Below are positions 1 through 64,000 of a DNA stretch of 64,000 nucleotides, one piece after another; within the stretch, counting starts at the first letter, position 1, and every line of letters starts with the position of its first letter. The stretch is from contig CAWBMV010000001.1 in NCBI GenBank assembly GCA_963789955.1, forward strand, positions 192,001 through 256,000. The letters are read 5' to 3'. Source of the DNA: an uncultured Candidatus Rokubacteria bacterium (GTDB lineage Bacteria; Methylomirabilota; Methylomirabilia; Rokubacteriales; CSP1-6). The notes below the pieces were generated by a model. It made no database searches, had not been told where the DNA came from, and saw nothing but the letters and a program-made list of their open reading frames with translations. The position numbers and the translations under genes are program-made.

Positions 1-464
1 GGATCAGGCTGCCGAGCCCGAGCCCGCGGCGATCCCGCGCGACGTAGACGGAATCCTCGACCGTTCGTGCGAACGCCGGCTTCGGCCGGTACGGGGACAG
101 CGATCCGTAGGCGACGACGACGCCGTCACGCTCGGGGTCGTCCGAGGCGGCGCTGGCCACCACGACCGGGTAGCGCTCGGTGTGTCGCGCGAACCACTCG
201 CGCTGGGCGAGCAGGTCTCTCGGCTCGGTGTCCGTGGTCGCGTCGGTGCACCGGACCTCGTAGTTCCAGATCGCGGCGATCTGCGTGAGGTCCGCCGCGC
301 GGGCCGCGCGAACCTCGACGCGGCCGGCCGGCGCGGCGCTACGCGTGCGCGGAGACGGGCGGGGCTTCAGCGCGGCGAAGAAGCCTCCGGCGCCCCGCAT
401 CGAGCCGGGCGCGGTCCAGGCGATCCTTCGCGAGTACCTCGAGAACGTAGAAGCTCGAATCCAT
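1..464 (-). CDS. GNAT N-acetyltransferase (Pat/YncA-like), runs off the left edge; N-terminus either ATG400 or MDSSFYVLEV... at 464 joined by a frameshift
   Basis: My minus-strand translation: VEVRAARAADLTQIAAIWNYEV...ATTDTEPR...WFARH...VVAYGSLSPYRPKPAFARTVEDSVYVARDRRGLGLG (acetyl-CoA motif RGxGLG). Absent from the ORF track because it has no stop in the window. Confidence 0.85.
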
Positions 465-491
465 GCGTGACATGATGCCGAGGTTTCGTGT

Positions 492-542
492 ATCAGTAAA
501 ATCAATTGTCTTGATCATGACGATCAGGTATTTTTTGATACT
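492..542. promoter_or_regulatory. LTTR-type T-N11-A operator and divergent promoter region
   Basis: AT-rich patch with ATCAA-TTGTC-TTGAT (501-515, T502-N11-A514) and ATCA-N9-TGAT (523-539) between divergent LysR and GNAT genes. Confidence 0.65.
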
Positions 543-548
543 CCCGAC

Positions 549-1442
549 GTGAACGTCCAGCTCGCGCACCTGCAAACGCTCGCCACCGTCGCGCGCCACG
601 GGAGCTTCTCCCGGGCGGCGCGCGAGCTCCGGCTCACGCAGCCGGCCGTGAGCATGCAGGTCCGCCAGCTCGAGCAAGAGGTCGGCCTGCCGCTGCTGGA
701 GCGCGTCGGCAAGCGGACATACACGACCAAGGCCGGCGAGCTCCTCCTGGCGCACGCCGGCCGCGCGATGCGGGAGCTCGAGCGCGGCCTCGAGCTGGTC
801 CACCAGTTGCGAGGGATCGTGGCCGGCCGCATCCGGCTCGGGACGAGCGCGTCGTTCAGCATTTATCTGCTGCCGTCCGCGCTGCGCCGGTTCCGGGCGC
901 GCTACCCGCAGACCGAGCTCGTCGTCGTGACCGGGAACGCCCCGGAGATCACCCGCGCCGTCGTGGCCAACGAGCTCGATGTCGGCATCGTGAGCCTCCC
1001 GGTGCGGGAGCGCGAGCTGGTGGTGGCGGCGTTGCACCGAGACGAGCTGGTCGCGATCGGGCCGCCCGGCCGCCGGTGGCCGCGAGCCCGCGCGACGGCG
1101 GCCGAGCTCGCACGCGAGCCCATGATCTTGTTCGAGCGGGGCGCGACCTTGCGCCGCCTGATCGACACCTGGTTCCAGCGGGGTGGCGCCGCGCCGGCGC
1201 TGCCCATGGAGCTCGGCAATACGGAGGCGATCAAGAAGCTCGTGGAGTCGGGGCTGGGGCTCTCGGTGACATCGTGGTTCGCGGCCAAGGCCGACGTTCG
1301 GGCGCGGCGGCTCAGCGCGGTGAAGCTCACGCCGCCGCTATTCCGCCAGATCGGGATCGTGCTCCGGCGCGACAAGCCGAAGACGCCGGTGCTCGACGCG
1401 TTCCTGGGAACGCTCGACGACTTGCGGCGATCCCTCGCCTAG
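549..1442 (+). CDS. LysR-family transcriptional regulator (CysL/CmpR-like)
   Basis: N-terminal [27 protein letters not shown]; substrate-binding domain ...[17 protein letters not shown]. Confidence 0.95.
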
Positions 1443-1585
1443 CCGATCCGTCGTCTAGACGTCGCGCCGCGCGGTCACTTGGATGCGGCCGCCCGCTGGG
1501 CGATCTGCACGCAGGCGGCCATGAGGTACTTCCCGTTCGCGGGCTTGAAGATCGACGACTCGCCGCTCGATCCTCCGATGAGCCG

Positions 1586-2309
1586 TTACGAAACCGCTCG
1601 GGCCGGAACGCCGCGGAGCGCGAGGAATCGCCGGGCGAGCGCCGGCCCCGAGCCCGAGTCCTCGTGCTTGAAGAAGACGTAGGCGTCGCACCACCCGGCC
1701 GCCGACCTGATCGATCGTCGCGATCCAGCGGCGCAGATCGTCGTCGCAGTATTCCACGGCGCGGAGCCGGACGTAGCCGAAGTCGGCCGTCGCAACCGCG
1801 GGTGTCGTGCCGTCCTCGGTGTCGGCGATGCAGAGCGCGGCGTTGCGCGAGCGCAGCAGCGCGTAGACCTCGTCGTCGAACCAGCTCTCGTGCCGGAACT
1901 CGAAGGCCACCCGGAATCCGTCGGGCACGATCGGAGCACGTCGGCCGAGCCGATCGGCCGCCTTCTTGAAGTTCGGGGGGAGCTGGAAGAGCAGAGGGCC
2001 GAGCTTGTCGCCGAGGGTGCGGGCCGCATCGCAGAAGTGGCGCAGGGGCTCGTCGACGTCGAGGAGCCGGCCGAAGTGCGTGATGCGCTGGGGCGCCTTG
2101 AGCACGTACGTGAACCCGGCCGGCGCGGCGGCGCCCCAGCCTTCGACGGTCCTGGCACTCGGCATGCGATAGAACGTCGCGTTGATCTCGACGGTCGTGA
2201 AGCGCTCCACGTAGTACGCGAGCATCTTCGACGCCGGGAGCTTCTCGGGATAGAAGGTCCCCCTCCACTCCGGGTAGTTGTACCCGGACGTCCCGACGTG
2301 CGTGTTCAG
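1586..2309 (-). CDS. DUF72 (YecE-like) protein, frameshifted near the C-terminus
   Basis: [51 protein letters not shown]-terminus AYVFFKHED is in another frame ending at 1586. Probable CTG start overlapping the ald TGA. Confidence 0.85.
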
Positions 2310-3418
2310 CCGAGCACCGCCGCGAGCGGCGTCGCCGTCTCGCCGACCGATTCGGCGACGCCGGGATGCACGATCTTCCCGTGCCAGACGTTGATGCCCT
2401 TGGCCAGGAACGGATTGGCGCGCGCGGCGCCGCCGGCTCCGCGCGTCGCCAGCTCGATGACGTACGGGAGCGTGGCGTTCGTGAGCGCGAACGTCGACGT
2501 GCGCGGGACGAGCGCCGGCATGTTGGCGACGCCGTAGTGGACGACACCGCCGACGAGATAGACGGGGTCGAGCAGGGTGGTCGGATGGATGGTCGCGACG
2601 CAGCCGCCCTGATCCACCGCGATGTCCACGATCACCGAGCCTTCCTTCATCTGCGACACCATCTCCTTGGTGACGAGGACCGGGGCCCGCGCGCCGGCGA
2701 GCAGCACGGCGCCGATCAGCAGATCGGCGCGGCGGGACGCCTGCTCGATGTTGAAGCTGTTGGACATGATCGTGACCACCTGGCCGCGAAAGAGATCGTC
2801 GACGTGCCGGAGCCGGTCGACGTTGACGTCGAGGATCGAGACGTCGGCGCCGAGGCCGACGGCGGTCTTGGCGGCGTTGAGCCCGGCCGCGCCCGCGCCG
2901 AGGATCACGACGTTGCCCGGCGGCACGCCCGGAACGCCGGAAAGCAGGATGCCGCGACCCCCGTGGGCGCGGCCGAGATAGAAGGCGCCTTCCTGAACCG
3001 AAAGGCGTCCGGCCACCTCGCTCATCGGCGTCAGCAGCGGCAGGCTCCCGTCGGCGCGCTGGACGGTCTCGTAGGCGATCGCGATAGCGCCCGAGTCACG
3101 CAGGCCGCGGGTGAGCTCCGGCGCCGGCGCCAGATGCAGATACGTGAACAGCACTTGCCCCGGGCGGAGCCGGGCGACCTCGGGCGTGAGCGGCTCCTTG
3201 ACCTTCAGCACGAGCTCGGCGCGCCGCCAGACGTCGTCGACCGGGGCGAGCTCGGCGCCGACCGCCGTGTATTCCTCGTCGCGGATGCCGCTCCCGGCGC
3301 CGGCGCCGCGCTCGACGACCACGCCATGCGCGGCCTCGACCAGCGCTCGCGCGCCGGCCGGAGTCAGCGCCACGCGCTGCTCGCCCGGCTTGATCTCGCG
3401 TGGGACCCCGATGATCAT
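2306..3418 (-). CDS. ald: Alanine dehydrogenase
   Basis: [54 protein letters not shown]. Confidence 0.97.
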
Positions 3419-3460
3419 GGTGCCTCCTTCGCCGCGGCCCGATGTGAGCCGAGGAAATCG

Positions 3461-4303
3461 CTACCTCACGTATAACAGGAAAAACCGCGCGAGGCTCGCC
3501 TCGAACCCGCGCGGCAGCTCGCCGTGGCGACCATGATCCAGGAACATGAACTCGCTCCGCGTATTGCCGGCGAGCGCGCGCCGGATACGCTCGGCGTGCT
3601 CGAAGGGGATCTGCTCGTCCTCACGGCTCGCCACGAGCAACACCGGGACCGAGAGCGCCGACGCCGCGCGCTCGGGTGAGATCGCGGTGATGTCGGAGCG
3701 GAAGAACACGAAGGACCAGCCGCGCAGGAGCGCCACGAAGGGATATTTCAGCCACCCGAGCCAGCCGTAGAGCTCGTAGCCGAGCGAGCGCAGGTCTGCG
3801 AACGGCGCGTACGCGGCCACGGCGCGGATACGCGGATCGTCGGCGGCGGCGAGGAGCGCGACCGCCCCGCCCAGCGAGAAGCCGAAGACGCCGACCTCGT
3901 TGAACCCACGGGCGACGAGCACGTCGATCGCGCGGCGGAGATCGCCGCGCTCGCGGAAGCCGATCGTGGTCGCCCGCCCGCCGCTCTGCCCGAAGTAGCG
4001 CTGGTCGAGCAGGAGGACGGTGAAGCGCGGCGCCAGCGCCGCGGCGATCGGCAGCAGGTCGGCCTTCTCGGAGGGGTAGCCGTGGAGCAGCACGATCGCC
4101 GGCGCGCCCGCGCGGGGCAGGAGCCACGCGGCGAGCGGCACGCCGTCGTCGGCCGTGATCGTCACATTCTCGACCGTCAGCCCGACGTCGCCGGGGGTGA
4201 GCGGAACGGCGAGGCGCGGCGGCCGGACGGCGAGCCAGAAGCTCACGAGGCTCAGCACCACGACCGCGCCGGCGAAGACCGCGAGGTAAACGACGAGCTT
4301 CAC
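3461..4303 (-). CDS. Membrane-anchored alpha/beta hydrolase
   Basis: N-terminal TM, LLHGY, GFSLGG nucleophile elbow, D and H catalytic positions; C-terminal part of the chimeric 1205-aa ORF. Confidence 0.88.
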   Translation of the reverse strand: MKLVVYLAVFAGAVVVLSLVSFWLAVRPPRLAVPLTPGDVGLTVENVTITADDGVPLAAWLLPRAGAPAIVLLHGYPSEKADLLPIAAALAPRFTVLLLDQRYFGQSGGRATTIGFRERGDLRRAIDVLVARGFNEVGVFGFSLGGAVALLAAADDPRIRAVAAYAPFADLRSLGYELYGWLGWLKYPFVALLRGWSFVFFRSDITAISPERAASALSVPVLLVASREDEQIPFEHAERIRRALAGNTRSEFMFLDHGRHGELPRGFEASLARFFLLYVR

Positions 4304-4327
4304 CGTATGATAGTCGGCGTTCGCGCG

Positions 4328-5209
4328 ATGATCGACAACACGACGCTCGGAGCCCTCGCCGCCCTGGGCTCGGCGGTGGCGTGGGCGGTGACCAGTCTCC
4401 TGGCGCGCTCCCTCATGTCCGAGCTGGGATCGGTCGGTGTCAACGCCATTCGCTCGACCATCGGCGGGACGCTCCTCGTCGCCTGGGTGTTCGCGACCGT
4501 CGGTACCGGCGCCTTCACGACGATCTCGGCCGGCGCGTGGCTGTTGCTCGGTCTCTCGATCATCACGGCGATCGCGCTCGGCGACACCGTGTTCTTCGAG
4601 AGCACGCGCTTCATCGGCGTCGGCCGGGCGATGACGATCTCGACGACCTATCCGCTGGGAGCCGCCGTGATCGCCGCGGTGTTCCTGAACGAGCCGGTCA
4701 CGGTGCCCGTCGCGGCCGGCACGCTCGTCACGATGGCCGGCCTCGTCCTCATCGTGGCGCCGTGGGCCGAGCGCGCGCCGGAGGAGCGCTTCTGGTTCGG
4801 CGTCGGCGCCGCCGCGCTCGCGTCGCTCGCCTGGGCGGTCTCGACCGTCCTCGTGAAGCCGCCGCTGTCCGAGATGGGGCCGGTGACCGCGCAGGCGATC
4901 CGGCTGCCGGTCGCCTCGATGGTGCTCTGGCTGACGCCGTGGGCCCGCTCGGCCCCCCGCGCGCTCCGCATGAGCAGTCGCGCCGTGCAAATCCGCATCG
5001 TCATCCTGGGCGCGATCACGTCGGTGAGCTCGGTCATGTTCGTCGCCGGCGTCAAGCACGCCGGCGTCGCCGTCGCCTCCGTCCTCTCGTCGACCGCCCC
5101 CATGTTCGCGATTCCCCTCGCCGTCATCTTCCTCGACGAGCGCCTCACCCTCCGCGCCCTCGCCGGCATCACCCTGACCCTCGCCGGCATCGTCCTCCTC
5201 CAGCTCTAA
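4328..5209 (+). CDS. DMT/EamA family transporter
   Basis: About 10 TM helices in two EamA repeats (AAVFLNEPV; VIFLDERL). Confidence 0.92.
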   Translation: MIDNTTLGALAALGSAVAWAVTSLLARSLMSELGSVGVNAIRSTIGGTLLVAWVFATVGTGAFTTISAGAWLLLGLSIITAIALGDTVFFESTRFIGVGRAMTISTTYPLGAAVIAAVFLNEPVTVPVAAGTLVTMAGLVLIVAPWAERAPEERFWFGVGAAALASLAWAVSTVLVKPPLSEMGPVTAQAIRLPVASMVLWLTPWARSAPRALRMSSRAVQIRIVILGAITSVSSVMFVAGVKHAGVAVASVLSSTAPMFAIPLAVIFLDERLTLRALAGITLTLAGIVLLQL

Positions 5210-5322
5210 GAACCTTCCGAAGTCCCGAGCCCCCGAAAGCAGCGACCCCGTCGGCAGCCGTACTTCCAACCCGATCGCGATGGACGAGTGTCTACGACGG
5301 TCGAGGGGCGCCGCCAAGGGGA

Positions 5323-5481
5323 GCATGCCGGGCGGGCGCGTGAGGGGAGGGGTTGCGGGACCCGTTCCCTCCAAGCAACCGCGGACGAGGCGCGCCCAGA
5401 TGGAGCCCAGCCACCCCGGAGCAGCGGACGCGTGCCGCGTGGTACCCGCAACCCCTCCCCTCACGCGCCCGCCCGGCATGC
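5323..5481. repeat. 159-bp element with perfect 37-bp terminal inverted repeats (MITE/REP-like)
   Basis: GCATGCCGGGCGGGCGCGTGAGGGGAGGGGTTGCGGG at 5323-5359 and its exact reverse complement at 5445-5481, between convergent genes. Confidence 0.85.
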
Positions 5482-5486
5482 GTGCG

Positions 5487-7078
5487 CTAGGCGGAGAAGT
5501 CCGTCGACCGGAAGACGACCCGCCGCCGACGAGCGTCAGAGTGGGCGTGATGTCCTTGATCCGAGCTTCGGCGCACGTGAAGACATCGTCGGAGAGCACG
5601 ACGAGATCGGCATGCTTGCCGGGCTCGAGCGTGCCAAGCGAATCCTCCTGCCGCGACGCGTACGCGTTCCAGCTCGTGAACGAGCGAATCGCTTCCTCGC
5701 GCGTCATGCGCTGCTCGGGCTGCCAGCCTCGATCCTCGCCGCTGCGAGGCCGCCTCGCGACGGCGGCGTAGAGGCCGTGAAACGGGCTCGGGCTCTCGAC
5801 CGGGAAGTCGGAGCCGCCCGCGATGATGACGCCGGTCGCGAGCAGGGAGCGCCAGGCGTACGCGCCGCGGAGCCGGTCCGGACCGAGCCGCTCGGCCGCC
5901 CATTCCATGTCGGAGGTGCAGTGGGTCGCCTGCATGCTCGGCAGGGCGCCGAGCCGGTGAAAGCGCGGGATATCGCGCTCGGTCAGAATCTGGGCGTGCT
6001 CGACGCGAAAGCGATGATCCGGCCACGGGCCGCGCGCGAGTGCTGCTTCGAGCGCGTCCAGGGTCAGCGTGTTCGCGCGATCGCCGATCGCGTGCACGCA
6101 AACCTGGAAGCCGAGCGCGGCCGCCTCGAGCGTGAGGCGCGTGATCTCGTCGGGCGGGATCAGCACGAGCCCGGTATTGCCGGGATCGTCGCAGTACGCG
6201 TCGTGCAGCGCGGCGCCGCGCGAGCCGAGCGCGCCGTCGGCCATCAGCTTCAGCGCGCCCACCACGACACGGCCGTCGCCGAAGGTCTCGGGGCCATTTT
6301 CTCGGTAGACCGCCCACGTCGACTCCGAGCGCGCCGCGACCGCCACGTAGTTGCGGAACGGAAACCGTCCGCGCTCGACGAGCCGGCGGTACGAGGCAAG
6401 GGCGTAGAGCTCGGCGCCCATCTCGTGGATGCCGGTGAGCCCCGCGGCCAGGCACTCGTCGATCGCCTCGCCGACGGCCTGGTCGAAGCGCTCGGACGAC
6501 GGCCGCGGCTCCGCGCGCTGGATCAGCCGCTGGGCCGTGTCGACGAGCACGCCGGTGGGCTCGCCGCGCTCATCCTTGAGGATCCGCCCGCCCGTCGGCT
6601 CGGACGTCGCGCGGTCGATCCCGGCGGCGGCGAGCGCGGCCGAGTTCGCCCAGGTCGCGTGGCCGTCGATGCGGGTGAGCGCCACCGGATGATCGGGCGC
6701 CGCGCGGTCGAGCGATGCCCTGGTCGGCCACTGACGCTCCGGCCAGCGGTTGTGGTCCCAGCCGCGGCCGCCGAGCCATTCGCCGCGCGGAGTCTTCGCG
6801 GCGCGAGCCGCCACGCGCTCGGCGACCTCGGCCTCCGACCGCGCTCCGCCGGCGTCGAGGGTGAGCCGGCCGCGCGCCAGGTGCATCAGATGGCCGTGCG
6901 CGTCGACGAGACCGGGGACCACGGCCCGCCCGCCGAGGTCGATGACGGGCTCGGCCGCCGAGACATTCACGTCGGCACGCCGTCCGGCGAATGCCACGCG
7001 GCCGTCGCGCACGACCAGCGTGTCGACGACGGTGTTCCAGGCATCCATCAGATAGATCCGGCCGTTGGTCAGCAGCAT
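5487..7078 (-). CDS. Amidohydrolase 3 family (YtcJ-like), frameshift ~5520
   Basis: PGLVDAHGH, HAIGDRA, RVEHAQ, GSDFPVE, GTLEPGKHADLVVL; true end VVFRSTDFSA* is in an adjacent frame. Confidence 0.92.
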
Positions 7079-7108
7079 GGATGCCGAATCGGCTGGATTC
7101 GGGTCGGG

Positions 7109-8908
7109 CTAGAAGCGACGACGACCGCGGAGAGCCCGTTTGCGGAGACGGAGAGACTTGGGCGTGACCTCGAGCAGCTCGTCCTCGCGAATCCACTCCA
7201 GGCACTGCTCCAGGTTCATGACCCGCGGCGGCGTGATCTTCGCGGCGTCGTCGGCCGTCGACGCGCGCATGTTCGTGAGCTTCTTTTCCTTGGTGATGTT
7301 CACGTCCATGTCGCTGTCGCGCGCGTTCTCGCCGACGATCATGCCCTCGTAGACCTCGAGGCCGGGCGAGATGAACATGACGCCGCGCGCCTGGAGGTTG
7401 TCGATCGCGTAGGCGGTCGCGCGCCCCCCGCGGTCGGCGACCAGGGCGCCGCTCTGGCGGTGGGCGATGTCGCCCTGCCAGCCGTCCCAGCCGTCGAACA
7501 GATGATTGAGGAGCCCGGTGCCGCGCGTATCGGTGAGGAACTCGGTGCGATAGCCGATCAGGCCGCGGGCCGGAATCCGGTACTCGAGCCGCACGCGGCC
7601 CGTGCCGTGATTCACCATCTTGGCCATCGCGCCGCGGCGCGGTCCGATCTTCTGGGTGACCGCGCCGATGTGCTCCTCGGGAATGTCGATGACGAGGTAC
7701 TCCATCGGCTCGAGCGTCTGGCCGGCCTCGGTCCGCGTGATGATCGTCGGCTTGCCGACCTCGAGCTCGTAGCCTTCGCGCCGCATCATCTCGATCAGGA
7801 TCGCGAGCTGGAGCTCCCCGCGCCCCGACACCCGAAACGTATCGGGCGAGTCGGTCTCCTCGACGCGGATGCCGACGTTGACCCGCCGCTCCCGCATGAG
7901 ACGGTCGCGCAGCTGGGGCGAGGTGACGAAGCGCCCCTCCTTGCCCGCCATCGGCGACACGTTCGCCGAGAACAGCATCGAGACCGTCGGCTCGTCGATG
8001 CGGATGAGCGGCAGCGCCTGGGGCGACTCGGCGTCGGCGACCGTCTCGCCGATCTCGATCGAGTCGATGCCGGCGATCGCGACCAGATCGCCCGCGCGCG
8101 CCTCGTCGATCTCGATGCGCTTGAGCCCCTCGTAGCCGTAGAGGACGGTGACCTTCGCGAGCTCGACGGCGCCGCCCCGATGCACGACGGCGACCTTCTC
8201 GGCCTGGCGGACCTTGCCGTTGAAGATGCGGCCGATCACGAGCCGGCCGACGTAGTCGTCCCAATCGAGCATCGCCCCGCGGAACTGGAGGCCCACGGCA
8301 GGGTCGAAGCGGGGCGCCGGGACCGTCGACAGGATCGCCTCGAAGAGCGGTTCGAGCGAAAGCCCGGGCTCGGTCAGCTTGAGGGTGGCCGTGCCCGTCC
8401 GGGCGTTGGTATAGAGCACGGGAAACTCGAGCTGGTCTTCCGTCGCCTCGAGGTCGATGAACAGGTCGTAGATCTCGTCGAGCACCTCGGCCGCCCGCGC
8501 GTCGCTCCGATCGATCTTGTTGATGACGACGATCGGCGGCAGGCTCGCCTCGAGCGCCTTTTTCAGAACGAAGCGCGTCTGGGGCAGCGGGCCCTCGGCG
8601 GCGTCGACCAGGAGCAGCACGCCGTCCACGAGGGTCAAGGTCCGCTCGACCTCGGAGCCGAAATCGGCGTGGCCCGGGGTGTCGACGATGTTGATGTGGA
8701 CACCCTTGTAGGCAATGGCCGTGTTCTTGGCCATGATCGTGATGCCCTTTTCGCGCTCGAGGTCGATCGAGTCCATGATGCGCTCGGGTACCGACTCGTT
8801 CTGGCGAAAGAGGCCCGATTGCCAGAGCATCGCGTCGACCAGGGTGGTCTTGCCGTGGTCGACGTGAGCGATGATCGCGATGTTTCGAACGTCTTCTCGC
8901 TGCTGCAT
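7109..8908 (-). CDS. typA: Translational GTPase TypA/BipA
   Basis: [48 protein letters not shown]. Confidence 0.98.
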
Positions 8909-9058
8909 CGGTCCATCGTATCACGGCGGAACCACGACCCCGGCCGTCCGAGCATGTATAATGACGCTCTCGAACATGATTTTGAGGTGCGCCTCGACCG
9001 GCGGGGCTTCGGCCCCCGCGATGGCCTCAGCGCACGCCGCCGTCGGAGGTCGTCCCTC

Positions 9059-9592
9059 ATGAATCGTCTGCTCGTCCTCGCGGTGACCCTCCTGGTCGTT
9101 GCCCCGGCGTTCGCCCAGGACAAGCCGGCCGCCAAGTCACCGACCGCGGTGATCACCCTCGAGAAGGGCGGCCAGATCACGCTCGAGTTCTTCCCCGCCG
9201 ACGCGCCGAAGCACGTCGAGAACTTTCTCAAGCTCGCGCGGGCGGGGTTCTACGACGGTCAGCGGTTCCATCGCGTCGTGCCGGGATTCGTCGTCCAGCT
9301 CGGTGACCCGCAGTCGAAGACGCTCCCGATGGATCACCCGGACATGGGCACCGGGGGACCGGGTTACACGATCAACGCGGAGTTCAACAAGCGGAAGTTC
9401 GAGCGCGGCATGCTCGGGATGGCGCGCAAGAACGATCCCAACTCGGCGGGCAGCCAGTTCTACATCATGCTCGGGCCCGCCGACCACCTGAACGGGCAGT
9501 ACACCGCCTTCGGACGAGTCGTCAGCGGCATGGAGGTCGTCGACACCATCAAGGTGGGCGATCGCGTGAAGTCGATCAAAGTCAGCTCCTGA
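9059..9592 (+). CDS. Cyclophilin-type peptidyl-prolyl isomerase with signal peptide
   Basis: Signal MNRLLVLAVTLLVVAPAFA; FYDGQRFHRVVPGFVVQLGDP, SAGSQFYI, HLNGQYTAFG. Confidence 0.93.
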   Translation: MNRLLVLAVTLLVVAPAFAQDKPAAKSPTAVITLEKGGQITLEFFPADAPKHVENFLKLARAGFYDGQRFHRVVPGFVVQLGDPQSKTLPMDHPDMGTGGPGYTINAEFNKRKFERGMLGMARKNDPNSAGSQFYIMLGPADHLNGQYTAFGRVVSGMEVVDTIKVGDRVKSIKVSS

Positions 9593-9608
9593 TCAGAAAG
9601 GAAACCTC

Positions 9609-10043
9609 GTGAAGCAGACCGGTGTCATCACGCTCGAGAAGGGCGGCGAGATTCGGCTCGAATTCTTCCCGGAAGACGCGCCGAAGACCGTCGAGAACTT
9701 CGTCACGCTCGCCAAGAAGGGCTTCTACAACGGACTCAACTTCCACCGGGTCGTTCCCGACTTCGTGGTGCAGGGCGGCTGCCCGAAGGGCAACGGCACC
9801 GGCGGGCCGGGCTACACCGTCAAGGCGGAGTTCAACAAGCAGAAGCACGTGCGTGGGACCCTGGCGATGGCGCGCAGTCAGGACCCCGACTCGGCGGGGA
9901 GCCAGTTCTACATCTGCTACGGGAACACGCCGCACCTCGACGGCCAGTACACCGTCTTCGGCAAGGTCGTGTCCGGCATGGAGCTCGTCGACCGCATCAA
10001 GCAGGGCGACAAGATGACGTCGGTCACGATCGCGGAAGAGTAG
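9609..10043 (+). CDS. Cyclophilin-type peptidyl-prolyl isomerase (cytoplasmic)
   Basis: FYNGLNFHRVVPDFVVQGGCP, SAGSQFYI, HLDGQYTVFG. Confidence 0.95.
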   Translation: MKQTGVITLEKGGEIRLEFFPEDAPKTVENFVTLAKKGFYNGLNFHRVVPDFVVQGGCPKGNGTGGPGYTVKAEFNKQKHVRGTLAMARSQDPDSAGSQFYICYGNTPHLDGQYTVFGKVVSGMELVDRIKQGDKMTSVTIAEE

Positions 10044-10046
10044 CCG

Positions 10047-11646
10047 TTGGCCTGGTCGCTCCTCATTCGTAACGGCTCCGTCATCGACGGGAGCGGCGCG
10101 CCCGCGCGCCCCGCCGACGTCGCGCTCGACGGCGATCGGATCGCCGCGATCGGTCCCCGCCTGGCCGGCGAGGCCACCCGGGTGATCGACGCCGCCGGCC
10201 ACGTGGTGGCGCCGGGCTTCATCGACATGCACTCGCACTCCGACCTCTTCTATTTCGCCTGCCCGTCGGCGGAATCCAAGGTGCGCCAGGGCGTGACGAC
10301 CGAGGTCGTCGGGATGTGCTCCTTCTCGCAGGCCCCGCTCCGGAGCCGACCAGCGCGAGATCGTCCGGGGCTGGGCGGGCGGCATCGGCGCGAGCCTCGA
10401 TTTCCGCTGGGAGTCGTTCGCGCAATATCTCGACGCCCTGCGCGCGATCCGCCCCTCGGTCAACATCGCGCACTTCGTCGGCCACGGCGCGCTCCGCATC
10501 GCGGCGATGGGGTTCGAGGCGCGGCCGGCCGGCGCCGACGATCTCCGCGGCATGCAGCGGCTGCTCGGCGAGGCGATGGACGCCGGTGCCTTCGGCTTCT
10601 CCACGGGCCTCGTCTACGCGCCGAGCGCCTACTCCGACACCGCCGAGCTGATCGCCCTGGCCAAGGCCATGGCGCCGCGCGGCGGGTACTACTTCTCGCA
10701 CATCCGTGGCGAGTCCTCGATGCTGCTCGACTCGATCAACGAGGCGATCCGCATCGGCGAAGAGGCGGGGGTCGGCGTGCAGGTCTCGCACGTGAAGGCC
10801 TCCGGCCGCGAGAACTGGCCGAAGATCGACGCCGCGTTGCGGCTCTTCGAGTCGGCCCGGGCGCGCGGCGTCGACGCGTTCGGCGACGTCTATCCGTACA
10901 ACGCCGGCAGCACCAAGCTCGACAACATGATGCCGGCGTGGGCCCACGACGGCGGTCTCGCGAAGCTGCTCGAGCGGCTGGCCGACCGCGCGACGCGGCG
11001 CCGCATCGTCGAGGAATGCCTCATCGACGGCGAGCGCTGGGGCACCGTCTCGCAGGGCGGCATCGGCTTCGATCAGGTCTTCATCGCCACCTGCCGGCGG
11101 CGCGAGCTCGAGGGGCTGAACCTCGCCCAGATCGCGCGGCAGTCCGGGATGGCGCCGGCCGAGACCTTGATGAACCTGCTGCTCGAGGAGAAGTGCACCG
11201 TCGGCATGGTGAGCTTCTCGCAGAGCATCGAGAACGTCGCCAAGGTGCTGGCGCATCCTCTCCTGATGATCGGCTCCGACTCGATCCCGCTCTACTCGGG
11301 AGACGGGGATCGCCCGGGCAAGCCGCATCCGCGCACCTACGGCACGTTCCCGCGCGTGCTCGGCGAATACGCGCGCGAGCAGAAGCTGTTCCCGCTGGAG
11401 ACGGCCGTCCACAAGATGACCGGGATGTGCGCGGCGCGACTGCGCCTGCGCGATCGGGGCCTCGTGCGCGAGGGATACGCCGGCGATCTGACGATCTTCG
11501 ATCCTCACGTCGTGCGTGACGAGTCGACGTTCGCCGAACCGCACCGCTATCCGATCGGCATCCCCTACGTCGTCGTCAACGGCGCGGTTGTCGTCGACGG
11601 CGGACGCATGAACCCGCTCGGCACGGGGCGCGTCCTCACGCCGTGA
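10047..11646 (+). CDS. N-acyl-D-amino-acid deacylase (D-aminoacylase), frameshift ~10345
   Basis: PGFIDMHSHSD, GVTTEVVGMC, GFSTGLVYAP, PHPRTYGTFPRVLG split across two frames. Confidence 0.9.
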
Positions 11647-13259
11647 CGCGGGCTGACCGGCGCGCGCTGCTCTGGGTCGTCGGGGGCGCCGCGGTGATGG
11701 TCGGGGTCGATCTGGGGCGCCGCATCCTCACGACCAACGACGAGGCGCGGTTCCCGCTCCTGGCGCAGGACATCCTCACGCGCGGTGACTGGCTCTTCCC
11801 GGTCCTGAACGGCACCGTCTACCACAACAAGCCGATCCTCCTGGCCTGGCTCATCACCCTGGTGTCGTGGCCGGTCGGCCACGTGACGCAGTTCACCGCC
11901 GTGATTCCGTCGGCGGCGGCGGCCTTCGCGACGGCGCTCCTGATCTTCGGCCTCGGTCGCGAGATGTTCGGATCCTCGGCGGGCAAGTACGCGGCGCTGA
12001 TCGCCGTCACCACGCAGGGCGCCTTCATGCACGGCCGCATTCCGATGCCCGACATGCTGATGACGGCGTTCATGACCGCGAGCCTCTGGATGCTCTGGCG
12101 GATGGCGCGCGGCGCGCCGCGCGCCTGGATCGGCTTCTACCTGTTCGTCGGCCTCGCGTTCTGGGCCAAGGGTCCGGGGGGCTTCCTGCCGCTCATCATC
12201 GCGGCGGCCTGGGCGGTGTTCGGCCGAAGCGCCGCGTCGTGGCGCGCGCTCAAGCTGCCGCTCGGCGTGCCGCTGCTCGTCGCGATCGTCGCGCCCTGGC
12301 CGATCTTCCGACTCTTCCGCCACTCCGAAGGCCTGCGCCAGGCCGTCGTTCAGAACCAGATCCTCTGGTATCTGCCTCAGGACCTGCGCGCCGGAATGGT
12401 GGCGGAGCCCATCCAGAACGCCTTCGGGATTCTCTTCCCGTGGGTGTTCCTCCTCCCGATCGTGCTCGTCGAGGCGGTCCGGCTCCTGCGGCGTCGCGGC
12501 CCGGAGCGCGACGCGCTCCTCCTGCTGATCGTGGCCTCGGCGACGATGTTCGTCGTGATCGCGGCATCGCAGCAGCAGCGCTTCCGCTATTACCTGCCGC
12601 TCGTGCCGCCGGTCTCGCTGCTGATCGGCTGGTGGGCCGACAGCGTGCTCAGCCGGCGCCTGGCGCTGAGGGTCCCGTGGCGGGTCTGCGCCGCGGTCGG
12701 CGCCCTGCTCGCGGCGGCCGGTGTGGCCGGCGCGTTCTCCAGACGCAACGCGCTCAACGAGGTCGCGATGGTCTGGCCGGCGTACCTCGCCCAGGCGATC
12801 GTGCTCGTGGCGACGATCGCGGCGGTCGCCGCGGTGCTGAGCTGGAGCGCGCGCGACCGACGCCTGCCGCGCGCGTTCGCGGCCGCCTGGGTCGGCTGCG
12901 CCGTGCTCGTCGTCGCCAGCTACCACTGGGAGCTCGAGCGCCGGAACGCGGCGTACGACTACGCCGGCCTCCACAAGCGGATGGAGCCGCTCCTGCGCGA
13001 GTCGCCGGTGGTCGCGACCCTGGGATTGGCCGACATGCCGCTCTCGTTCTATCTGCGCCGGACGGTCGTGCCGGCCGGCACCGCGCGCAATCTCCGCGAG
13101 GTCGTGGGCGGCGACGCACCGGCCGTCGCCATCGTCACCGACCGCGCGCTCATATCCCCGGAAGACAGCGACGGCTTCACGGTCCTCCTGCGCGATCGTC
13201 TCGCGCTGCGGCCGATCATGGTCGTCGCGTATCGCAGCACCCCACCAACTCGTCGCTAG
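11643..13259 (+). CDS. ArnT/GT39-like polytopic glycosyltransferase
   Basis: DEARF...GDWLFPVLNG..YHNKP motif, many TM helices, KGP motif. Confidence 0.85.
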   Translation: MTRADRRALLWVVGGAAVMVGVDLGRRILTTNDEARFPLLAQDILTRGDWLFPVLNGTVYHNKPILLAWLITLVSWPVGHVTQFTAVIPSAAAAFATALLIFGLGREMFGSSAGKYAALIAVTTQGAFMHGRIPMPDMLMTAFMTASLWMLWRMARGAPRAWIGFYLFVGLAFWAKGPGGFLPLIIAAAWAVFGRSAASWRALKLPLGVPLLVAIVAPWPIFRLFRHSEGLRQAVVQNQILWYLPQDLRAGMVAEPIQNAFGILFPWVFLLPIVLVEAVRLLRRRGPERDALLLLIVASATMFVVIAASQQQRFRYYLPLVPPVSLLIGWWADSVLSRRLALRVPWRVCAAVGALLAAAGVAGAFSRRNALNEVAMVWPAYLAQAIVLVATIAAVAAVLSWSARDRRLPRAFAAAWVGCAVLVVASYHWELERRNAAYDYAGLHKRMEPLLRESPVVATLGLADMPLSFYLRRTVVPAGTARNLREVVGGDAPAVAIVTDRALISPEDSDGFTVLLRDRLALRPIMVVAYRSTPPTRR

Positions 13260-13277
13260 CAACCGAGGAGTCACGCC

Positions 13278-14723
13278 ATGAATTCCGGACAGCTTTTCAT
13301 CGCGGGCGGCTGGCGCGCGCCGGCCTCCGGCTCGACCTACGACACGATCAATCCGGCGACGGAGGAGCCGAGCGCCCAGGTCGGACGCGGCGACGAGCGC
13401 GACGTCGACCTCGCCGTCGCGGCGGCGCGCAAGGCGTTCGACTCGGGACCGTGGCCGCGGATGAGCGCCGCCGAGCGCGGGCGAATCGTGTGGAAGCTCG
13501 GCGATCTGATCATGCAGAACCTCGACGAGATGGCGAAGCTGGAGAGCCTCAACACCGGCAAGACGCTCTTCGACTCCGGCAAGGTCGAGATCCCGTTCGC
13601 GGCGGAGGTCTTCCGCTACTACGCGGGCTGGGCCACCAAGATCCACGGCGAGACGCTCGGCCTGCGCGAGAACGCGTTCACGTTCACCTTGCGCCAGCCC
13701 CTCGGCGTGATCGGCGCGATCGTGCCGTGGAACTTTCCGTTCCTGCTCTCGTCGTGGAAGATCGCGCCGGCGCTGGCCGCGGGCAACACGGTCGTGCTCA
13801 AGCCCGCGTCCCTGACGCCGCTCACCGCGCTCAAGTTCGCCGAGCTCACCCAGGAGGCGGGATTGCCCGAGGGCGTCTTCAACGTCGTGACCGGCCCCGG
13901 CGGTAAGGTCGGCATGGCCATGGTGCAAGACCCGCGCGTCGACAAGATCGCCTTCACGGGCTCGACCGAGGTGGGCAAGGGGATCATGCGCGAGGCCGCC
14001 GCGACCCTGAAGCGCATCTCGCTCGAGCTCGGCGGCAAGTCGCCGAACATCGTCTTCGCCGACGCCGACATGGAGGCGGCGGTGAAGGGCGCGCTCACCG
14101 GCATCTTCTACAACAAAGGCGAGGTCTGCGCCGCCGGCTCGCGCCTGTTCCTCGAGGACAAGATCCACGACGACTTCATGGGCAAGCTGACCGACCGGGT
14201 GAAGACGCTCAAGGTCGGCGACCCGATGGACAAGGCGACGCGCATGGGGCCCGTCGTCTCGAAGGCGCAGATGGAGACCGTGCTCGCCTACATCGACGCG
14301 GGCAAGAAGGAAGGCGCGCGGGTCGTCGCCGGCGGCGGCCGGGCCAACGTCGGCTCGGGCAAGGGCTACTTCGTCGAGCCCACCATCTTCGACGGCGTCA
14401 CCAACACGATGAAGATCGCCCGCGAGGAGATCTTCGGGCCGGTCCTGTCGGTGATCCCGTTCAAGTCGATCGACGAGGGGATCGCCCAGGGCAACTCGAC
14501 GACCTACGGTCTGGCCGCCGCGGTGTGGACGCGCGACGTCACCAAGGCGCTCAAGGCCGCGCGCGCGATTCGCGCGGGCACCGTCTGGGTCAACGCCTAC
14601 AACCTGTTCGACGCGGCGCTGCCGTTCGGCGGGTTCAAGGAATCTGGGTTCGGGCGCGAGCTCGGCTCGGCCGGTCTCGAGCACTACACCGAGACCAAGA
14701 CCGTCTGGGTCGATCTCTCGTAG
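13278..14723 (+). CDS. NAD-dependent aldehyde dehydrogenase
   Basis: PWNFP, FTGSTEVG, LELGGKSP, GEVCAAGSR, EEIFGP, PFGGFKESG. Confidence 0.97.
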   Translation: MNSGQLFIAGGWRAPASGSTYDTINPATEEPSAQVGRGDERDVDLAVAAARKAFDSGPWPRMSAAERGRIVWKLGDLIMQNLDEMAKLESLNTGKTLFDSGKVEIPFAAEVFRYYAGWATKIHGETLGLRENAFTFTLRQPLGVIGAIVPWNFPFLLSSWKIAPALAAGNTVVLKPASLTPLTALKFAELTQEAGLPEGVFNVVTGPGGKVGMAMVQDPRVDKIAFTGSTEVGKGIMREAAATLKRISLELGGKSPNIVFADADMEAAVKGALTGIFYNKGEVCAAGSRLFLEDKIHDDFMGKLTDRVKTLKVGDPMDKATRMGPVVSKAQMETVLAYIDAGKKEGARVVAGGGRANVGSGKGYFVEPTIFDGVTNTMKIAREEIFGPVLSVIPFKSIDEGIAQGNSTTYGLAAAVWTRDVTKALKAARAIRAGTVWVNAYNLFDAALPFGGFKESGFGRELGSAGLEHYTETKTVWVDLS

Positions 14724-14761
14724 CGCGGGTCAGGAGGACTGGCGGGCAGAACGAGGTGACC

Positions 14762-15679
14762 ATGACTTCTGGATCCAGAGCGCTTCTCGGCGGCACACTC
14801 CTGACGTTCGTCGCGCTCACGGCTTCGGCGCTCGCCCAGCACGAAGGACACAGCCAGCACATGATCGGCACGCCGGGCGCGCCGTCACGGACAGTCACGA
14901 TGGAGCAGCTCCACCAGTCGGGCGGGGTGCCGCTCGGGTGGAAGTTCGCGCTGCCCGGGGGCGACGCGGCGAAGGGCCGGCAGGTCTTCGTGGACCTCGA
15001 GTGTTACAAGTGCCACGCGATCCAGGGCGAGACCTTCCCGGCGTCGGGCGGCGACGCGAAGAACGTCGGCCCGGAGCTGACGGGCATGGGCGGTCAGCAT
15101 CCGGCGGAGTATTTTGCCGAATCGATCCTGGCGCCGAACGCGGTGATCCTCGACGGTCCCGGCTACACGGGGCCGGACGGGAAGTCGGTCATGCCGAGCT
15201 ACGCGGACAGCCTGAGCGTCACGCAGCTCGTCGACCTGGTCGCGTTTCTCAAGGGCCTGACCAGCGGCGGGCACATGCACGAGGCCGCGCCGGCCGCCAA
15301 GACGGTCGACGACTACACGGTGCGACTCGACTATCGGGACGGCGGCGATCACTCCGGGCACGAGGGCCACGCGGGCCACACCGCCATGGCCGCGGGCCCC
15401 GGGCATCTGATGGTATTCGTCACCGACCGGATGACCGGCGAGCCGATTCCGTACCTTCCGGTGTCGGCGACGATCCGCGCGGCCGGTCAGCCCGCGCGCC
15501 GGGTGAACCTCGCGCCGATGGTCGGCGGCCAGGGCTTTCACTACGGCGCGAACGTGACATTGCCGGAGGGCGCGCACACGATCACCTTGACCTTCGGGCC
15601 GCTCGCGGTCCCGACGATGGCGTCGGCGAAAGGCCGCTTCGCGAAGCCGACGACCGTCGTTTTCGAGCGCGGGGCGTGA
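14762..15679 (+). CDS. Exported monoheme cytochrome c fused to a P19/Tp34-like metal-binding domain, with His-rich linkers
   Basis: Signal peptide; CYKCH and SVMPSY (axial Met); C-terminal PIPYLPVSATI...LAPMVGGQGFHYGANVTLP resembles the Iron_transport (P19/FetP) family. Confidence 0.75.
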   Translation: MTSGSRALLGGTLLTFVALTASALAQHEGHSQHMIGTPGAPSRTVTMEQLHQSGGVPLGWKFALPGGDAAKGRQVFVDLECYKCHAIQGETFPASGGDAKNVGPELTGMGGQHPAEYFAESILAPNAVILDGPGYTGPDGKSVMPSYADSLSVTQLVDLVAFLKGLTSGGHMHEAAPAAKTVDDYTVRLDYRDGGDHSGHEGHAGHTAMAAGPGHLMVFVTDRMTGEPIPYLPVSATIRAAGQPARRVNLAPMVGGQGFHYGANVTLPEGAHTITLTFGPLAVPTMASAKGRFAKPTTVVFERGA

Positions 15680-15737
15680 GGGATTCGACCGAGACGCCGC
15701 GGAGTCCCGAGGCGTCCCGGTCGATGAACGCCGCCGC

Positions 15738-16253
15738 TCAGCTGGCGGCCGACTTCGCCGCGGCGAGCGCCGCGTCGTAGTTCGGCTCGGACCCGATCTC
15801 CTTCACGTACTCGACGTGCTTCACCTTGCCGTCCTTGCCGACCACGAACACCGCGCGCGCGGTGAGTCCGGCGATCGGCCCGTCCTTGATCTCGACGCCG
15901 TAGGCGGGGCCGAAGGCGCGCTCGCGAAAATCGGAGAGCGTCTTGACGGCCGTCACTCCGGCGGCGCCGCACCAGCGCTTCTGCGCGAACGGCAGGTCGC
16001 GGCTGATCGTCCAGATCTCGACGCCTGAGCCGAGCTTCGCCGCTTCCTGGTTGAAGCGTCGGGTCTCGGTGTCGCAGGTCGGGGTGTCGAGCGATGGCAC
16101 GGAGCTCAGGATCACGACCTTGCCCTTCGCGTCGCTGAGCTTGACGGGCTTGAGCCCGTTGTCGAGGGCGGTGAAGTCCGGCGCGCTCTGCCCGGCTTTC
16201 ACTTCGGATCCGCCGAGCGTGATGGGGTTGCCTCGTAACGTAACGTCGGCCAT
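15738..16253 (-). CDS. tpx: Thiol peroxidase (atypical 2-Cys Prx)
   Basis: VPSLDTPTCDTETRRFN, DLPFAQKRWC, EPNYDAAL. Confidence 0.95.
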   Translation of the reverse strand: MADVTLRGNPITLGGSEVKAGQSAPDFTALDNGLKPVKLSDAKGKVVILSSVPSLDTPTCDTETRRFNQEAAKLGSGVEIWTISRDLPFAQKRWCGAAGVTAVKTLSDFRERAFGPAYGVEIKDGPIAGLTARAVFVVGKDGKVKHVEYVKEIGSEPNYDAALAAAKSAAS

Positions 16254-16294
16254 AGGTAATCCTCCCGGGGTGATTTTAGTACACTCGTCGAGCC

Positions 16295-16991
16295 ATGGAC
16301 CTCCTGTGGAGCGGCGCCCGCCAGGCGATCGGCTTGCTCGCCGGCGCCGACCGTGAGATCTGGGGGATTTTCTGGCTCTCGCTCCAGGTCTCGGGAACCG
16401 CGACCGTGATCTCGCTCGCCCTCGGCGTTCCGGCCGGCGCGGCGCTCGCGCTCGCGCGATTTCCCGGCCGCGGTCTCGTCGTGAGCGCGGTGAACACCGG
16501 CATGGGGCTGCCGCCGGTCGTGGTCGGGCTCTTCGTGACCTTGCTGCTGTGGCGCAGCGGCCCCTTCGGAGATCTCGAGATCCTCTATACGCCGGCCGCC
16601 ATCGTCGCCGCCCAGGCGGTCATCGCCGCGCCGATCGTGACCGGGATCACGCTCGCCGCCGTCGGTCAGGTGCCGCGAGAGTTCCGGCTGCAGCTCCTGG
16701 CGCTCGGCGCTTCGCGCATTCAGATGGTGCGGCTGGTCCTGCGCGAGGCGCGCCTGCCGATGCTCGCGGCCGTGATGGCGGGCTTCGGCGGCATCATCTC
16801 GGAGATCGGCGCCTCCATGATGGTGGGCGGCAACATCAAGGGACAGACGCGCACGCTTGACGACCGCGATGGTGCTCGAGACCGGCAAGGGGAACTTCGA
16901 GATCGCCATCGCGCTCGCGCTGCTGCTGCTCGTGCTGATCTTCCTCGTGAACTGGGCGCTGACCGCGATCCAGCAGCGCCACGCGCGCTGA
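16295..16991 (+). CDS. tupB: Tungstate ABC transporter permease TupB-like, frameshift ~16858
   Basis: NTGMGLPPVVVGL, ISEIGASMMVGGNIKGQTR; continues TTAMVLETGKGNFEIAIAL in the shifted frame to TGA 16991. Confidence 0.85.
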
Positions 16992-17167
16992 CCGCGGCGC
17001 CTCGGCGAATATGCGCCGTCGTGTCAATAGGTCGAGCCGTGCACTTTGAACATCCGGACGCACGCCGGTAAGATCCGACGTCGTAACGGATCGTTCCGGC
17101 GCGCCGCCGCAGTCACGGGGCGGTCCCTTCGGCCCCACCATCGGCCGCGCTGAAAGGCTACGGACTC

Positions 17168-17944
17168 ATGTCGCGCACCTTGCGAATCGCTGTGCTCGTG
17201 GTGTTCGTCCTGTGCCTCCCTGCCGTGGCGCGGGCGCAGGAGATGACGTTCTCGGTGGCGATCAGCATGAAGGAGGCCGTCGAGACCCTCGGCCGTCAGT
17301 TCATGCAGGAGCATTCCGGTGTGACACTTCGCTATAACTTCGGCTCGTCGGGCCAGCTGCAGAAACAGATCGAAGCCGGCGCGCCGGTCGACGTCTTCAT
17401 CTCGGCCGCCCAGCGGCAGATGGACGAGCTCGAGCAGAAGGATCTCATCGACACCGCGACCCGGCGCGTGTTCGCGCGCAACGTCCTCACGGTGATCAAG
17501 CCGGCGGGCTCGACGCTCGACATCTCGAAGCCGGCCGACTTGGCCGGCTCGAAGGTGCAGCGGATCGTCATCGGCAATCCCAAGACCGTGCCGGTCGGTC
17601 AGTATGCCGAGGAGAGCCTGAAAAGGCTGGGGCTCTGGGATCGGCTTCAGCCGAAGCTGGTTCTCGCCGAGAACGTCCGGCAGGCGCTCGACTATGTCGT
17701 GCGCGGCGAGGTCGAGGCCGGTTTCGTCTACACGACGGACGTAGCAGTGCGCTCGGGCCAGGTCGTCGAAGCGTTTCGACCGGGGGAGGATACCTACCGG
17801 CCCGTGACGTATCCGGCGGCCGTGATCAAAGGCTCGAAGCAGCCCGGGCTCGCCAAGACGTTCGTCGATCTGCTCGTGAGCCCCGACGGACAAGCGGCGC
17901 TCTCGCGTCTCGGCTTTCAGCCTCCGCCGCCCGGCGTACGTTGA
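17168..17944 (+). CDS. modA: Molybdate ABC transporter substrate-binding protein
   Basis: Signal peptide; AISMKEA, FGSSGQLQKQIEAGAPVDVFISA, VPVGQYA, ENVRQ. Confidence 0.95.
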   Translation: MSRTLRIAVLVVFVLCLPAVARAQEMTFSVAISMKEAVETLGRQFMQEHSGVTLRYNFGSSGQLQKQIEAGAPVDVFISAAQRQMDELEQKDLIDTATRRVFARNVLTVIKPAGSTLDISKPADLAGSKVQRIVIGNPKTVPVGQYAEESLKRLGLWDRLQPKLVLAENVRQALDYVVRGEVEAGFVYTTDVAVRSGQVVEAFRPGEDTYRPVTYPAAVIKGSKQPGLAKTFVDLLVSPDGQAALSRLGFQPPPPGVR

Positions 17945-17983
17945 CGGGCGATCGGCCCGGCCCGCACCACGGCGAAGCGCCCG

Positions 17984-18454
17984 TCAGCGTCGCGTGCGCC
18001 AGTCCCCCCGCGGCGTTTGAGGCTGACCGTCGGCGACGCGCCGGCGGCGTCGGCCGCGCGCGGCGATATCCTTCGACGTGGGTCCGCTCGGTCCCACCGC
18101 GTCGTCGATTCGATTGCGGACTGCGACCAGCTGCTCGAGCACCAGACGACCGGTCTCGGTCAGCGCCATACCTCGTGACGCGCCCTTGCCCGGCCGAGGC
18201 GCCGTGAGCGGAGCCCCGAGCGCGGCCTCGGCCTGCTTCAAATAGCCCCAGGCATGGCGATACGACCAACCGATCTCCTTCGCCGCGCCGAGGAGCGAGC
18301 CGTGCTCGAGAACGCCGAGCAGGAGCTTCAGGCCCCCGTCGCCGACAACGAAGCGACCGTCTCGCTCCATCCACACCTTCGTCTTGATCACGGTGCCGCG
18401 TGGATGGTCCGGGAGGGCGCTCGCGTCGATGGGTTTCCGTTCGGGCGTTGTCAC
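17984..18454 (-). CDS. modE: ModE-like winged-helix regulator (DNA-binding domain only)
   Basis: KVWME...GDGGLKLL..VLEHGSLLGAAKEIGWSYRHAWGYL...LTETG. Confidence 0.85.
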   Translation of the reverse strand: MTTPERKPIDASALPDHPRGTVIKTKVWMERDGRFVVGDGGLKLLLGVLEHGSLLGAAKEIGWSYRHAWGYLKQAEAALGAPLTAPRPGKGASRGMALTETGRLVLEQLVAVRNRIDDAVGPSGPTSKDIAARGRRRRRVADGQPQTPRGDWRTRR

Positions 18455-18532
18455 GTCGCCATTCTACCCGGCTTTCAGCGGCCCGCGCGGGCGTCAGCGC
18501 AATCCACGGCACCGATGGCATAGTAGGCCGCA

Positions 18533-19198
18533 ATGAGTGTCGAAGCCGTGAGCGCCCTCGGTCTGTCGATCCGCGTCGCGATCGCCGCGACCGTGCTGAA
18601 CGCGTTGATCGGAATCCCGGTCGCGTATCTGCTGGCGCGGCGGACCTTTCGCGGCCGCGCGCTGGTCGATCTCCTCGTGACCTTGCCGCTGGTGCTGCCG
18701 CCCACCGTGACCGGCTACTATCTGATCGTCCTGCTGGGCCGGCGCGGCTGGTTCGGCGCGCCGGTCTACGCGCTCACCGGCTGGAGCGTCGCGTTCACGT
18801 GGTACGCCGCCGTGATCGCCGCGACCGTCATGGCGTTGCCGCTCCTGGTGCGCACGGCGCGCGCGGCCATCGAGTCGGTCGATCGCGAGCTGGAGAAGGC
18901 CGCATTTACCCTGGGGCGATCAGAGTGGCACACGGCGCTCGAGGTCACGTTGCCGCTGGCGCGCAACGGCATCATCGCGGGGCTCGTGCTCGCGTTCGCG
19001 CGCGCGCTCGGTGAGTTCGGCGCGACGCTCATGCTGGCCGGCAACATCCCGGGCAAGACGACGACCGTGCCGCTGGCCATCTACAGCGCGGTGCAGACGG
19101 GCGAGATGGGCGAGGCGGTCGTGCTGGTGCTGGCGCTGACCACGCTCTCGTGCCTCGTGCTGGTCCTGGCCGGGCGCCTGGGGGCCCGCGCGACGTGA
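18533..19198 (+). CDS. modB: Molybdate ABC transporter permease
   Basis: LPLVLPPTVTGYYL, FARALGEFGATLMLAGNIPGKT. Confidence 0.96.
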   Translation: MSVEAVSALGLSIRVAIAATVLNALIGIPVAYLLARRTFRGRALVDLLVTLPLVLPPTVTGYYLIVLLGRRGWFGAPVYALTGWSVAFTWYAAVIAATVMALPLLVRTARAAIESVDRELEKAAFTLGRSEWHTALEVTLPLARNGIIAGLVLAFARALGEFGATLMLAGNIPGKTTTVPLAIYSAVQTGEMGEAVVLVLALTTLSCLVLVLAGRLGARAT

Positions 19199-20324
19199 AG
19201 GATCGCTTCTCGGTCGAGATCAAGAAGCGTCTGCCCGGGCTTCGCGCTCGACGTCTCGTGGACGGCGGGCGACGGCGTCGCCGTGCTGTTCGGGCCCTCG
19301 GGCGCGGGCAAGACGCTCACGCTGCAGTGCCTCGCGGGCCTGATCGAGCCCGACGCCGGACACGTCGTCGTGGATGACCGCGTGCTGTTCGACGCGGCGG
19401 CGGGTGTGAATCTGCCGCCGCAGCAGCGGCGTGTCGGCTACGTGTTCCAGGGCTACGCGTTGTTTCCCCATCTGACGGTCGCGGGCAACGTCGGCTTCGG
19501 GCTGCGCGACCGGTCGCGGCACGATCGCGAGCGGCGGGTGTCCGAGGTGCTCGAGCGGCTCGACCTCGGCGGGCTCGCGCACCGCCGACCCTCCGAGCTC
19601 TCCGGGGGCCAGCGCCAGCGCGTGGCGCTCGGGCGGGCGCTCGCGATCGATCCGGCGCTGCTGCTGCTCGACGAGCCGCTCTCGGCGCTCGACTCGCCGC
19701 TGCGCCGCGCGCCTGCGCGACGAGCTGCGTGCGATCCTGAGCGGGTGGGGAACCGCCGCGGTGGTCGTGACCCACGATTTCACCGAGGCCTATCGGCTCG
19801 CCGACCGGATCATCGTGTACGAGAGCGGCCGCGTGATCCAGGCGGCGGCGCGCGCCGAGCTTCTGTGGCAGCCGGCGTCCGAGGCCGTCGCGCGGGTGAT
19901 GGGACTGCGCAACGTGCTCCACGGCACCGTCGTGAAGTCGATGCCCGACCGCATCCAGATCGCCTGGCGCGGTCACGCGCTCGAGGCGGTGAACTCGCCG
20001 ACGCGATCGTACCTGCCGCCGCCCGACAGCCCGATCGCTTTCTTCATCCGCCCCGAATACGTGCGACTGGTCCGCAAAGACCGGAGCGCGCTGGACGCGG
20101 CCCACCACATGAACCAGATGCGCGGCACCGTCGTCGGCGATAGCGACTTCGGTACGGTCTGGTCGTTGCGCCTGCGTCTGGACTCGCCCGGCGTTCCCGC
20201 GCAGGGCGACTTCGACCTGGAGGTCGAGGTCCCCCATCTCGTATACGAGATCCTCGACATCGAGCGCGATCGTCACTGGGAATTCTCGATCCACCGCGGC
20301 TCGATCCACGTTCTGCCGACATGA
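19195..20324 (+). CDS. modC: Molybdate ABC ATPase ModC-like, two frameshifts
   Basis: GPSGAGKT, LSGGQRQRVALGRAL, LLLDEP, VTHD; C-terminal TOBE-like region; GTG overlaps modB stop. Confidence 0.85.
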
Positions 20325-21411
20325 CGCCGCCGGCCGTCGTCGAGCTGGACGGCGTCCAGATGATGTACGGCCGGGCGACCGTGCTCGACGTGCCGGCGCT
20401 CGCCGTGAACGAGGGCGAGATCCTGGCCGTCATCGGCCCGAACGGAAGCGGCAAGTCGACGTTGCTGCGCATCGCCGGACTGCTCGAGCGGCCAAGCGCG
20501 AGGTGCTGTTCGGTTCCGCGGCCGGCCGGTCGACGCGGGCAGCTCGCTGGCCGAGCGGCGGCGGATGGCGACGGTGTTCCAGCATCCCCTGCTCGCCGAC
20601 ATGACCGTCGCGCAGAACGTCGCGCTCGGGCTGAAGTTCCGCGGAGTCGGAGACGAGCGCGACGCGCGCGTCAGGCGCTGGCTCGAGCGGCTCGGCATCG
20701 CGACGCTCGCGGGATCAGCGGGCGCGAACGCTCTCGGGGGGCCAGGCCCAGCGCGTGGCGCTGGCGCGCGCGCTCGTGCTCGAGCCGGAGGTGCTGCTGC
20801 TCGACGAGCCCTTCGCCGGTCTCGACGCGCCGACGCGCGCCGAGCTGCTGCCGGATCTCGGCGCGATCTTGCGTCAAGACCGCGTGACCACCATGCTGGT
20901 CACGCACGATCGCGGCGAGGCCCAGGCCCTCGGCGATCGCGTGGCCGTGCTGATGGCCGGGCGTATCGCGCAGCTCGACGAGACCGCGCGCGTCTTCCAC
21001 GCCCCCGCCTCCGAGGTCGTCGCGCGATTCATCGGTGTCGAGACCTTGGTGACGGGCCGCGTGATCGCTCGCGATACCGGCGTCACCGTCGTGGAGGTCG
21101 CGGGGAGGAAGCTCGAGATCGCCGCGCCCGCGACCGTCGGCGATGATGTGCGGCTCGGACTCCGGCCGGAGGACGTCACGCTCGTGCTGCCGACCGAAGT
21201 CGCACCCCTGTCGAGCGCCCGCAACTACCTGACCGGGACGATCGTGCGCGTGACACCCTCGAGCCCAGCCGTCCGGGTCGTCGTCGACGTCGGCTTTCCC
21301 CTCGTGGCGACGGTGACGGCGCGCTCGGTCGCCGATCTCGGCCTGGCCGAAGGCGTTCCCATCATCGCGGCTTTCAAGGCGAGCGCCGTCCACCTGATCG
21401 GCCCGGGGTAG
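20321..21411 (+). CDS. ABC ATPase TupC-like with C-terminal TOBE domains, frameshifted
   Basis: [30 protein letters not shown]...FKASAV TOBE motif. Confidence 0.8.
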
Positions 21412-21445
21412 GCCGGGCCCGCGTCGGCCAACAGTCTGATTTACC

Positions 21446-21873
<428 letters not shown>

Positions 21874-21961
21874 CGGTCACGCGTTCTGGGGCCGTCCCCA
21901 CCGGGATTACCGGAAATTGCGGTGCCGGCCTGATCGACCCACTACCTGTTCGGGGCGAAGC

Positions 21962-21991
21962 TTGACACTCCCGGGGATCCGAGGCTATAAG
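21962..21991 (+). promoter_or_regulatory. sigma70-type promoter
   Basis: TTGACA (21962-67), 18-bp spacer, TATAAG (21986-91), upstream of DUF465-moaC. Confidence 0.7.
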
Positions 21992-22044
21992 GAGGCGTCG
22001 ACATCGAGCTGTGACGGTTCCTCCACCGCGCTAGGAGGCCTCGC

Positions 22045-22273
22045 ATGGATCAGGAGTCCCTCATCGAACGATTGACGGCCGAGAACGAGGAGTTCCGGCG
22101 CCTCCGGAGTGAGCATCGTGCTCTACGATCAGGAGCTCGAGGCGCTCAAGGGAATGATCCCGCTCTCGGCAGAGAGCCAGTGGCGTGTCAGCGAGCTGAA
22201 GAAGCTGAAGCTGATGGCCAAAGACCGGATGGAGGCGATCATCCGGCACGCTCGATCCGGCGTCATCGCCTGA
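22045..22273 (+). CDS. DUF465/YdcH-like small coiled-coil protein, one frameshift
   Basis: MDQESLIERLTAENEEFRRLRSEH..YDQELEAL...ELKKLKLMAKDRM; SD AGGAGG. Confidence 0.8.
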
Positions 22274-22770
22274 CGGCCGCTCGGCGGGCGCCGTCGTATC
22301 GCGGCCTTTCGCATCTGTCGGCGAAAGGCGACGCCCGCATGGTGGACGTCTCGGACAAACGCGAGACGGTTCGCGAAGCGGTCGCCCGGGCGATTCTTCG
22401 GATGAAGCCCGCGACGCTCCGTGTCATTCGCCAGGGTAACGCCCCGAAGGGTGACGTGCTCGGCGTCGCGCGCACCGCGGGCATCCTCGCCGCCAAGCGC
22501 ACTCCGCAGCTGATCCCGCTCTGTCATCCGCTGCGCATCACCGGTGTCGACGTCACGTTCGGCGACGATCTGAAGCGCGGTGAGCTGACCGTGGAAGCGC
22601 GCGTGCGCACCGTCGACAAGACCGGCGTCGAGATGGAAGCGCTCACCGCCGCCGCGGTCGCGGCGCTCACCGTGTACGACATGGTGAAGGCCGTGGAGCG
22701 CGGCGTGACGATCGCGAAAGTCCAGCTCGTCGAAAAGCTCGGGGGCAAATCCGGCCACTGGCGCCGATGA
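22270..22770 (+). CDS. moaC: Cyclic pyranopterin monophosphate synthase
   Basis: LSHL..KGDARMVDVS, AAKRTPQLIPLCH, TGVEMEALT, YDMVKAV; probable CTG start overlapping the upstream TGA. Confidence 0.95.
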   Translation: MTAARRAPSYRGLSHLSAKGDARMVDVSDKRETVREAVARAILRMKPATLRVIRQGNAPKGDVLGVARTAGILAAKRTPQLIPLCHPLRITGVDVTFGDDLKRGELTVEARVRTVDKTGVEMEALTAAAVAALTVYDMVKAVERGVTIAKVQLVEKLGGKSGHWRR

Positions 22771-22896
22771 CGAGCGAGCCAGTCGAACTCCCGGCGGGGC
22801 CCGAAAACCTCCCGCGATGAACATCGCCTTGCGGAGCCGGCTCGCACCTATCTCAGGCCACCCTCGGTCCGAGCCGGGCTCAAGGTCCCCGCTACA

Positions 22897-24027
22897 ATGA
22901 ACAACCGGCGCTGATCTATTCCGACGCGTGGACCCGCTTCGACTACGGTCCGCAGCATCCGCTACGGATGGAACGGCTCGGTCTCACGTGGCGCCTCATG
23001 CAGGCGTACAACCTCACGACGTTGCCGCAGGCCACGGTGCGCGCGCCCGAGCCCGCGCCCGAGAGCGCGATCGCCGTCTATCACGGGACCGACTATCTCG
23101 AGATGCTCAAGGCCTCGAACAGCGGGCAGGCACCCGCGGCGGCCGCGCGCTTCGGTCTCGGCCCCGGCGACAATCCGGTGTTCCCCGGTCTCTGGGACGC
23201 CGCGCGGTTGTGCGCGGCCGGCTCGATCATGGCGGCCGACCTCGTCCTGAACGGCGAGGCGGAGCGCGTCTTCCATTTCGCGGGGGGTCTGCACCACGCG
23301 ATGCCCTCGCGCGCGTCGGGCTTCTGCTACGTCAACGACGCCGTGCTGGCGATCCTCCGATTCCGCGAGCGCGGGCTCCGCGTGCTCTACGTCGACATCG
23401 ACGCCCATCACGGTGACGGGGTGCAGCACGCGTTCTACGGCGACCCGGACGTCCTGACGATCTCGACCCACGAGCGGGGTGACTATCTCTTCCCGGGTAC
23501 CGGGTTCGTCGAGGAGGCGGGGTCGGGCGCCGGGGTCGGCTACTCGGTGAATCTCCCGCTCGAGCCGTTCACCGACTCGGCCGTGTACCTGCCGGCGTTC
23601 GAGCAGGTCGTCCCGCCGCTGTTCGGCGCGTTTCGGCCGGACGTCGTCGTCGCGCAGCTCGGCATCGACTCGCACCGCACCGACCCGCTGACGCACCTGG
23701 CCCTGGACATTCAGGGGTTCACGCGCGCCCTGTCGCGCATCACGGAGCTCTCGCCCAAGCTCGTCTGTCTCGGCGGCGGCGGCTACGACCTGCCCAATGT
23801 CGCGCGCGCGTGGACGTCGGCGTGGGCCGTGCTGAACGGCGTCGAGCTTCCGGCCGCGCTCCCCGCGTCGTTCGCGGCGGACATGAAGCGCTACGAGTTT
23901 CTGACCGACTCGCTCTGGGATCCGCCGGAGCCGCTCCCCGAGCACCGGCTCGTGCGCGCGCAGGAATTCGCCCAGGCGTCAGGTCGACGCGATCCGGCGG
24001 ACCATCTTTCCCTTCCATCGGCTCTAG
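22897..24027 (+). CDS. acuC: AcuC/histone-deacetylase-family Zn-dependent deacetylase, frameshifts at both ends
   Basis: DYGPQHPLRMERL, GGLHHA...ASGFCYVND, YVDIDAHHGDG, DSHRTDPL, GGGGY. Confidence 0.9.
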
Positions 24028-24135
24028 AGACGACGCCGTTCGCCTTCAGCGTGAGCCCGGGGTTCCCCCGACTGTAAACCTGGGGGGTATGCGTTACACT
24101 GAGACAGTCGTCGTCACGAGACCGATTGACCGGAC

Positions 24136-26375
24136 ATGAAATTCACCCTGCGGCTCGTCAGCGCGCTCTGGCTCTCGGTGATGCTGGTCATCGGGGCCTT
24201 TGCGTATCTCCAGATCCGCGAGGAGCGTGAGCGGCTCGTCGGCGACCTGCAGCGCCGCGCGATGCTGATCTCGGAAGGGCTCAGCGACGCGATCGAGGCC
24301 GCCGCGGCCAAGCAGTCGCCGGCGGCCATCGAGCGCATCGTCAAGAAGTTCGGTCAGTCGCAGCGCGGGATCGCCGTCTACGATCGGTTCGCCAACCAGC
24401 GGTTCGCCACGCCCGACATCGCGCCGATCCTGCCGCCGTCCCTGCCCGAGGTGACCGAGGCGATCTCGCGGAACTCGGCGACCCAGGGCTACCGGACCTT
24501 GGGCGACCGCGCCGCGTCTTCATCTATGCCACGCCGCTCATCGCCGACGACCAGCCGGTCGGCGCGATCGCGGTGCTGCAGGACGCCTCGCACCTGGAGC
24601 GAGCGGAGTGGGACCGCTGGAGCTATAACGCCGTGCGGTTCCTCGTGTTGGCGTTCGTCATCTCCGTCATCATCGCGCTCGTGGTGAAGTTCAGCATCAC
24701 CCGGCCGATGGCGGAGATCTCGCAGTGGACGCGGGCCCTCCGCAGCGGCCGGCCGGTCCCCCCGCCGCGCAACGTCGCCGACGCCAACATGTTCGGGCCG
24801 CTCGCGCTCGAGGTCTCCCGCCTCGCGCGCAGCATGCAGCGGGCCCAGGCCGCGGCCGAGCAGGAGGCCGCGCTGCGGTTGTCCGGCGAGAGCATCTGGA
24901 CCGAGGAGCGCCTGAAGCAGTTCGTCCAGATGCAGCTCAACGGCCGGCTATTGGTCGTGGTGTCGAACCGCGAGCCGGTGAGCCACGTGTGGCGGGGCGG
25001 CCAGATCCACGCCCAGGCTCCGGCCAGCGGGCTCGTGACCGCGATGGATCCGGTGATGCGCGCGTGCGGCGGTGTCTGGGTCGCGCACGGCAGCGGCGAC
25101 GCCGACCGGGAGACCGTGGACGGCCGCGGCCGCATCGGCGTGCCGGTCGACGATCCGCGCTACACGCTGCGGCGGGTGTGGCTCACGAAGGAGGAGGAGC
25201 AGGGGTACTACTCCGGCTTCTCGAACGAGGGGCTGTGGCCGCTGTGCCACATCGTGCACACGCGCCCGGTGTTCCGGCCCGACGACTGGTCGTACTACCT
25301 CGAGGTGAACCAGAAGTTCGCCGACACCGTGCTGGACCAGATCAAGGACGCCGAGTCGCCCCTGGTGCTCATCCAGGACTATCACTTCGCGCCGCTGTCG
25401 GCGCTCATCAAGGCCGAGCGCCCCGACGCGCGGGTCGCCATCTTCTGGCACATCCCGTGGCCCAACTTCGAGGCGTTCGGGATCTGCCCGTGGCAGCGCG
25501 AGCTCTTGCTCGGCATGCTCGGCGCCGACCTGATCGGCTTCCACACCCAGTACTACTGCAACAACTTCCTGGAGACGGTCGACCGCGCGCTCGAGGCGCG
25601 CATCGACTGGGAGCGCTTCGCGGTGACGCGCGGCGAGCACACGACGTACGTGAAGCCGTTCCCGATCAGCGTCGCGCCCGAGTTCGTCGACGACCCGCTG
25701 CGCGTCTCCCGGGCCGAGCTCCTGCGCCGGCTCGGAATCCAGGCCGAGTTCATCGGGGTGGGGGTCGAGCGCATCGACTACACCAAGGGCTTGCCGGAGC
25801 GGATCCGGGCGCTGCGCTTCTTCTTCGAGACCTATCCCGAATACCGCGAGCGGCTCGTATTCGTGCAGCTCGCCGCCCCCAGCCGCGGGATGATCGATCG
25901 CTACCAGGAGATCCAGCGCGAGGTCGAGGACGGGGTCAGGGAGCTGAACCAGACGTTCCAGACGAAGACATGGCGGCCCTTCCTCTATCTGAAGGCGCAT
26001 CATGAGCACCGCGACATCTGGGCCTACTACCGCCACGCCGACTTCTGCATGGTGACCTCGCTCCACGACGGCATGAACCTGGTGGCGAAGGAGTTCGTCT
26101 CGGTGCGCGACGACGAGGACGGCGCGCTCATCCTGAGCCGCTTCGCCGGCGCCTCGCACGAGCTGCGCGACGCCCTGATCGTGAACCCCTACGACCTCGC
26201 CGGCATGGCCGAGGCAGTACGCGCCGCGCTCGAGATGCAGCCCGAGGAGCGGCGGGCGCGGATGATCCGGATGCGCCATTCGGTCGTCGATCACAACATC
26301 TATCGGTGGGCGGGGCTCCTGCTGAGCGAGCTGGCGCGGATTCCCGTCGAGACCACGGGCGCGAAGGCGTCCTGA
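24136..26375 (+). CDS. otsA: Trehalose-6-phosphate synthase fused to an N-terminal TM-periplasmic sensor-TM-HAMP module, frameshift ~24515
   Basis: Two TM helices flanking an ~130-aa domain, HAMP-like ITRPMAEISQW...LALEV; GT20 motifs YYSGFSNEGLWPLCH, DYH, FWHIPWP, ERIDYTKG, DGMNLVAKE. Confidence 0.9.
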
Positions 26376-27155
26376 GTCTTCCGGTGCGTCTCCTCGACCG
26401 TCTCGACCGGGAGCTCGGGGAGGGCGCCGGTCTCATCGTGATTCTCGACTACGACGGCACCCTGACGCCGCTGGTCTCGTCGCCCGGCGCGGCGTTCCTG
26501 GCGCCGTCGGTTCGCGCGAACCTCGCGCGCCTGGCCGCGGTCCGATCGAGCGCGTCTCGCCATCCTGTCGGGCCGCGGTCTCGCCGACCTTCGCGCGCGG
26601 GTCGCGCTGGACAACGTCGTCTACGGCGGCTGCCACGGGCTCGAGATCGCCGGCCGGCGTCTTCACTTCCGCCACCCGCGCGCCCATCGGTCGGGCGTGG
26701 CGGCGACCGAGCGCGCCCTGGCGGCCGCGCTCCCCACGGTGCCGGGCGCGCTCCTGGAGTGCAAGGGACTGGTCGTGAGCCTGCACTATCGCCACGTGAT
26801 GCCGGCGCGCCGAGCCGCCGTCCGCGAGATCGCCGAGCAGGTGCTGAGCCGGCGCCCCGATCTGCTACTCATCGCCGGCCATCTCGTCTTCGACTTCATG
26901 CCTCGGATCGGCTGGCACAAGGGCACCGCGGCGCAGTGGATGGTGAGCCGGCTCGTGCGCACCTTGCCCGCGCGTCGGGCGGTCATCGTCTACGCCGGCG
27001 ACGACGCGTCGGACGAGATGGCGTTCGCGGCGCTGCGCGGGCGCGCGCTGACGATTCACGTCGGATCGAAGCCGACGGCCGCCGAGTATCGCGTGCGCGG
27101 CGTGCGGGACGTTCAGGCGCTCCTGCACCGGATGGTCTCCGCGCTGGCCTCGTGA
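26372..27155 (+). CDS. otsB: Trehalose-6-phosphate phosphatase, frameshift ~26550
   Basis: LDYDGTLTPL, AILSGR, YGGCHGLEI, LHYR, HKG, YAGDDASDE HAD motifs. Confidence 0.9.
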
Positions 27156-27159
27156 CGCC

Positions 27160-27828
27160 ATGACGCAGGGCACCGCCACCCGCCCGTTCAAGTTCGCCGG
27201 ATGTGTCGAGCTGCGACAGGCGCTCGACGTCCACGCGCTGGACGTGCGCGAGCTGCGGCAGCGGATCGAGGAGGCGCCCGCCGGCTCGATCTTCTTCCAC
27301 ACGTTCGGCTACTTCCTGCGTCACCGCGTGTTCACCACCGCCTACGGCAACGACTTCGCGCGGTGGGCCGCCAACGAGATCGGCGACCAGGCGCTGGCCG
27401 AGCGCCTCGCCGTCGTCGATCCGTTCGCGTTCTCGAACCTCGACGACCTGCGCGAGCACCTGGTGACGATCCTCCAGGACCATCTGCGCGGCCGCGAGGC
27501 CGAGCGCCGGGTGGAATTCGATCGCGGATTTCACTTCCAGCAGTCGCAGGTCGTCGAGGTCCCGCTCGGGGTGGCGGCCCAAACGCTCGGCGAGTTCCGG
27601 GCCGGCCTGGCGACCGTGGACGAAAGCGCGATCTATCTGCACACGGTGGAGACGCGCGCCCGCCAGCGCCACGCCGAGTCCTTCGCCGACTGGGTGCGCG
27701 AAGCGCTCGAGATGCCAGAGCTCGCCGAGCGGTTCGAGCGGATCGATCCGTACCTGACGACCATCGAGCGGATCCGAGGCCGGCTCCTCGGCCTCGTCGA
27801 CGTGGCGCTCGACGAGGCGCGGCGATGA
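27160..27828 (+). CDS. DUF5752 / OrfY-like protein
   Basis: Two repeats of PF.F...A....EL......SI..H...NDFA.W..L....LAERL..DP; sits directly upstream of a treT-like gene. Confidence 0.8.
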
Positions 27829-29015
27829 GCCGTATCGACGACTACCGTCGCGTCGCGATCCCCGGCGCGGTCGACTTCATTCTGAAGCTCGCCGAGCAGG
27901 TGCAGGGACGGCGCTTCCTCTCCGTGACCGGCGGGCGCCTGGGCGGCGGCGCGGCCGAGGCGCTGCGAACGGCGATGCCGATCCTGAGCGAGCTCGGCGT
28001 CGACACGCGCTGGGAGGTGACCGGCGGCGATACTGCTTACTACACGACAGCGCGCTCTTTACAAGCCGCGCTCGAGGGCGAGGAGCGCGTGCTCAGCGAC
28101 GAGGGGCTCGCGCGCTGGGTGGACATGAACGGGCTCAACGCCAAGAAGCTCGACCTCGAGGCCGACGTGACCGTCGTGCACGACAGCCAGCCGGCCAGTC
28201 TCGTGAGCGCCCGGACCGGCGGCCGGTGGGTCTGGCGCTGCCACTTCGATTGCTCGTCGGCGCAGGCGGGGCCGTGGGCCTTCTTCCGGCGGTTCGCGGA
28301 CCAGTACGACGCCGCCGTCTTCGGGCTCCCCGGGTTCGAGGGACGGCTCGGCATCCCGATGTACATCGTGGCGCCGTCGATCGATCCGCTCTCCGAGCGC
28401 AATCGCGACCTCGCGCCGCGCGAGGTGAGCGAGATCCTCGCCTCGCTCGGGGTGGCGCGCGACAAGCCCCTGCTCGTGCAGGTCGGGCGGTTCGCGCGCG
28501 CGTGCGACCCGCTCGGCGTGATCAACGCCTACCGGCTCGTCAAGAAGCACCACGACGTGCGGCTGGTCCTGGCCGGCACGGCCGACGGCGAGCCGGAGCG
28601 GCTCGAGCTCCTGTCCCAGCTCCTCGAGGCGGCTCACGAGGATCACGACGTGATCGTGCTCGAGCTGCCGCCGGAGGCGCACCGTCAGGTGAACGCGCTG
28701 CAGCGCGCCGCCACGATCGTGCTGCAGAAATCGGTGCGCGCCGAGTTCGACCTCGGTCCGGCGGAGGCGATGTGGAAGGGCAAGCCCGTGGTCGGCGGCT
28801 ACGCCGGCGGGCTCGCGCAGCAGATCATCACGAACGTGACCGGCTACACGGTGCACTCGGTCGAGGGCGCGGCCTTCCGCATCCGCCACCTTCTCAACAA
28901 CCCCGAGCTGATCCCGCGCATGGGCGCGGCGGGGCGCGAGCACGTCCGGCGGTCCTTCCTGATCACACGCGAGCTCGTCGACGGGCTGGCCCTCGGCGTC
29001 CATCTGACGCGATGA
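27825..29015 (+). CDS. TreT-like GT4 glycosyltransferase with degenerate donor-binding motifs
   Basis: [56 protein letters not shown]. Confidence 0.85.
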
Positions 29016-30272
29016 GCGCCGTCGCCGTCGGCCCGGAGCTCCCGCCCGACGTCGACCGGCAGCTCGACGGCCTGCCCCCGGCGGAGCTCGCGGTCGTCGT
29101 CCTGACGTACAACAACGCCGCGACCGTCCCGACGGTCGTCGACGCGATCCGCGGCGGCCTCGAGAAGCACCTCACCGGCACGCCGGCCGTCCTGATCAAC
29201 GCCGACGCCGGCTCGTCGGACGCCACCGTGGAGCGGCTCGCCGACAGCGGGCTGCCGTTCGTGCGGGCCCAGCACGAGGCGCCGGCGGCGCGAGCTCGGC
29301 GCGGTGCCGTTTCACGGAGTGCCCGGACGCGGCGCGGCGCTGCGTCTGGCCGTCGGGGTCGCGCGCCGGCTCGGCGTTCGCGCGCTGCTCGTGCTCGAAG
29401 CGGACGTCACGTCGGTCACCGGCGAGTGGATCGAGCGACTCGTCCGGCCCGTGCTCGCGCACGGCGCCGATCTCGTGATGCCCGTGCACGCGCGCCACCG
29501 GTACGACGGCACGATCACCAATCTCGTGCTGGCTCCGCTCGTCGGCGCGCTGCTCGGCCGGCGGCTGCACCAGCCGCTCTCCGGCCCGCGCGCGCTCTCG
29601 GCGCGCCTGATCGAGCGCGTCACGGCGGTGCCCCAGTGGCCCGAGTCGGGCCGCAGCGTGACGGATCTCTGGATCACCGGCACCGCCCTCGCCGACGGCC
29701 TGTCGGTCCACGAGGCGCGGCTGGGCCGATGGCGGGTCGAGTCGAGTACGCGCACCGTCGACCTGCCGACGATGGTCGCGCAGACCCTGGGCGCCGTCTT
29801 CGCGCTGATGGACGACTACGAGGATCTGTGGCTCGATACCCCGATCGGCCCGCCCGTTCCGGCCGAGGGGCCGCCGGTCCTGCCGTCGGACGAGCCGGTG
29901 CAGATCGACGTCGAGCGCATGGTGGGCGCGTTCGCGCGAGGCCTGCGCGACCTCGGCACGATCTGGGAGCACGTGCTGGCGCCCGACACACTGGGCGACG
30001 TCATGAGCCTCGAGACGGACGACGTCGAGCGCTTCCGCTTCTCGGACGATCTGTGGGCGCGCGTGGTCTACGACTTCGCGCTCGGTCATCACTGGAGCGT
30101 CGTGTACCGCGATCACCTGCTGCGCTCGCTGGTGCCGCTCTATCTCGGCCGGACCGCCGCCTTCGTGCTGGCGACGCGCCGGCGCGACGCGATGGCGGCC
30201 GAGAGCGCCCTCGACGCCGTCGCCACCGCGTTCGAGCGGGAGAAGGCCTACCTGGTGGACCGCTGGCGATGA
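29012..30272 (+). CDS. GT2-like (GPG/MG synthase-related) glycosyltransferase, frameshift ~29290
   Basis: [61 protein letters not shown]. Confidence 0.8.
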
Positions 30273-31951
30273 AGAACACCGCGCGCGACTGGTACAAGGA
30301 CGCGGTCTTCTACGAGGTGCACGTCAAGGCGTTCAAGGACGCCAACGGCGACGGCATCGGCGATTTCGCGGGGCTGACCGAGAGCCTCGATTACATCCAG
30401 GAGCTCGGGGTCGACTGCCTGTGGATCCTGCCGATGTATCCCTCGCCGCTGCGGGACGACGGCTACGACATCGCCGACTTCTACGGGATCCACCCCTCGT
30501 ACGGGACGGTCGAGGACTTCCAGAAGTTCCTGGACGCGGCGCACGCCCGCGACCTGCGCGTCATCACCGACCTCGTGATGAACCACACCTCGGACCAGCA
30601 CCCGTGGTTCCAGGCCTCGCGCTCGAGCGCGGCCTCGCCGTACGCCGACTACTACGTGTGGAGCTCGTCCGACCGCCGCTTCGCGGACGCCCGGATCATC
30701 TTCGTCGACACCGAGAAGTCCAACTGGACCCTGGATCCGACGCGCCGCGAGTACTACTGGCACCGGTTCTTCAGCCACCAGCCCGACCTGAACTACGACA
30801 ACCCCGCGGTGCGCCGCTCGATGCTCGACGTGATGCGCTTCTGGCTCGACCGCGGCCTCGACGGATTCCGCTGCGACGCGGTGCCGTACCTCGTCGAGCG
30901 CGAGGGCACCAGCTGCGAGAACCTGCCGGAGACGCACGCGATCCTCAAGGAGTTCCGCGCGGTGATCGACCAGGAGTACGGCGGCGACCGGATCCTGCTC
31001 GCGGAAGCGAACCAGTGGCCCGAGGACGTGCGGCCCTATTTCGGCAACGGCGACGAGTTCCACATGTCGTTCCACTTCCCGCTGATGCCGCGGCTCTATC
31101 TCGGGCTCCGGCTCGAGGACACCCGGCCGATCACCGACATCTTCACGCACACGCCGCCGATCCCGCCGGCCTGCCAGTGGGGCCTGTTCTTGAGGAATCA
31201 CGACGAGCTGACGCTCGAGATGGTGACGAACGAAGAGCGCGCGTTCATGTACTACGCCTACGCGCACGAGCCGGACATGAAGCTCAACCTCGGCATTCGC
31301 CGGCGGCTGGCGCCGCTCCTGGACGGCGATCGGCGGCGCGTGGAGCTCCTGAACTGCCTGCTGCTGACCTTGCCGGGGAGCCCCATCATCTATTACGGCG
31401 ACGAGATCGGCATGGGCGACAACGTCTACCTCGGCGACCGCAACGGCGTGCGCACGCCGATGCAGTGGTCACGGGACCGCAACGCCGGGTTCTCGAGCGT
31501 CGATCACGGGCAGCTCTACCTGCCGGTCATCACCGATCCCGTCTACGGCTACGAGGCCGTGAACGTCGCGGCGCAGGCGCGACAGCCCTCGTCGCTCCTC
31601 AACACGATGCGGCGCCTCCTGGCGGCGCGCCGGACGTCGTCGGTGTTCGGGCGCGGCAGCATCGAGTTCCTGCGCCCGCGGAACTCGAAGGTCCTCGCCT
31701 TCCTGCGCCGCCACGCGCGCGAAACGCTCCTGATCGTCGCCAATCTCTCGGCGGCGCCCCAGCCGGTCGAGCTCGACCTTTCGGCCTTTGCCGGCGCCAC
31801 GCCGATCGAGATGCTGGGGGCGACCGCGTTCCCGACGATCCGGAAGGCGCCGTACTTCCTGAGCCTCGGTCCACACGGCTTCTACTGGTTCCGTCTGGAG
31901 CGTCCCGGCGATGGCGACGAGCCGTTCGGAATCGAGCGGACCGCGATCTGA
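30269..31951 (+). CDS. treS: Trehalose synthase (maltose alpha-D-glucosyltransferase)
   Basis: [61 protein letters not shown]. Confidence 0.97.
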
Positions 31952-31964
31952 CGGGGCGCGCGAC

Positions 31965-33455
31965 GTGGAACCCGCCCGAATTGCCGCCGCGCTCGAGAGG
32001 GCGATCGCGGCCGAGCTGCCGCCGGCCTTGCCGGGCCAGCGCTGGTTCGGCGCCAAGGGCAGGGCGATCACCGGCGCGCGGCTGAGAGATGGCGCCGAGC
32101 TCGGGGAGCACGCCTGGCTCGCGCTCGTCGACGTGACGTTCGCCGAGGGCCCCGACGAGTCGTACGCGATCCCGCTCGTGCTCGGGGCCGACTCGAGCGC
32201 GGGGCCGAGCACCCTGTCGCTGACGCTCGAGCTGGATGGCGCGCGCGTCCGCGCGACCGATGCGTTCGATCATCCCGGCTTCTGTCTGGGGCTCCTGACC
32301 GGGTTCGAGCGCCAGTCGATCCTGTCGACCGTTCGCGGCGGCTCCGTCCGCTTCGTTCGCACCGATCGCTTCCCGCCACTCGCGTCCGCGGCCTCCGTCA
32401 CGCCGCGGCGATTGACCGGGGAGCAGAGCAACACCTCCGTGGTCTACGGCGACGTCCTGATCGTCAAGGCCCTGCGAAAGATCCAGCCCGGACCGAATCT
32501 CGACCACGAGGTCGGCGATTTCTTGACCTTCCGCGCGGGCTTCCCGCACGTGCCGCCGCTGGCGGGCGTGCTCGAGCACGTCGCGGCGACCGGAGACGTC
32601 ACGACGTTGGGTTTGCTCCAGCGCTTTGTCCCGAGCCACGGCGACGGCTGGCGCTGGGCCCTCGATCAGCTCGGGCGCCTGCGACGCGAGCAGGCAGCCG
32701 AGGTGTCCGAGCAGGTGTTTCGCGATCTGTCGCGCCTGGGGGTCGTGACGGCCGCCCTGCACGGTGCGCTCGCGTCCGATGCCACCGACCCGGCGTTCGC
32801 GCCCGAGCCGCTCACCGCCGCCGACGCGAACGCGTGGAGCGCGCGCGTCGTCGGCGACCTGGGCCGGACGTGTAGCGCGGTCCGCGCCCGTCTTGACGCG
32901 CTGCCGCCCGAGGTCGCGGCGGATGCGCGCGCGCTTCTGGCCAGCCAGAGTGCGTTGACCGAGCGGGCGCGCGAGCTCTCCGCGCTCGGTGCGGAGCAAT
33001 GCGCCAAGATCCGCGTTCACGGCGACTACCATCTGGGTCAGACGCTCCGCACCGACGCCGGCTTCGTCATTCTCGACTTCGAGGGCGAGCCGGCGCGGTC
33101 CGTCGCCGAGCGCCGGCAAAAGCAGTGTGTGCTCGTGGACGTGGCCGGCATGCTGCGCTCGCTCGACTACGCCGTGCACACCGCGCTGTCGCCGACCGGC
33201 ACGCCGTCGGAGGCGGGCGAGCGCTGGGTCCGGCGCGCCTCGGCGTCGTTTCTGGAGGGCTATCTGGACGAGATCGCGCGCGTGCCCACGCGGCTCTTGC
33301 CGGCGTCGCCGTCGGCGTTGTCCCGGGCGCTCTCGGTCTTCGAGCTCGATCGCGCGCTCTACGAAGTCCGCTACGAGCTCGACAATCGGCCGGCCTGGCT
33401 CGGCATCCCCTTGCGCGGGCTGGCGCGACTCCTGGCTCGCGAGCGCGCGTCGTGA
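31965..33455 (+). CDS. Maltokinase (Mak/Pep2)
   Basis: QRWFGAKGR, EQSNTS, RVHGDYHLGQ, LDFEGEP, DVAGMLRS, YEVRYE. Confidence 0.9.
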   Translation: MEPARIAAALERAIAAELPPALPGQRWFGAKGRAITGARLRDGAELGEHAWLALVDVTFAEGPDESYAIPLVLGADSSAGPSTLSLTLELDGARVRATDAFDHPGFCLGLLTGFERQSILSTVRGGSVRFVRTDRFPPLASAASVTPRRLTGEQSNTSVVYGDVLIVKALRKIQPGPNLDHEVGDFLTFRAGFPHVPPLAGVLEHVAATGDVTTLGLLQRFVPSHGDGWRWALDQLGRLRREQAAEVSEQVFRDLSRLGVVTAALHGALASDATDPAFAPEPLTAADANAWSARVVGDLGRTCSAVRARLDALPPEVAADARALLASQSALTERARELSALGAEQCAKIRVHGDYHLGQTLRTDAGFVILDFEGEPARSVAERRQKQCVLVDVAGMLRSLDYAVHTALSPTGTPSEAGERWVRRASASFLEGYLDEIARVPTRLLPASPSALSRALSVFELDRALYEVRYELDNRPAWLGIPLRGLARLLARERAS

Positions 33456-34738
33456 GCTCCGGGCTCCGGCACCCGGCCGCTCGGCTCGCGGTACTGATCG
33501 TCCTTCTGGCACTCGGTGGCTGCGTCGCGGGGCAGGAGAGTGGACCGGTCACGCTCGTGTTCAAGTACGCGCGCATCCTCGGCGACGCCGACCCGCTGCC
33601 CGCGCTCCTGCGCGAGTTCGAGGCGGCGCACCCGGGCGTGCGCGTCAAGGGCGAGGCGTTGCCGTGGGCGTCGGACGACCAGCACCAGTTCTACGTCATC
33701 AATCTGGAGGGCCGGAGCCCCGGGTTCGACGTCATGATGCTCGACTGCATCTGGGTGCCGGAATTCGCCCGTGCGGGGTGGCTGCTCGATCTGACGAAGT
33801 ATCTCGAGCCTGACGAGCTCGCGCCCTACTTTCCGAGCGCGGTGGCCTCGGCAAACTACGGCGGGCGCGTGTGGGCGCTGCCGTGGAACTTCAACGTCGG
33901 GCTTCTGTACTATCGCGCGGATCTGCTGGCGAAGTACGGCCTGCGGCCGCCGGAGACCTTCGAGGAGCTGGTCGAGCAGGTCCACCGCATTCGTGCCGGC
34001 GAGCGCGATCCGTCGCTCGACGGCTACGTGTGGCAGGGCAAACAGTACGAAGGGCTCGTCGTCAACGTCCTGGAGGCGTTCTGGGCGAATGGCGCCAGGC
34101 TCCTGGGCGACGACGACTCCGTGTTCCCCGATCCGGCGCGCGCCGCCGACGCGCTGCGGTTCCTTCGCGGCCTCATCGAGTCGGGCGTGAGCCCGGTGTG
34201 GACGACCGCGGCCGACGAGGAGCTTTCGCGGCGCGCGTTTGGCGACGGCCATGCGATCTTCCTGCGCAACTGGCCGTACGCGATGGATCTGTTCGAGCGC
34301 GAGGGCTCCGCGGTCCGGGGCAAGGTGGCGTTCGCCGCGGTGCCGGGTCGCGCGCGCGGCGAGCGGGGCGTCGGCTCGACCGGGGGCGCACACCTGGGCG
34401 TGTCGCACTGGAGCCGCCATCCGGATCTCGCGGTGGCGCTGGCGCGGCATCTCACCAGCGAAGCCGCGCAGCGCGCGATCGCGATCGGCGCCGCGCTCTC
34501 GCCGACGCGCCAGGCGCTCTACCGCGACCCGGAGGTCGTGCGCGGCCACCCGGCCATGGCGCAGCTACAGACACTCGCGCTGGCCGGACGCCCACGCCCG
34601 GTCACGCCGTACTACCTGCTGCTGTCGGCGACGGTGCAGCCGGAGTTCTCGGCCGCGCTCGTCGGCGTGAAACGGCCCGAGCGCGCGATCGCCGACGCAG
34701 GCAAGCGACTCAACTTTTTCCTGCAGGCGATCCGATGA
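33452..34738 (+). CDS. Sugar (trehalose/maltose-type) ABC transporter substrate-binding lipoprotein
   Basis: Lipobox LGGC; DCIWVPEFA, GLLYYRADLL, QGKQYEGL, FLRNWPY, RPVTPYY. Confidence 0.9.
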   Translation: MSSGLRHPAARLAVLIVLLALGGCVAGQESGPVTLVFKYARILGDADPLPALLREFEAAHPGVRVKGEALPWASDDQHQFYVINLEGRSPGFDVMMLDCIWVPEFARAGWLLDLTKYLEPDELAPYFPSAVASANYGGRVWALPWNFNVGLLYYRADLLAKYGLRPPETFEELVEQVHRIRAGERDPSLDGYVWQGKQYEGLVVNVLEAFWANGARLLGDDDSVFPDPARAADALRFLRGLIESGVSPVWTTAADEELSRRAFGDGHAIFLRNWPYAMDLFEREGSAVRGKVAFAAVPGRARGERGVGSTGGAHLGVSHWSRHPDLAVALARHLTSEAAQRAIAIGAALSPTRQALYRDPEVVRGHPAMAQLQTLALAGRPRPVTPYYLLLSATVQPEFSAALVGVKRPERAIADAGKRLNFFLQAIR

Positions 34739-35607
34739 CCGGCCGCGAAGCCGCCGCCCGCCGGCACGCGCTCGTGTGCGTGGCGCCGACCGTCCTGGCA
34801 CTGGGCGCGCTCACGGTCTATCCGGGCATCTGGGTGCTGTGGCTCTCGCTCCAGCGGCGCATCCCGATCTTCGACGTGTCGCGCTTCGCCGGATTCGAAA
34901 ACTACGCGTTCCTGGCCGTCGATCCGCGATTCTGGAGCGCCGCGCACACGACCGCCGTGTTCACGCTCGGGTCGGTAGCGCTCGAGGTCGTGCTCGGCGT
35001 GGCCGCGGCGCTCGCGATCAATGCGCAGCGGCGCGGCCGTCGCGTGGCCATCTCGCTGCTGCTCCTTGCGTGGGCGATGCCGGCCGTCGTGGGCGCGAAG
35101 CTCTTCGAGTGGCTCTATCATCCCGCGGCCGGGCTCATCAACGTGGCGCTCGGCCGGCACTCGATCAACTGGCTCGGCGATCCCGTCGTGGCGCTGCCGG
35201 CCGTCATCCTGGCCGACGTGTGGCGCACGATGCCGTTCGTGGCAATCCTCTGCTACGCGCGGCTCCTGGCGATTCCGGCCGACGTGTACGAGGCGGCGCA
35301 GGTCGACGGCGCCGGCCGGCTCGCGACCTTGACGCGGATCACCCTGCCGATGCTCGGGCGGATCTTGCTGCTGGCGGTCCTGTTCCGCACCCTGGACGCG
35401 CTGCGCGCCTTCGACATCATGTTCGTCCTGACCGGCGGCGGCCCGGCCGGGACGACCGAGACGCTCACGGTCTATGCGTACCGGGCGCTCTTCCAGACCC
35501 TGCAGCTGGGCTTCGGCTCGGCGGTGAGCGTGATCGTGTTCGCCCTGGTCATGACCGTCGCGTGGGCGTACTTGAGACTCCTTCGCACGGGCACGGTCGC
35601 CGCATGA
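34735..35607 (+). CDS. Sugar ABC transporter permease
   Basis: ADVWRTMPF, YEAAQVDGA, LFRTLDALRAFD, TGGGP. Confidence 0.92.
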   Translation: MTGREAAARRHALVCVAPTVLALGALTVYPGIWVLWLSLQRRIPIFDVSRFAGFENYAFLAVDPRFWSAAHTTAVFTLGSVALEVVLGVAAALAINAQRRGRRVAISLLLLAWAMPAVVGAKLFEWLYHPAAGLINVALGRHSINWLGDPVVALPAVILADVWRTMPFVAILCYARLLAIPADVYEAAQVDGAGRLATLTRITLPMLGRILLLAVLFRTLDALRAFDIMFVLTGGGPAGTTETLTVYAYRALFQTLQLGFGSAVSVIVFALVMTVAWAYLRLLRTGTVAA

Positions 35608-36425
35608 GAGCCCGCATGCGAACACTCGCCGACGTCGCGGTGGTGCTGGCGCTCGCCGCGTACGCGATCCCGTTCTTCTGGCAGCTCCTGACGTCGTTCA
35701 AGCCCGAGGCCGAGCTGCTCCGCGTGCCGCCGCTCCTGCCGAGCCGGCTGACGTTGGCCCACTACGACGTCGTGATCTCGCAGAGCCTGATACCGCGGGC
35801 GCTCGGCAACAGCCTGGGGATCGCCACGCTCACCACGCTCGTGTCGCTCGCCGCCGGGGTGCCGGCCGCGTACGCGGTCGCGCGGCTTCCGCTGCCGGGC
35901 AAGCGCCTCCTGCTGCTGGCGATCGTCGCGAGCACGGCGTTTCCCCAGATCGCGACGGTGAGCCCGCTCTATCTCCTGATGCGGGCACTCGAGCTGCGCG
36001 ACACGTGGGCCGGGCTGGTGCTCGTGCACGCCTCGTTCGCGCTGCCGCTGACCATCTGGCTGCTCGCCGGATTCGTGCGCGAGATCCCGATCGAGGCCGA
36101 GGAGGCCGCGTCCGTCGACGGTGCGGGGCTCGTCGCCATGCTCCGCTGGGTCCTGCTTCCGCTGCTGGCGCCCGGCCTGGCCTCGACGGCGTTGCTGACG
36201 TTCCTCTTCAGCTGGAACGAGTTTCTCTTCGCCTACACGTTCACGGTTTCGGAAGCGAGCCGGACGATTCCGGTCGCGCTGGCGTTGTTCCCCGGCGTCT
36301 TCGAGGTGCCGTGGGGCGACATCGCGGCGGCGTCGATGCTCGCGAGCCTTCCACCCGTCGTGATCGTCATCGCGCTGCAGCGTTTCCTGGTCCAGGGCCT
36401 GGTCGCCGGCGCGGTGAAGGAGTGA
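35604..36425 (+). CDS. Sugar ABC transporter permease
   Basis: EEAASVDGA, WNEFLFA, PWGDIAAAS, QGLVAGAVK. Confidence 0.92.
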   Translation: MRARMRTLADVAVVLALAAYAIPFFWQLLTSFKPEAELLRVPPLLPSRLTLAHYDVVISQSLIPRALGNSLGIATLTTLVSLAAGVPAAYAVARLPLPGKRLLLLAIVASTAFPQIATVSPLYLLMRALELRDTWAGLVLVHASFALPLTIWLLAGFVREIPIEAEEAASVDGAGLVAMLRWVLLPLLAPGLASTALLTFLFSWNEFLFAYTFTVSEASRTIPVALALFPGVFEVPWGDIAAASMLASLPPVVIVIALQRFLVQGLVAGAVKE

Positions 36426-36448
36426 GCTAGTATGAGGAGGGGACGACC

Positions 36449-37156
36449 ATGACCGACTTCTGGCGCGACCTCGTTCTGACCGCGATGCACAACATGGGCG
36501 TCACCCTCGGCACCGTGCTGCCGAGCATCCTCGCCATGCTCACGCTGGTAGCGCTCGGCGCCCTGCTGGGGTGGATCGCCGGCACGCTCGTCGGTCGGCT
36601 CGCGCAGGCGCTCCACCTCGACCAGCGGAGCCGCACGTGGGGTATCACGTCCGCCCTCGCGCGCGCCGGCATCTACCGGCCGCCATCCCAGGCGCTGCGG
36701 CTCGTCGCGTTCTGGGGCATCTTCGTGATCTTCGCGACGATGGGCATCGACGCCCTGGCGATCCCCGGCGCCCCCGGTGCGACCAGCATGCTCCTGAGCT
36801 TCCTGCCGCGCCTGCTGTCCGCGCTCCTGATCCTGGTGGTCGGCTGGCTTGCCGCGAACTTCCTCGGGCAGGCAGTGCTGATCACCGCGGTCAACGCCGG
36901 CATCGTCCAGGCGCGGCTTCTGGCGCGCACCACCCGGTCGGTCGTGCTCCTCTTCGCCGTCGCCACGGCGCTCGTCGAGATCGGCATCGGCCGCGACATG
37001 GTGCTGATCGCGTTCGGCGTGCTGTTCGGCGGGCTCGTGCTGGCGCTGGCGCTCGCCTTCGGGCTCGGCGGCCGCCATCTCGCGCGCGAGATCCTCGAGC
37101 GCAGCCGGCGCCGCGAGCGCGAGCCGGCGGCGCAGGATTCGATCACGCACCTGTAG
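36449..37156 (+). CDS. Conserved TM-helix-repeat membrane protein (MscS-associated/CmpX-like)
   Basis: Two repeats LP.IL..L.IL..GW; C-terminal ALALAFGLGGRHLA. Confidence 0.7.
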   Translation: MTDFWRDLVLTAMHNMGVTLGTVLPSILAMLTLVALGALLGWIAGTLVGRLAQALHLDQRSRTWGITSALARAGIYRPPSQALRLVAFWGIFVIFATMGIDALAIPGAPGATSMLLSFLPRLLSALLILVVGWLAANFLGQAVLITAVNAGIVQARLLARTTRSVVLLFAVATALVEIGIGRDMVLIAFGVLFGGLVLALALAFGLGGRHLAREILERSRRREREPAAQDSITHL

Positions 37157-37224
37157 ACTCCTTCAGGCGCGGGCCGTCGAGATAGGCTGCCGGGCCGTGC
37201 GCTCGGGCCAGCTAGACTTTTTCA

Positions 37225-38367
37225 GTGGCGACCCTGGCCGACGCCCACCGGTTCCCCACCGCGATTCCCGTCATCGTCGCCAATTGCGTGCCGATCGTCG
37301 GCGTCCTGGCGTTCGGATGGGATCTCCGGTCCATCATGTTCGTCTACTGGCTCGAGACCGCCGTGGTCGTGTTCTACAGTGTCCTGAAGGTCGTCACGGT
37401 CGGCGGGCCGATCACGTTGCTGTGGATGCCCGGGCACCTCGCCTTCTTCGGCGTGTTCATGAGCTTTCATCTCATGATGATTCTCGCGCTGGGCCCGACG
37501 CCCGGTGGCGGGTTCTTCCCGCCCGACATCATCCGCGAGCTGTTCCGCCGAACCTGGAGCGCCGGCATCGGCCTGGTCGTGAGTCACGGGATCTCGTTCG
37601 TGGTGAACTTTCTGGGGAACGGCGAGTACCGGCACACGACCGTCAACGAGCAGGTCGCCGCGCCGTGGAAGCGCGTGCTGATCATGCATGCCACGATGCT
37701 CGTCGGCGCGTGGTCGGTCATGCTGTTCGAGGCGCCCGTGGGGGCGCTCGTCATGCTGGCGGTGCTGAAAATCGTCGTCGACTTGCATGGGCACCTGCGG
37801 GAGCGTCCGGTGACCTCCGAGGCGGAGCCGTCTCGCTCCGCCCCGGTCCCCGCGACGACGATCGAGGGTGTGCTCGGCCTGTTCGGCGCCTTTCTCGTCT
37901 TCTGCGGCGTGGTACTGGCGGCCGGCAGCGGGGGACAGGTCTTTCGCGCATCGCGAATCAGATCCCAGTGGCCGACCGTGAACGCCGAGGTGGTCGACTG
38001 CCGTGTCCGTGAAGCGGTCGACCGGGCGCCCAACGTCTCGTACGTGCTTCGCTGCCGCTTCCGCTACGACGTCGCCGGGGTCCAGCACGTGGCGGCCTTC
38101 TCCACGCGCCGCACGAGCGATCAGGAGACCGTCGCCGAGATGCGGCGCTGGGTCGCACAGCATCGAAGCGGCACCATGCAGCCGATCCACTATGACGTGC
38201 TGGCCCCGAACCGGATCAGCCTCGGTGAGCTCGGCGAGACCATCGACCCGCCGCTCGTCGGTCAGACCTTGACGGCGGCCGGGGGTTTCGCCGGGGCGGG
38301 CGCTCTCCTTTTGGTGATCGCCCGATGGCGATCGCGCCGATCGCTCGCGCGCCAGGCGGTCGCGTAG
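37225..38367 (+). CDS. Membrane protein, DUF6498-like N-half plus DUF3592-like C-half
   Basis: ANCVPIVGVLAFGW..YWLET...FMSFH...KRVLIMH; WPTVNAEV...FRYDVAG...IHYD..P. Confidence 0.6.
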   Translation: MATLADAHRFPTAIPVIVANCVPIVGVLAFGWDLRSIMFVYWLETAVVVFYSVLKVVTVGGPITLLWMPGHLAFFGVFMSFHLMMILALGPTPGGGFFPPDIIRELFRRTWSAGIGLVVSHGISFVVNFLGNGEYRHTTVNEQVAAPWKRVLIMHATMLVGAWSVMLFEAPVGALVMLAVLKIVVDLHGHLRERPVTSEAEPSRSAPVPATTIEGVLGLFGAFLVFCGVVLAAGSGGQVFRASRIRSQWPTVNAEVVDCRVREAVDRAPNVSYVLRCRFRYDVAGVQHVAAFSTRRTSDQETVAEMRRWVAQHRSGTMQPIHYDVLAPNRISLGELGETIDPPLVGQTLTAAGGFAGAGALLLVIARWRSRRSLARQAVA

Positions 38368-38463
38368 CGAAGTCACTCGAACGGCCGGCCGTTCCCGCGG
38401 GTCGTGGGCCCGTGCTCGTGTGGTGGGGCCGTGCTATGGTGGCTCCGGAGGTTCCGGGCGAAC

Positions 38464-39084
38464 GTGAGCGGCGCACTGATTACGTTCGAGGGCGTCGAAG
38501 GGTCGGGCAAGACGACCCAGATGATGCGGCTCGGGCGATGGCTTCGTCGGCAGGGGCGGAAGGTGGAGCACACGCGCGAGCCGGACGGGACTCGGCTCGG
38601 CGTCGCGGTGCGCGGCCTCTTCAAGCGTCCGGGCATGCAGCCGAAGCCGCTGGTCGAAGTGTTCCTCTTCATGGCCGCGCGTCAGCAGCACGTGGCCGAG
38701 AAGATCCGGCCGTGGCTCGAGCGCGACCGCGTCGTGCTCTGCGATCGCTATGCGGACGCGACGGTCGCCTATCAGGGCTACGGTCGCGGCGTCGATCGCG
38801 ATCTGATCCGTGAGCTGAATGCTCGCGCGACGAGCGGCGTCATGCCCGACCTCACCCTGCTGTTCGATCTCGATCCCGCCGAGGGACTTCGACGAATCCG
38901 CGGGCGGCGTCTGGACAACTTCGAGCGCGAGAAGCTCGTCTTCCATCGGCGCGTGCGCCAGGGGTATCTCGAAATCCTCCGCGCCGAGCCCAAGCGTGTG
39001 CGGTTGATCCGCGCGGCGCAGCCGCCGGACGTCGTTGAACGCGACGTGCGGGCGATCGTCGAGGAGTTCTTCCGTGGCGCTTGA
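38464..39084 (+). CDS. tmk: Thymidylate kinase
   Basis: ITFEGVEGSGKTTQ, TREP, LCDRYADATVAYQGYGRG. Confidence 0.96.
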   Translation: MSGALITFEGVEGSGKTTQMMRLGRWLRRQGRKVEHTREPDGTRLGVAVRGLFKRPGMQPKPLVEVFLFMAARQQHVAEKIRPWLERDRVVLCDRYADATVAYQGYGRGVDRDLIRELNARATSGVMPDLTLLFDLDPAEGLRRIRGRRLDNFEREKLVFHRRVRQGYLEILRAEPKRVRLIRAAQPPDVVERDVRAIVEEFFRGA

Positions 39085-39916
39085 GCGGGTCCTCGACCAG
39101 CCGCGGGCGGTGGATCTGCTTCGCCGCGCGCTGGCGAGCGACCGAGTCGCCCACGCCTACGCCTTCATCGGTCCCACCGGCGCCGGCCGGATGACGACGG
39201 CGCTCGCGTTCGCCGAGGAGCTTCTGGCCAGCCCGGCGCGGCTGCATCCCGACCTGCACGTGATCGTGCCGACGCCGCCCGAATCGAATCCGCGCGGAGC
39301 CCGCGCGATCCGGATCGGCGCGGTCCGCGAGCTCGAGCGGCAGGCCTCGCTCCGGCCCGCGATGGCGCGCCGCAAGGTGTTCATCCTGGACGAAGCCGAG
39401 CGGATGACCGACGACACGCCGCAGGCGTTCCTGAAGACCCTGGAAGAGCCGCCCGCCGCGACCGTGATCATCCTGATCCTGCCGCGGGCGCGGGCGGTCC
39501 CGGCCACCTTGCTCTCGCGCTGCCAGATCGTCCGCTTCGGGGCGCGCGCCGACGCCGGCTCCAATGCGGCTCGGGCGCAGGCGCTCGAGCTCCTCGCCGA
39601 GGTGAAGGCCCAGGGTGTCGACGCGCTGTTCCGCCGCACCGATCGTCTGGAGCGCGAGAAGGCGGAAGGCCTGGTCGACGCCTACTGGCTCTACTGCCGC
39701 GATCTGCTCCTGGCCAAGTCGGGCGCGCCGAACGGTCTGTTGATCGACACCGACCGCGCCGACGAGCTCGCGCGTGAAGCCGAGGGCTGGACCATCGATC
39801 AGATCGTCTCGGCGGTCGACGTCTGCCGGCAGGCGCGCGAGGCGCTGCTGCGCAACGTCGCCCCGCGCCTCACCCTCGAAATCGTATTGAGCCGGCTCGC
39901 CCTGCGGGCGGCATAG
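39074..39916 (+). CDS. holB: DNA polymerase III delta' subunit
   Basis: HAYAFIGP, HPDL, KVFILDEAERMT, AFLKTLEEPP, TLLSRCQ; follows tmk. Confidence 0.88.
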   Translation: MALERVLDQPRAVDLLRRALASDRVAHAYAFIGPTGAGRMTTALAFAEELLASPARLHPDLHVIVPTPPESNPRGARAIRIGAVRELERQASLRPAMARRKVFILDEAERMTDDTPQAFLKTLEEPPAATVIILILPRARAVPATLLSRCQIVRFGARADAGSNAARAQALELLAEVKAQGVDALFRRTDRLEREKAEGLVDAYWLYCRDLLLAKSGAPNGLLIDTDRADELAREAEGWTIDQIVSAVDVCRQAREALLRNVAPRLTLEIVLSRLALRAA

Positions 39917-39927
39917 GATAGAGGACC

Positions 39928-40776
39928 ATGGACGAATATCTGATTGGCGTCCGGCTTCGCCCGACGGCCCAGGCCGACGACTATCGGGTCGGCGATCTCG
40001 AGCTCCACGTCGGCGATCTGGTGCTCGTCGAGACGGCGAACGAGACGGTGATCGGCGAGATTCGCCGGCCCCGGCGCGAGATCCCCGAGGCGAAGAAGGA
40101 CCGCGCGTACCCTCGCGTGCTGCGCCTGGCGACCGACGAGGAAGCACGCGCCTATCGTGAACGCCGGGTGCGCGAGGAGCGCGCGATCGAGACCTGCCAG
40201 CGGGTCGCGCGCAGCCGGGGTCTGGTGATGAAGGTGGTCGACGTCGAGATGCACCCGGTGGCGCGCCGGACGACCGTGTACTTCAACGCCGAGGAGCGCA
40301 TCGACTTCCGTGACCTGGTGCGTGATCTCGCGCGCGAGCTGCGCTCGCGGGTCGAGATGCGCCAGATCGGCGCGCGGGACACCACGAAAGTCCTGGACGG
40401 CATCGGACCGTGCGGGCGCCAGCTCTGCTGCACCTCGCACCTGCGGCGCTTCGATCCGATCTCGGTGAAGATGGCCAAGGCGCAGGACATGCCGCTGACC
40501 GACAACCGGCTGCTGGGCAACTGCGGCCGGCTCAAGTGCTGCCTGCTCTACGAGTTCTCGACCTACGAGGAGCTCCGGTCGCGGCTGCCGCGCGTGAACT
40601 CGCCCTGCGAGGCCAACTGCGGCACGAAGGGCTGCATGACGGGCAAGGTGCGGTCGATCCGCGTCCTCAAGCAGAGCGTCGTGGTCGGCTTTCCCGACGG
40701 GACGCAGGCCGAGGTGCCGATCGATCTCGTCACCTGGGAAGGGCGGGCGCACATCAAAGCCCAGCTCGAGCCGTGA
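39928..40776 (+). CDS. ricT: PSP1-domain protein RicT/YaaT
   Basis: RIDFRDLVRDLA, RQIGARD, GIGPCGRQLCC, KMAKAQ, CGRLKCCL. Confidence 0.92.
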   Translation: MDEYLIGVRLRPTAQADDYRVGDLELHVGDLVLVETANETVIGEIRRPRREIPEAKKDRAYPRVLRLATDEEARAYRERRVREERAIETCQRVARSRGLVMKVVDVEMHPVARRTTVYFNAEERIDFRDLVRDLARELRSRVEMRQIGARDTTKVLDGIGPCGRQLCCTSHLRRFDPISVKMAKAQDMPLTDNRLLGNCGRLKCCLLYEFSTYEELRSRLPRVNSPCEANCGTKGCMTGKVRSIRVLKQSVVVGFPDGTQAEVPIDLVTWEGRAHIKAQLEP

Positions 40777-42662
40777 CCGCGTTCTACCTGACGACGCCGA
40801 TCTACTACGTGAACGATCGCCCCCACCTGGGGCACGCCTACTCGACGATCGTCGCCGACGCGATGGCGCGCTACCGGCGGATCGCGGGCGACGACGTCTG
40901 GTTTCTGACCGGTACCGACGAGCACGGCGACAAGATCGCGCAGGCCGCGGCCAAGGCCGGCGTGACGCCGCAGGCGATGGCCGATCAGAACTCCGCCGCG
41001 TTCCGCTCGACCTGGCAGGCGCTCGGCATCCAGTACAACGACTACATCCGGACGACCGAGGCGCGCCACCAGAAGGTCGTCCAGGCGATTCTCCAGAAGC
41101 TCTGGGACGCCGGCGAGATCTATCTCGGCAAGTACGGCGGCCACTACTGCTACGGCTGCGAGCGGTTCTACACCGAGAAGGAGATCGTCGACGGCAAGTG
41201 CCCCGATCACCTGACGCCGCTCACGTGGGTCGAGGAAGAGAACTACTTCTTCAAGATGTCGAAGTACCAGAGCTGGCTGATCGACCACATCGAGCGCAAT
41301 CCCGACTTCGTGCGGCCCGAGCGCTATCGCAACGAGGTGCTCGGCTTTCTGCGCGATCCGCTGACCGATCTCTCGATCAGCCGCCCGCGCCGCCGGCTCG
41401 AGTGGGGCATCCCGCTGCCGTTCGACGACAAGTACGTCACCTACGTCTGGTTCGACGCGCTGATCAACTACGTGTCGGCGCTCGGCGGCCCGGGCGATCC
41501 CCGCTTCGAGAAGTTCTGGCCGCACGTCCAGCACGTGATCGGCAAGGACATCGTGAAGCCGCACGCGATCTACTGGCCGTGCATGCTGAAGGCGGCCGGC
41601 ATCGCGCTGTACCGGCACCTCAACGTCCACGGCTACTGGACGCTCGGCGGCCACAAGATCTCCAAGTCCGTCGGCAATCTCGTCGAGGCGCTGGCGTTCA
41701 AGGAGAAGTACGGCAACGACGCCTTCCGCTACTTCGTCCTGCGCGAGATGGTGTTCGGGCTCGACGCCGACTTCTCCGAGGAGGCGTTCGTCGGCCGGCT
41801 CAACGCCGATCTGGCGAACGATCTCGGCAACCTGGTCTCGCGCGCGACGACGTTGATCGTGAACCTCGGCCAGGGCGTGGTACCCGACCGCGCGACCGCG
41901 ACGGCCGTCGAGGACGCCGTGGGCGCGGCCTTCGCCAAGGCCAAAGCCGACGTCGCGACCGCGATGGACGAGTTCGCGTTCCATCGCGCGCTGGCGGCGA
42001 TCTGGGAGTTCGTCGGCGTCGTGAACCGCTACGTCGACACGACCCAGCCGTGGGCGCTCGCCAAGGATCCCGGCAAGAAGGATCGGCTCGACGCGGCGCT
42101 TTCCACCCTGGCCGAGTCGCTGAGGCTCCTCGGGATCGTGCTGACGCCGTTCCTGCCCGACGCGGCCGCGAAAATCCGTGGTGCACTCGGCCGGAGCGGT
42201 GAGCCGAAGCTCGCCGACGCGGTCTGGGGACAGTTCGCCACCGGCGCGCCGGTGCAGAAGGTCTCAGGGCTCTTCCCGCGCATCGACGACAAGAAGGCGC
42301 CGGCTGCCGCGGCGGCCACCGCCACCGCGGACGCGACGTCGCGCATCAAGATCGACGAGTTCGGCAAGGTCGAGCTGCGCGTCGCCGAGGTGATCGCCGC
42401 CGAGCCGCTGCCCAAGTCGAAGAAGCTCCTGAAGCTCACGGTGTCGCTCGGCCAGGAGCAGCGCACCGTGGTCGCGGGGATCGCCGAGCACTACGCGCCG
42501 GCCGAGATCGTGGGCAAGAAGGTCGTCATCGTGGCGAATCTCGAGGCGGCGAAGCTGATGGGCGTCGAGTCGAACGGCATGGTGCTGGCCGCCTCCGCCG
42601 GCGGCAAGCTCTCCGTCCTCACGCTCGACCGCGATCTGCCGCCCGGAGCGAAGGTCACGTGA
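40773..42662 (+). CDS. metG: Methionyl-tRNA synthetase with C-terminal tRNA-binding domain
   Basis: YLTTPIYYVN.RPHLGHAY, TGTDEHG, YVWFDAL, KISKS, C-terminal OB domain. Confidence 0.97.
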   Translation: MTAFYLTTPIYYVNDRPHLGHAYSTIVADAMARYRRIAGDDVWFLTGTDEHGDKIAQAAAKAGVTPQAMADQNSAAFRSTWQALGIQYNDYIRTTEARHQKVVQAILQKLWDAGEIYLGKYGGHYCYGCERFYTEKEIVDGKCPDHLTPLTWVEEENYFFKMSKYQSWLIDHIERNPDFVRPERYRNEVLGFLRDPLTDLSISRPRRRLEWGIPLPFDDKYVTYVWFDALINYVSALGGPGDPRFEKFWPHVQHVIGKDIVKPHAIYWPCMLKAAGIALYRHLNVHGYWTLGGHKISKSVGNLVEALAFKEKYGNDAFRYFVLREMVFGLDADFSEEAFVGRLNADLANDLGNLVSRATTLIVNLGQGVVPDRATATAVEDAVGAAFAKAKADVATAMDEFAFHRALAAIWEFVGVVNRYVDTTQPWALAKDPGKKDRLDAALSTLAESLRLLGIVLTPFLPDAAAKIRGALGRSGEPKLADAVWGQFATGAPVQKVSGLFPRIDDKKAPAAAAATATADATSRIKIDEFGKVELRVAEVIAAEPLPKSKKLLKLTVSLGQEQRTVVAGIAEHYAPAEIVGKKVVIVANLEAAKLMGVESNGMVLAASAGGKLSVLTLDRDLPPGAKVT

Positions 42663-42964
42663 GCCACCGCGCGTTCGGCCCGGCGCTGAGCCCGGACGAG
42701 TACGTGGACGCCATGGTGCAGGTCGCGGCCCGCGACGCCTCCATCGGCCGCGTGCTGCGGGAGATCCTGAGCCTCGACGGCGCCGTCAGATCGAGCGCCC
42801 TCGATCTGGTCGCCGCGCACCTGCGCGTGCACTCCGCCGCCGGCGACGTGCTCGACTGCATCGACTTGCTCAAGCGCGACGCGATCGCCGAGCGCCTCAG
42901 CGAGCGTCTCGCCGCCGCGCGCACGCCCGATTCGGGCGGTCCGACGACCCCGCCACCCGTGTGA
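42659..42964 (+). CDS. Hypothetical protein
   Basis: Coupled by GTGA overlaps on both sides; host-like codon usage. Confidence 0.65.
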   Translation: MSHRAFGPALSPDEYVDAMVQVAARDASIGRVLREILSLDGAVRSSALDLVAAHLRVHSAAGDVLDCIDLLKRDAIAERLSERLAAARTPDSGGPTTPPPV

Positions 42965-43951
42965 GCTCCGCGTTCGCGTGGATCGCCGAGTGGGGCGTCT
43001 CGTTCGCCTCGCTGACCGGCGGCGTGCTCACCCTCTTCGTGTTCCGGCGCGGTCTGCCCAACGTCGCCTATATCGTCGGCTATCTGCTGCTGCTGTGGCT
43101 GCTCTTCGCGGTGCTGGTCGAGCTGCGCCAGCCGCTCGCCGAGTCGGGTCGCCGGTCGGGCCGGCTGGTCGTCACCGCGGCCGACTACACGATCCAGACG
43201 CTCTACCACGGCCTGCTCCTGTTCGTGCTGCCCGCGTACTGGGCGAGCACGACGTTGACCTCCCGCAACGTGGTCTTCCTCGGGCTCCTCGTCCTGCTCA
43301 CGCTTGCTGGCGACCTTCGATCCGTGGTATCGCGCGATCGTGCATCCGCGGCCCTGGCTCGGCTACGTGTTCTTCGTCGTCTCGATCTTCGCGGCGCTGA
43401 ACGTCGCGCTGCCGCTCGTCGGGCTGCCGCCGTTCTGGGCGCTCATGGCCAGCGCGTTCGCCGCCTCGCTCGCGATCACGCCGGTGGTCCGGCGCGCCGG
43501 CGACCGGACGTGGGTGGGGGCTCTGCGAGTGACGGTGGCGCTCGGCGTCGTTGCGGTGGCGCTGGCGGCGGTCGGACGCGCGTGGATCCCGCCCGCGCCG
43601 CTCTTCATGGCGCGCGCGGCGATCCTGTGGGATGTGCTCGACCTCGACAACGTCGAGGCGCTGCCGACGACGCTCTCGGCCGCCGAGGTGAAGGAGCGCG
43701 GGCTCGTGGCGTACACTGCGATCTACGCGCCGGCCGGCTTGCGCCAGTCGGTCAGCCACGTCTGGCGGCATCGGGGCCGCGTCATCGAGGTCGTCTCGCT
43801 GGCCCCGGTGCTCGGTGGACGCCGGGAGGGCTACCGCACCTATTCGCGCAAGACGTCGTTTCCCGAAGATTCGGAAGGGCGCTGGTCGGTGGACGTCGTG
43901 ACGGCCTCGGGCCAGCTGATCGGCCGGCTCAGGTTTCGAATCGTTCGATAA
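42961..43951 (+). CDS. Membrane protein with C-terminal DUF2914-like domain, frameshift ~43300
   Basis: TM N-half; AYTAIYAPAGL...HVWRH...GGRREGYRTYSRK...GRWSVDVVTASGQLIGR. Confidence 0.75.
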
Positions 43952-43980
43952 CGGTCGACGATCCGACGCGGAGGGATGCC

Positions 43981-44397
43981 ATGGCTGAGATGGTGCGAAC
44001 CGCCGACTACTTCTACGTGATGGTGCCGGACAAGCCGGGCGAGGGCGCCCGGATCCTCGGCGAGCTCAAGCGCGCGGGCGTCAACCTGGTGGCGTATTCG
44101 GGCTTCCCGAGCGGCCGAGGCGCTCAGCTCGATCTGGTCCCGACCGATCCGGCGGCGTTCAAGGCGCTGGCCAAAGAGAAGAAGTGGAAGGTCAAGGGCC
44201 CGAAGCGCACGTTCCTGATCGACGGCGACGATCGGCTCGGCGCCTGCGCCGACGTCCTGGGCCGGCTCGCGGCGGCGAAGATCAACGTGACGGCGATGGA
44301 CGCCGTCGCGCCGCCCGGCGGTGGCCGCTATGCCGCGATCCTGTGGGTGAAGGCGCGTGACGTGAAGAAGGCCGCCGCCGTCCTCGGAGCCAGTTGA
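43981..44397 (+). CDS. ACT-like tandem-domain protein
   Basis: VPDKPGEGARIL..L..AGVNL; DDRLGACADVL..L..AKINVTAMDA; SD GGAGG. Confidence 0.75.
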   Translation: MAEMVRTADYFYVMVPDKPGEGARILGELKRAGVNLVAYSGFPSGRGAQLDLVPTDPAAFKALAKEKKWKVKGPKRTFLIDGDDRLGACADVLGRLAAAKINVTAMDAVAPPGGGRYAAILWVKARDVKKAAAVLGAS

Positions 44398-45170
44398 TCG
44401 CTCCCGATCTGTTCGACACGCACGCGCACCTGCATTTCCCGGAGTTCGCGGGCGATTTCGACGCCGTGCTCGAGCGCGCGCGCGCCGCGGGCGTGCGGCG
44501 CATTCTGACCATCGGAACCGACGTGCCGACCTCGCGCGCCGCGGCGGAGATGGCCGCGCGCCTGCCGGACGTCTGGGCGGCCGTCGGCATCCACCCGCAC
44601 GAGGCCGCGGAGGCGGACGACGCGGCGCTCGCCGAGATCGAGCGGCTGGCCGGCAGCGCCCGGGTCGTCGCGATCGGCGAGACCGGCCTCGATTTCTTTC
44701 GCAACCTGGCGCCGCGCGACGCCCAGGAGCGCGCGTTCCGCAGCCAGCTCGCGCTCGCGCGCCGAATCCGAAAGCCCGTGCTCGTCCATTGTCGTGACGC
44801 GCACGAAGACACGCTGCGCCTGATCGGCGAGGCGGACGTGCGGGAAGCCGGCGGGATCATGCACTGCTTCTCCGGCGACGTCGGGATCGCGCGCCGGTGT
44901 CTCGACCTCGGGCTGCTGGTCTCGCTCGCGGGGCCGGTGACGTATCCGAAGCCGGGCGCGCTGCCCGAAGTCGCCCGGTTCGTTCCCGGCGATCGCCTCG
45001 TCGTCGAGACCGACTGCCCGTTTCTGCCGCCGCAACCCTATCGCGGCAAGCGCAACGAGCCCGCCTATCTCGCGATCACGGCGGCGCGCGTCGCGGAGCT
45101 GCGCGGCGAGCCGCTCGCCGACCTGGCCGCGCGCATGTCCGAGAACGCTCAGGCGCTCCTGCGGCTGTGA
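44394..45170 (+). CDS. tatD: TatD-family hydrolase
   Basis: DTHAHL, VGIHPH, IGETGLD, VHCRDA, MHCFSG, ETDCPFL. Confidence 0.95.
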   Translation: MIAPDLFDTHAHLHFPEFAGDFDAVLERARAAGVRRILTIGTDVPTSRAAAEMAARLPDVWAAVGIHPHEAAEADDAALAEIERLAGSARVVAIGETGLDFFRNLAPRDAQERAFRSQLALARRIRKPVLVHCRDAHEDTLRLIGEADVREAGGIMHCFSGDVGIARRCLDLGLLVSLAGPVTYPKPGALPEVARFVPGDRLVVETDCPFLPPQPYRGKRNEPAYLAITAARVAELRGEPLADLAARMSENAQALLRL

Positions 45171-46106
45171 ATCGCGGCAGCCCGCTGCGCGACGTCGCCT
45201 TCTACCTGCGCGGACGACTCATCAAGCAGCTGACTCGGCTGGCCAGCGCGCGCGACCGAACCCCTCCGGTGGTGCCCGGCGCCGCTCGACGAGGTCATTC
45301 GCGGCGGGCGGGATCCGCTGGCGCTCTCGCGCCTGCTCGAGGGGAGATCGAACGCGGAGCGCGAGTCGGCGGTCGCGCGCTATCTCGGCGCCCGCGGGAT
45401 TCCGTTCGCCGTCCATCGCTTCGCGTCGAGCGAGGGCTCGGGCGACAACTTCGCCGTCGATCTCGGCGCGGGTGATCGCGTCCTCCTGCTCGCCGCGCAT
45501 CACGACGCGGTGGACGCGAGCCCGGGCGCCAACGACAACGCCGCGGCGGTCGGGATCTTGCTGAACCTGATCGAGCGCCTCGCGGCCTCGCCGCCGACGA
45601 AGCTCCGCCTGAGGTTTCTCTTCACCGCGGCGGAGGAGCGCGGCTATCTCGGCGCCCGCCACTACGCGCGCGAGATCGACGTCGCGGAGCTGGCCGGCGT
45701 CTTGAGCCTCGAGCTGTGCGGCATCGGCGATAGCGTGGTGATCTGGGACGCGCCGGACGCGACCCCGTTCCTCGACACGGTCAGCTCGATCCTCCGGAAC
45801 ATCGGCCTCGCGCGGGACGAGGGCCATCACGTCGTCGGCCGCATTCCCATGTTCGGCAGCGATCATCGCGCGTTCGCGCCGCTCGGGGTGCCGGCGTACG
45901 GGTTCACCCTGGTGCCCTCGGCGAACGCGGAGGCGCTGCGGCAGTTCGTGTTCAGCCCGGTGCGCAGCGCGATTCGTCACCTGATCCGGCGCCCGGTGCC
46001 GTTCGACACGTATCACACGCCGCGCGACCGGGGCAGCACCCTCGAGCCGCAGGCGCTGGCGCTCGCGCTGCGCGCGCTCGAGGCCGTTATTGCGGAAGTG
46101 GCGTAG
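45167..46106 (+). CDS. M28-family metallopeptidase, frameshift ~45270
   Basis: AAHHDAV, PGANDNAAAV, FTAAEERG, SDH, YHTPRD. Confidence 0.85.
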
Positions 46107-46383
46107 GCGGAGTCGTCGCGAGACGGAAGAGCAGGCGCCGGCTCAGCGCGGCTTCACTGGCCGGGACGAGGACGACGACCTCGCCCTGACCGCCGACGCT
46201 GAACGGATAGACCGAGTGAGCCAGCCGTGATCGCAGCAGGGTCGGGATCCCCTGGCTCTCGAAGAGTCCTTTGAGGACCAGCGCTTCCGCCTGATCGCAC
46301 CGGCGCACCTCGACCAGGCCGCGTTCGCCCCCCGGGTCCCTGGGGAATTTCGGAAACGGGATGACCTTCCCGCGCATCGACAT
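46087..46383 (-). CDS. DUF2007-like small protein
   Basis: EALVLKGLFESQGIP...GEVVVLVP.SEA..SR.LL; TATACT 7 nt upstream of the ATG. Confidence 0.75.
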   Translation of the reverse strand: MSMRGKVIPFPKFPRDPGGERGLVEVRRCDQAEALVLKGLFESQGIPTLLRSRLAHSVYPFSVGGQGEVVVLVPASEAALSRRLLFRLATTPPTPLPQ

Positions 46384-46930
46384 TGCAGTGAGTATAATCC
46401 AAGCCCGCGACCTGTCCACCAGCGCCGCCCACAGCCCGAAAATCGAGGAATTTCGGGGCGTCACGTCTGCCCTGTGCGGGGCTGTCCGATAGTGAACACG
46501 GACAAAACACGGACAAGCGGGCCGCGCACGTCGGCTTGCCGAGAAACCCGTCGGGTGCTTCAGCACGCTTGCCCTGCGCGCTTCCTGCCGCATCTTCACG
46601 GCGATCGTCCGCGAGACGGAAGGGCAACGCCCAAAGCGGCCGTGCGTCGTTCTAGACGCTAACGCGGCCGGCGAGCGACGTTCTCCACTTGGAGGTACGC
46701 CGTGATGAAACCGGCTGCGCCGGGCTGCATTCAGGTGGATCGTTGAGGAACGACCCACGAGGCTACGGTGTCTCGGCTCGCTGGGCTGGATCTGGAGTAA
46801 GGTCCGACCCGCATCGGCGCAGAACGCGGACGGCCTACCGGACCCCCATGCGCTTGACCGGTGCGCGAGCGGGGTCAGCTACATCGTGACTGCGGCGGCG
46901 CGCGCCTTGAACGGCCGGCGAGAGTCGCGT

Positions 46931-47185
46931 CTAACGCAAGCGCCCAGCACCCCCGGCCAGTAGGAGATCACGAAGCTTCGCCACCTGTTCGGGCTCGAGG
47001 TCGATAATCGTTGTGAACCGGTCCAGCGGTCCGAGAACTTCGTCAGCCAGGCCCGCCGCTTCTGCTTGATCGCCTCGACACAGAATCACGAGCGCCTGAT
47101 GGCAGGTCTCCCAATTCGCTGTGATGGCCTCGAGACCCGTCGGTGGGGCGTCAAGGCTATAAGTCGTCCCTTGAATGCGATGCAT
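46931..47185 (-). CDS. Hypothetical cargo protein (~84 aa)
   Basis: Plausible composition (MHRIQGTTYSLDAPP...AKLRDLLL); inside the element; no family recognised. Confidence 0.45.
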   Translation of the reverse strand: MHRIQGTTYSLDAPPTGLEAITANWETCHQALVILCRGDQAEAAGLADEVLGPLDRFTTIIDLEPEQVAKLRDLLLAGGAGRLR

Positions 47186-47526
47186 TGTGAGAGTGTTGGT
47201 GTTCGCGTTACGAGCTGTGCGTTGCGAGAGGGACATTCGTCGTTGGCTCCTTGCAGGTTGATCACCAAGGCCAACGTGCAAGTGCTATACCTCGAACGCG
47301 CCTAGCGCAAACGCAGCAGTTTCGGGTTCATCCGCCGCGGCTCGACTACGAGGCGTCAGATCGAGATCACTTGTGTTCGATTGATGAACGGAAGAGGGCA
47401 TCTTCCTTCGAGCACGTGGCGAGGGGGATCAACACCGAGCAACCGCACAAGTCGCTTGCGGCGCGATCCCTGCGGCAACGTCGTCAAGCCGGCCGATCTC
47501 GACTACGCTGACCGTGCGGAGGTGAA

Positions 47527-47733
47527 GTGATGTTGAGTGAAGGCTACCAAGACGGGTTCCGCGACGGCTGGTCCGATCAACGCGACGGGCGGAAGCCGAG
47601 CACCGTGCCAACGAACGACTACTACGGCCAGGAGTACCGCCGTGGCTACGAAGAAGGCGCTCGCGCCTACGCGCAGCGCCTTGAAGGCCGCTCCGAACGC
47701 CGCTCCACTGCGTCCCGCGATGAGGTGGCGTGA
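47527..47733 (+). CDS. Small hypothetical protein with GYxDGFxDG / YRRGYEEG repeats
   Basis: Strong SD GGAGGT at 47518-23; this repeat pattern is typical of small phage/MGE proteins. Confidence 0.6.
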   Translation: MMLSEGYQDGFRDGWSDQRDGRKPSTVPTNDYYGQEYRRGYEEGARAYAQRLEGRSERRSTASRDEVA

Positions 47734-48086
47734 TGTTCTCGTGCAAGCAGACCGCCATGGCGGGATGATAGCGCCGATGGGGTTCAGGCTCGCTTCACGC
47801 TGACTTTCTCGTAAGACCCCCACAGCTTTACCTCAGTGACGCCAGGCTGATTCACTCGCTGCACCCGTATGTGGGTGTTCTTGCCATCAGCGGCAGGCGC
47901 TCGGGGCGGCCGAGGCCTATCGTGCCCAGCGGCGGGCCGGCCGGGTGACACACCTGAACACGGACAAAAGGCGGACAGCGAGGCGGGCGATCCGTTCGTA
48001 ACAAGCTGATTTTGAATAGTTCAGAGCGCGACGGTCGATTCACAACGAGTATAATCCATGCGCATGGGGCCGCGCCCGTCCACGAC

Positions 48087-48986
48087 GTGAGCCGGGCGAG
48101 CGTCGGCGTCGTCGTCACGTGCCCGTGCGGCGAGGTGTACGAGCTACGGCCGGAGTACGCGGGCCGCCTCCTCGAGTGTCCCGCCTGCCGCCGGCAACTG
48201 CGCGCCGGCCCCCCGCCGAACACCCCGCGCCCGCCGACCCCCGGCGTCGACCGCGCCTTCGATCGCGACGTGTTCCTGTTGCGCCAGCGCGTGTTCACGA
48301 TCACGTCGAAGTACGAGATCTGGGCCCAGGACGGCACGCCGGTGCTCTACGTGGAGCGCCCGACCTATCCGATCCGTACGCTCGTGGCCTATCTGCTCGC
48401 GGTCATCGTGGTTCTGACGATCATGGGCGGCGCGGCCAGGGCCATGGCGCGGGATGACAGCGGGCTGATCGTCCTGCTCTCCGTGCCGGTGGCGGCGTTC
48501 ATCTTCCTGGTGATCTCGATGTCGCTGCGTCCGCGCCGCCACGTGACGATCTATCGCGACGAGTCGCGACAGGAGACCTTGCTCCGGGTGATCCAGGATC
48601 AGCGCGTCGCGTTTCTGACCAGGACCTATACGGTCGTGACGCCGACGGGTGAGACGCTCGCGCTGCTGCGAAAGACGTACCTGCACAACCTCATTCGCAA
48701 GCGCTGGTACGTCACGGGCTCCGGGGGCGAGGCCCTCGCGATGGCGATCGAGGACTCGATCGTGCTCTCGCTGCTCCGGCGGATCCTCGGCCCCTTCTTC
48801 GGATTCCTCCGGACGAACTTCGTGTTCGTCCGCGGCACGGACGCCGAGGTCTTCGGCGAGCTCAACCGCAAGTTCACCTTGCTGGATCGCTACGTGCTCG
48901 ATCTGTCGGCCGACACCGCGCGCGCGTTCGATCGGCGCGTGGCCGTGGCGCTCGGGATCATGCTCGACACCGGCGAGCGCCGCTGA
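48087..48986 (+). CDS. Zn-ribbon + 2TM + scramblase/LURP-one-like protein
   Basis: CPCG...CPAC ribbon; FLLRQR...KYEI...LYVE; DRYVLDLS.D...DRRVAVALGIMLD. Confidence 0.65.
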   Translation: MSRASVGVVVTCPCGEVYELRPEYAGRLLECPACRRQLRAGPPPNTPRPPTPGVDRAFDRDVFLLRQRVFTITSKYEIWAQDGTPVLYVERPTYPIRTLVAYLLAVIVVLTIMGGAARAMARDDSGLIVLLSVPVAAFIFLVISMSLRPRRHVTIYRDESRQETLLRVIQDQRVAFLTRTYTVVTPTGETLALLRKTYLHNLIRKRWYVTGSGGEALAMAIEDSIVLSLLRRILGPFFGFLRTNFVFVRGTDAEVFGELNRKFTLLDRYVLDLSADTARAFDRRVAVALGIMLDTGERR

Positions 48987-48987
48987 C

Positions 48988-49731
48988 GTGAGCACCTTCC
49001 CGGAAGCGCCGCTACGCATTACGCCGGACATGTTGCTCTCGCGCCGTGTCGATTTCGAGCGGCGCATGAGTCGCGTGCCGCCGGTGACGCTCGCGACGCT
49101 CGCGCTGCTCGTGGTGATCTTCGTCGCCGAGGTCCGGATGGGGGCGCTCGAGTCGCGCGAGTCGATCATCGCGATGGGCGCGCTCGCGCGCGAGCGTGTC
49201 GCCGCCGGCGAGTACTGGCGTCTCCTGACGGCGCCGTGGCTCCACGGCGGCACCGAGCACCTGGTCGGCAACGGGATCGCGCTCTACATCCTCGGCATGG
49301 TGTGCGAGGCCGCGTTCGGCCCGGTCCAGTTCGTCGTGCTCTACGTGCTGAGCGGGCTGGCGGGCTCCATCGTGAGCGTGCTGGTGAGCGCGGGTCCGTC
49401 CGTCGGCGCCTCGGGCGCGATCTTCGGTCTGCAGGGCGCGGCGATCGTGCTCATGCGCCGCGAGCGCGAACGGCTGCTCGTGCGCGACCGGCGCGTCGGC
49501 TTCGTGCTCCTCATCTGGGCGATCTACACGATCGCCGGCGGCCTGACCGATCCGTTCATCGACAACGGCGCCCACATCGGCGGCGCGCTGGGCGGCGCGT
49601 TGCTCGCGAGCCGTCTTCATCCGGTCGTGCTCTCGCCGATGCCGGCCGAGCGCGCCGCGGCGGTGCGCCGCTGGCTCGGGCTCGTCGTCGCGCTCTTGGC
49701 GTACGCGGTCGTGGCCTGGGTCCGCCACTGA
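48988..49731 (+). CDS. Rhomboid intramembrane serine protease
   Basis: WRLLTAPWLHGG.EHL.GN, SVGASGAIFG, AHIGGALGG. Confidence 0.95.
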   Translation: MSTFPEAPLRITPDMLLSRRVDFERRMSRVPPVTLATLALLVVIFVAEVRMGALESRESIIAMGALARERVAAGEYWRLLTAPWLHGGTEHLVGNGIALYILGMVCEAAFGPVQFVVLYVLSGLAGSIVSVLVSAGPSVGASGAIFGLQGAAIVLMRRERERLLVRDRRVGFVLLIWAIYTIAGGLTDPFIDNGAHIGGALGGALLASRLHPVVLSPMPAERAAAVRRWLGLVVALLAYAVVAWVRH

Positions 49732-49751
49732 CGTGCCGAGGCCGCTCCCGC

Positions 49752-50552
49752 CTACCGCCCGGCCTGGCGCGCTTGCAGCGCCGCCAACACGTTCCGCGCC
49801 ACGTCGCGCACGGTGTCGTCCTGATCGGCTAGCGCCGTCTGCGCCACGGCCTCAACCCGTGGATCGTTCCGGGGCAGTTGGGTCAGAGCCTCGGCTCGCA
49901 CCACCGGCGAGGCGTCGTGCTGGGCGCGGTCGAAGAGGATCTCGAGCGGAATGGTCAACGCGGAGGTCAGGATCGCCAGCCGGCCGCGGGGGTCAAAGTC
50001 GCCCAGACCAGCCGCCAGCACGCGATCCACGGGCACCTCGGGGCCTGACCGGCCGAGCGCCTCGATCGAGGCCACCCGCACCGCCGGATCCGCGTCGTGC
50101 AGCCCCTCCAGGAGGACCGCCACGTTGGTGGCGGCCGTCCGCGGGGAGCCGGCCGGCGGCCCCGTGATCCTCGCGGGAGTCGGGAACAGCCGTACCTCTT
50201 GCAGCACCGGGCGCGCCCGAAGGCCACCGTCCGCGGCCGGCCCGAACACTAGGACATGGTCACAGCCGGGTAGGAGTCGGGGGAGGGCAGCTTCGATCTC
50301 CACGTCCGCGATGTCCGCCGTGACGAGCGTTTCCAGTACTGCCGGCGACGCCGAGATGCGGATGCCCGTCAGCCGGGCGATCTCCCCCAGCACCCGGTCG
50401 GCCCGCATGGCCTCGACCTTCACGGTGACCCGCCCGTCCCCCGCAACGACGCGCTCGGCCCGGGCCTCGGCCCGGACCGGGTTCGAGCCCGGTCCCGCCA
50501 GGAGGGCGAGGACCGCCAGGCCGACCGCCAGTCCCCGCGCCGCCGCTATCAC
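49752..50552 (-). CDS. Exported protein: secretin/STN-like N-domain + HEAT repeats
   Basis: Signal peptide; VTVKV......VLGEIARLTGIRI; HEAT repeats DADPAVRVASIEALG, DASPVVRAEAL, DQDDTVR; GTG overlaps the upstream TGA. Confidence 0.7.
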   Translation of the reverse strand: MIAAARGLAVGLAVLALLAGPGSNPVRAEARAERVVAGDGRVTVKVEAMRADRVLGEIARLTGIRISASPAVLETLVTADIADVEIEAALPRLLPGCDHVLVFGPAADGGLRARPVLQEVRLFPTPARITGPPAGSPRTAATNVAVLLEGLHDADPAVRVASIEALGRSGPEVPVDRVLAAGLGDFDPRGRLAILTSALTIPLEILFDRAQHDASPVVRAEALTQLPRNDPRVEAVAQTALADQDDTVRDVARNVLAALQARQAGR

Positions 50553-51541
50553 AGCTCGACCTGAACGTCGGAGGACCCGAACGGCGTCACGCTGATCGGC
50601 AGGCAGACGCCGAACTTGATGTTCAGGAAGGCCTGCCCCAGCCGCGGGCCCACGTAATGCCGCACGGCGTCCAGCTCGCCGGACGCGCTGTTTAGGCCGT
50701 CCTGCACAAGCCCGCCGTCGTCCTCTTTCGTCGCCACGATCGCCCCGCCGCTGCAGGAGAGTCGCAGATGCGCCCAGTACAGGACAGCGGTGTCGCCGCA
50801 GCCACCGTCGCCGAGCATCGGGTCGATGCACTTGAAGTCGATCCAGGCCGCGACCTTGATGCCAGTGCTGTCGAGTCGTGTAAGGCCCATGTCCGAGCGC
50901 CAGCTCAGCGAGTGAATGCTCACGACGTTGAAGTCGTACATCCCGGTCCCGACTGCGGTCGCCATTCGACTGCGGATCTCGTCGGCAGCCACGGTCACAG
51001 GGCGGAAACCGGCGGTCCACACCTGCCACGCGGTGTGGCTGCGGAGCGTGGTGCCGGGGATCAGGAGCGTCCGAGAGTCGTAGCTGTAGTACTCGTCGTC
51101 CAGCCACTGCTGGGAGGCCGAGAAGGCCCTGGCGTAGATCAGGTGCTCGTTGACAGACAGGCTCAGCTGGGTGAGACAGACGCCGTCCGAGCCCCCCTTG
51201 AAGATCTTGAGGTACTTGATGTCCGACAGCGTCGCCACGCCGGTCAGCAGGAGGTCGTAAGTGCGCTCGGAAGCCCGCTCGAAATCGTTCACCGGCGAGT
51301 CCATGACCGTGTAGTTGACGTCGTTGAGCGCAGCCAGGACCTTGTTGTCGGTGCCGGCCTCGGAGTAGTCGCAGACCTGCACGGAGAGTTGGACGCGCCA
51401 GACCGGCGTGTACCCGCCCGGTCCCGGCGGCTGCTGGCCCTTGGTGGGGAGGGTGAGGCCGGCAGCCTGGGCGAAGTCGAGCGCCCCCAGCATGGTCAGC
51501 AGCGCGAGGGTGAGGCCGAATCCGATGATGAGCCGTTTCAT
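50549..51541 (-). CDS. Secreted PLAT/LH2-domain protein
   Basis: Signal peptide; AGTDNKV...NDFERASERTY...LSDIKYLKIFKGGSDGVCL PLAT pattern; lower GC. Confidence 0.65.
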   Translation of the reverse strand: MKRLIIGFGLTLALLTMLGALDFAQAAGLTLPTKGQQPPGPGGYTPVWRVQLSVQVCDYSEAGTDNKVLAALNDVNYTVMDSPVNDFERASERTYDLLLTGVATLSDIKYLKIFKGGSDGVCLTQLSLSVNEHLIYARAFSASQQWLDDEYYSYDSRTLLIPGTTLRSHTAWQVWTAGFRPVTVAADEIRSRMATAVGTGMYDFNVVSIHSLSWRSDMGLTRLDSTGIKVAAWIDFKCIDPMLGDGGCGDTAVLYWAHLRLSCSGGAIVATKEDDGGLVQDGLNSASGELDAVRHYVGPRLGQAFLNIKFGVCLPISVTPFGSSDVQVEL

Positions 51542-51996
51542 TATCGATTCTCCCAGGTGGTGCGCGTTCACTTGGCGGTTCACTGTCGATCCTCCCAGGT
51601 GATGCCCGTTCACTGCCGGTAGGTGCTGGGAGCAACGGCGAGGCCAAGTCCGGAACGGTCGGACAGGCACCCATTGGTGGCGGCGAATCGCCGCGAAACG
51701 CACGCGGACTGCACTGTGCAACGTCCCTCGGGTGGGCGGCCGGGGGTGGCCGAGTTAAACGGGGGGACGGCCGGGCGAAACGCCGGGCGCCGGGCAGGGC
51801 GCCCGGGTCAGCGCGGGTCGGTTCAGAGCCGGCCCGCCATCCGCCTGCGCGCGAAATGGCGGTCGAGCCCCCGGTGCGGCGTCATCGCCGACAGCGCTCG
51901 AAAGGGCGGATCCCTATGGGGCGCCTACGCGGCTGCGATTAGGACTTCGCGACCCGTCCAAGGCTCACGCGCCGCAATAGGAATCGGTGCCGCCGC

Positions 51997-52074
51997 CGAG
52001 CCAGGTGCGCTCGCGCGCGAACGAACTGGGTCTTGAACGGCTTGGTCAGGTAGTCGGTGACATCTGCCGCGAAG
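51997..52074 (-). pseudogene. Diverged remnant copy of the REC-domain C-terminus
   Basis: 30-bp exact match 52032-61 = 52362-91; encodes FAADVTDYLTKPFKTQFVRAR. Confidence 0.7.
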
Positions 52075-52099
52075 CGCCCAAGTGCGGCGTGGGCTCACC

Positions 52100-52309
52100 C
52101 CCATAGATCCCCGGCAGCTTGAAGTTGTATGCCTGCGCATAGGGCGGAATACCCTGGAGCAGGAGTTGTCCGATGTACGCGTACTCGCCCTCATCACGGT
52201 CGAGCGGCACGTCGAGCAGGCGGAGCCGAAGCGCGGCGGCTCCCACGACGGCCAGGCCAACTGCGGCCGCGGCGCCGAGGCCCACCCGCTTACTGACCGG
52301 GGTCGGCAT
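52100..52309 (-). pseudogene. 5' fragment of a GT39-like glycosyltransferase
   Basis: TM + PLDRDEGEYAYIGQLLLQGIPPY...KLPGIY, truncated after ~70 aa. Confidence 0.7.
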
Positions 52310-53645
52310 CGCCTCCGACCCTCTCGAGCCAGGCACGCACGCGCGCGCGAACGAACGGAGCCTTGAACGGCTTGGTCAGGTAGTCGGTGACGCCCGCGGC
52401 GAAGCCCTCTTGCGTCTTCGCGGCGCCGGCCTCGGCGGTGATCAGCACGATCGGTACGTCGCGAAAGTAGGGATCGCTCTCGGCGCGGAGCGCGCGCGTG
52501 ACGTCGGTGCCGTCGAGCCCGGGCATGAGCCAGTCGAGCAGGATCAGCGACGGGCGCACGGAGCGCGCGATGCGGAGCGCAGTCTCGCCATCGGTGGCCG
52601 TGTACAGGCGAAACGCGTCGGAACGCAACGTCGTCTTCAGGAGTTCCAGGATCACCGGATCGTCGTCCGCGATCAGCACGACGTGAGCCGGTGTCGATCG
52701 CGACACGGTAGACGCCGCGGCGCGACGTCGGGGCCGCGGTGCGCGAGTCTCGCGGCGCGTCAGCTCGATGATCTGGCCTTCGGCGGCGGCGAAGACGTCG
52801 AGCGTGCCTCCGGCCCGCCGGACGCGCTCGCGGCAGACCTCGACCAACTGGTCGACGGCGTCGTCATCGCGGAGCGGATCGTGGTGGGTGAGCGCGAGCC
52901 GACGCACGTGCGCGGCGAGGGCGTAGTCCACCGCGGTCTCGGCGGGCGAGTGACCCCAGTTGACCTTCTCTGGATATTCCGCGGCCGTGTACTGCGCGTC
53001 GTGGATCACGAGATCGGCGCCCTCGAGGAACGCGACATGCCGCGCATCCTCGGCGTGCAGGGCGATCGCGTCCGCCGAGGCGATGCCGCCGCCGTCGGGC
53101 CGGTCGCGCATGTGCGGCTCGTGGTCCACCGCGTAGACGACGGCCGCGCCGTCGGCCTCGAGCCGGTAGCCGAGCGTGAGCGCCGGATGATTCAAGTACT
53201 GGGCGACGACTCGCACGCCGCCGACGGTCAGCGCCCCCTCGACGAGATCGCTATAGCGGATCGTCGCCGACAGCTGCTTGAGCGTGATCGGGAAGTACGG
53301 ATGCTGCATCTGCGCCGACAGGACGGCTTCGAGCCGCTCGCCGAGCCCGCCCGGCGCATAGAGATCCCATTCGCTGCCCACGGTGAAGACCGGGGCGAAG
53401 AAGGGAAAGCCCTGGATGTGATCCCAGTGCGTATGGGTGATCATGAGGTGGCCGCGCACGGGCTGCTGGGCCTCGGCCATCAGCGCCTGCCCGAGACGAT
53501 GAGCCCCGGTGCCACAGTCGAGGACGATCAGGGTTCCGTCGTTGGACCGCGTCTCGACGCAGGACGTATTGCCGCCATAGCGCAAGGTTGTCGGTCCTGG
53601 GGTCGCCAGTGACCCGCGCGTGCCCCAGAAGCGAATACGCATCAT
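52290..53645 (-). CDS. MBL-fold metallohydrolase fused to a C-terminal REC domain
   Basis: FWGTRGS, YGGNTSC, THTHWDHIQG, HDAQY, WGHS, THHDP; REC LIADDD..LLDWLMP..YLTKPF. Confidence 0.92.
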   Translation of the reverse strand: MMRIRFWGTRGSLATPGPTTLRYGGNTSCVETRSNDGTLIVLDCGTGAHRLGQALMAEAQQPVRGHLMITHTHWDHIQGFPFFAPVFTVGSEWDLYAPGGLGERLEAVLSAQMQHPYFPITLKQLSATIRYSDLVEGALTVGGVRVVAQYLNHPALTLGYRLEADGAAVVYAVDHEPHMRDRPDGGGIASADAIALHAEDARHVAFLEGADLVIHDAQYTAAEYPEKVNWGHSPAETAVDYALAAHVRRLALTHHDPLRDDDAVDQLVEVCRERVRRAGGTLDVFAAAEGQIIELTRRETRAPRPRRRAAASTVSRSTPAHVVLIADDDPVILELLKTTLRSDAFRLYTATDGETALRIARSVRPSLILLDWLMPGLDGTDVTRALRAESDPYFRDVPIVLITAEAGAAKTQEGFAAGVTDYLTKPFKAPFVRARVRAWLERVGGDADPGQ

Positions 53646-53664
53646 CGTCTCCCAGTGCGGATCG

Positions 53665-54615
53665 CTACAGATCCCGCGCCGCCGGCAGACCCGGCAGCGA
53701 TGTCGCCGCGCGCACGCCACGGACGATCGCGTCGGCGACCGCCTCCGCCGCCGCGAGGCCCAGCCGCGTGATGTCGGCGGGCACGGTGCCGACGGAGAGC
53801 GCGAAGAGCGTATCGCCGTCAAAGGCGGTGTGCGGCGGCGACAGCGCGCGCGCAAAGCCGAGCATTCCGAGCGACGCGAGCTTCGCGGCTTCCGGCTTGC
53901 TCAGGCGGGCGTTTGTGGCGATGACACCGATCGTCGTGTGCTCGGGCGCAGCGAACCGCTCGAGGACGCGGCCGCCGGCCAGAGCGCTCGCCGAATCGAC
54001 GAGCCTGAGGCTTTCTGGCGATTCGCGGGCGCCGGCGATCAGCGCGCCCGTACCGGGATCGCGCACGTCGCCGACCGCGTTCACGACCACGATCGCCCCC
54101 ACCACGACGTCGCCGAGCCGTCGCGAGGCGCTGCCGAGCCCGCCGCGCATCGCCCGGGCGATGCGGTACACCTTGCCGACGGTCGCGCCCGTGCCGGCTC
54201 CCACATTGCCCTCGGCCACGGGGCCGGGCGCGGCGCTCGCGGCGGCCTCGGCACCCATCTCGCGAGTCGGGCGCGCGCGGCCGCCGCCCACGTTGAGATC
54301 GAAGATGAACGCGCCCGGGACGTGCGGCACGACGGTCGGCCCGGCCGCGAAGCCGCGGCCCTGCGCCTCGAGCCAGCGCATCACGCCCCAGATCGCTTCG
54401 CCGCCGAATCGGCTGCCTCCGCCCAGCACGACGCCCTCTACGGTCGGCACGAGGTGACGAGGATCGAGATAGTCGAGCCCGACGACGTCGTTGGCGCCGC
54501 CGCGCAGCTCGGCACCGGCGACGGCGGGACGATCGCAGAGCACCACGGTGACGCCGGTGAGTCCCGTGAGATCGGTCGCGTGGCCGACGCGGATCCCGGG
54601 GACGTCGGTGATCAG
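53665..54615 (-). CDS. P1/S58 (DmpA-like) peptidase
   Basis: ITDVPGIRVGHA...TGVTVV, EGNVGAGTGATVG, VVNAVGDV, TTIGVIATNA, HTAFDGDTLF. Confidence 0.9.
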   Translation of the reverse strand: MITDVPGIRVGHATDLTGLTGVTVVLCDRPAVAGAELRGGANDVVGLDYLDPRHLVPTVEGVVLGGGSRFGGEAIWGVMRWLEAQGRGFAAGPTVVPHVPGAFIFDLNVGGGRARPTREMGAEAAASAAPGPVAEGNVGAGTGATVGKVYRIARAMRGGLGSASRRLGDVVVGAIVVVNAVGDVRDPGTGALIAGARESPESLRLVDSASALAGGRVLERFAAPEHTTIGVIATNARLSKPEAAKLASLGMLGFARALSPPHTAFDGDTLFALSVGTVPADITRLGLAAAEAVADAIVRGVRAATSLPGLPAARDL

Positions 54616-55658
54616 GGTTTGCGGCTCACGTCGGCGGCCCGGAGGCGGCCGGCGGCGACTTCGCCCGCCAGCTCGAGCGCGCGCTGCGCGAGCGCCCGCG
54701 CGAGCGGGTGATGCACGAGCGAACCCTGGTCGTCGGTGAATGCCGCGGCCGCGGCCGCCGCGATCGCCGCGTGCTCGCTCCGGTCGATCGCGCCGAAGAT
54801 CCACGCCATCTCGGCGAAGCGACGGCCCCAGCGGCGCCGCGCCTCGGGCGAGAACTCGCGCTCGATCACGCGCGCCAGAATCGCCTCCTGGCGCTCGGCC
54901 TTGATCTGGTCGGAAACCACGAGCCGGCTCTCGCGCGCCTCCTGAACTTCGAGGGCGTCGCTCTGGACCGTCTCGGGATCGAGGAACCAGCCGGCCATCT
55001 CGGGGAGCCCGAGCAGCTCGACCGAGCGATCGGCGAGGGCCGGATCGGCGGCCGGCAGGGACGGCGGCCCGGCCGGCGCGACGTCCGCGAAGAACGGCTG
55101 CCAGCGCCCGAACGTGGCCGGCGGCGACGTGCCACGCTCGCGATGCAGCTCGAGCGCTTCGACCACAAGGCCCAGGGCGCGCGTCGGCTCGGTCTCGACC
55201 CACGGAAGCTTCTGGGCCGCGCGCAGGGAGGCCAGCTCCGCCTCGAGCCGCCGCTTGGTGATGTCGCCACCGGCCACCTCGGCGATGCCGACGACGTCGT
55301 TGACGATCAGCGAGCAGAGCGCCCCGCCCCCGTAGGCGCCCTCGAACAGGATCCACGCGGCGCGAGATCCGCTGCCGTCGATGCCCGAGAGCCAGGCGCG
55401 CACGGCGTGCGGCGTGCCGCGACGAACCACGGGTGCCGTCGGCGGCGTCGGCGCGGGTACGACGCCGCGCTGTGAGAGCCGGTAGAGCGCCCGCTTCGCG
55501 GCGCGGCGCACGACGCGGTCCGCGGCGCGCTCGGCGAGTCCGCCCAGCGCCGGGAGGGCGCCGGCGCCGTGCTCGTTGGCGAACGCGCGCAGCTTCTCGT
55601 CGAGGGCCGCCTCGGACAGGCCGCGCAGCGACGCCGCGTCGAGGCTCGGGTCGCTCAT
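54612..55658 (-). CDS. Hypothetical protein
   Basis: Host-like codon usage; ATGA overlap with the upstream gene; RRAAKRALYRL...AWLSGIDGSG. Confidence 0.7.
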   Translation of the reverse strand: MSDPSLDAASLRGLSEAALDEKLRAFANEHGAGALPALGGLAERAADRVVRRAAKRALYRLSQRGVVPAPTPPTAPVVRRGTPHAVRAWLSGIDGSGSRAAWILFEGAYGGGALCSLIVNDVVGIAEVAGGDITKRRLEAELASLRAAQKLPWVETEPTRALGLVVEALELHRERGTSPPATFGRWQPFFADVAPAGPPSLPAADPALADRSVELLGLPEMAGWFLDPETVQSDALEVQEARESRLVVSDQIKAERQEAILARVIEREFSPEARRRWGRRFAEMAWIFGAIDRSEHAAIAAAAAAAFTDDQGSLVHHPLARALAQRALELAGEVAAGRLRAADVSRKP

Positions 55659-56177
55659 CCGAATCGCAGCTGGAAGAACGGATGCGTCGGGTGATCGACC
55701 GAAATAGACGCGGCGCGTGTAGTCGAGGGCGCCCGCGTAGCCTTCGAACCGGTCGGCGAGGCGCCGAAAGAGCGGTGCCGCGGCCGCGGCTTCTGCGCGC
55801 GAGGTTGCCCGGCCGTGCTCGGACACGAAATGGTAGGCGCGCTTGCCCTGGCCGACGTAGTAGTCGACCGACGCGGTGCGCTCCACGCGTTCCCGAAAGA
55901 TACCGGTCATGAACAGCGTGAAGTCGCCGATGTGCTGGGACACCGTGACCTCGTGCTCGGGCTGGAAGTAGGACCCGTCCCAGGCGGTGCCGGCTTCGAG
56001 GAGCATCTCGACGACGGTCTCGAGCCGCGGGATCGTCGTGCCACGCGGATAGAGGTTCTCGGTCCGTGCAAAGCGGGTCAGCAGATCGGCGAGGTACGGC
56101 GAGGCCGGGTCGTTGCCGATGGACAGGTCGTGGAAGCTCGCTCGAATCGCCCGCTCGAAGAAGGCGCGAAGCTCCAC
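55655..56177 (-). CDS. Conserved hypothetical protein, frameshift ~55700
   Basis: YLADLLTRF, QHIGDFTLFMTGIF, YYVGQGKRAY; correcting one base gives ...VDHPTHPFFQLRFG* overlapping the next ATG. Confidence 0.7.
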
Positions 56178-56222
56178 AGCTCGGATGATAGCAAATTCTG
56201 AATTTTGCTAGAATTCGAGCCC

Positions 56223-56534
56223 GTGGCCGATCGCCCGAACGCACGGATCCCCTGGTTCCTCGTCGCCGCGAGCGTGGTCCTGCTCTTGCTCGTTCTGTAC
56301 GTGCTGTTCGTCGGCTACGTGCCGTCGAAGCAGCGTGTCGCCGGTCTCGAGGCCGAGCTGAAGGACCTCTACAAGCGCGAGGCGGAGCTCCAGACGCGGA
56401 TCGCCCAGCAGGATCAGCGGTACGCCCTCCGCGAGCGCCAGATTTCCGCGCTGACGAGCGAACGCGACACGCTGATCCGTCGCCTGGAGGAGCTCGAGAA
56501 GCTCCTGGCCGCCGCTCGCAAGCAAGCCCGCTGA
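56223..56534 (+). CDS. Single-TM coiled-coil protein
   Basis: TM helix then heptad-rich region; extended -10 TGCTAGAAT 8 nt upstream. Confidence 0.7.
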   Translation: MADRPNARIPWFLVAASVVLLLLVLYVLFVGYVPSKQRVAGLEAELKDLYKREAELQTRIAQQDQRYALRERQISALTSERDTLIRRLEELEKLLAAARKQAR

Positions 56535-56598
56535 GCCGCCTAGGACTCTAGGCCAGGTCGCATACTACTTTTCGGTAGTTTCGGGGTTCACGCTATCG

Positions 56599-57063
56599 TG
56601 CGGCGCGCATCCCGACCGGCCGCTGGCGTGCCGCATCTACCCGCTCGCGCGCTGGGTCGATCCCGACGGCCACGAGGGCTTCGGCCATCTGGAGCCGCAT
56701 CCCCAGACGGCCGGCGTCTACGGCGACAAGGGCACCGTTGCCGACTACCTCGCGGCGCAGGGACTGGCCCCGTACTTCGCGATGGGCGATCGCTACGGCA
56801 CCGTGTACGAGCGCATGGTCGACTTGCTGGAGCGCATGGCGCCCGGCGAGAACGAGCGGCGCGCCGAGCGGCGAGCCGAGGTCGACGAGATGGATGCGGG
56901 CGCCGTCGCGACGTCGTTCTTCGACGTCGACGCGACCGTCGCCGACTACTGTCGCGCCCGGAATCTCGCCGTGCCGACGGAGATCGACGCGCTCATCGAC
57001 CTGCACCTGAAGGCCCTCGGCGCATGGCTCGACGAGCTGGAGTCTCGCCTCCCGCCGGGTTAG
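56599..57063 (+). pseudogene. 5'-truncated YkgJ/CxxCxxCC-family protein
   Basis: C.AHPDRPLACRIYPLAR motif present; N-terminal Cys cluster and start codon absent. Confidence 0.6.
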
Positions 57064-58133
57064 AGCAGCGACAGGAGCTTTTCGTTCGTCTCGCGCAGCC
57101 CGACCGAGAAGCGCAGGTGGCCGGGGAAGCCGATGCCGGCGCCGTCGCGAACCAGGATGCCCGACCGCATCAGGCGCGTGCGGAGGCCCGGAGCGTCCGG
57201 CACGGCGACCAGCAAGAAGTTCGCGTGCGAGGGCGGGAACGCGTACCCGCGCTTGGTCAGCTCCGCGCTGAGATAGGCGCGCTCCTCGAGCACCAGCTGC
57301 TTCGTGTTCTCGGTATGCGCGTGGTCTTCGAGGGCCGCCAGCGCCGCGACCTGGCCGAGCCGGTTCACGTTGTAGGGGGCCCGGACGCGGTTGAAGCGGT
57401 CGATCGTCTCGGCGTTCGCGACCGCGTACCCCACCCGCAGCCCGGCGAGCCCCGCGATCTTCGAGAAGGTGCGGAGCACCACCAGTCGCGGGTAGCGCTC
57501 GAGGAGCCGGATGCCGTCGGCGTGATCGCTGTCGTCGCAGAAATCGATGTACGCCTGGTCGAGGACGACCAGCGGCGAGTCTGAGCCCAGCGCGTCGAGG
57601 AACGCCAGCAGAGGGCCCCGGCGGATGATGGTCGTCGCCGGATTGTGCGGCGAGCAGAGCATCACCGCCTTTGTGCGGTCGTTGACCCGGCGGAGCACGT
57701 CGTCAAGATCCACGTCGTACCCGACCAGGGGGCTCGCGACCACACGGGCGCCGGCCAGCCGCGCCGAGATCTCGTAGGGCTCGAAGGAGGGCGTGGGGAC
57801 GACCACTTCGTCGCCGGGCTCGAACGCCGCCGTGGCGATGAGCGCGATCAGCTCGTCGGCGCCATTACCGACGACAATCTGGTTCGGGGCGATCCCATGG
57901 CTTCGCCCGAGCGCCTCACGCAGGGCGCTCGATCCGCCGTCGGGATAGAGGTGGATCCGGGCCGCCTCGTGCTCGACGGCGGCCACCGCCCGCGGGGAGG
58001 GGCCGAGTGGATTTTCGTTGGCCGAGAGCCGAACCAGGTCGGACCGCCCGAGCTCCCGGGCGAGCGCCTCCAGGGGCAGGCCCGCGTCGTACGGAATGAG
58101 GCCGTCGAGGACGGAGCGCCAGAGCCGTCTCAT
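57060..58133 (-). CDS. hisC: Histidinol-phosphate aminotransferase
   Basis: LSANENPLG, YPD, GNGADEL, RTFSKIAGLAGLRVGY. Confidence 0.93.
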   Translation of the reverse strand: MRRLWRSVLDGLIPYDAGLPLEALARELGRSDLVRLSANENPLGPSPRAVAAVEHEAARIHLYPDGGSSALREALGRSHGIAPNQIVVGNGADELIALIATAAFEPGDEVVVPTPSFEPYEISARLAGARVVASPLVGYDVDLDDVLRRVNDRTKAVMLCSPHNPATTIIRRGPLLAFLDALGSDSPLVVLDQAYIDFCDDSDHADGIRLLERYPRLVVLRTFSKIAGLAGLRVGYAVANAETIDRFNRVRAPYNVNRLGQVAALAALEDHAHTENTKQLVLEERAYLSAELTKRGYAFPPSHANFLLVAVPDAPGLRTRLMRSGILVRDGAGIGFPGHLRFSVGLRETNEKLLSLL

Positions 58134-58162
58134 CCGCTCATTCTAGTAAGTCTGCGCCGCAT

Positions 58163-58192
58163 TTGACAGTCTTCCCACCGCGTTGCTACGCT
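58163..58192 (+). promoter_or_regulatory. sigma70 promoter for glnD
   Basis: TTGACA 58163-68, 18-bp spacer, TG-C-TACGCT (hexamer 58187-92), 8 nt before the ATG. Confidence 0.6.
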
Positions 58193-58200
58193 CGTCTGTC

Positions 58201-60885
58201 ATGTCCGTCGAGCTGTTTCGCCGGGCCCGGCGTGCCGAAGCAAGGGCCGAACGCGCCGAAGACCGGCGTCGCCTTCGGCTCGACTTCTTCCGTCAGGCGC
58301 TCGCGCAGGGATTCGACTCCCTGAAGGTGAGGCACGCCGAGGGCGCGTCCGGGCAGGAATCAGTCCGCACGCACGCCCGACTGATGGACGATGTCATCTT
58401 CTCGCTGACCCGGCTCATCGCGGACGACGCCGACCGAGCCGGACTCGCGCCGACCGCCCTCGTCGTCACCGCGCTCGGCGGCTACGGCCGGGGCGAGCTC
58501 CATCCGCTGTCCGACATCGATCTGATGGTGGTCTATGACGGCGCCGAGCTCGCGCCGTACGTGCAGCGCATGATGCAAGAGCTTCTCTACTCGCTGTGGG
58601 ACCTCGGGCTCCAGGTCGGTCACAGCCTGCGCTCGCTCGACGACTGCGTGGCGATGGCGCGGACGGACTTCCCGAGCCGCACCTCGATGCAGGAGGCGCG
58701 GTTCCTGGCCGGCGACCGGCGGCTCTTCGGTCGGTTCCGCAAGGTGCTGCGCGAGAACGTCTACCGGCGCGACTTCGCCCAGTTCCTGGAGACGACCCTG
58801 ACCGAGCGGGACCAGCGCTACCGCCGTTACGGCGCCTCGCCCTACATCGGCGAGCCGAACGTGAAGGAGTCGGCGGGCGGGCTGCGCGACGTCCACACCG
58901 CCATGTGGCTCGGCGCCGCCAAGTTCGGCGCGCGCACGTTGCGCGAGCTCAGCGACAAGGGGCTCATCACGCCGCGCGAGCAGGCATCGACCGACGCGGC
59001 CCTGACCTTCCTCTGGCGCGTGCGCAACGAGCTCCACTTCTTCTCGGGCCACAAGAACGACGTGCTGTCGCGCGATCTGCAGCCGCGCATCGCGAAGAAT
59101 CTCGGCTACGAGAACGACGAGACCTCGCTCGGCGTCGAGCGCTTCATGCGCGACTACTACCTGCACGCGCGCGCGATCCACCGCGTCTCGCGCCGGCTGA
59201 TCGCGCGCTGCCAGGAGACGTTGTCGCGGCGCGGCTCGGCGGGCCGGCGCCAGCGGCAGCAGGCGCTGGCCGATGGGCTCGTGTTCTTCGATGGCCAGCT
59301 CCATCTGGCCGATCGGGATTCCGGCCCGCTGCGCGCCGAGCCCACGCGACTCATGAAAGTCTTCTGGCACTTGCACCGGCTCGGCTGCGAGCTGTCGCTC
59401 GACCTCGAGCGCGCGCTCGAGGATTCGCTGTATCTGGTGGACGGCTCGTTCCAGCGATCGATCGCCGTACGCGATCTGTTCCTCGACATCTGCCGGACGT
59501 GGGGACGCGTGGCGCAGACGTTCAGGGAGATGCACGAGCTCGGGCTGCTGGGACGATTCCTGCCGGAGTTCGGCGCGCTGACGTGCCTCGTGCAGTACGA
59601 CGTCTACCACAAGTTCTCGGTCGACCAGCACTCGCTCCTCGCCGTCGAGCACCTCGAGGCGCTGGCCCCCGGCCAGTCCGCCGAGTCGGAAGGCGCCGCG
59701 CAGGTGCTGAGCGAGGTCGAGAAGCCCGAGCTCCTCATGCTCGGGATGCTGCTGCACGACGTCGGCAAGGCCCGGGGACACGGGCACGTCGCGAAGGGGA
59801 TCCCGCTGATCCGCGAGCTCGTCACGCGCCTCGAGCTCGACCCCGAGGACGGCGCGCTGGTCGAGTTCCTGGTGGCGCACCACCTGACGATGTCGCACAT
59901 CGCCCAGCGCCGCGACATCGACGATCCGAAGACGATCGCCGACTTCGCGGCGACGGTCGGCGATCCGCAGCGCCTGCGGATGCTCTACCTGCTCACGTGG
60001 GCCGACATGCGCGCGGTCGGGCCCGGCGTCCTCACCCCGTGGCAGGCGACGATCCTGCACGAGCTCTACACGCGCAGCGCTCGCCCGGCTCACCGGCGGG
60101 CGGCAGCGAGCGTCCGAGCCGGACGCAGCTCGCCGAGCGGCTGCGGCTGGCGGTCGGCGACGATCTCTCGGCGCAGGCGGTGAAGGCGCACCTGGCGATG
60201 ATGTCCGAGCGGTATCTCGCCACGACCGGCGTGCAGCGGATGGCCGAGCACCTGAGCATGCTCCAGCAGCTCGACAGCACCTCGGTGGTGACGGAGCTGT
60301 TCCATCATCCGGATCTCGGCTCGTCCGACCTGGTCGTGGTCACGCGCGATCTGCCGGGACTCTTCTCGCTGATCGCCGGCACGCTCGCCTCGCAGGGCGT
60401 GAACATCATCTCCGCCCAGATCCACACGCGCGGCGACGGGATCGCGATCGACACCTTCCAGGTCAACGACCCGAGCGGCGATGCGGTGACGTCGCCGGCG
60501 TACTGGGGTCGCACGCTGGACGCGCTTGCGAATGGTGCTGACGGGCGACGCTCAGGTCGCGGCCTTGCTCGAGAAGCGGCGCGCCGCCGGGCGGGCCGCC
60601 GCCGGGGCCGAGGGCTCCGTCAAGATCACCCTCGACAATCACCTCTCCGACGACTACACCGTGCTCGAGGTGAAGTGTCCCGACCGCCTGGGCCTGCTGT
60701 ATCTGGTGACGAAGACGCTCGCCGGATTCGGCCTGGACATCGCGACGGCGCGGATCGCGACCGAGATCGATCACGCGGTCGACACGTTCTACGTCCACGA
60801 CGGCCAGGGCCGCAAGGTCGAGGACGCCGACGCGCTCGGACGCGTTCGCGAAGCGCTCGAGCAGGCGCTCGTTCAGCCGATCTGA
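58201..60885 (+). CDS. glnD: [Protein-PII] uridylyltransferase, two frameshifts
   Basis: ALGGYGRGELHPLSDIDL, NVKESAGGLRD, HD motif LLHDVGK, ACT domains DLPGLF and DRLGLL. Confidence 0.95.
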
Positions 60886-60887
60886 CG

Positions 60888-63489
60888 ATGCTCGGCCGCT
60901 ACCGAGAGCCCATGCGCAGCTGGATCGACCCGATCGGGCTCGCGCTCTATCGGCGGCTCCACCTGCGGCCGAATCATCTGACGCTCATCGGGCTCGGCGT
61001 GAGCCTCCTGGCCGCGACCGCGTTCGGCGCCGGGCGGATTCGAGCCGGCGGCTTCCTCCTCATCCTCGCGGGGCTGTGCGACTTCTTCGACGGCTCGCTG
61101 GCGCGCGCCTCCGGCCAGGTGTCGGCGTTCGGGGCATTCCTCGACTCGGTCATCGATCGGTACTCCGACCTGGTGGTGCTGCTCGCGATCGTCGTGCTCT
61201 ACGCTCAGACGTCCCACACGCGCGGCGCCATCGTCGCGATGGCGGGACTGATCGGCTCGATGATGGTGAGCTACACGAAGGCGCGCGCCGAGTCGATCGG
61301 CGTGCGCTGCACCGTGGGCATGATGGAGCGTCCGGAGCGCATGATCTGCCTGATCGCCGGCGCGCTGCTCGATCTGCTCGAGCCGGCCCTCTGGCTCCTC
61401 GCCGTGCTCTCGAATCTCACCGCGCTGCAGCGGATCGCGTTCACGTGGCGGGCCACGCGCGACGCCGCGCTGCTGCGCGTCCTGCTGGTCGCCGCCGTGC
61501 TGCTGGCGCCGGTCGCGGTCGTGGCGGAATCCGAGGCGCCCGGCACCGACTCGGAGCCCCAGCGGACGTGGGCGGCGGCCGTCGAGGCCTACCAGCTCGG
61601 CGACGTCGACCCGCTGATTCGCGAGTTCAGCACCGACGCGGCCAAGGACAGCGTGATCGGCGATCACGTCCGCTATCTGCTGGCCGAGGCGCTCTCGCGC
61701 GGCGACGATCTCGCCGCGGCCCGCGCGGCCGCGCTGAGCGTCGTCGACCGCTATCCGAAGAGCCGTCTGGCGCCGCGCGCGCTGCTGCTCGCGGCGACGC
61801 TCGACCTGCGCGCGGATCAGGATGCCTCCGCGCAGACCGTGCTGGTGCGACTGATCAACGCGTATCCCGACTCGCCCGAGCTGCCCGACGCGCTCTATCT
61901 GCTCGCGCAGACCGCCGAGGCGCTCGGCCAGCTCGACGCCGCGGCGCTGACCTACCGGGATGTGCGGCTCCTCACGCCGGCGAGCGGCTACGCCGACGGC
62001 GCGAGCGATCGCATCGCCGCGCTGCAGGCCGGGGGTGTTCGCCTGCCGCCGTTGACGGCGACCCAGCGGGTCGAGCGGGCCGAGCGACTGCTCCGCGCCA
62101 ACGTGCCCGATGTGGCCATGAGCGAGGCCCAGTCCATCGTCGACGAGACCAAGGAGGGCGCCGTGGTGACGCGCGCGCTGCGCGTGGTCGTCGACGCCTC
62201 CCGGAATCTCCGGCGCTACGACGTGGCGGTACGCACCCTGGGGCTCGTGATCGATCGCTCGCCCGCCGAGCGTCGCCCCGGGCTCAAGCTCGAGCAGGCG
62301 CGGCTGTACGTGCGCGCGAAGGATCCGAGCCGCGCGCTCACGGCGCTCGACGGGATCGCCGGGACGGGCACCGAGGCCGAGAAGGCCGAAGTGCTCTACC
62401 TGAAGGCGCGCGTGCTCGAGGATGTCAACCGCGAGGCCGACGCGATCACCGCCTACCGCGCGGTCGCCGCGCAGTTTCCGACCCGTGAGGCGGCGGCCGC
62501 GTCGCTCTGGCGGCTCGGCTGGCTCGCCTACGGCAAGCGCGACGCGCACGGCGCTCAGAAGAGCTGGACGCGCCTGGCCGAGCTCGGCAGTGCCGGCGCC
62601 TACCGGATGCCCGCGCTCTACTGGACCGGCCGGGCACGCGAGCAAGCGGGCGGCGCGGGGGCGGCGGACCTCTACAACCAGATTCTCGCCGAGGCGCCCC
62701 GGAGCTACTACGGGATGCTCGCCGCCGGCCGGCTCGGCCGCGTCCAGAGAGGGCGGCGTGCCAGGGCAGATCGTGCTGCCACCCGAGCCTCGCGAGGCGC
62801 TGACCGACGATTCGGGCCTTGCGAGGGTCGTGTTGCTCCGGAGGCTCAATCTGATCGACGAGGCCGCGGCGGAGCTCGATGACGCCGTCCAGGGCGCGGG
62901 GGGCAACCCCGTTCGTCTCTACGGCATGGCGGGCGTGTACATCGAGGCGGAGCGCTATCACATGGCCCTGCGGATCATGCGCCGACACTTCCAGTCGGTC
63001 GCGGCCACCGGCGACCCGACCTTGCCGCGCGCGTTCTGGGAGATGTTCTATCCGTACGCGTGGCGCGACGAGATGCGGGATGCCGCGCAGCGCCGGGGAA
63101 TCGATCCGTATCTGGTCGCCGCGGTCGTGCGCGAGGAGTCGAGCTACTATCCGCGCGCGACGTCACCGGTGGGCGCGCGGGGGCTGATGCAGCTCATGCC
63201 GTCGACCGCGCGCCTGATGGCGCCGACGGGCGACCTCGAAGATCCCGGCTTCAACATCGAGCTCGGCACGCGCTTCCTCGCCGGGCTGATGCGCGAGTTC
63301 AACGATCCGCGGCTGGCGCTGGCCGCCTACAACGCCGGACCCAACCGGGTGCGCCAGTGGCTGAACACGCGGCGCAGCGACGACATGGAGGCGTTCGTCG
63401 AGCAGATCCCGTTCGACGAGACGCGTCTCTACGTCAAGAAGGTCGTGCTCTCCTGGGACGAGTACCGCCGGATCTACGGCAGTCCGTGA
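60888..63489 (+). CDS. CDP-alcohol phosphatidyltransferase fused in frame to TPR + Slt lytic transglycosylase, frameshift ~62740
   Basis: DFFDGSLAR...GAFLDSVIDRYSD; TPR/BamD-like helices; Slt motifs REES, GARGLMQLMP, ALAAYNAG, ETRLYVKKV. Confidence 0.8.
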
Positions 63490-64000
63490 GCCTCGATCCG
63501 CTTCGCGGAATCTCGACAGTCGTGAACGTCGATCTGCCCTACGGCGAGACCACCCTGACCGCGACGCTCCCCGAGCGCACGCGCGTGTTCTCGAACAGCG
63601 AAGCGGTCGTCCCGGCGCCCGTCAGCGACCTGACGACGGCCGTCGGCGAGGCGCTCGCGCAACCGATCGGCCTGCCACGTCTCGGCGAGCTGGTGAAGCC
63701 GCGCTCGCGGGTGACGATCGCGTTCGATGACGCGACGGTGCCCTCGTATGGGCCGATCCGCACGATCGCCATCGAGGCGGTGCTCGGCGAGCTGGCGGCG
63801 GCCGGCGTCGCGCGAGGGCAGGTCTCGCTCATCTGCGCCAACGCGCTCCATCGAAAGCTTCGCCCGGCCGAGCTCGCGCGAATCATCGGCGCTCCGCTCG
63901 TGGCGCGAGTTCGGGGAACGGCTCTCGTGCCACGACGCGGAGAACCCGGACGGCCTCGTCGATCTCGGACGGACGCCTGAGCACGGCTATCCGGTGGTCG
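63486..64000 (+). CDS. LarA-like (lactate racemase domain) protein, partial
   Basis: LPYG, ALAQPIG.PRL.ELV, IAFDDAT, ICANALHR, HDA in the shifted frame. Confidence 0.75.

Follow-up and report, generated by a model that had tools for sequence, protein, structure and literature searches.

A segment of 1.67 kb at positions 46390-48058 of the window, which is the whole 64,000-nt stretch of a Candidatus Rokubacteria contig analysed here, is bounded by short direct repeats and shows the layout of tyrosine recombinase attachment sites. The question is whether such a segment is a minimal mobile element or what is left of a larger one. The earlier note on this DNA had regarded it as a minimal element without an integrase, moved by an integrase in trans. 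We conclude, with a probability of about 85%, that it is the remnant of a larger island, which a lambda-like integrase inserted into a 12-bp core and which later lost the integrase by deletion while keeping its att ends. Directly observed were the empty site, the duplicated core, a piece of the integrase gene and its deletion junction, together with longer alleles of the locus. The two ends consist of the following parts:

46390..46401, plus strand: left att core GAGTATAATCCA, with TATAAT on the plus strand (46393-98) and TATACT on the minus strand (46396-91); single copy in empty alleles
46441..46453, plus strand: left IHF-like site, weak, two mismatches; AAAATCG..G.ATTT kept in four left ends
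46482..46490, minus strand: inverted arm-like half-site (CTGTCCGAT on the plus strand) of putative role, kept in four left ends
46495..46516, plus strand: left tandem arm-type site, AACACGGACAA twice with an 11-bp period; the tandem also bounds an intact tRNA-Leu island of about 46 kb
47957..47978, plus strand: right tandem arm-type site AACACGGACAAAAGGCGGACAG, within the last integrase codons; next to 34-46% identical integrases it lies outside coding sequence or in different frames
47999..48011, plus strand: right IHF-like site, one mismatch, its first triplet being the integrase stop codon; perfect match at the homologous end of genome G015
48047..48058, plus strand: right att core, TATAAT at 48050-55, then an ATG 8 nt on

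Direct search of the window confirmed the coordinates of all motifs that had been described before. The 12-bp direct repeat (46390-46401 and 48047-48058) occurs twice in the 6.77-Mb assembly, counting both strands, each time in 46390-48058, while 0.07 copies are expected from base composition. The 11-mer of the left tandem has three copies in the assembly, all within the same segment, with 1.0 expected on the same basis. A 15-bp stretch is common to both tandem regions (at 46493 and 47955). The distance between core and tandem is 93 nt on the left and 90 nt on the right, and the GC content of the element is 62.9% compared with 68.3% for the genome. Both IHF-like strings were also found at their places, but they are unequal: the score of the right site is reached by 0.27% of random 80-nt windows of contig C1, and that of the left by 3.5%. 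The consensus used for scoring is that of E. coli IHF.

Insertion at this place is shown by relatives. In a congener (G004), the two flanks match those of the window at 92-93%, and the 12-bp core is precisely the stretch in which they overlap; this is the single-core empty site that the earlier note had predicted. An imperfect inverted repeat surrounds GTATAAT in this empty site, and it points to a putative 7-bp overlap of that sequence at the core. The same joint, 46389 to 48047 with 1657 nt skipped, was present in contigs of two of four soil runs, X1 and X5, which come from different studies. Run X1 also holds contigs that begin at the core and span most of the element interior, so empty and filled states probably coexist in that sample. 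There was no coverage over 47931-48041 in X1; therefore the junction at 47886 is not established for its filled allele. No circle junction was seen in the contigs of the four soil runs, where assembly drops rare forms and so cannot prove absence.

The interior of the element contains four recognizable features:

46931..47185, minus strand: possible cargo ORF of 84 aa (116 aa if started at an upstream TTG); searches gave no relative
47527..47733, plus strand: cargo ORF of 68 aa, in a 368-bp block 96% identical to G000:C34:915768-916135 (G000 is the genome carrying the window)
47784..47886, minus strand: 3' end of a small gene, 33 codons, 5' part deleted; longer copies on contigs C34 and C37
47886..48001, plus strand: 3' remnant of a tyrosine integrase gene, last 37 codons and stop, recognized by C-terminal identity to P0005 and P0004

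The last of these reads QRQALGAAEAYRAQRRAGRVTHLNTDKRRTARRAIRS and a stop codon from 47888 to 48001. It is identical to the C-terminus of the full-length, 387-aa integrase P0005 in 32 of 37 residues and to that of P0004 in 27 of 37. These 37 codons start downstream of the catalytic Tyr motif. Because the right tandem sits inside them, with the integrase stop codon as the first triplet of the IHF-like site, the description of the element as integrase-less needs correction. The deletion junction of the remnant lies at 47886, where it runs into the 3' end of the minus-strand small gene with 1-nt microhomology. The source contigs of P0004 and P0005 are short, and the target of these two integrases was deduced from C-terminal likeness to the window and to the metagenome allele L058.

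None of the interior ORFs scanned gave a family above cut-off. The 84-aa ORF was absent from all 158 other family genomes and had no Pfam or PHROG match, with a best Atlas score of 0.76; the 68-aa ORF had Atlas matches of 0.85 to hypothetical proteins, which is a lead only. The small-gene block recurs in G000 at C34:915768-916135, C37:29789-29894, C20:49205-49275 and C34:934092-934190 with up to 96% identity, and it is likely shuffled island cargo. A non-coding stretch of the left-end interior (46555-46796) has counterparts of 74-75% similarity at G015:C6:17034-17261 and G000:C34:247416-247543.

Alleles at the same site in relatives form a deletion series. The longest, L058 from a metagenome, is about 10.0 kb and has both tandems and a frameshifted integrase gene from residue 129 onward. 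The allele of G011 (4.8 kb) retains roughly the last 70-100 integrase codons, and HDLRR and SGH..RY are still recognizable; its left tandem is gone and the right one is reduced to half. In G006 (3.4 kb) both cores are present without integrase and without either tandem, and G013 keeps a left stub only; the left ends of these two, the most eroded, retain about 30-35 bp. In G003, G005, G007, G010 and G016 there is a single core with a short spacer. G014 and G015 carry other inserts without these ends; that of G014 (L033:1450-7370) is unrelated, measures 5.9 kb and encodes an ABC transporter, with part of a second TATAAT at the right end. G002, G008 and G009 were excluded from the site table, since the core lies outside their available sequence. 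A complete left end with tandem and IHF-like site was also seen at another locus with another core, followed by an IS-like gene (L037:4305-4418, on G006:C136).

A tree built from the host flanks joins G000 with the empty G004, and L058 with G006, as sisters, each at 100/100 support, and the pair of G004 and G000 is nested in a clade of mostly filled hosts. The element ends of G000 and G011 are 93% identical (83/89 and 139/149), whereas their flanks are 84-86% identical. Between IHF-like site and core, L058 and its host sister G006 share only 33 of 49 positions. The ends do not track the host tree, which suggests, from these short alignments, that related elements were inserted repeatedly. An intact parent was found neither in 159 family genomes at close identity nor in GTDB with peptide patterns, and the search among viral sequences gave one distant match. 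At 14 metagenome loci, where L055-L063 appear to be one population and were counted once, the integrase genes were truncated, frameshifted or cut by the contig end. No intact integrase gene was seen in place at the promoter site among the alleles examined.

The tandem motif belongs to a widespread integrase family. Scanning GTDB for it gave at least 120 matches in many phyla, with one more in IMG/VR. For neighbour counts, the 95 of 121 listed loci with at least 300 nt on both sides were used. Among these listed matches, an integrase 3' end lay within 200 nt upstream on the same strand at 41 of 95 loci and a tRNA within 200 nt at 54 of 95; 63 had one or the other and 32 had neither. Some of those 32 may be far ends of islands (such as L103), and others may be chance matches. 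The distances from tandem to tRNA cluster at about 70, 81, 90 and 103 nt, a spacing of roughly one helical turn. An IHF-like site with at most one mismatch followed the tandem at 32% of 118 listed loci compared with 2-3% in shuffles and control windows, and the genome of the window encodes five HU/IHF-family genes. Integrases 34-46% identical to P0005 share the tandem, which lies beyond the stop codon in L067 and is read in a different frame in L069; therefore it is not a product of coding constraint.

As positive control, the locus pair L103/L121 on a Binatia chromosome (OZ252051.1) is an intact tRNA-Leu island of about 46 kb that has a 54-bp direct repeat, encodes a full integrase and shows the AACACGGACA tandem at both ends in the same orientation, like the window element. 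Its repeat ends 104 nt before the left tandem, close to the 93 nt in the window, and its integrase is homologous, with 43% identity to P0004. Islands of this type keep the integrase and use tRNA genes, whereas the subfamily of the window uses a promoter-like core or, in other genomes, the 3' end of a DUF72 gene. L103/L121 was the sole control used, because L162/L169 (tandem twice on one contig) had no repeat in the arrangement tested and L143/L148 had a 14-bp repeat only. Among 34 listed tRNA-adjacent tandems with at least 1500 nt upstream, 12 had a full integrase, eight a partial one and 14 none; some of these 14 may be far ends of islands. Integrase loss beside a kept tandem is common in this family. 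The AACACGGACA tandem marks the island ends of an integrase family that is widespread among soil and sediment bacteria, and it can serve even where the integrase is gone.

The P0004 model has a pLDDT of 90 and starts with three strands (8-12, 15-21, 27-31) and a helix (47-62), and the arm-binding domain of tyrosine recombinases is described as three strands and a helix (PMC8138268). Its best Foldseek matches are full-length lambda Int, with TM about 0.57 and rmsd 8-14 A; these values are for the whole chain, not a separate superposition of the N-terminal domain. Of the catalytic R-K-H-R-H-Y residues, in P0004 numbering, R207, K232, H308 and R311 are invariant among 100 relatives and H334 and Y343 are conserved in at least 90% of them; in P0005 a Ser replaces the Tyr. 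The gene upstream of the integrase in the intact relative L053 matches excisionase family phrog_66 (E 0.00022), and its counterpart in L052 gave no match. A three-domain integrase with an Xis-like gene upstream is also found in lambda and arm-binding recombinases (as outlined in PMC4880445 and PMC8138268), and the putative 7-bp overlap, the distant arm sites and the candidate bending sites between follow the lambda scheme presented in PMC4880445. Unlike the lambda sites described there, the element has two tandem arm pairs with an 11-bp period, one of them inside the 3' end of the integrase gene; the arm sequence is unrelated, and protein identity in the fold match is about 15%. We infer that the tandems are arm-type sites which this integrase family would bind, and the lambda-type layout of core, IHF-like host-factor site and tandem arms read by the earlier note was supported.

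The core lies between two divergent host genes, as matched with the non-tRNA target supposed before. The features around it are:

46087..46383, minus strand: DUF2007-like host gene of the left flank (PF09413, E 0.00093, below the curated cut-off)
46413..46418, minus strand: -35-like TGGACA supplied by the element, 16 nt from TATACT; predicted hybrid promoter of the left gene
48064..48090, plus strand: 8-codon host ORF, putative leader; ATG 8 nt after TATAAT, TGA overlapping the GTG of the next gene
48087..48986, plus strand: host gene of the right flank, about 300 aa, with N-terminal Cys motifs and hydrophobic segments; start placed from relatives

In 13 of 13 alleles the minus-strand TATACT is followed 7 nt on by the ATG of the DUF2007-like gene, and GAGTATAATC is kept in all 13 tabulated alleles, filled or empty. 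The conserved 8-codon ORF is possibly a translational leader, and the right-flank gene gave no family above cut-off. Across the genome, ATG starts of long ORFs are concentrated 6-9 nt downstream of TAnnnT hexamers (18 of 93 TATAAT sites, and likewise for TAGAAT and TACAAT), and control hexamers show no such peak. Because of this peak, leaderless starts behind a -10 box look normal in this organism, which suggests that leaderless transcripts are frequent in it. Judged from sequence, the divergent genes would share the core as a two-way -10 box.

The history of the remnant may then be pictured as follows. The parent would have carried xis and int followed by attP, and was likely inserted between the two divergent host genes by its own lambda-like tyrosine integrase. 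In this scheme the integrase would hold the 11-bp tandem arms with its N-terminal domain. A protein of the IHF/HU type would curve the DNA from arm to core, and the strands would be exchanged over about 7 bp, GTATAAT. With the core duplicated, each host gene would therefore keep its own -10 box and start site. Because the core is a predicted two-way -10 box and was duplicated, the insertion would be tolerated, much like insertion at the end of a tRNA gene. An internal deletion would then have removed all of the integrase but its last 37 codons. Such a remnant cannot excise itself and would need a cognate integrase, acting in trans or inserted alongside; excision by an incoming cognate integrase is possible. 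The remnant is ordinary as such, and it illustrates how an apparently minimal att cassette can arise by deletion.

The rival idea that this is a streamlined non-autonomous element, kept since it still excises and re-integrates with an integrase in trans, is improbable in our opinion. It would explain why no att part is missing from either end: the two tandems and the two IHF-like sites survive, and the deletion ends a short way from the right arm, an outcome that selection for mobility would also give. Empty and apparently filled alleles occur within one soil run (X1), and the empty G004 is sister to the filled G000 in a mostly filled clade. Integrase-less islands moved in trans do exist, as the account of the microcin H47 island shows (PMC3191183). 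Like the window element, H47 has no recombinase of its own and has direct repeats at its bounds; however, its excision and integration are reported there from experiment and its repeats are long and imperfect, whereas the window core is 12 bp. The window element also contains an integrase remnant, unlike H47, and is known here from sequence alone. The remnant tail and the deletion series speak against an element designed to move in trans, and sister alleles lose their arms at varied points. Moreover, X1 does not establish the 47886 junction, and the missing circle joint is weak evidence in the same direction. The helper itself was looked for in the window's own genome, which is 87% complete in this assembly and has ten PF00589 matches. 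The earlier note had proposed to find the tandem beside an integrase elsewhere in the genome, but the three long matches are only 28-33% identical to P0004 and P0005, and other sequences instead of this tandem follow each gene. Neither element end occurs a second time in G000.

Two minor observations belong to this search. A similar lone tandem at C36:129547 was rejected as helper locus, having no tRNA within about 2.5 kb and no integrase-profile match nearby. Short integrase fragments are present at G000:C1:523198-523311, C37:200362-200711 and C1:72342-72413, consistent with many decayed islands.

We give hardly any credit to the idea that the repeats are due to chance, or that a promoter box was duplicated around an unrelated insertion with the right tandem as mere coding sequence. 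A promoter-like core could be duplicated otherwise, as in the unrelated insert of G014, and the right tandem does lie inside an ORF remnant. But the empty sites are exact and an integrase remnant is present, and next to distant integrases and tRNAs of many phyla the tandem lies outside coding sequence or in different frames. More weight, though still on the doubtful side, goes to an addition to the remnant reading: the host may keep the remnant for its left-end -35, which would alter expression of the DUF2007-like gene, while the rest decays. TGGACA with TATACT is the sole promoter-like match in 46300-48150 (10 of 12 positions). A 5/6 match at the 16-nt spacer is found in 5/5 element-bearing left ends, and 8/8 other alleles have at most 3/6; the background is 23 of 614 for -10-type hexamers and 98 of 20000 for random positions. 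Even the most eroded left ends (G006 and G013) include the hexamer. However, the five alleles are related and so not independent, the test was devised after the scan result, and deletions from inside naturally spare the outermost bases. A weaker form occurs in the left end L037, which has no -10 core. TGGACA could instead be an inverted arm-like half-site (GGACA). Because the alleles are kin and the hexamer resembles an arm half-site, the hybrid -35 is a lead only. The rightward gene has no -35 box, with at most 3/6 matches. Should the added -35 box prove active, a host gene would be rewired by the island.

Returning to the remnant of an integrase-inserted island, its structure allows it to be classed as a CIME, a known kind of remnant: attL and attR are kept, there is no functional integrase or transfer gene, and it arose by deletion from a larger element; this class is named by structure and does not imply an ICE or IME as parent. 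Classical streptococcal CIMEs, according to PMC5704250 and PMC7563491, span 1.2-13 kb, and they too are deletion-derived, having lost integration and transfer genes with attL and attR kept; the 1.66 kb of the window element is in this range. Unlike the streptococcal examples given in these papers, it stands alone without an ICE or IME in tandem, belongs to a soil bacterium, and has an intergenic promoter-like core as target instead of a gene 3' end.

Narrow open-access literature searches gave no direct report of a promoter-box att core, though TIGER/Islander tables may list the target, and no direct report of integrase islands in Rokubacteria. Islands at the 5' end of dusA reportedly also have a tyrosine integrase and a conserved non-tRNA target, with cores inside the coding sequence; the window core is instead between divergent genes on a predicted -10 box. 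If this target is right, it is a second harmless use of a conserved site besides restoring a tRNA end. A bolder and rather unlikely reading is that a tRNA-type integrase subfamily switched to a two-way -10 core, where insertion, decay and excision would act as a host promoter switch and remnants would persist for it. That insertion would split the divergent promoter, with both genes staying transcribed and the leftward gene gaining a -35, is a part of this reading that we hold to be just as speculative.

A second target of the same integrase subfamily is present in the window as an empty site (1661-1675), at a DUF72 gene (PF01904, about 1704-2252, minus strand). An element end replaces the 3' tail of this gene in G001, G002, G005, G006, G008, G013 and G015, seven of 14 genomes of the genus in which the end of the gene was visible. 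Compared by eye, the promoter and DUF72 targets showed no clear shared core-type consensus. Integrases of this subfamily are about 80% alike and have different non-tRNA targets, which offers a handle on specificity change. Genes of more distant integrases (L072-L082) are followed by tandems of differing sequence, with repeats of the CGCACA-, CGGATA- and GGGCAAAG-type among them, which suggests that the arm sequences change with the integrase.
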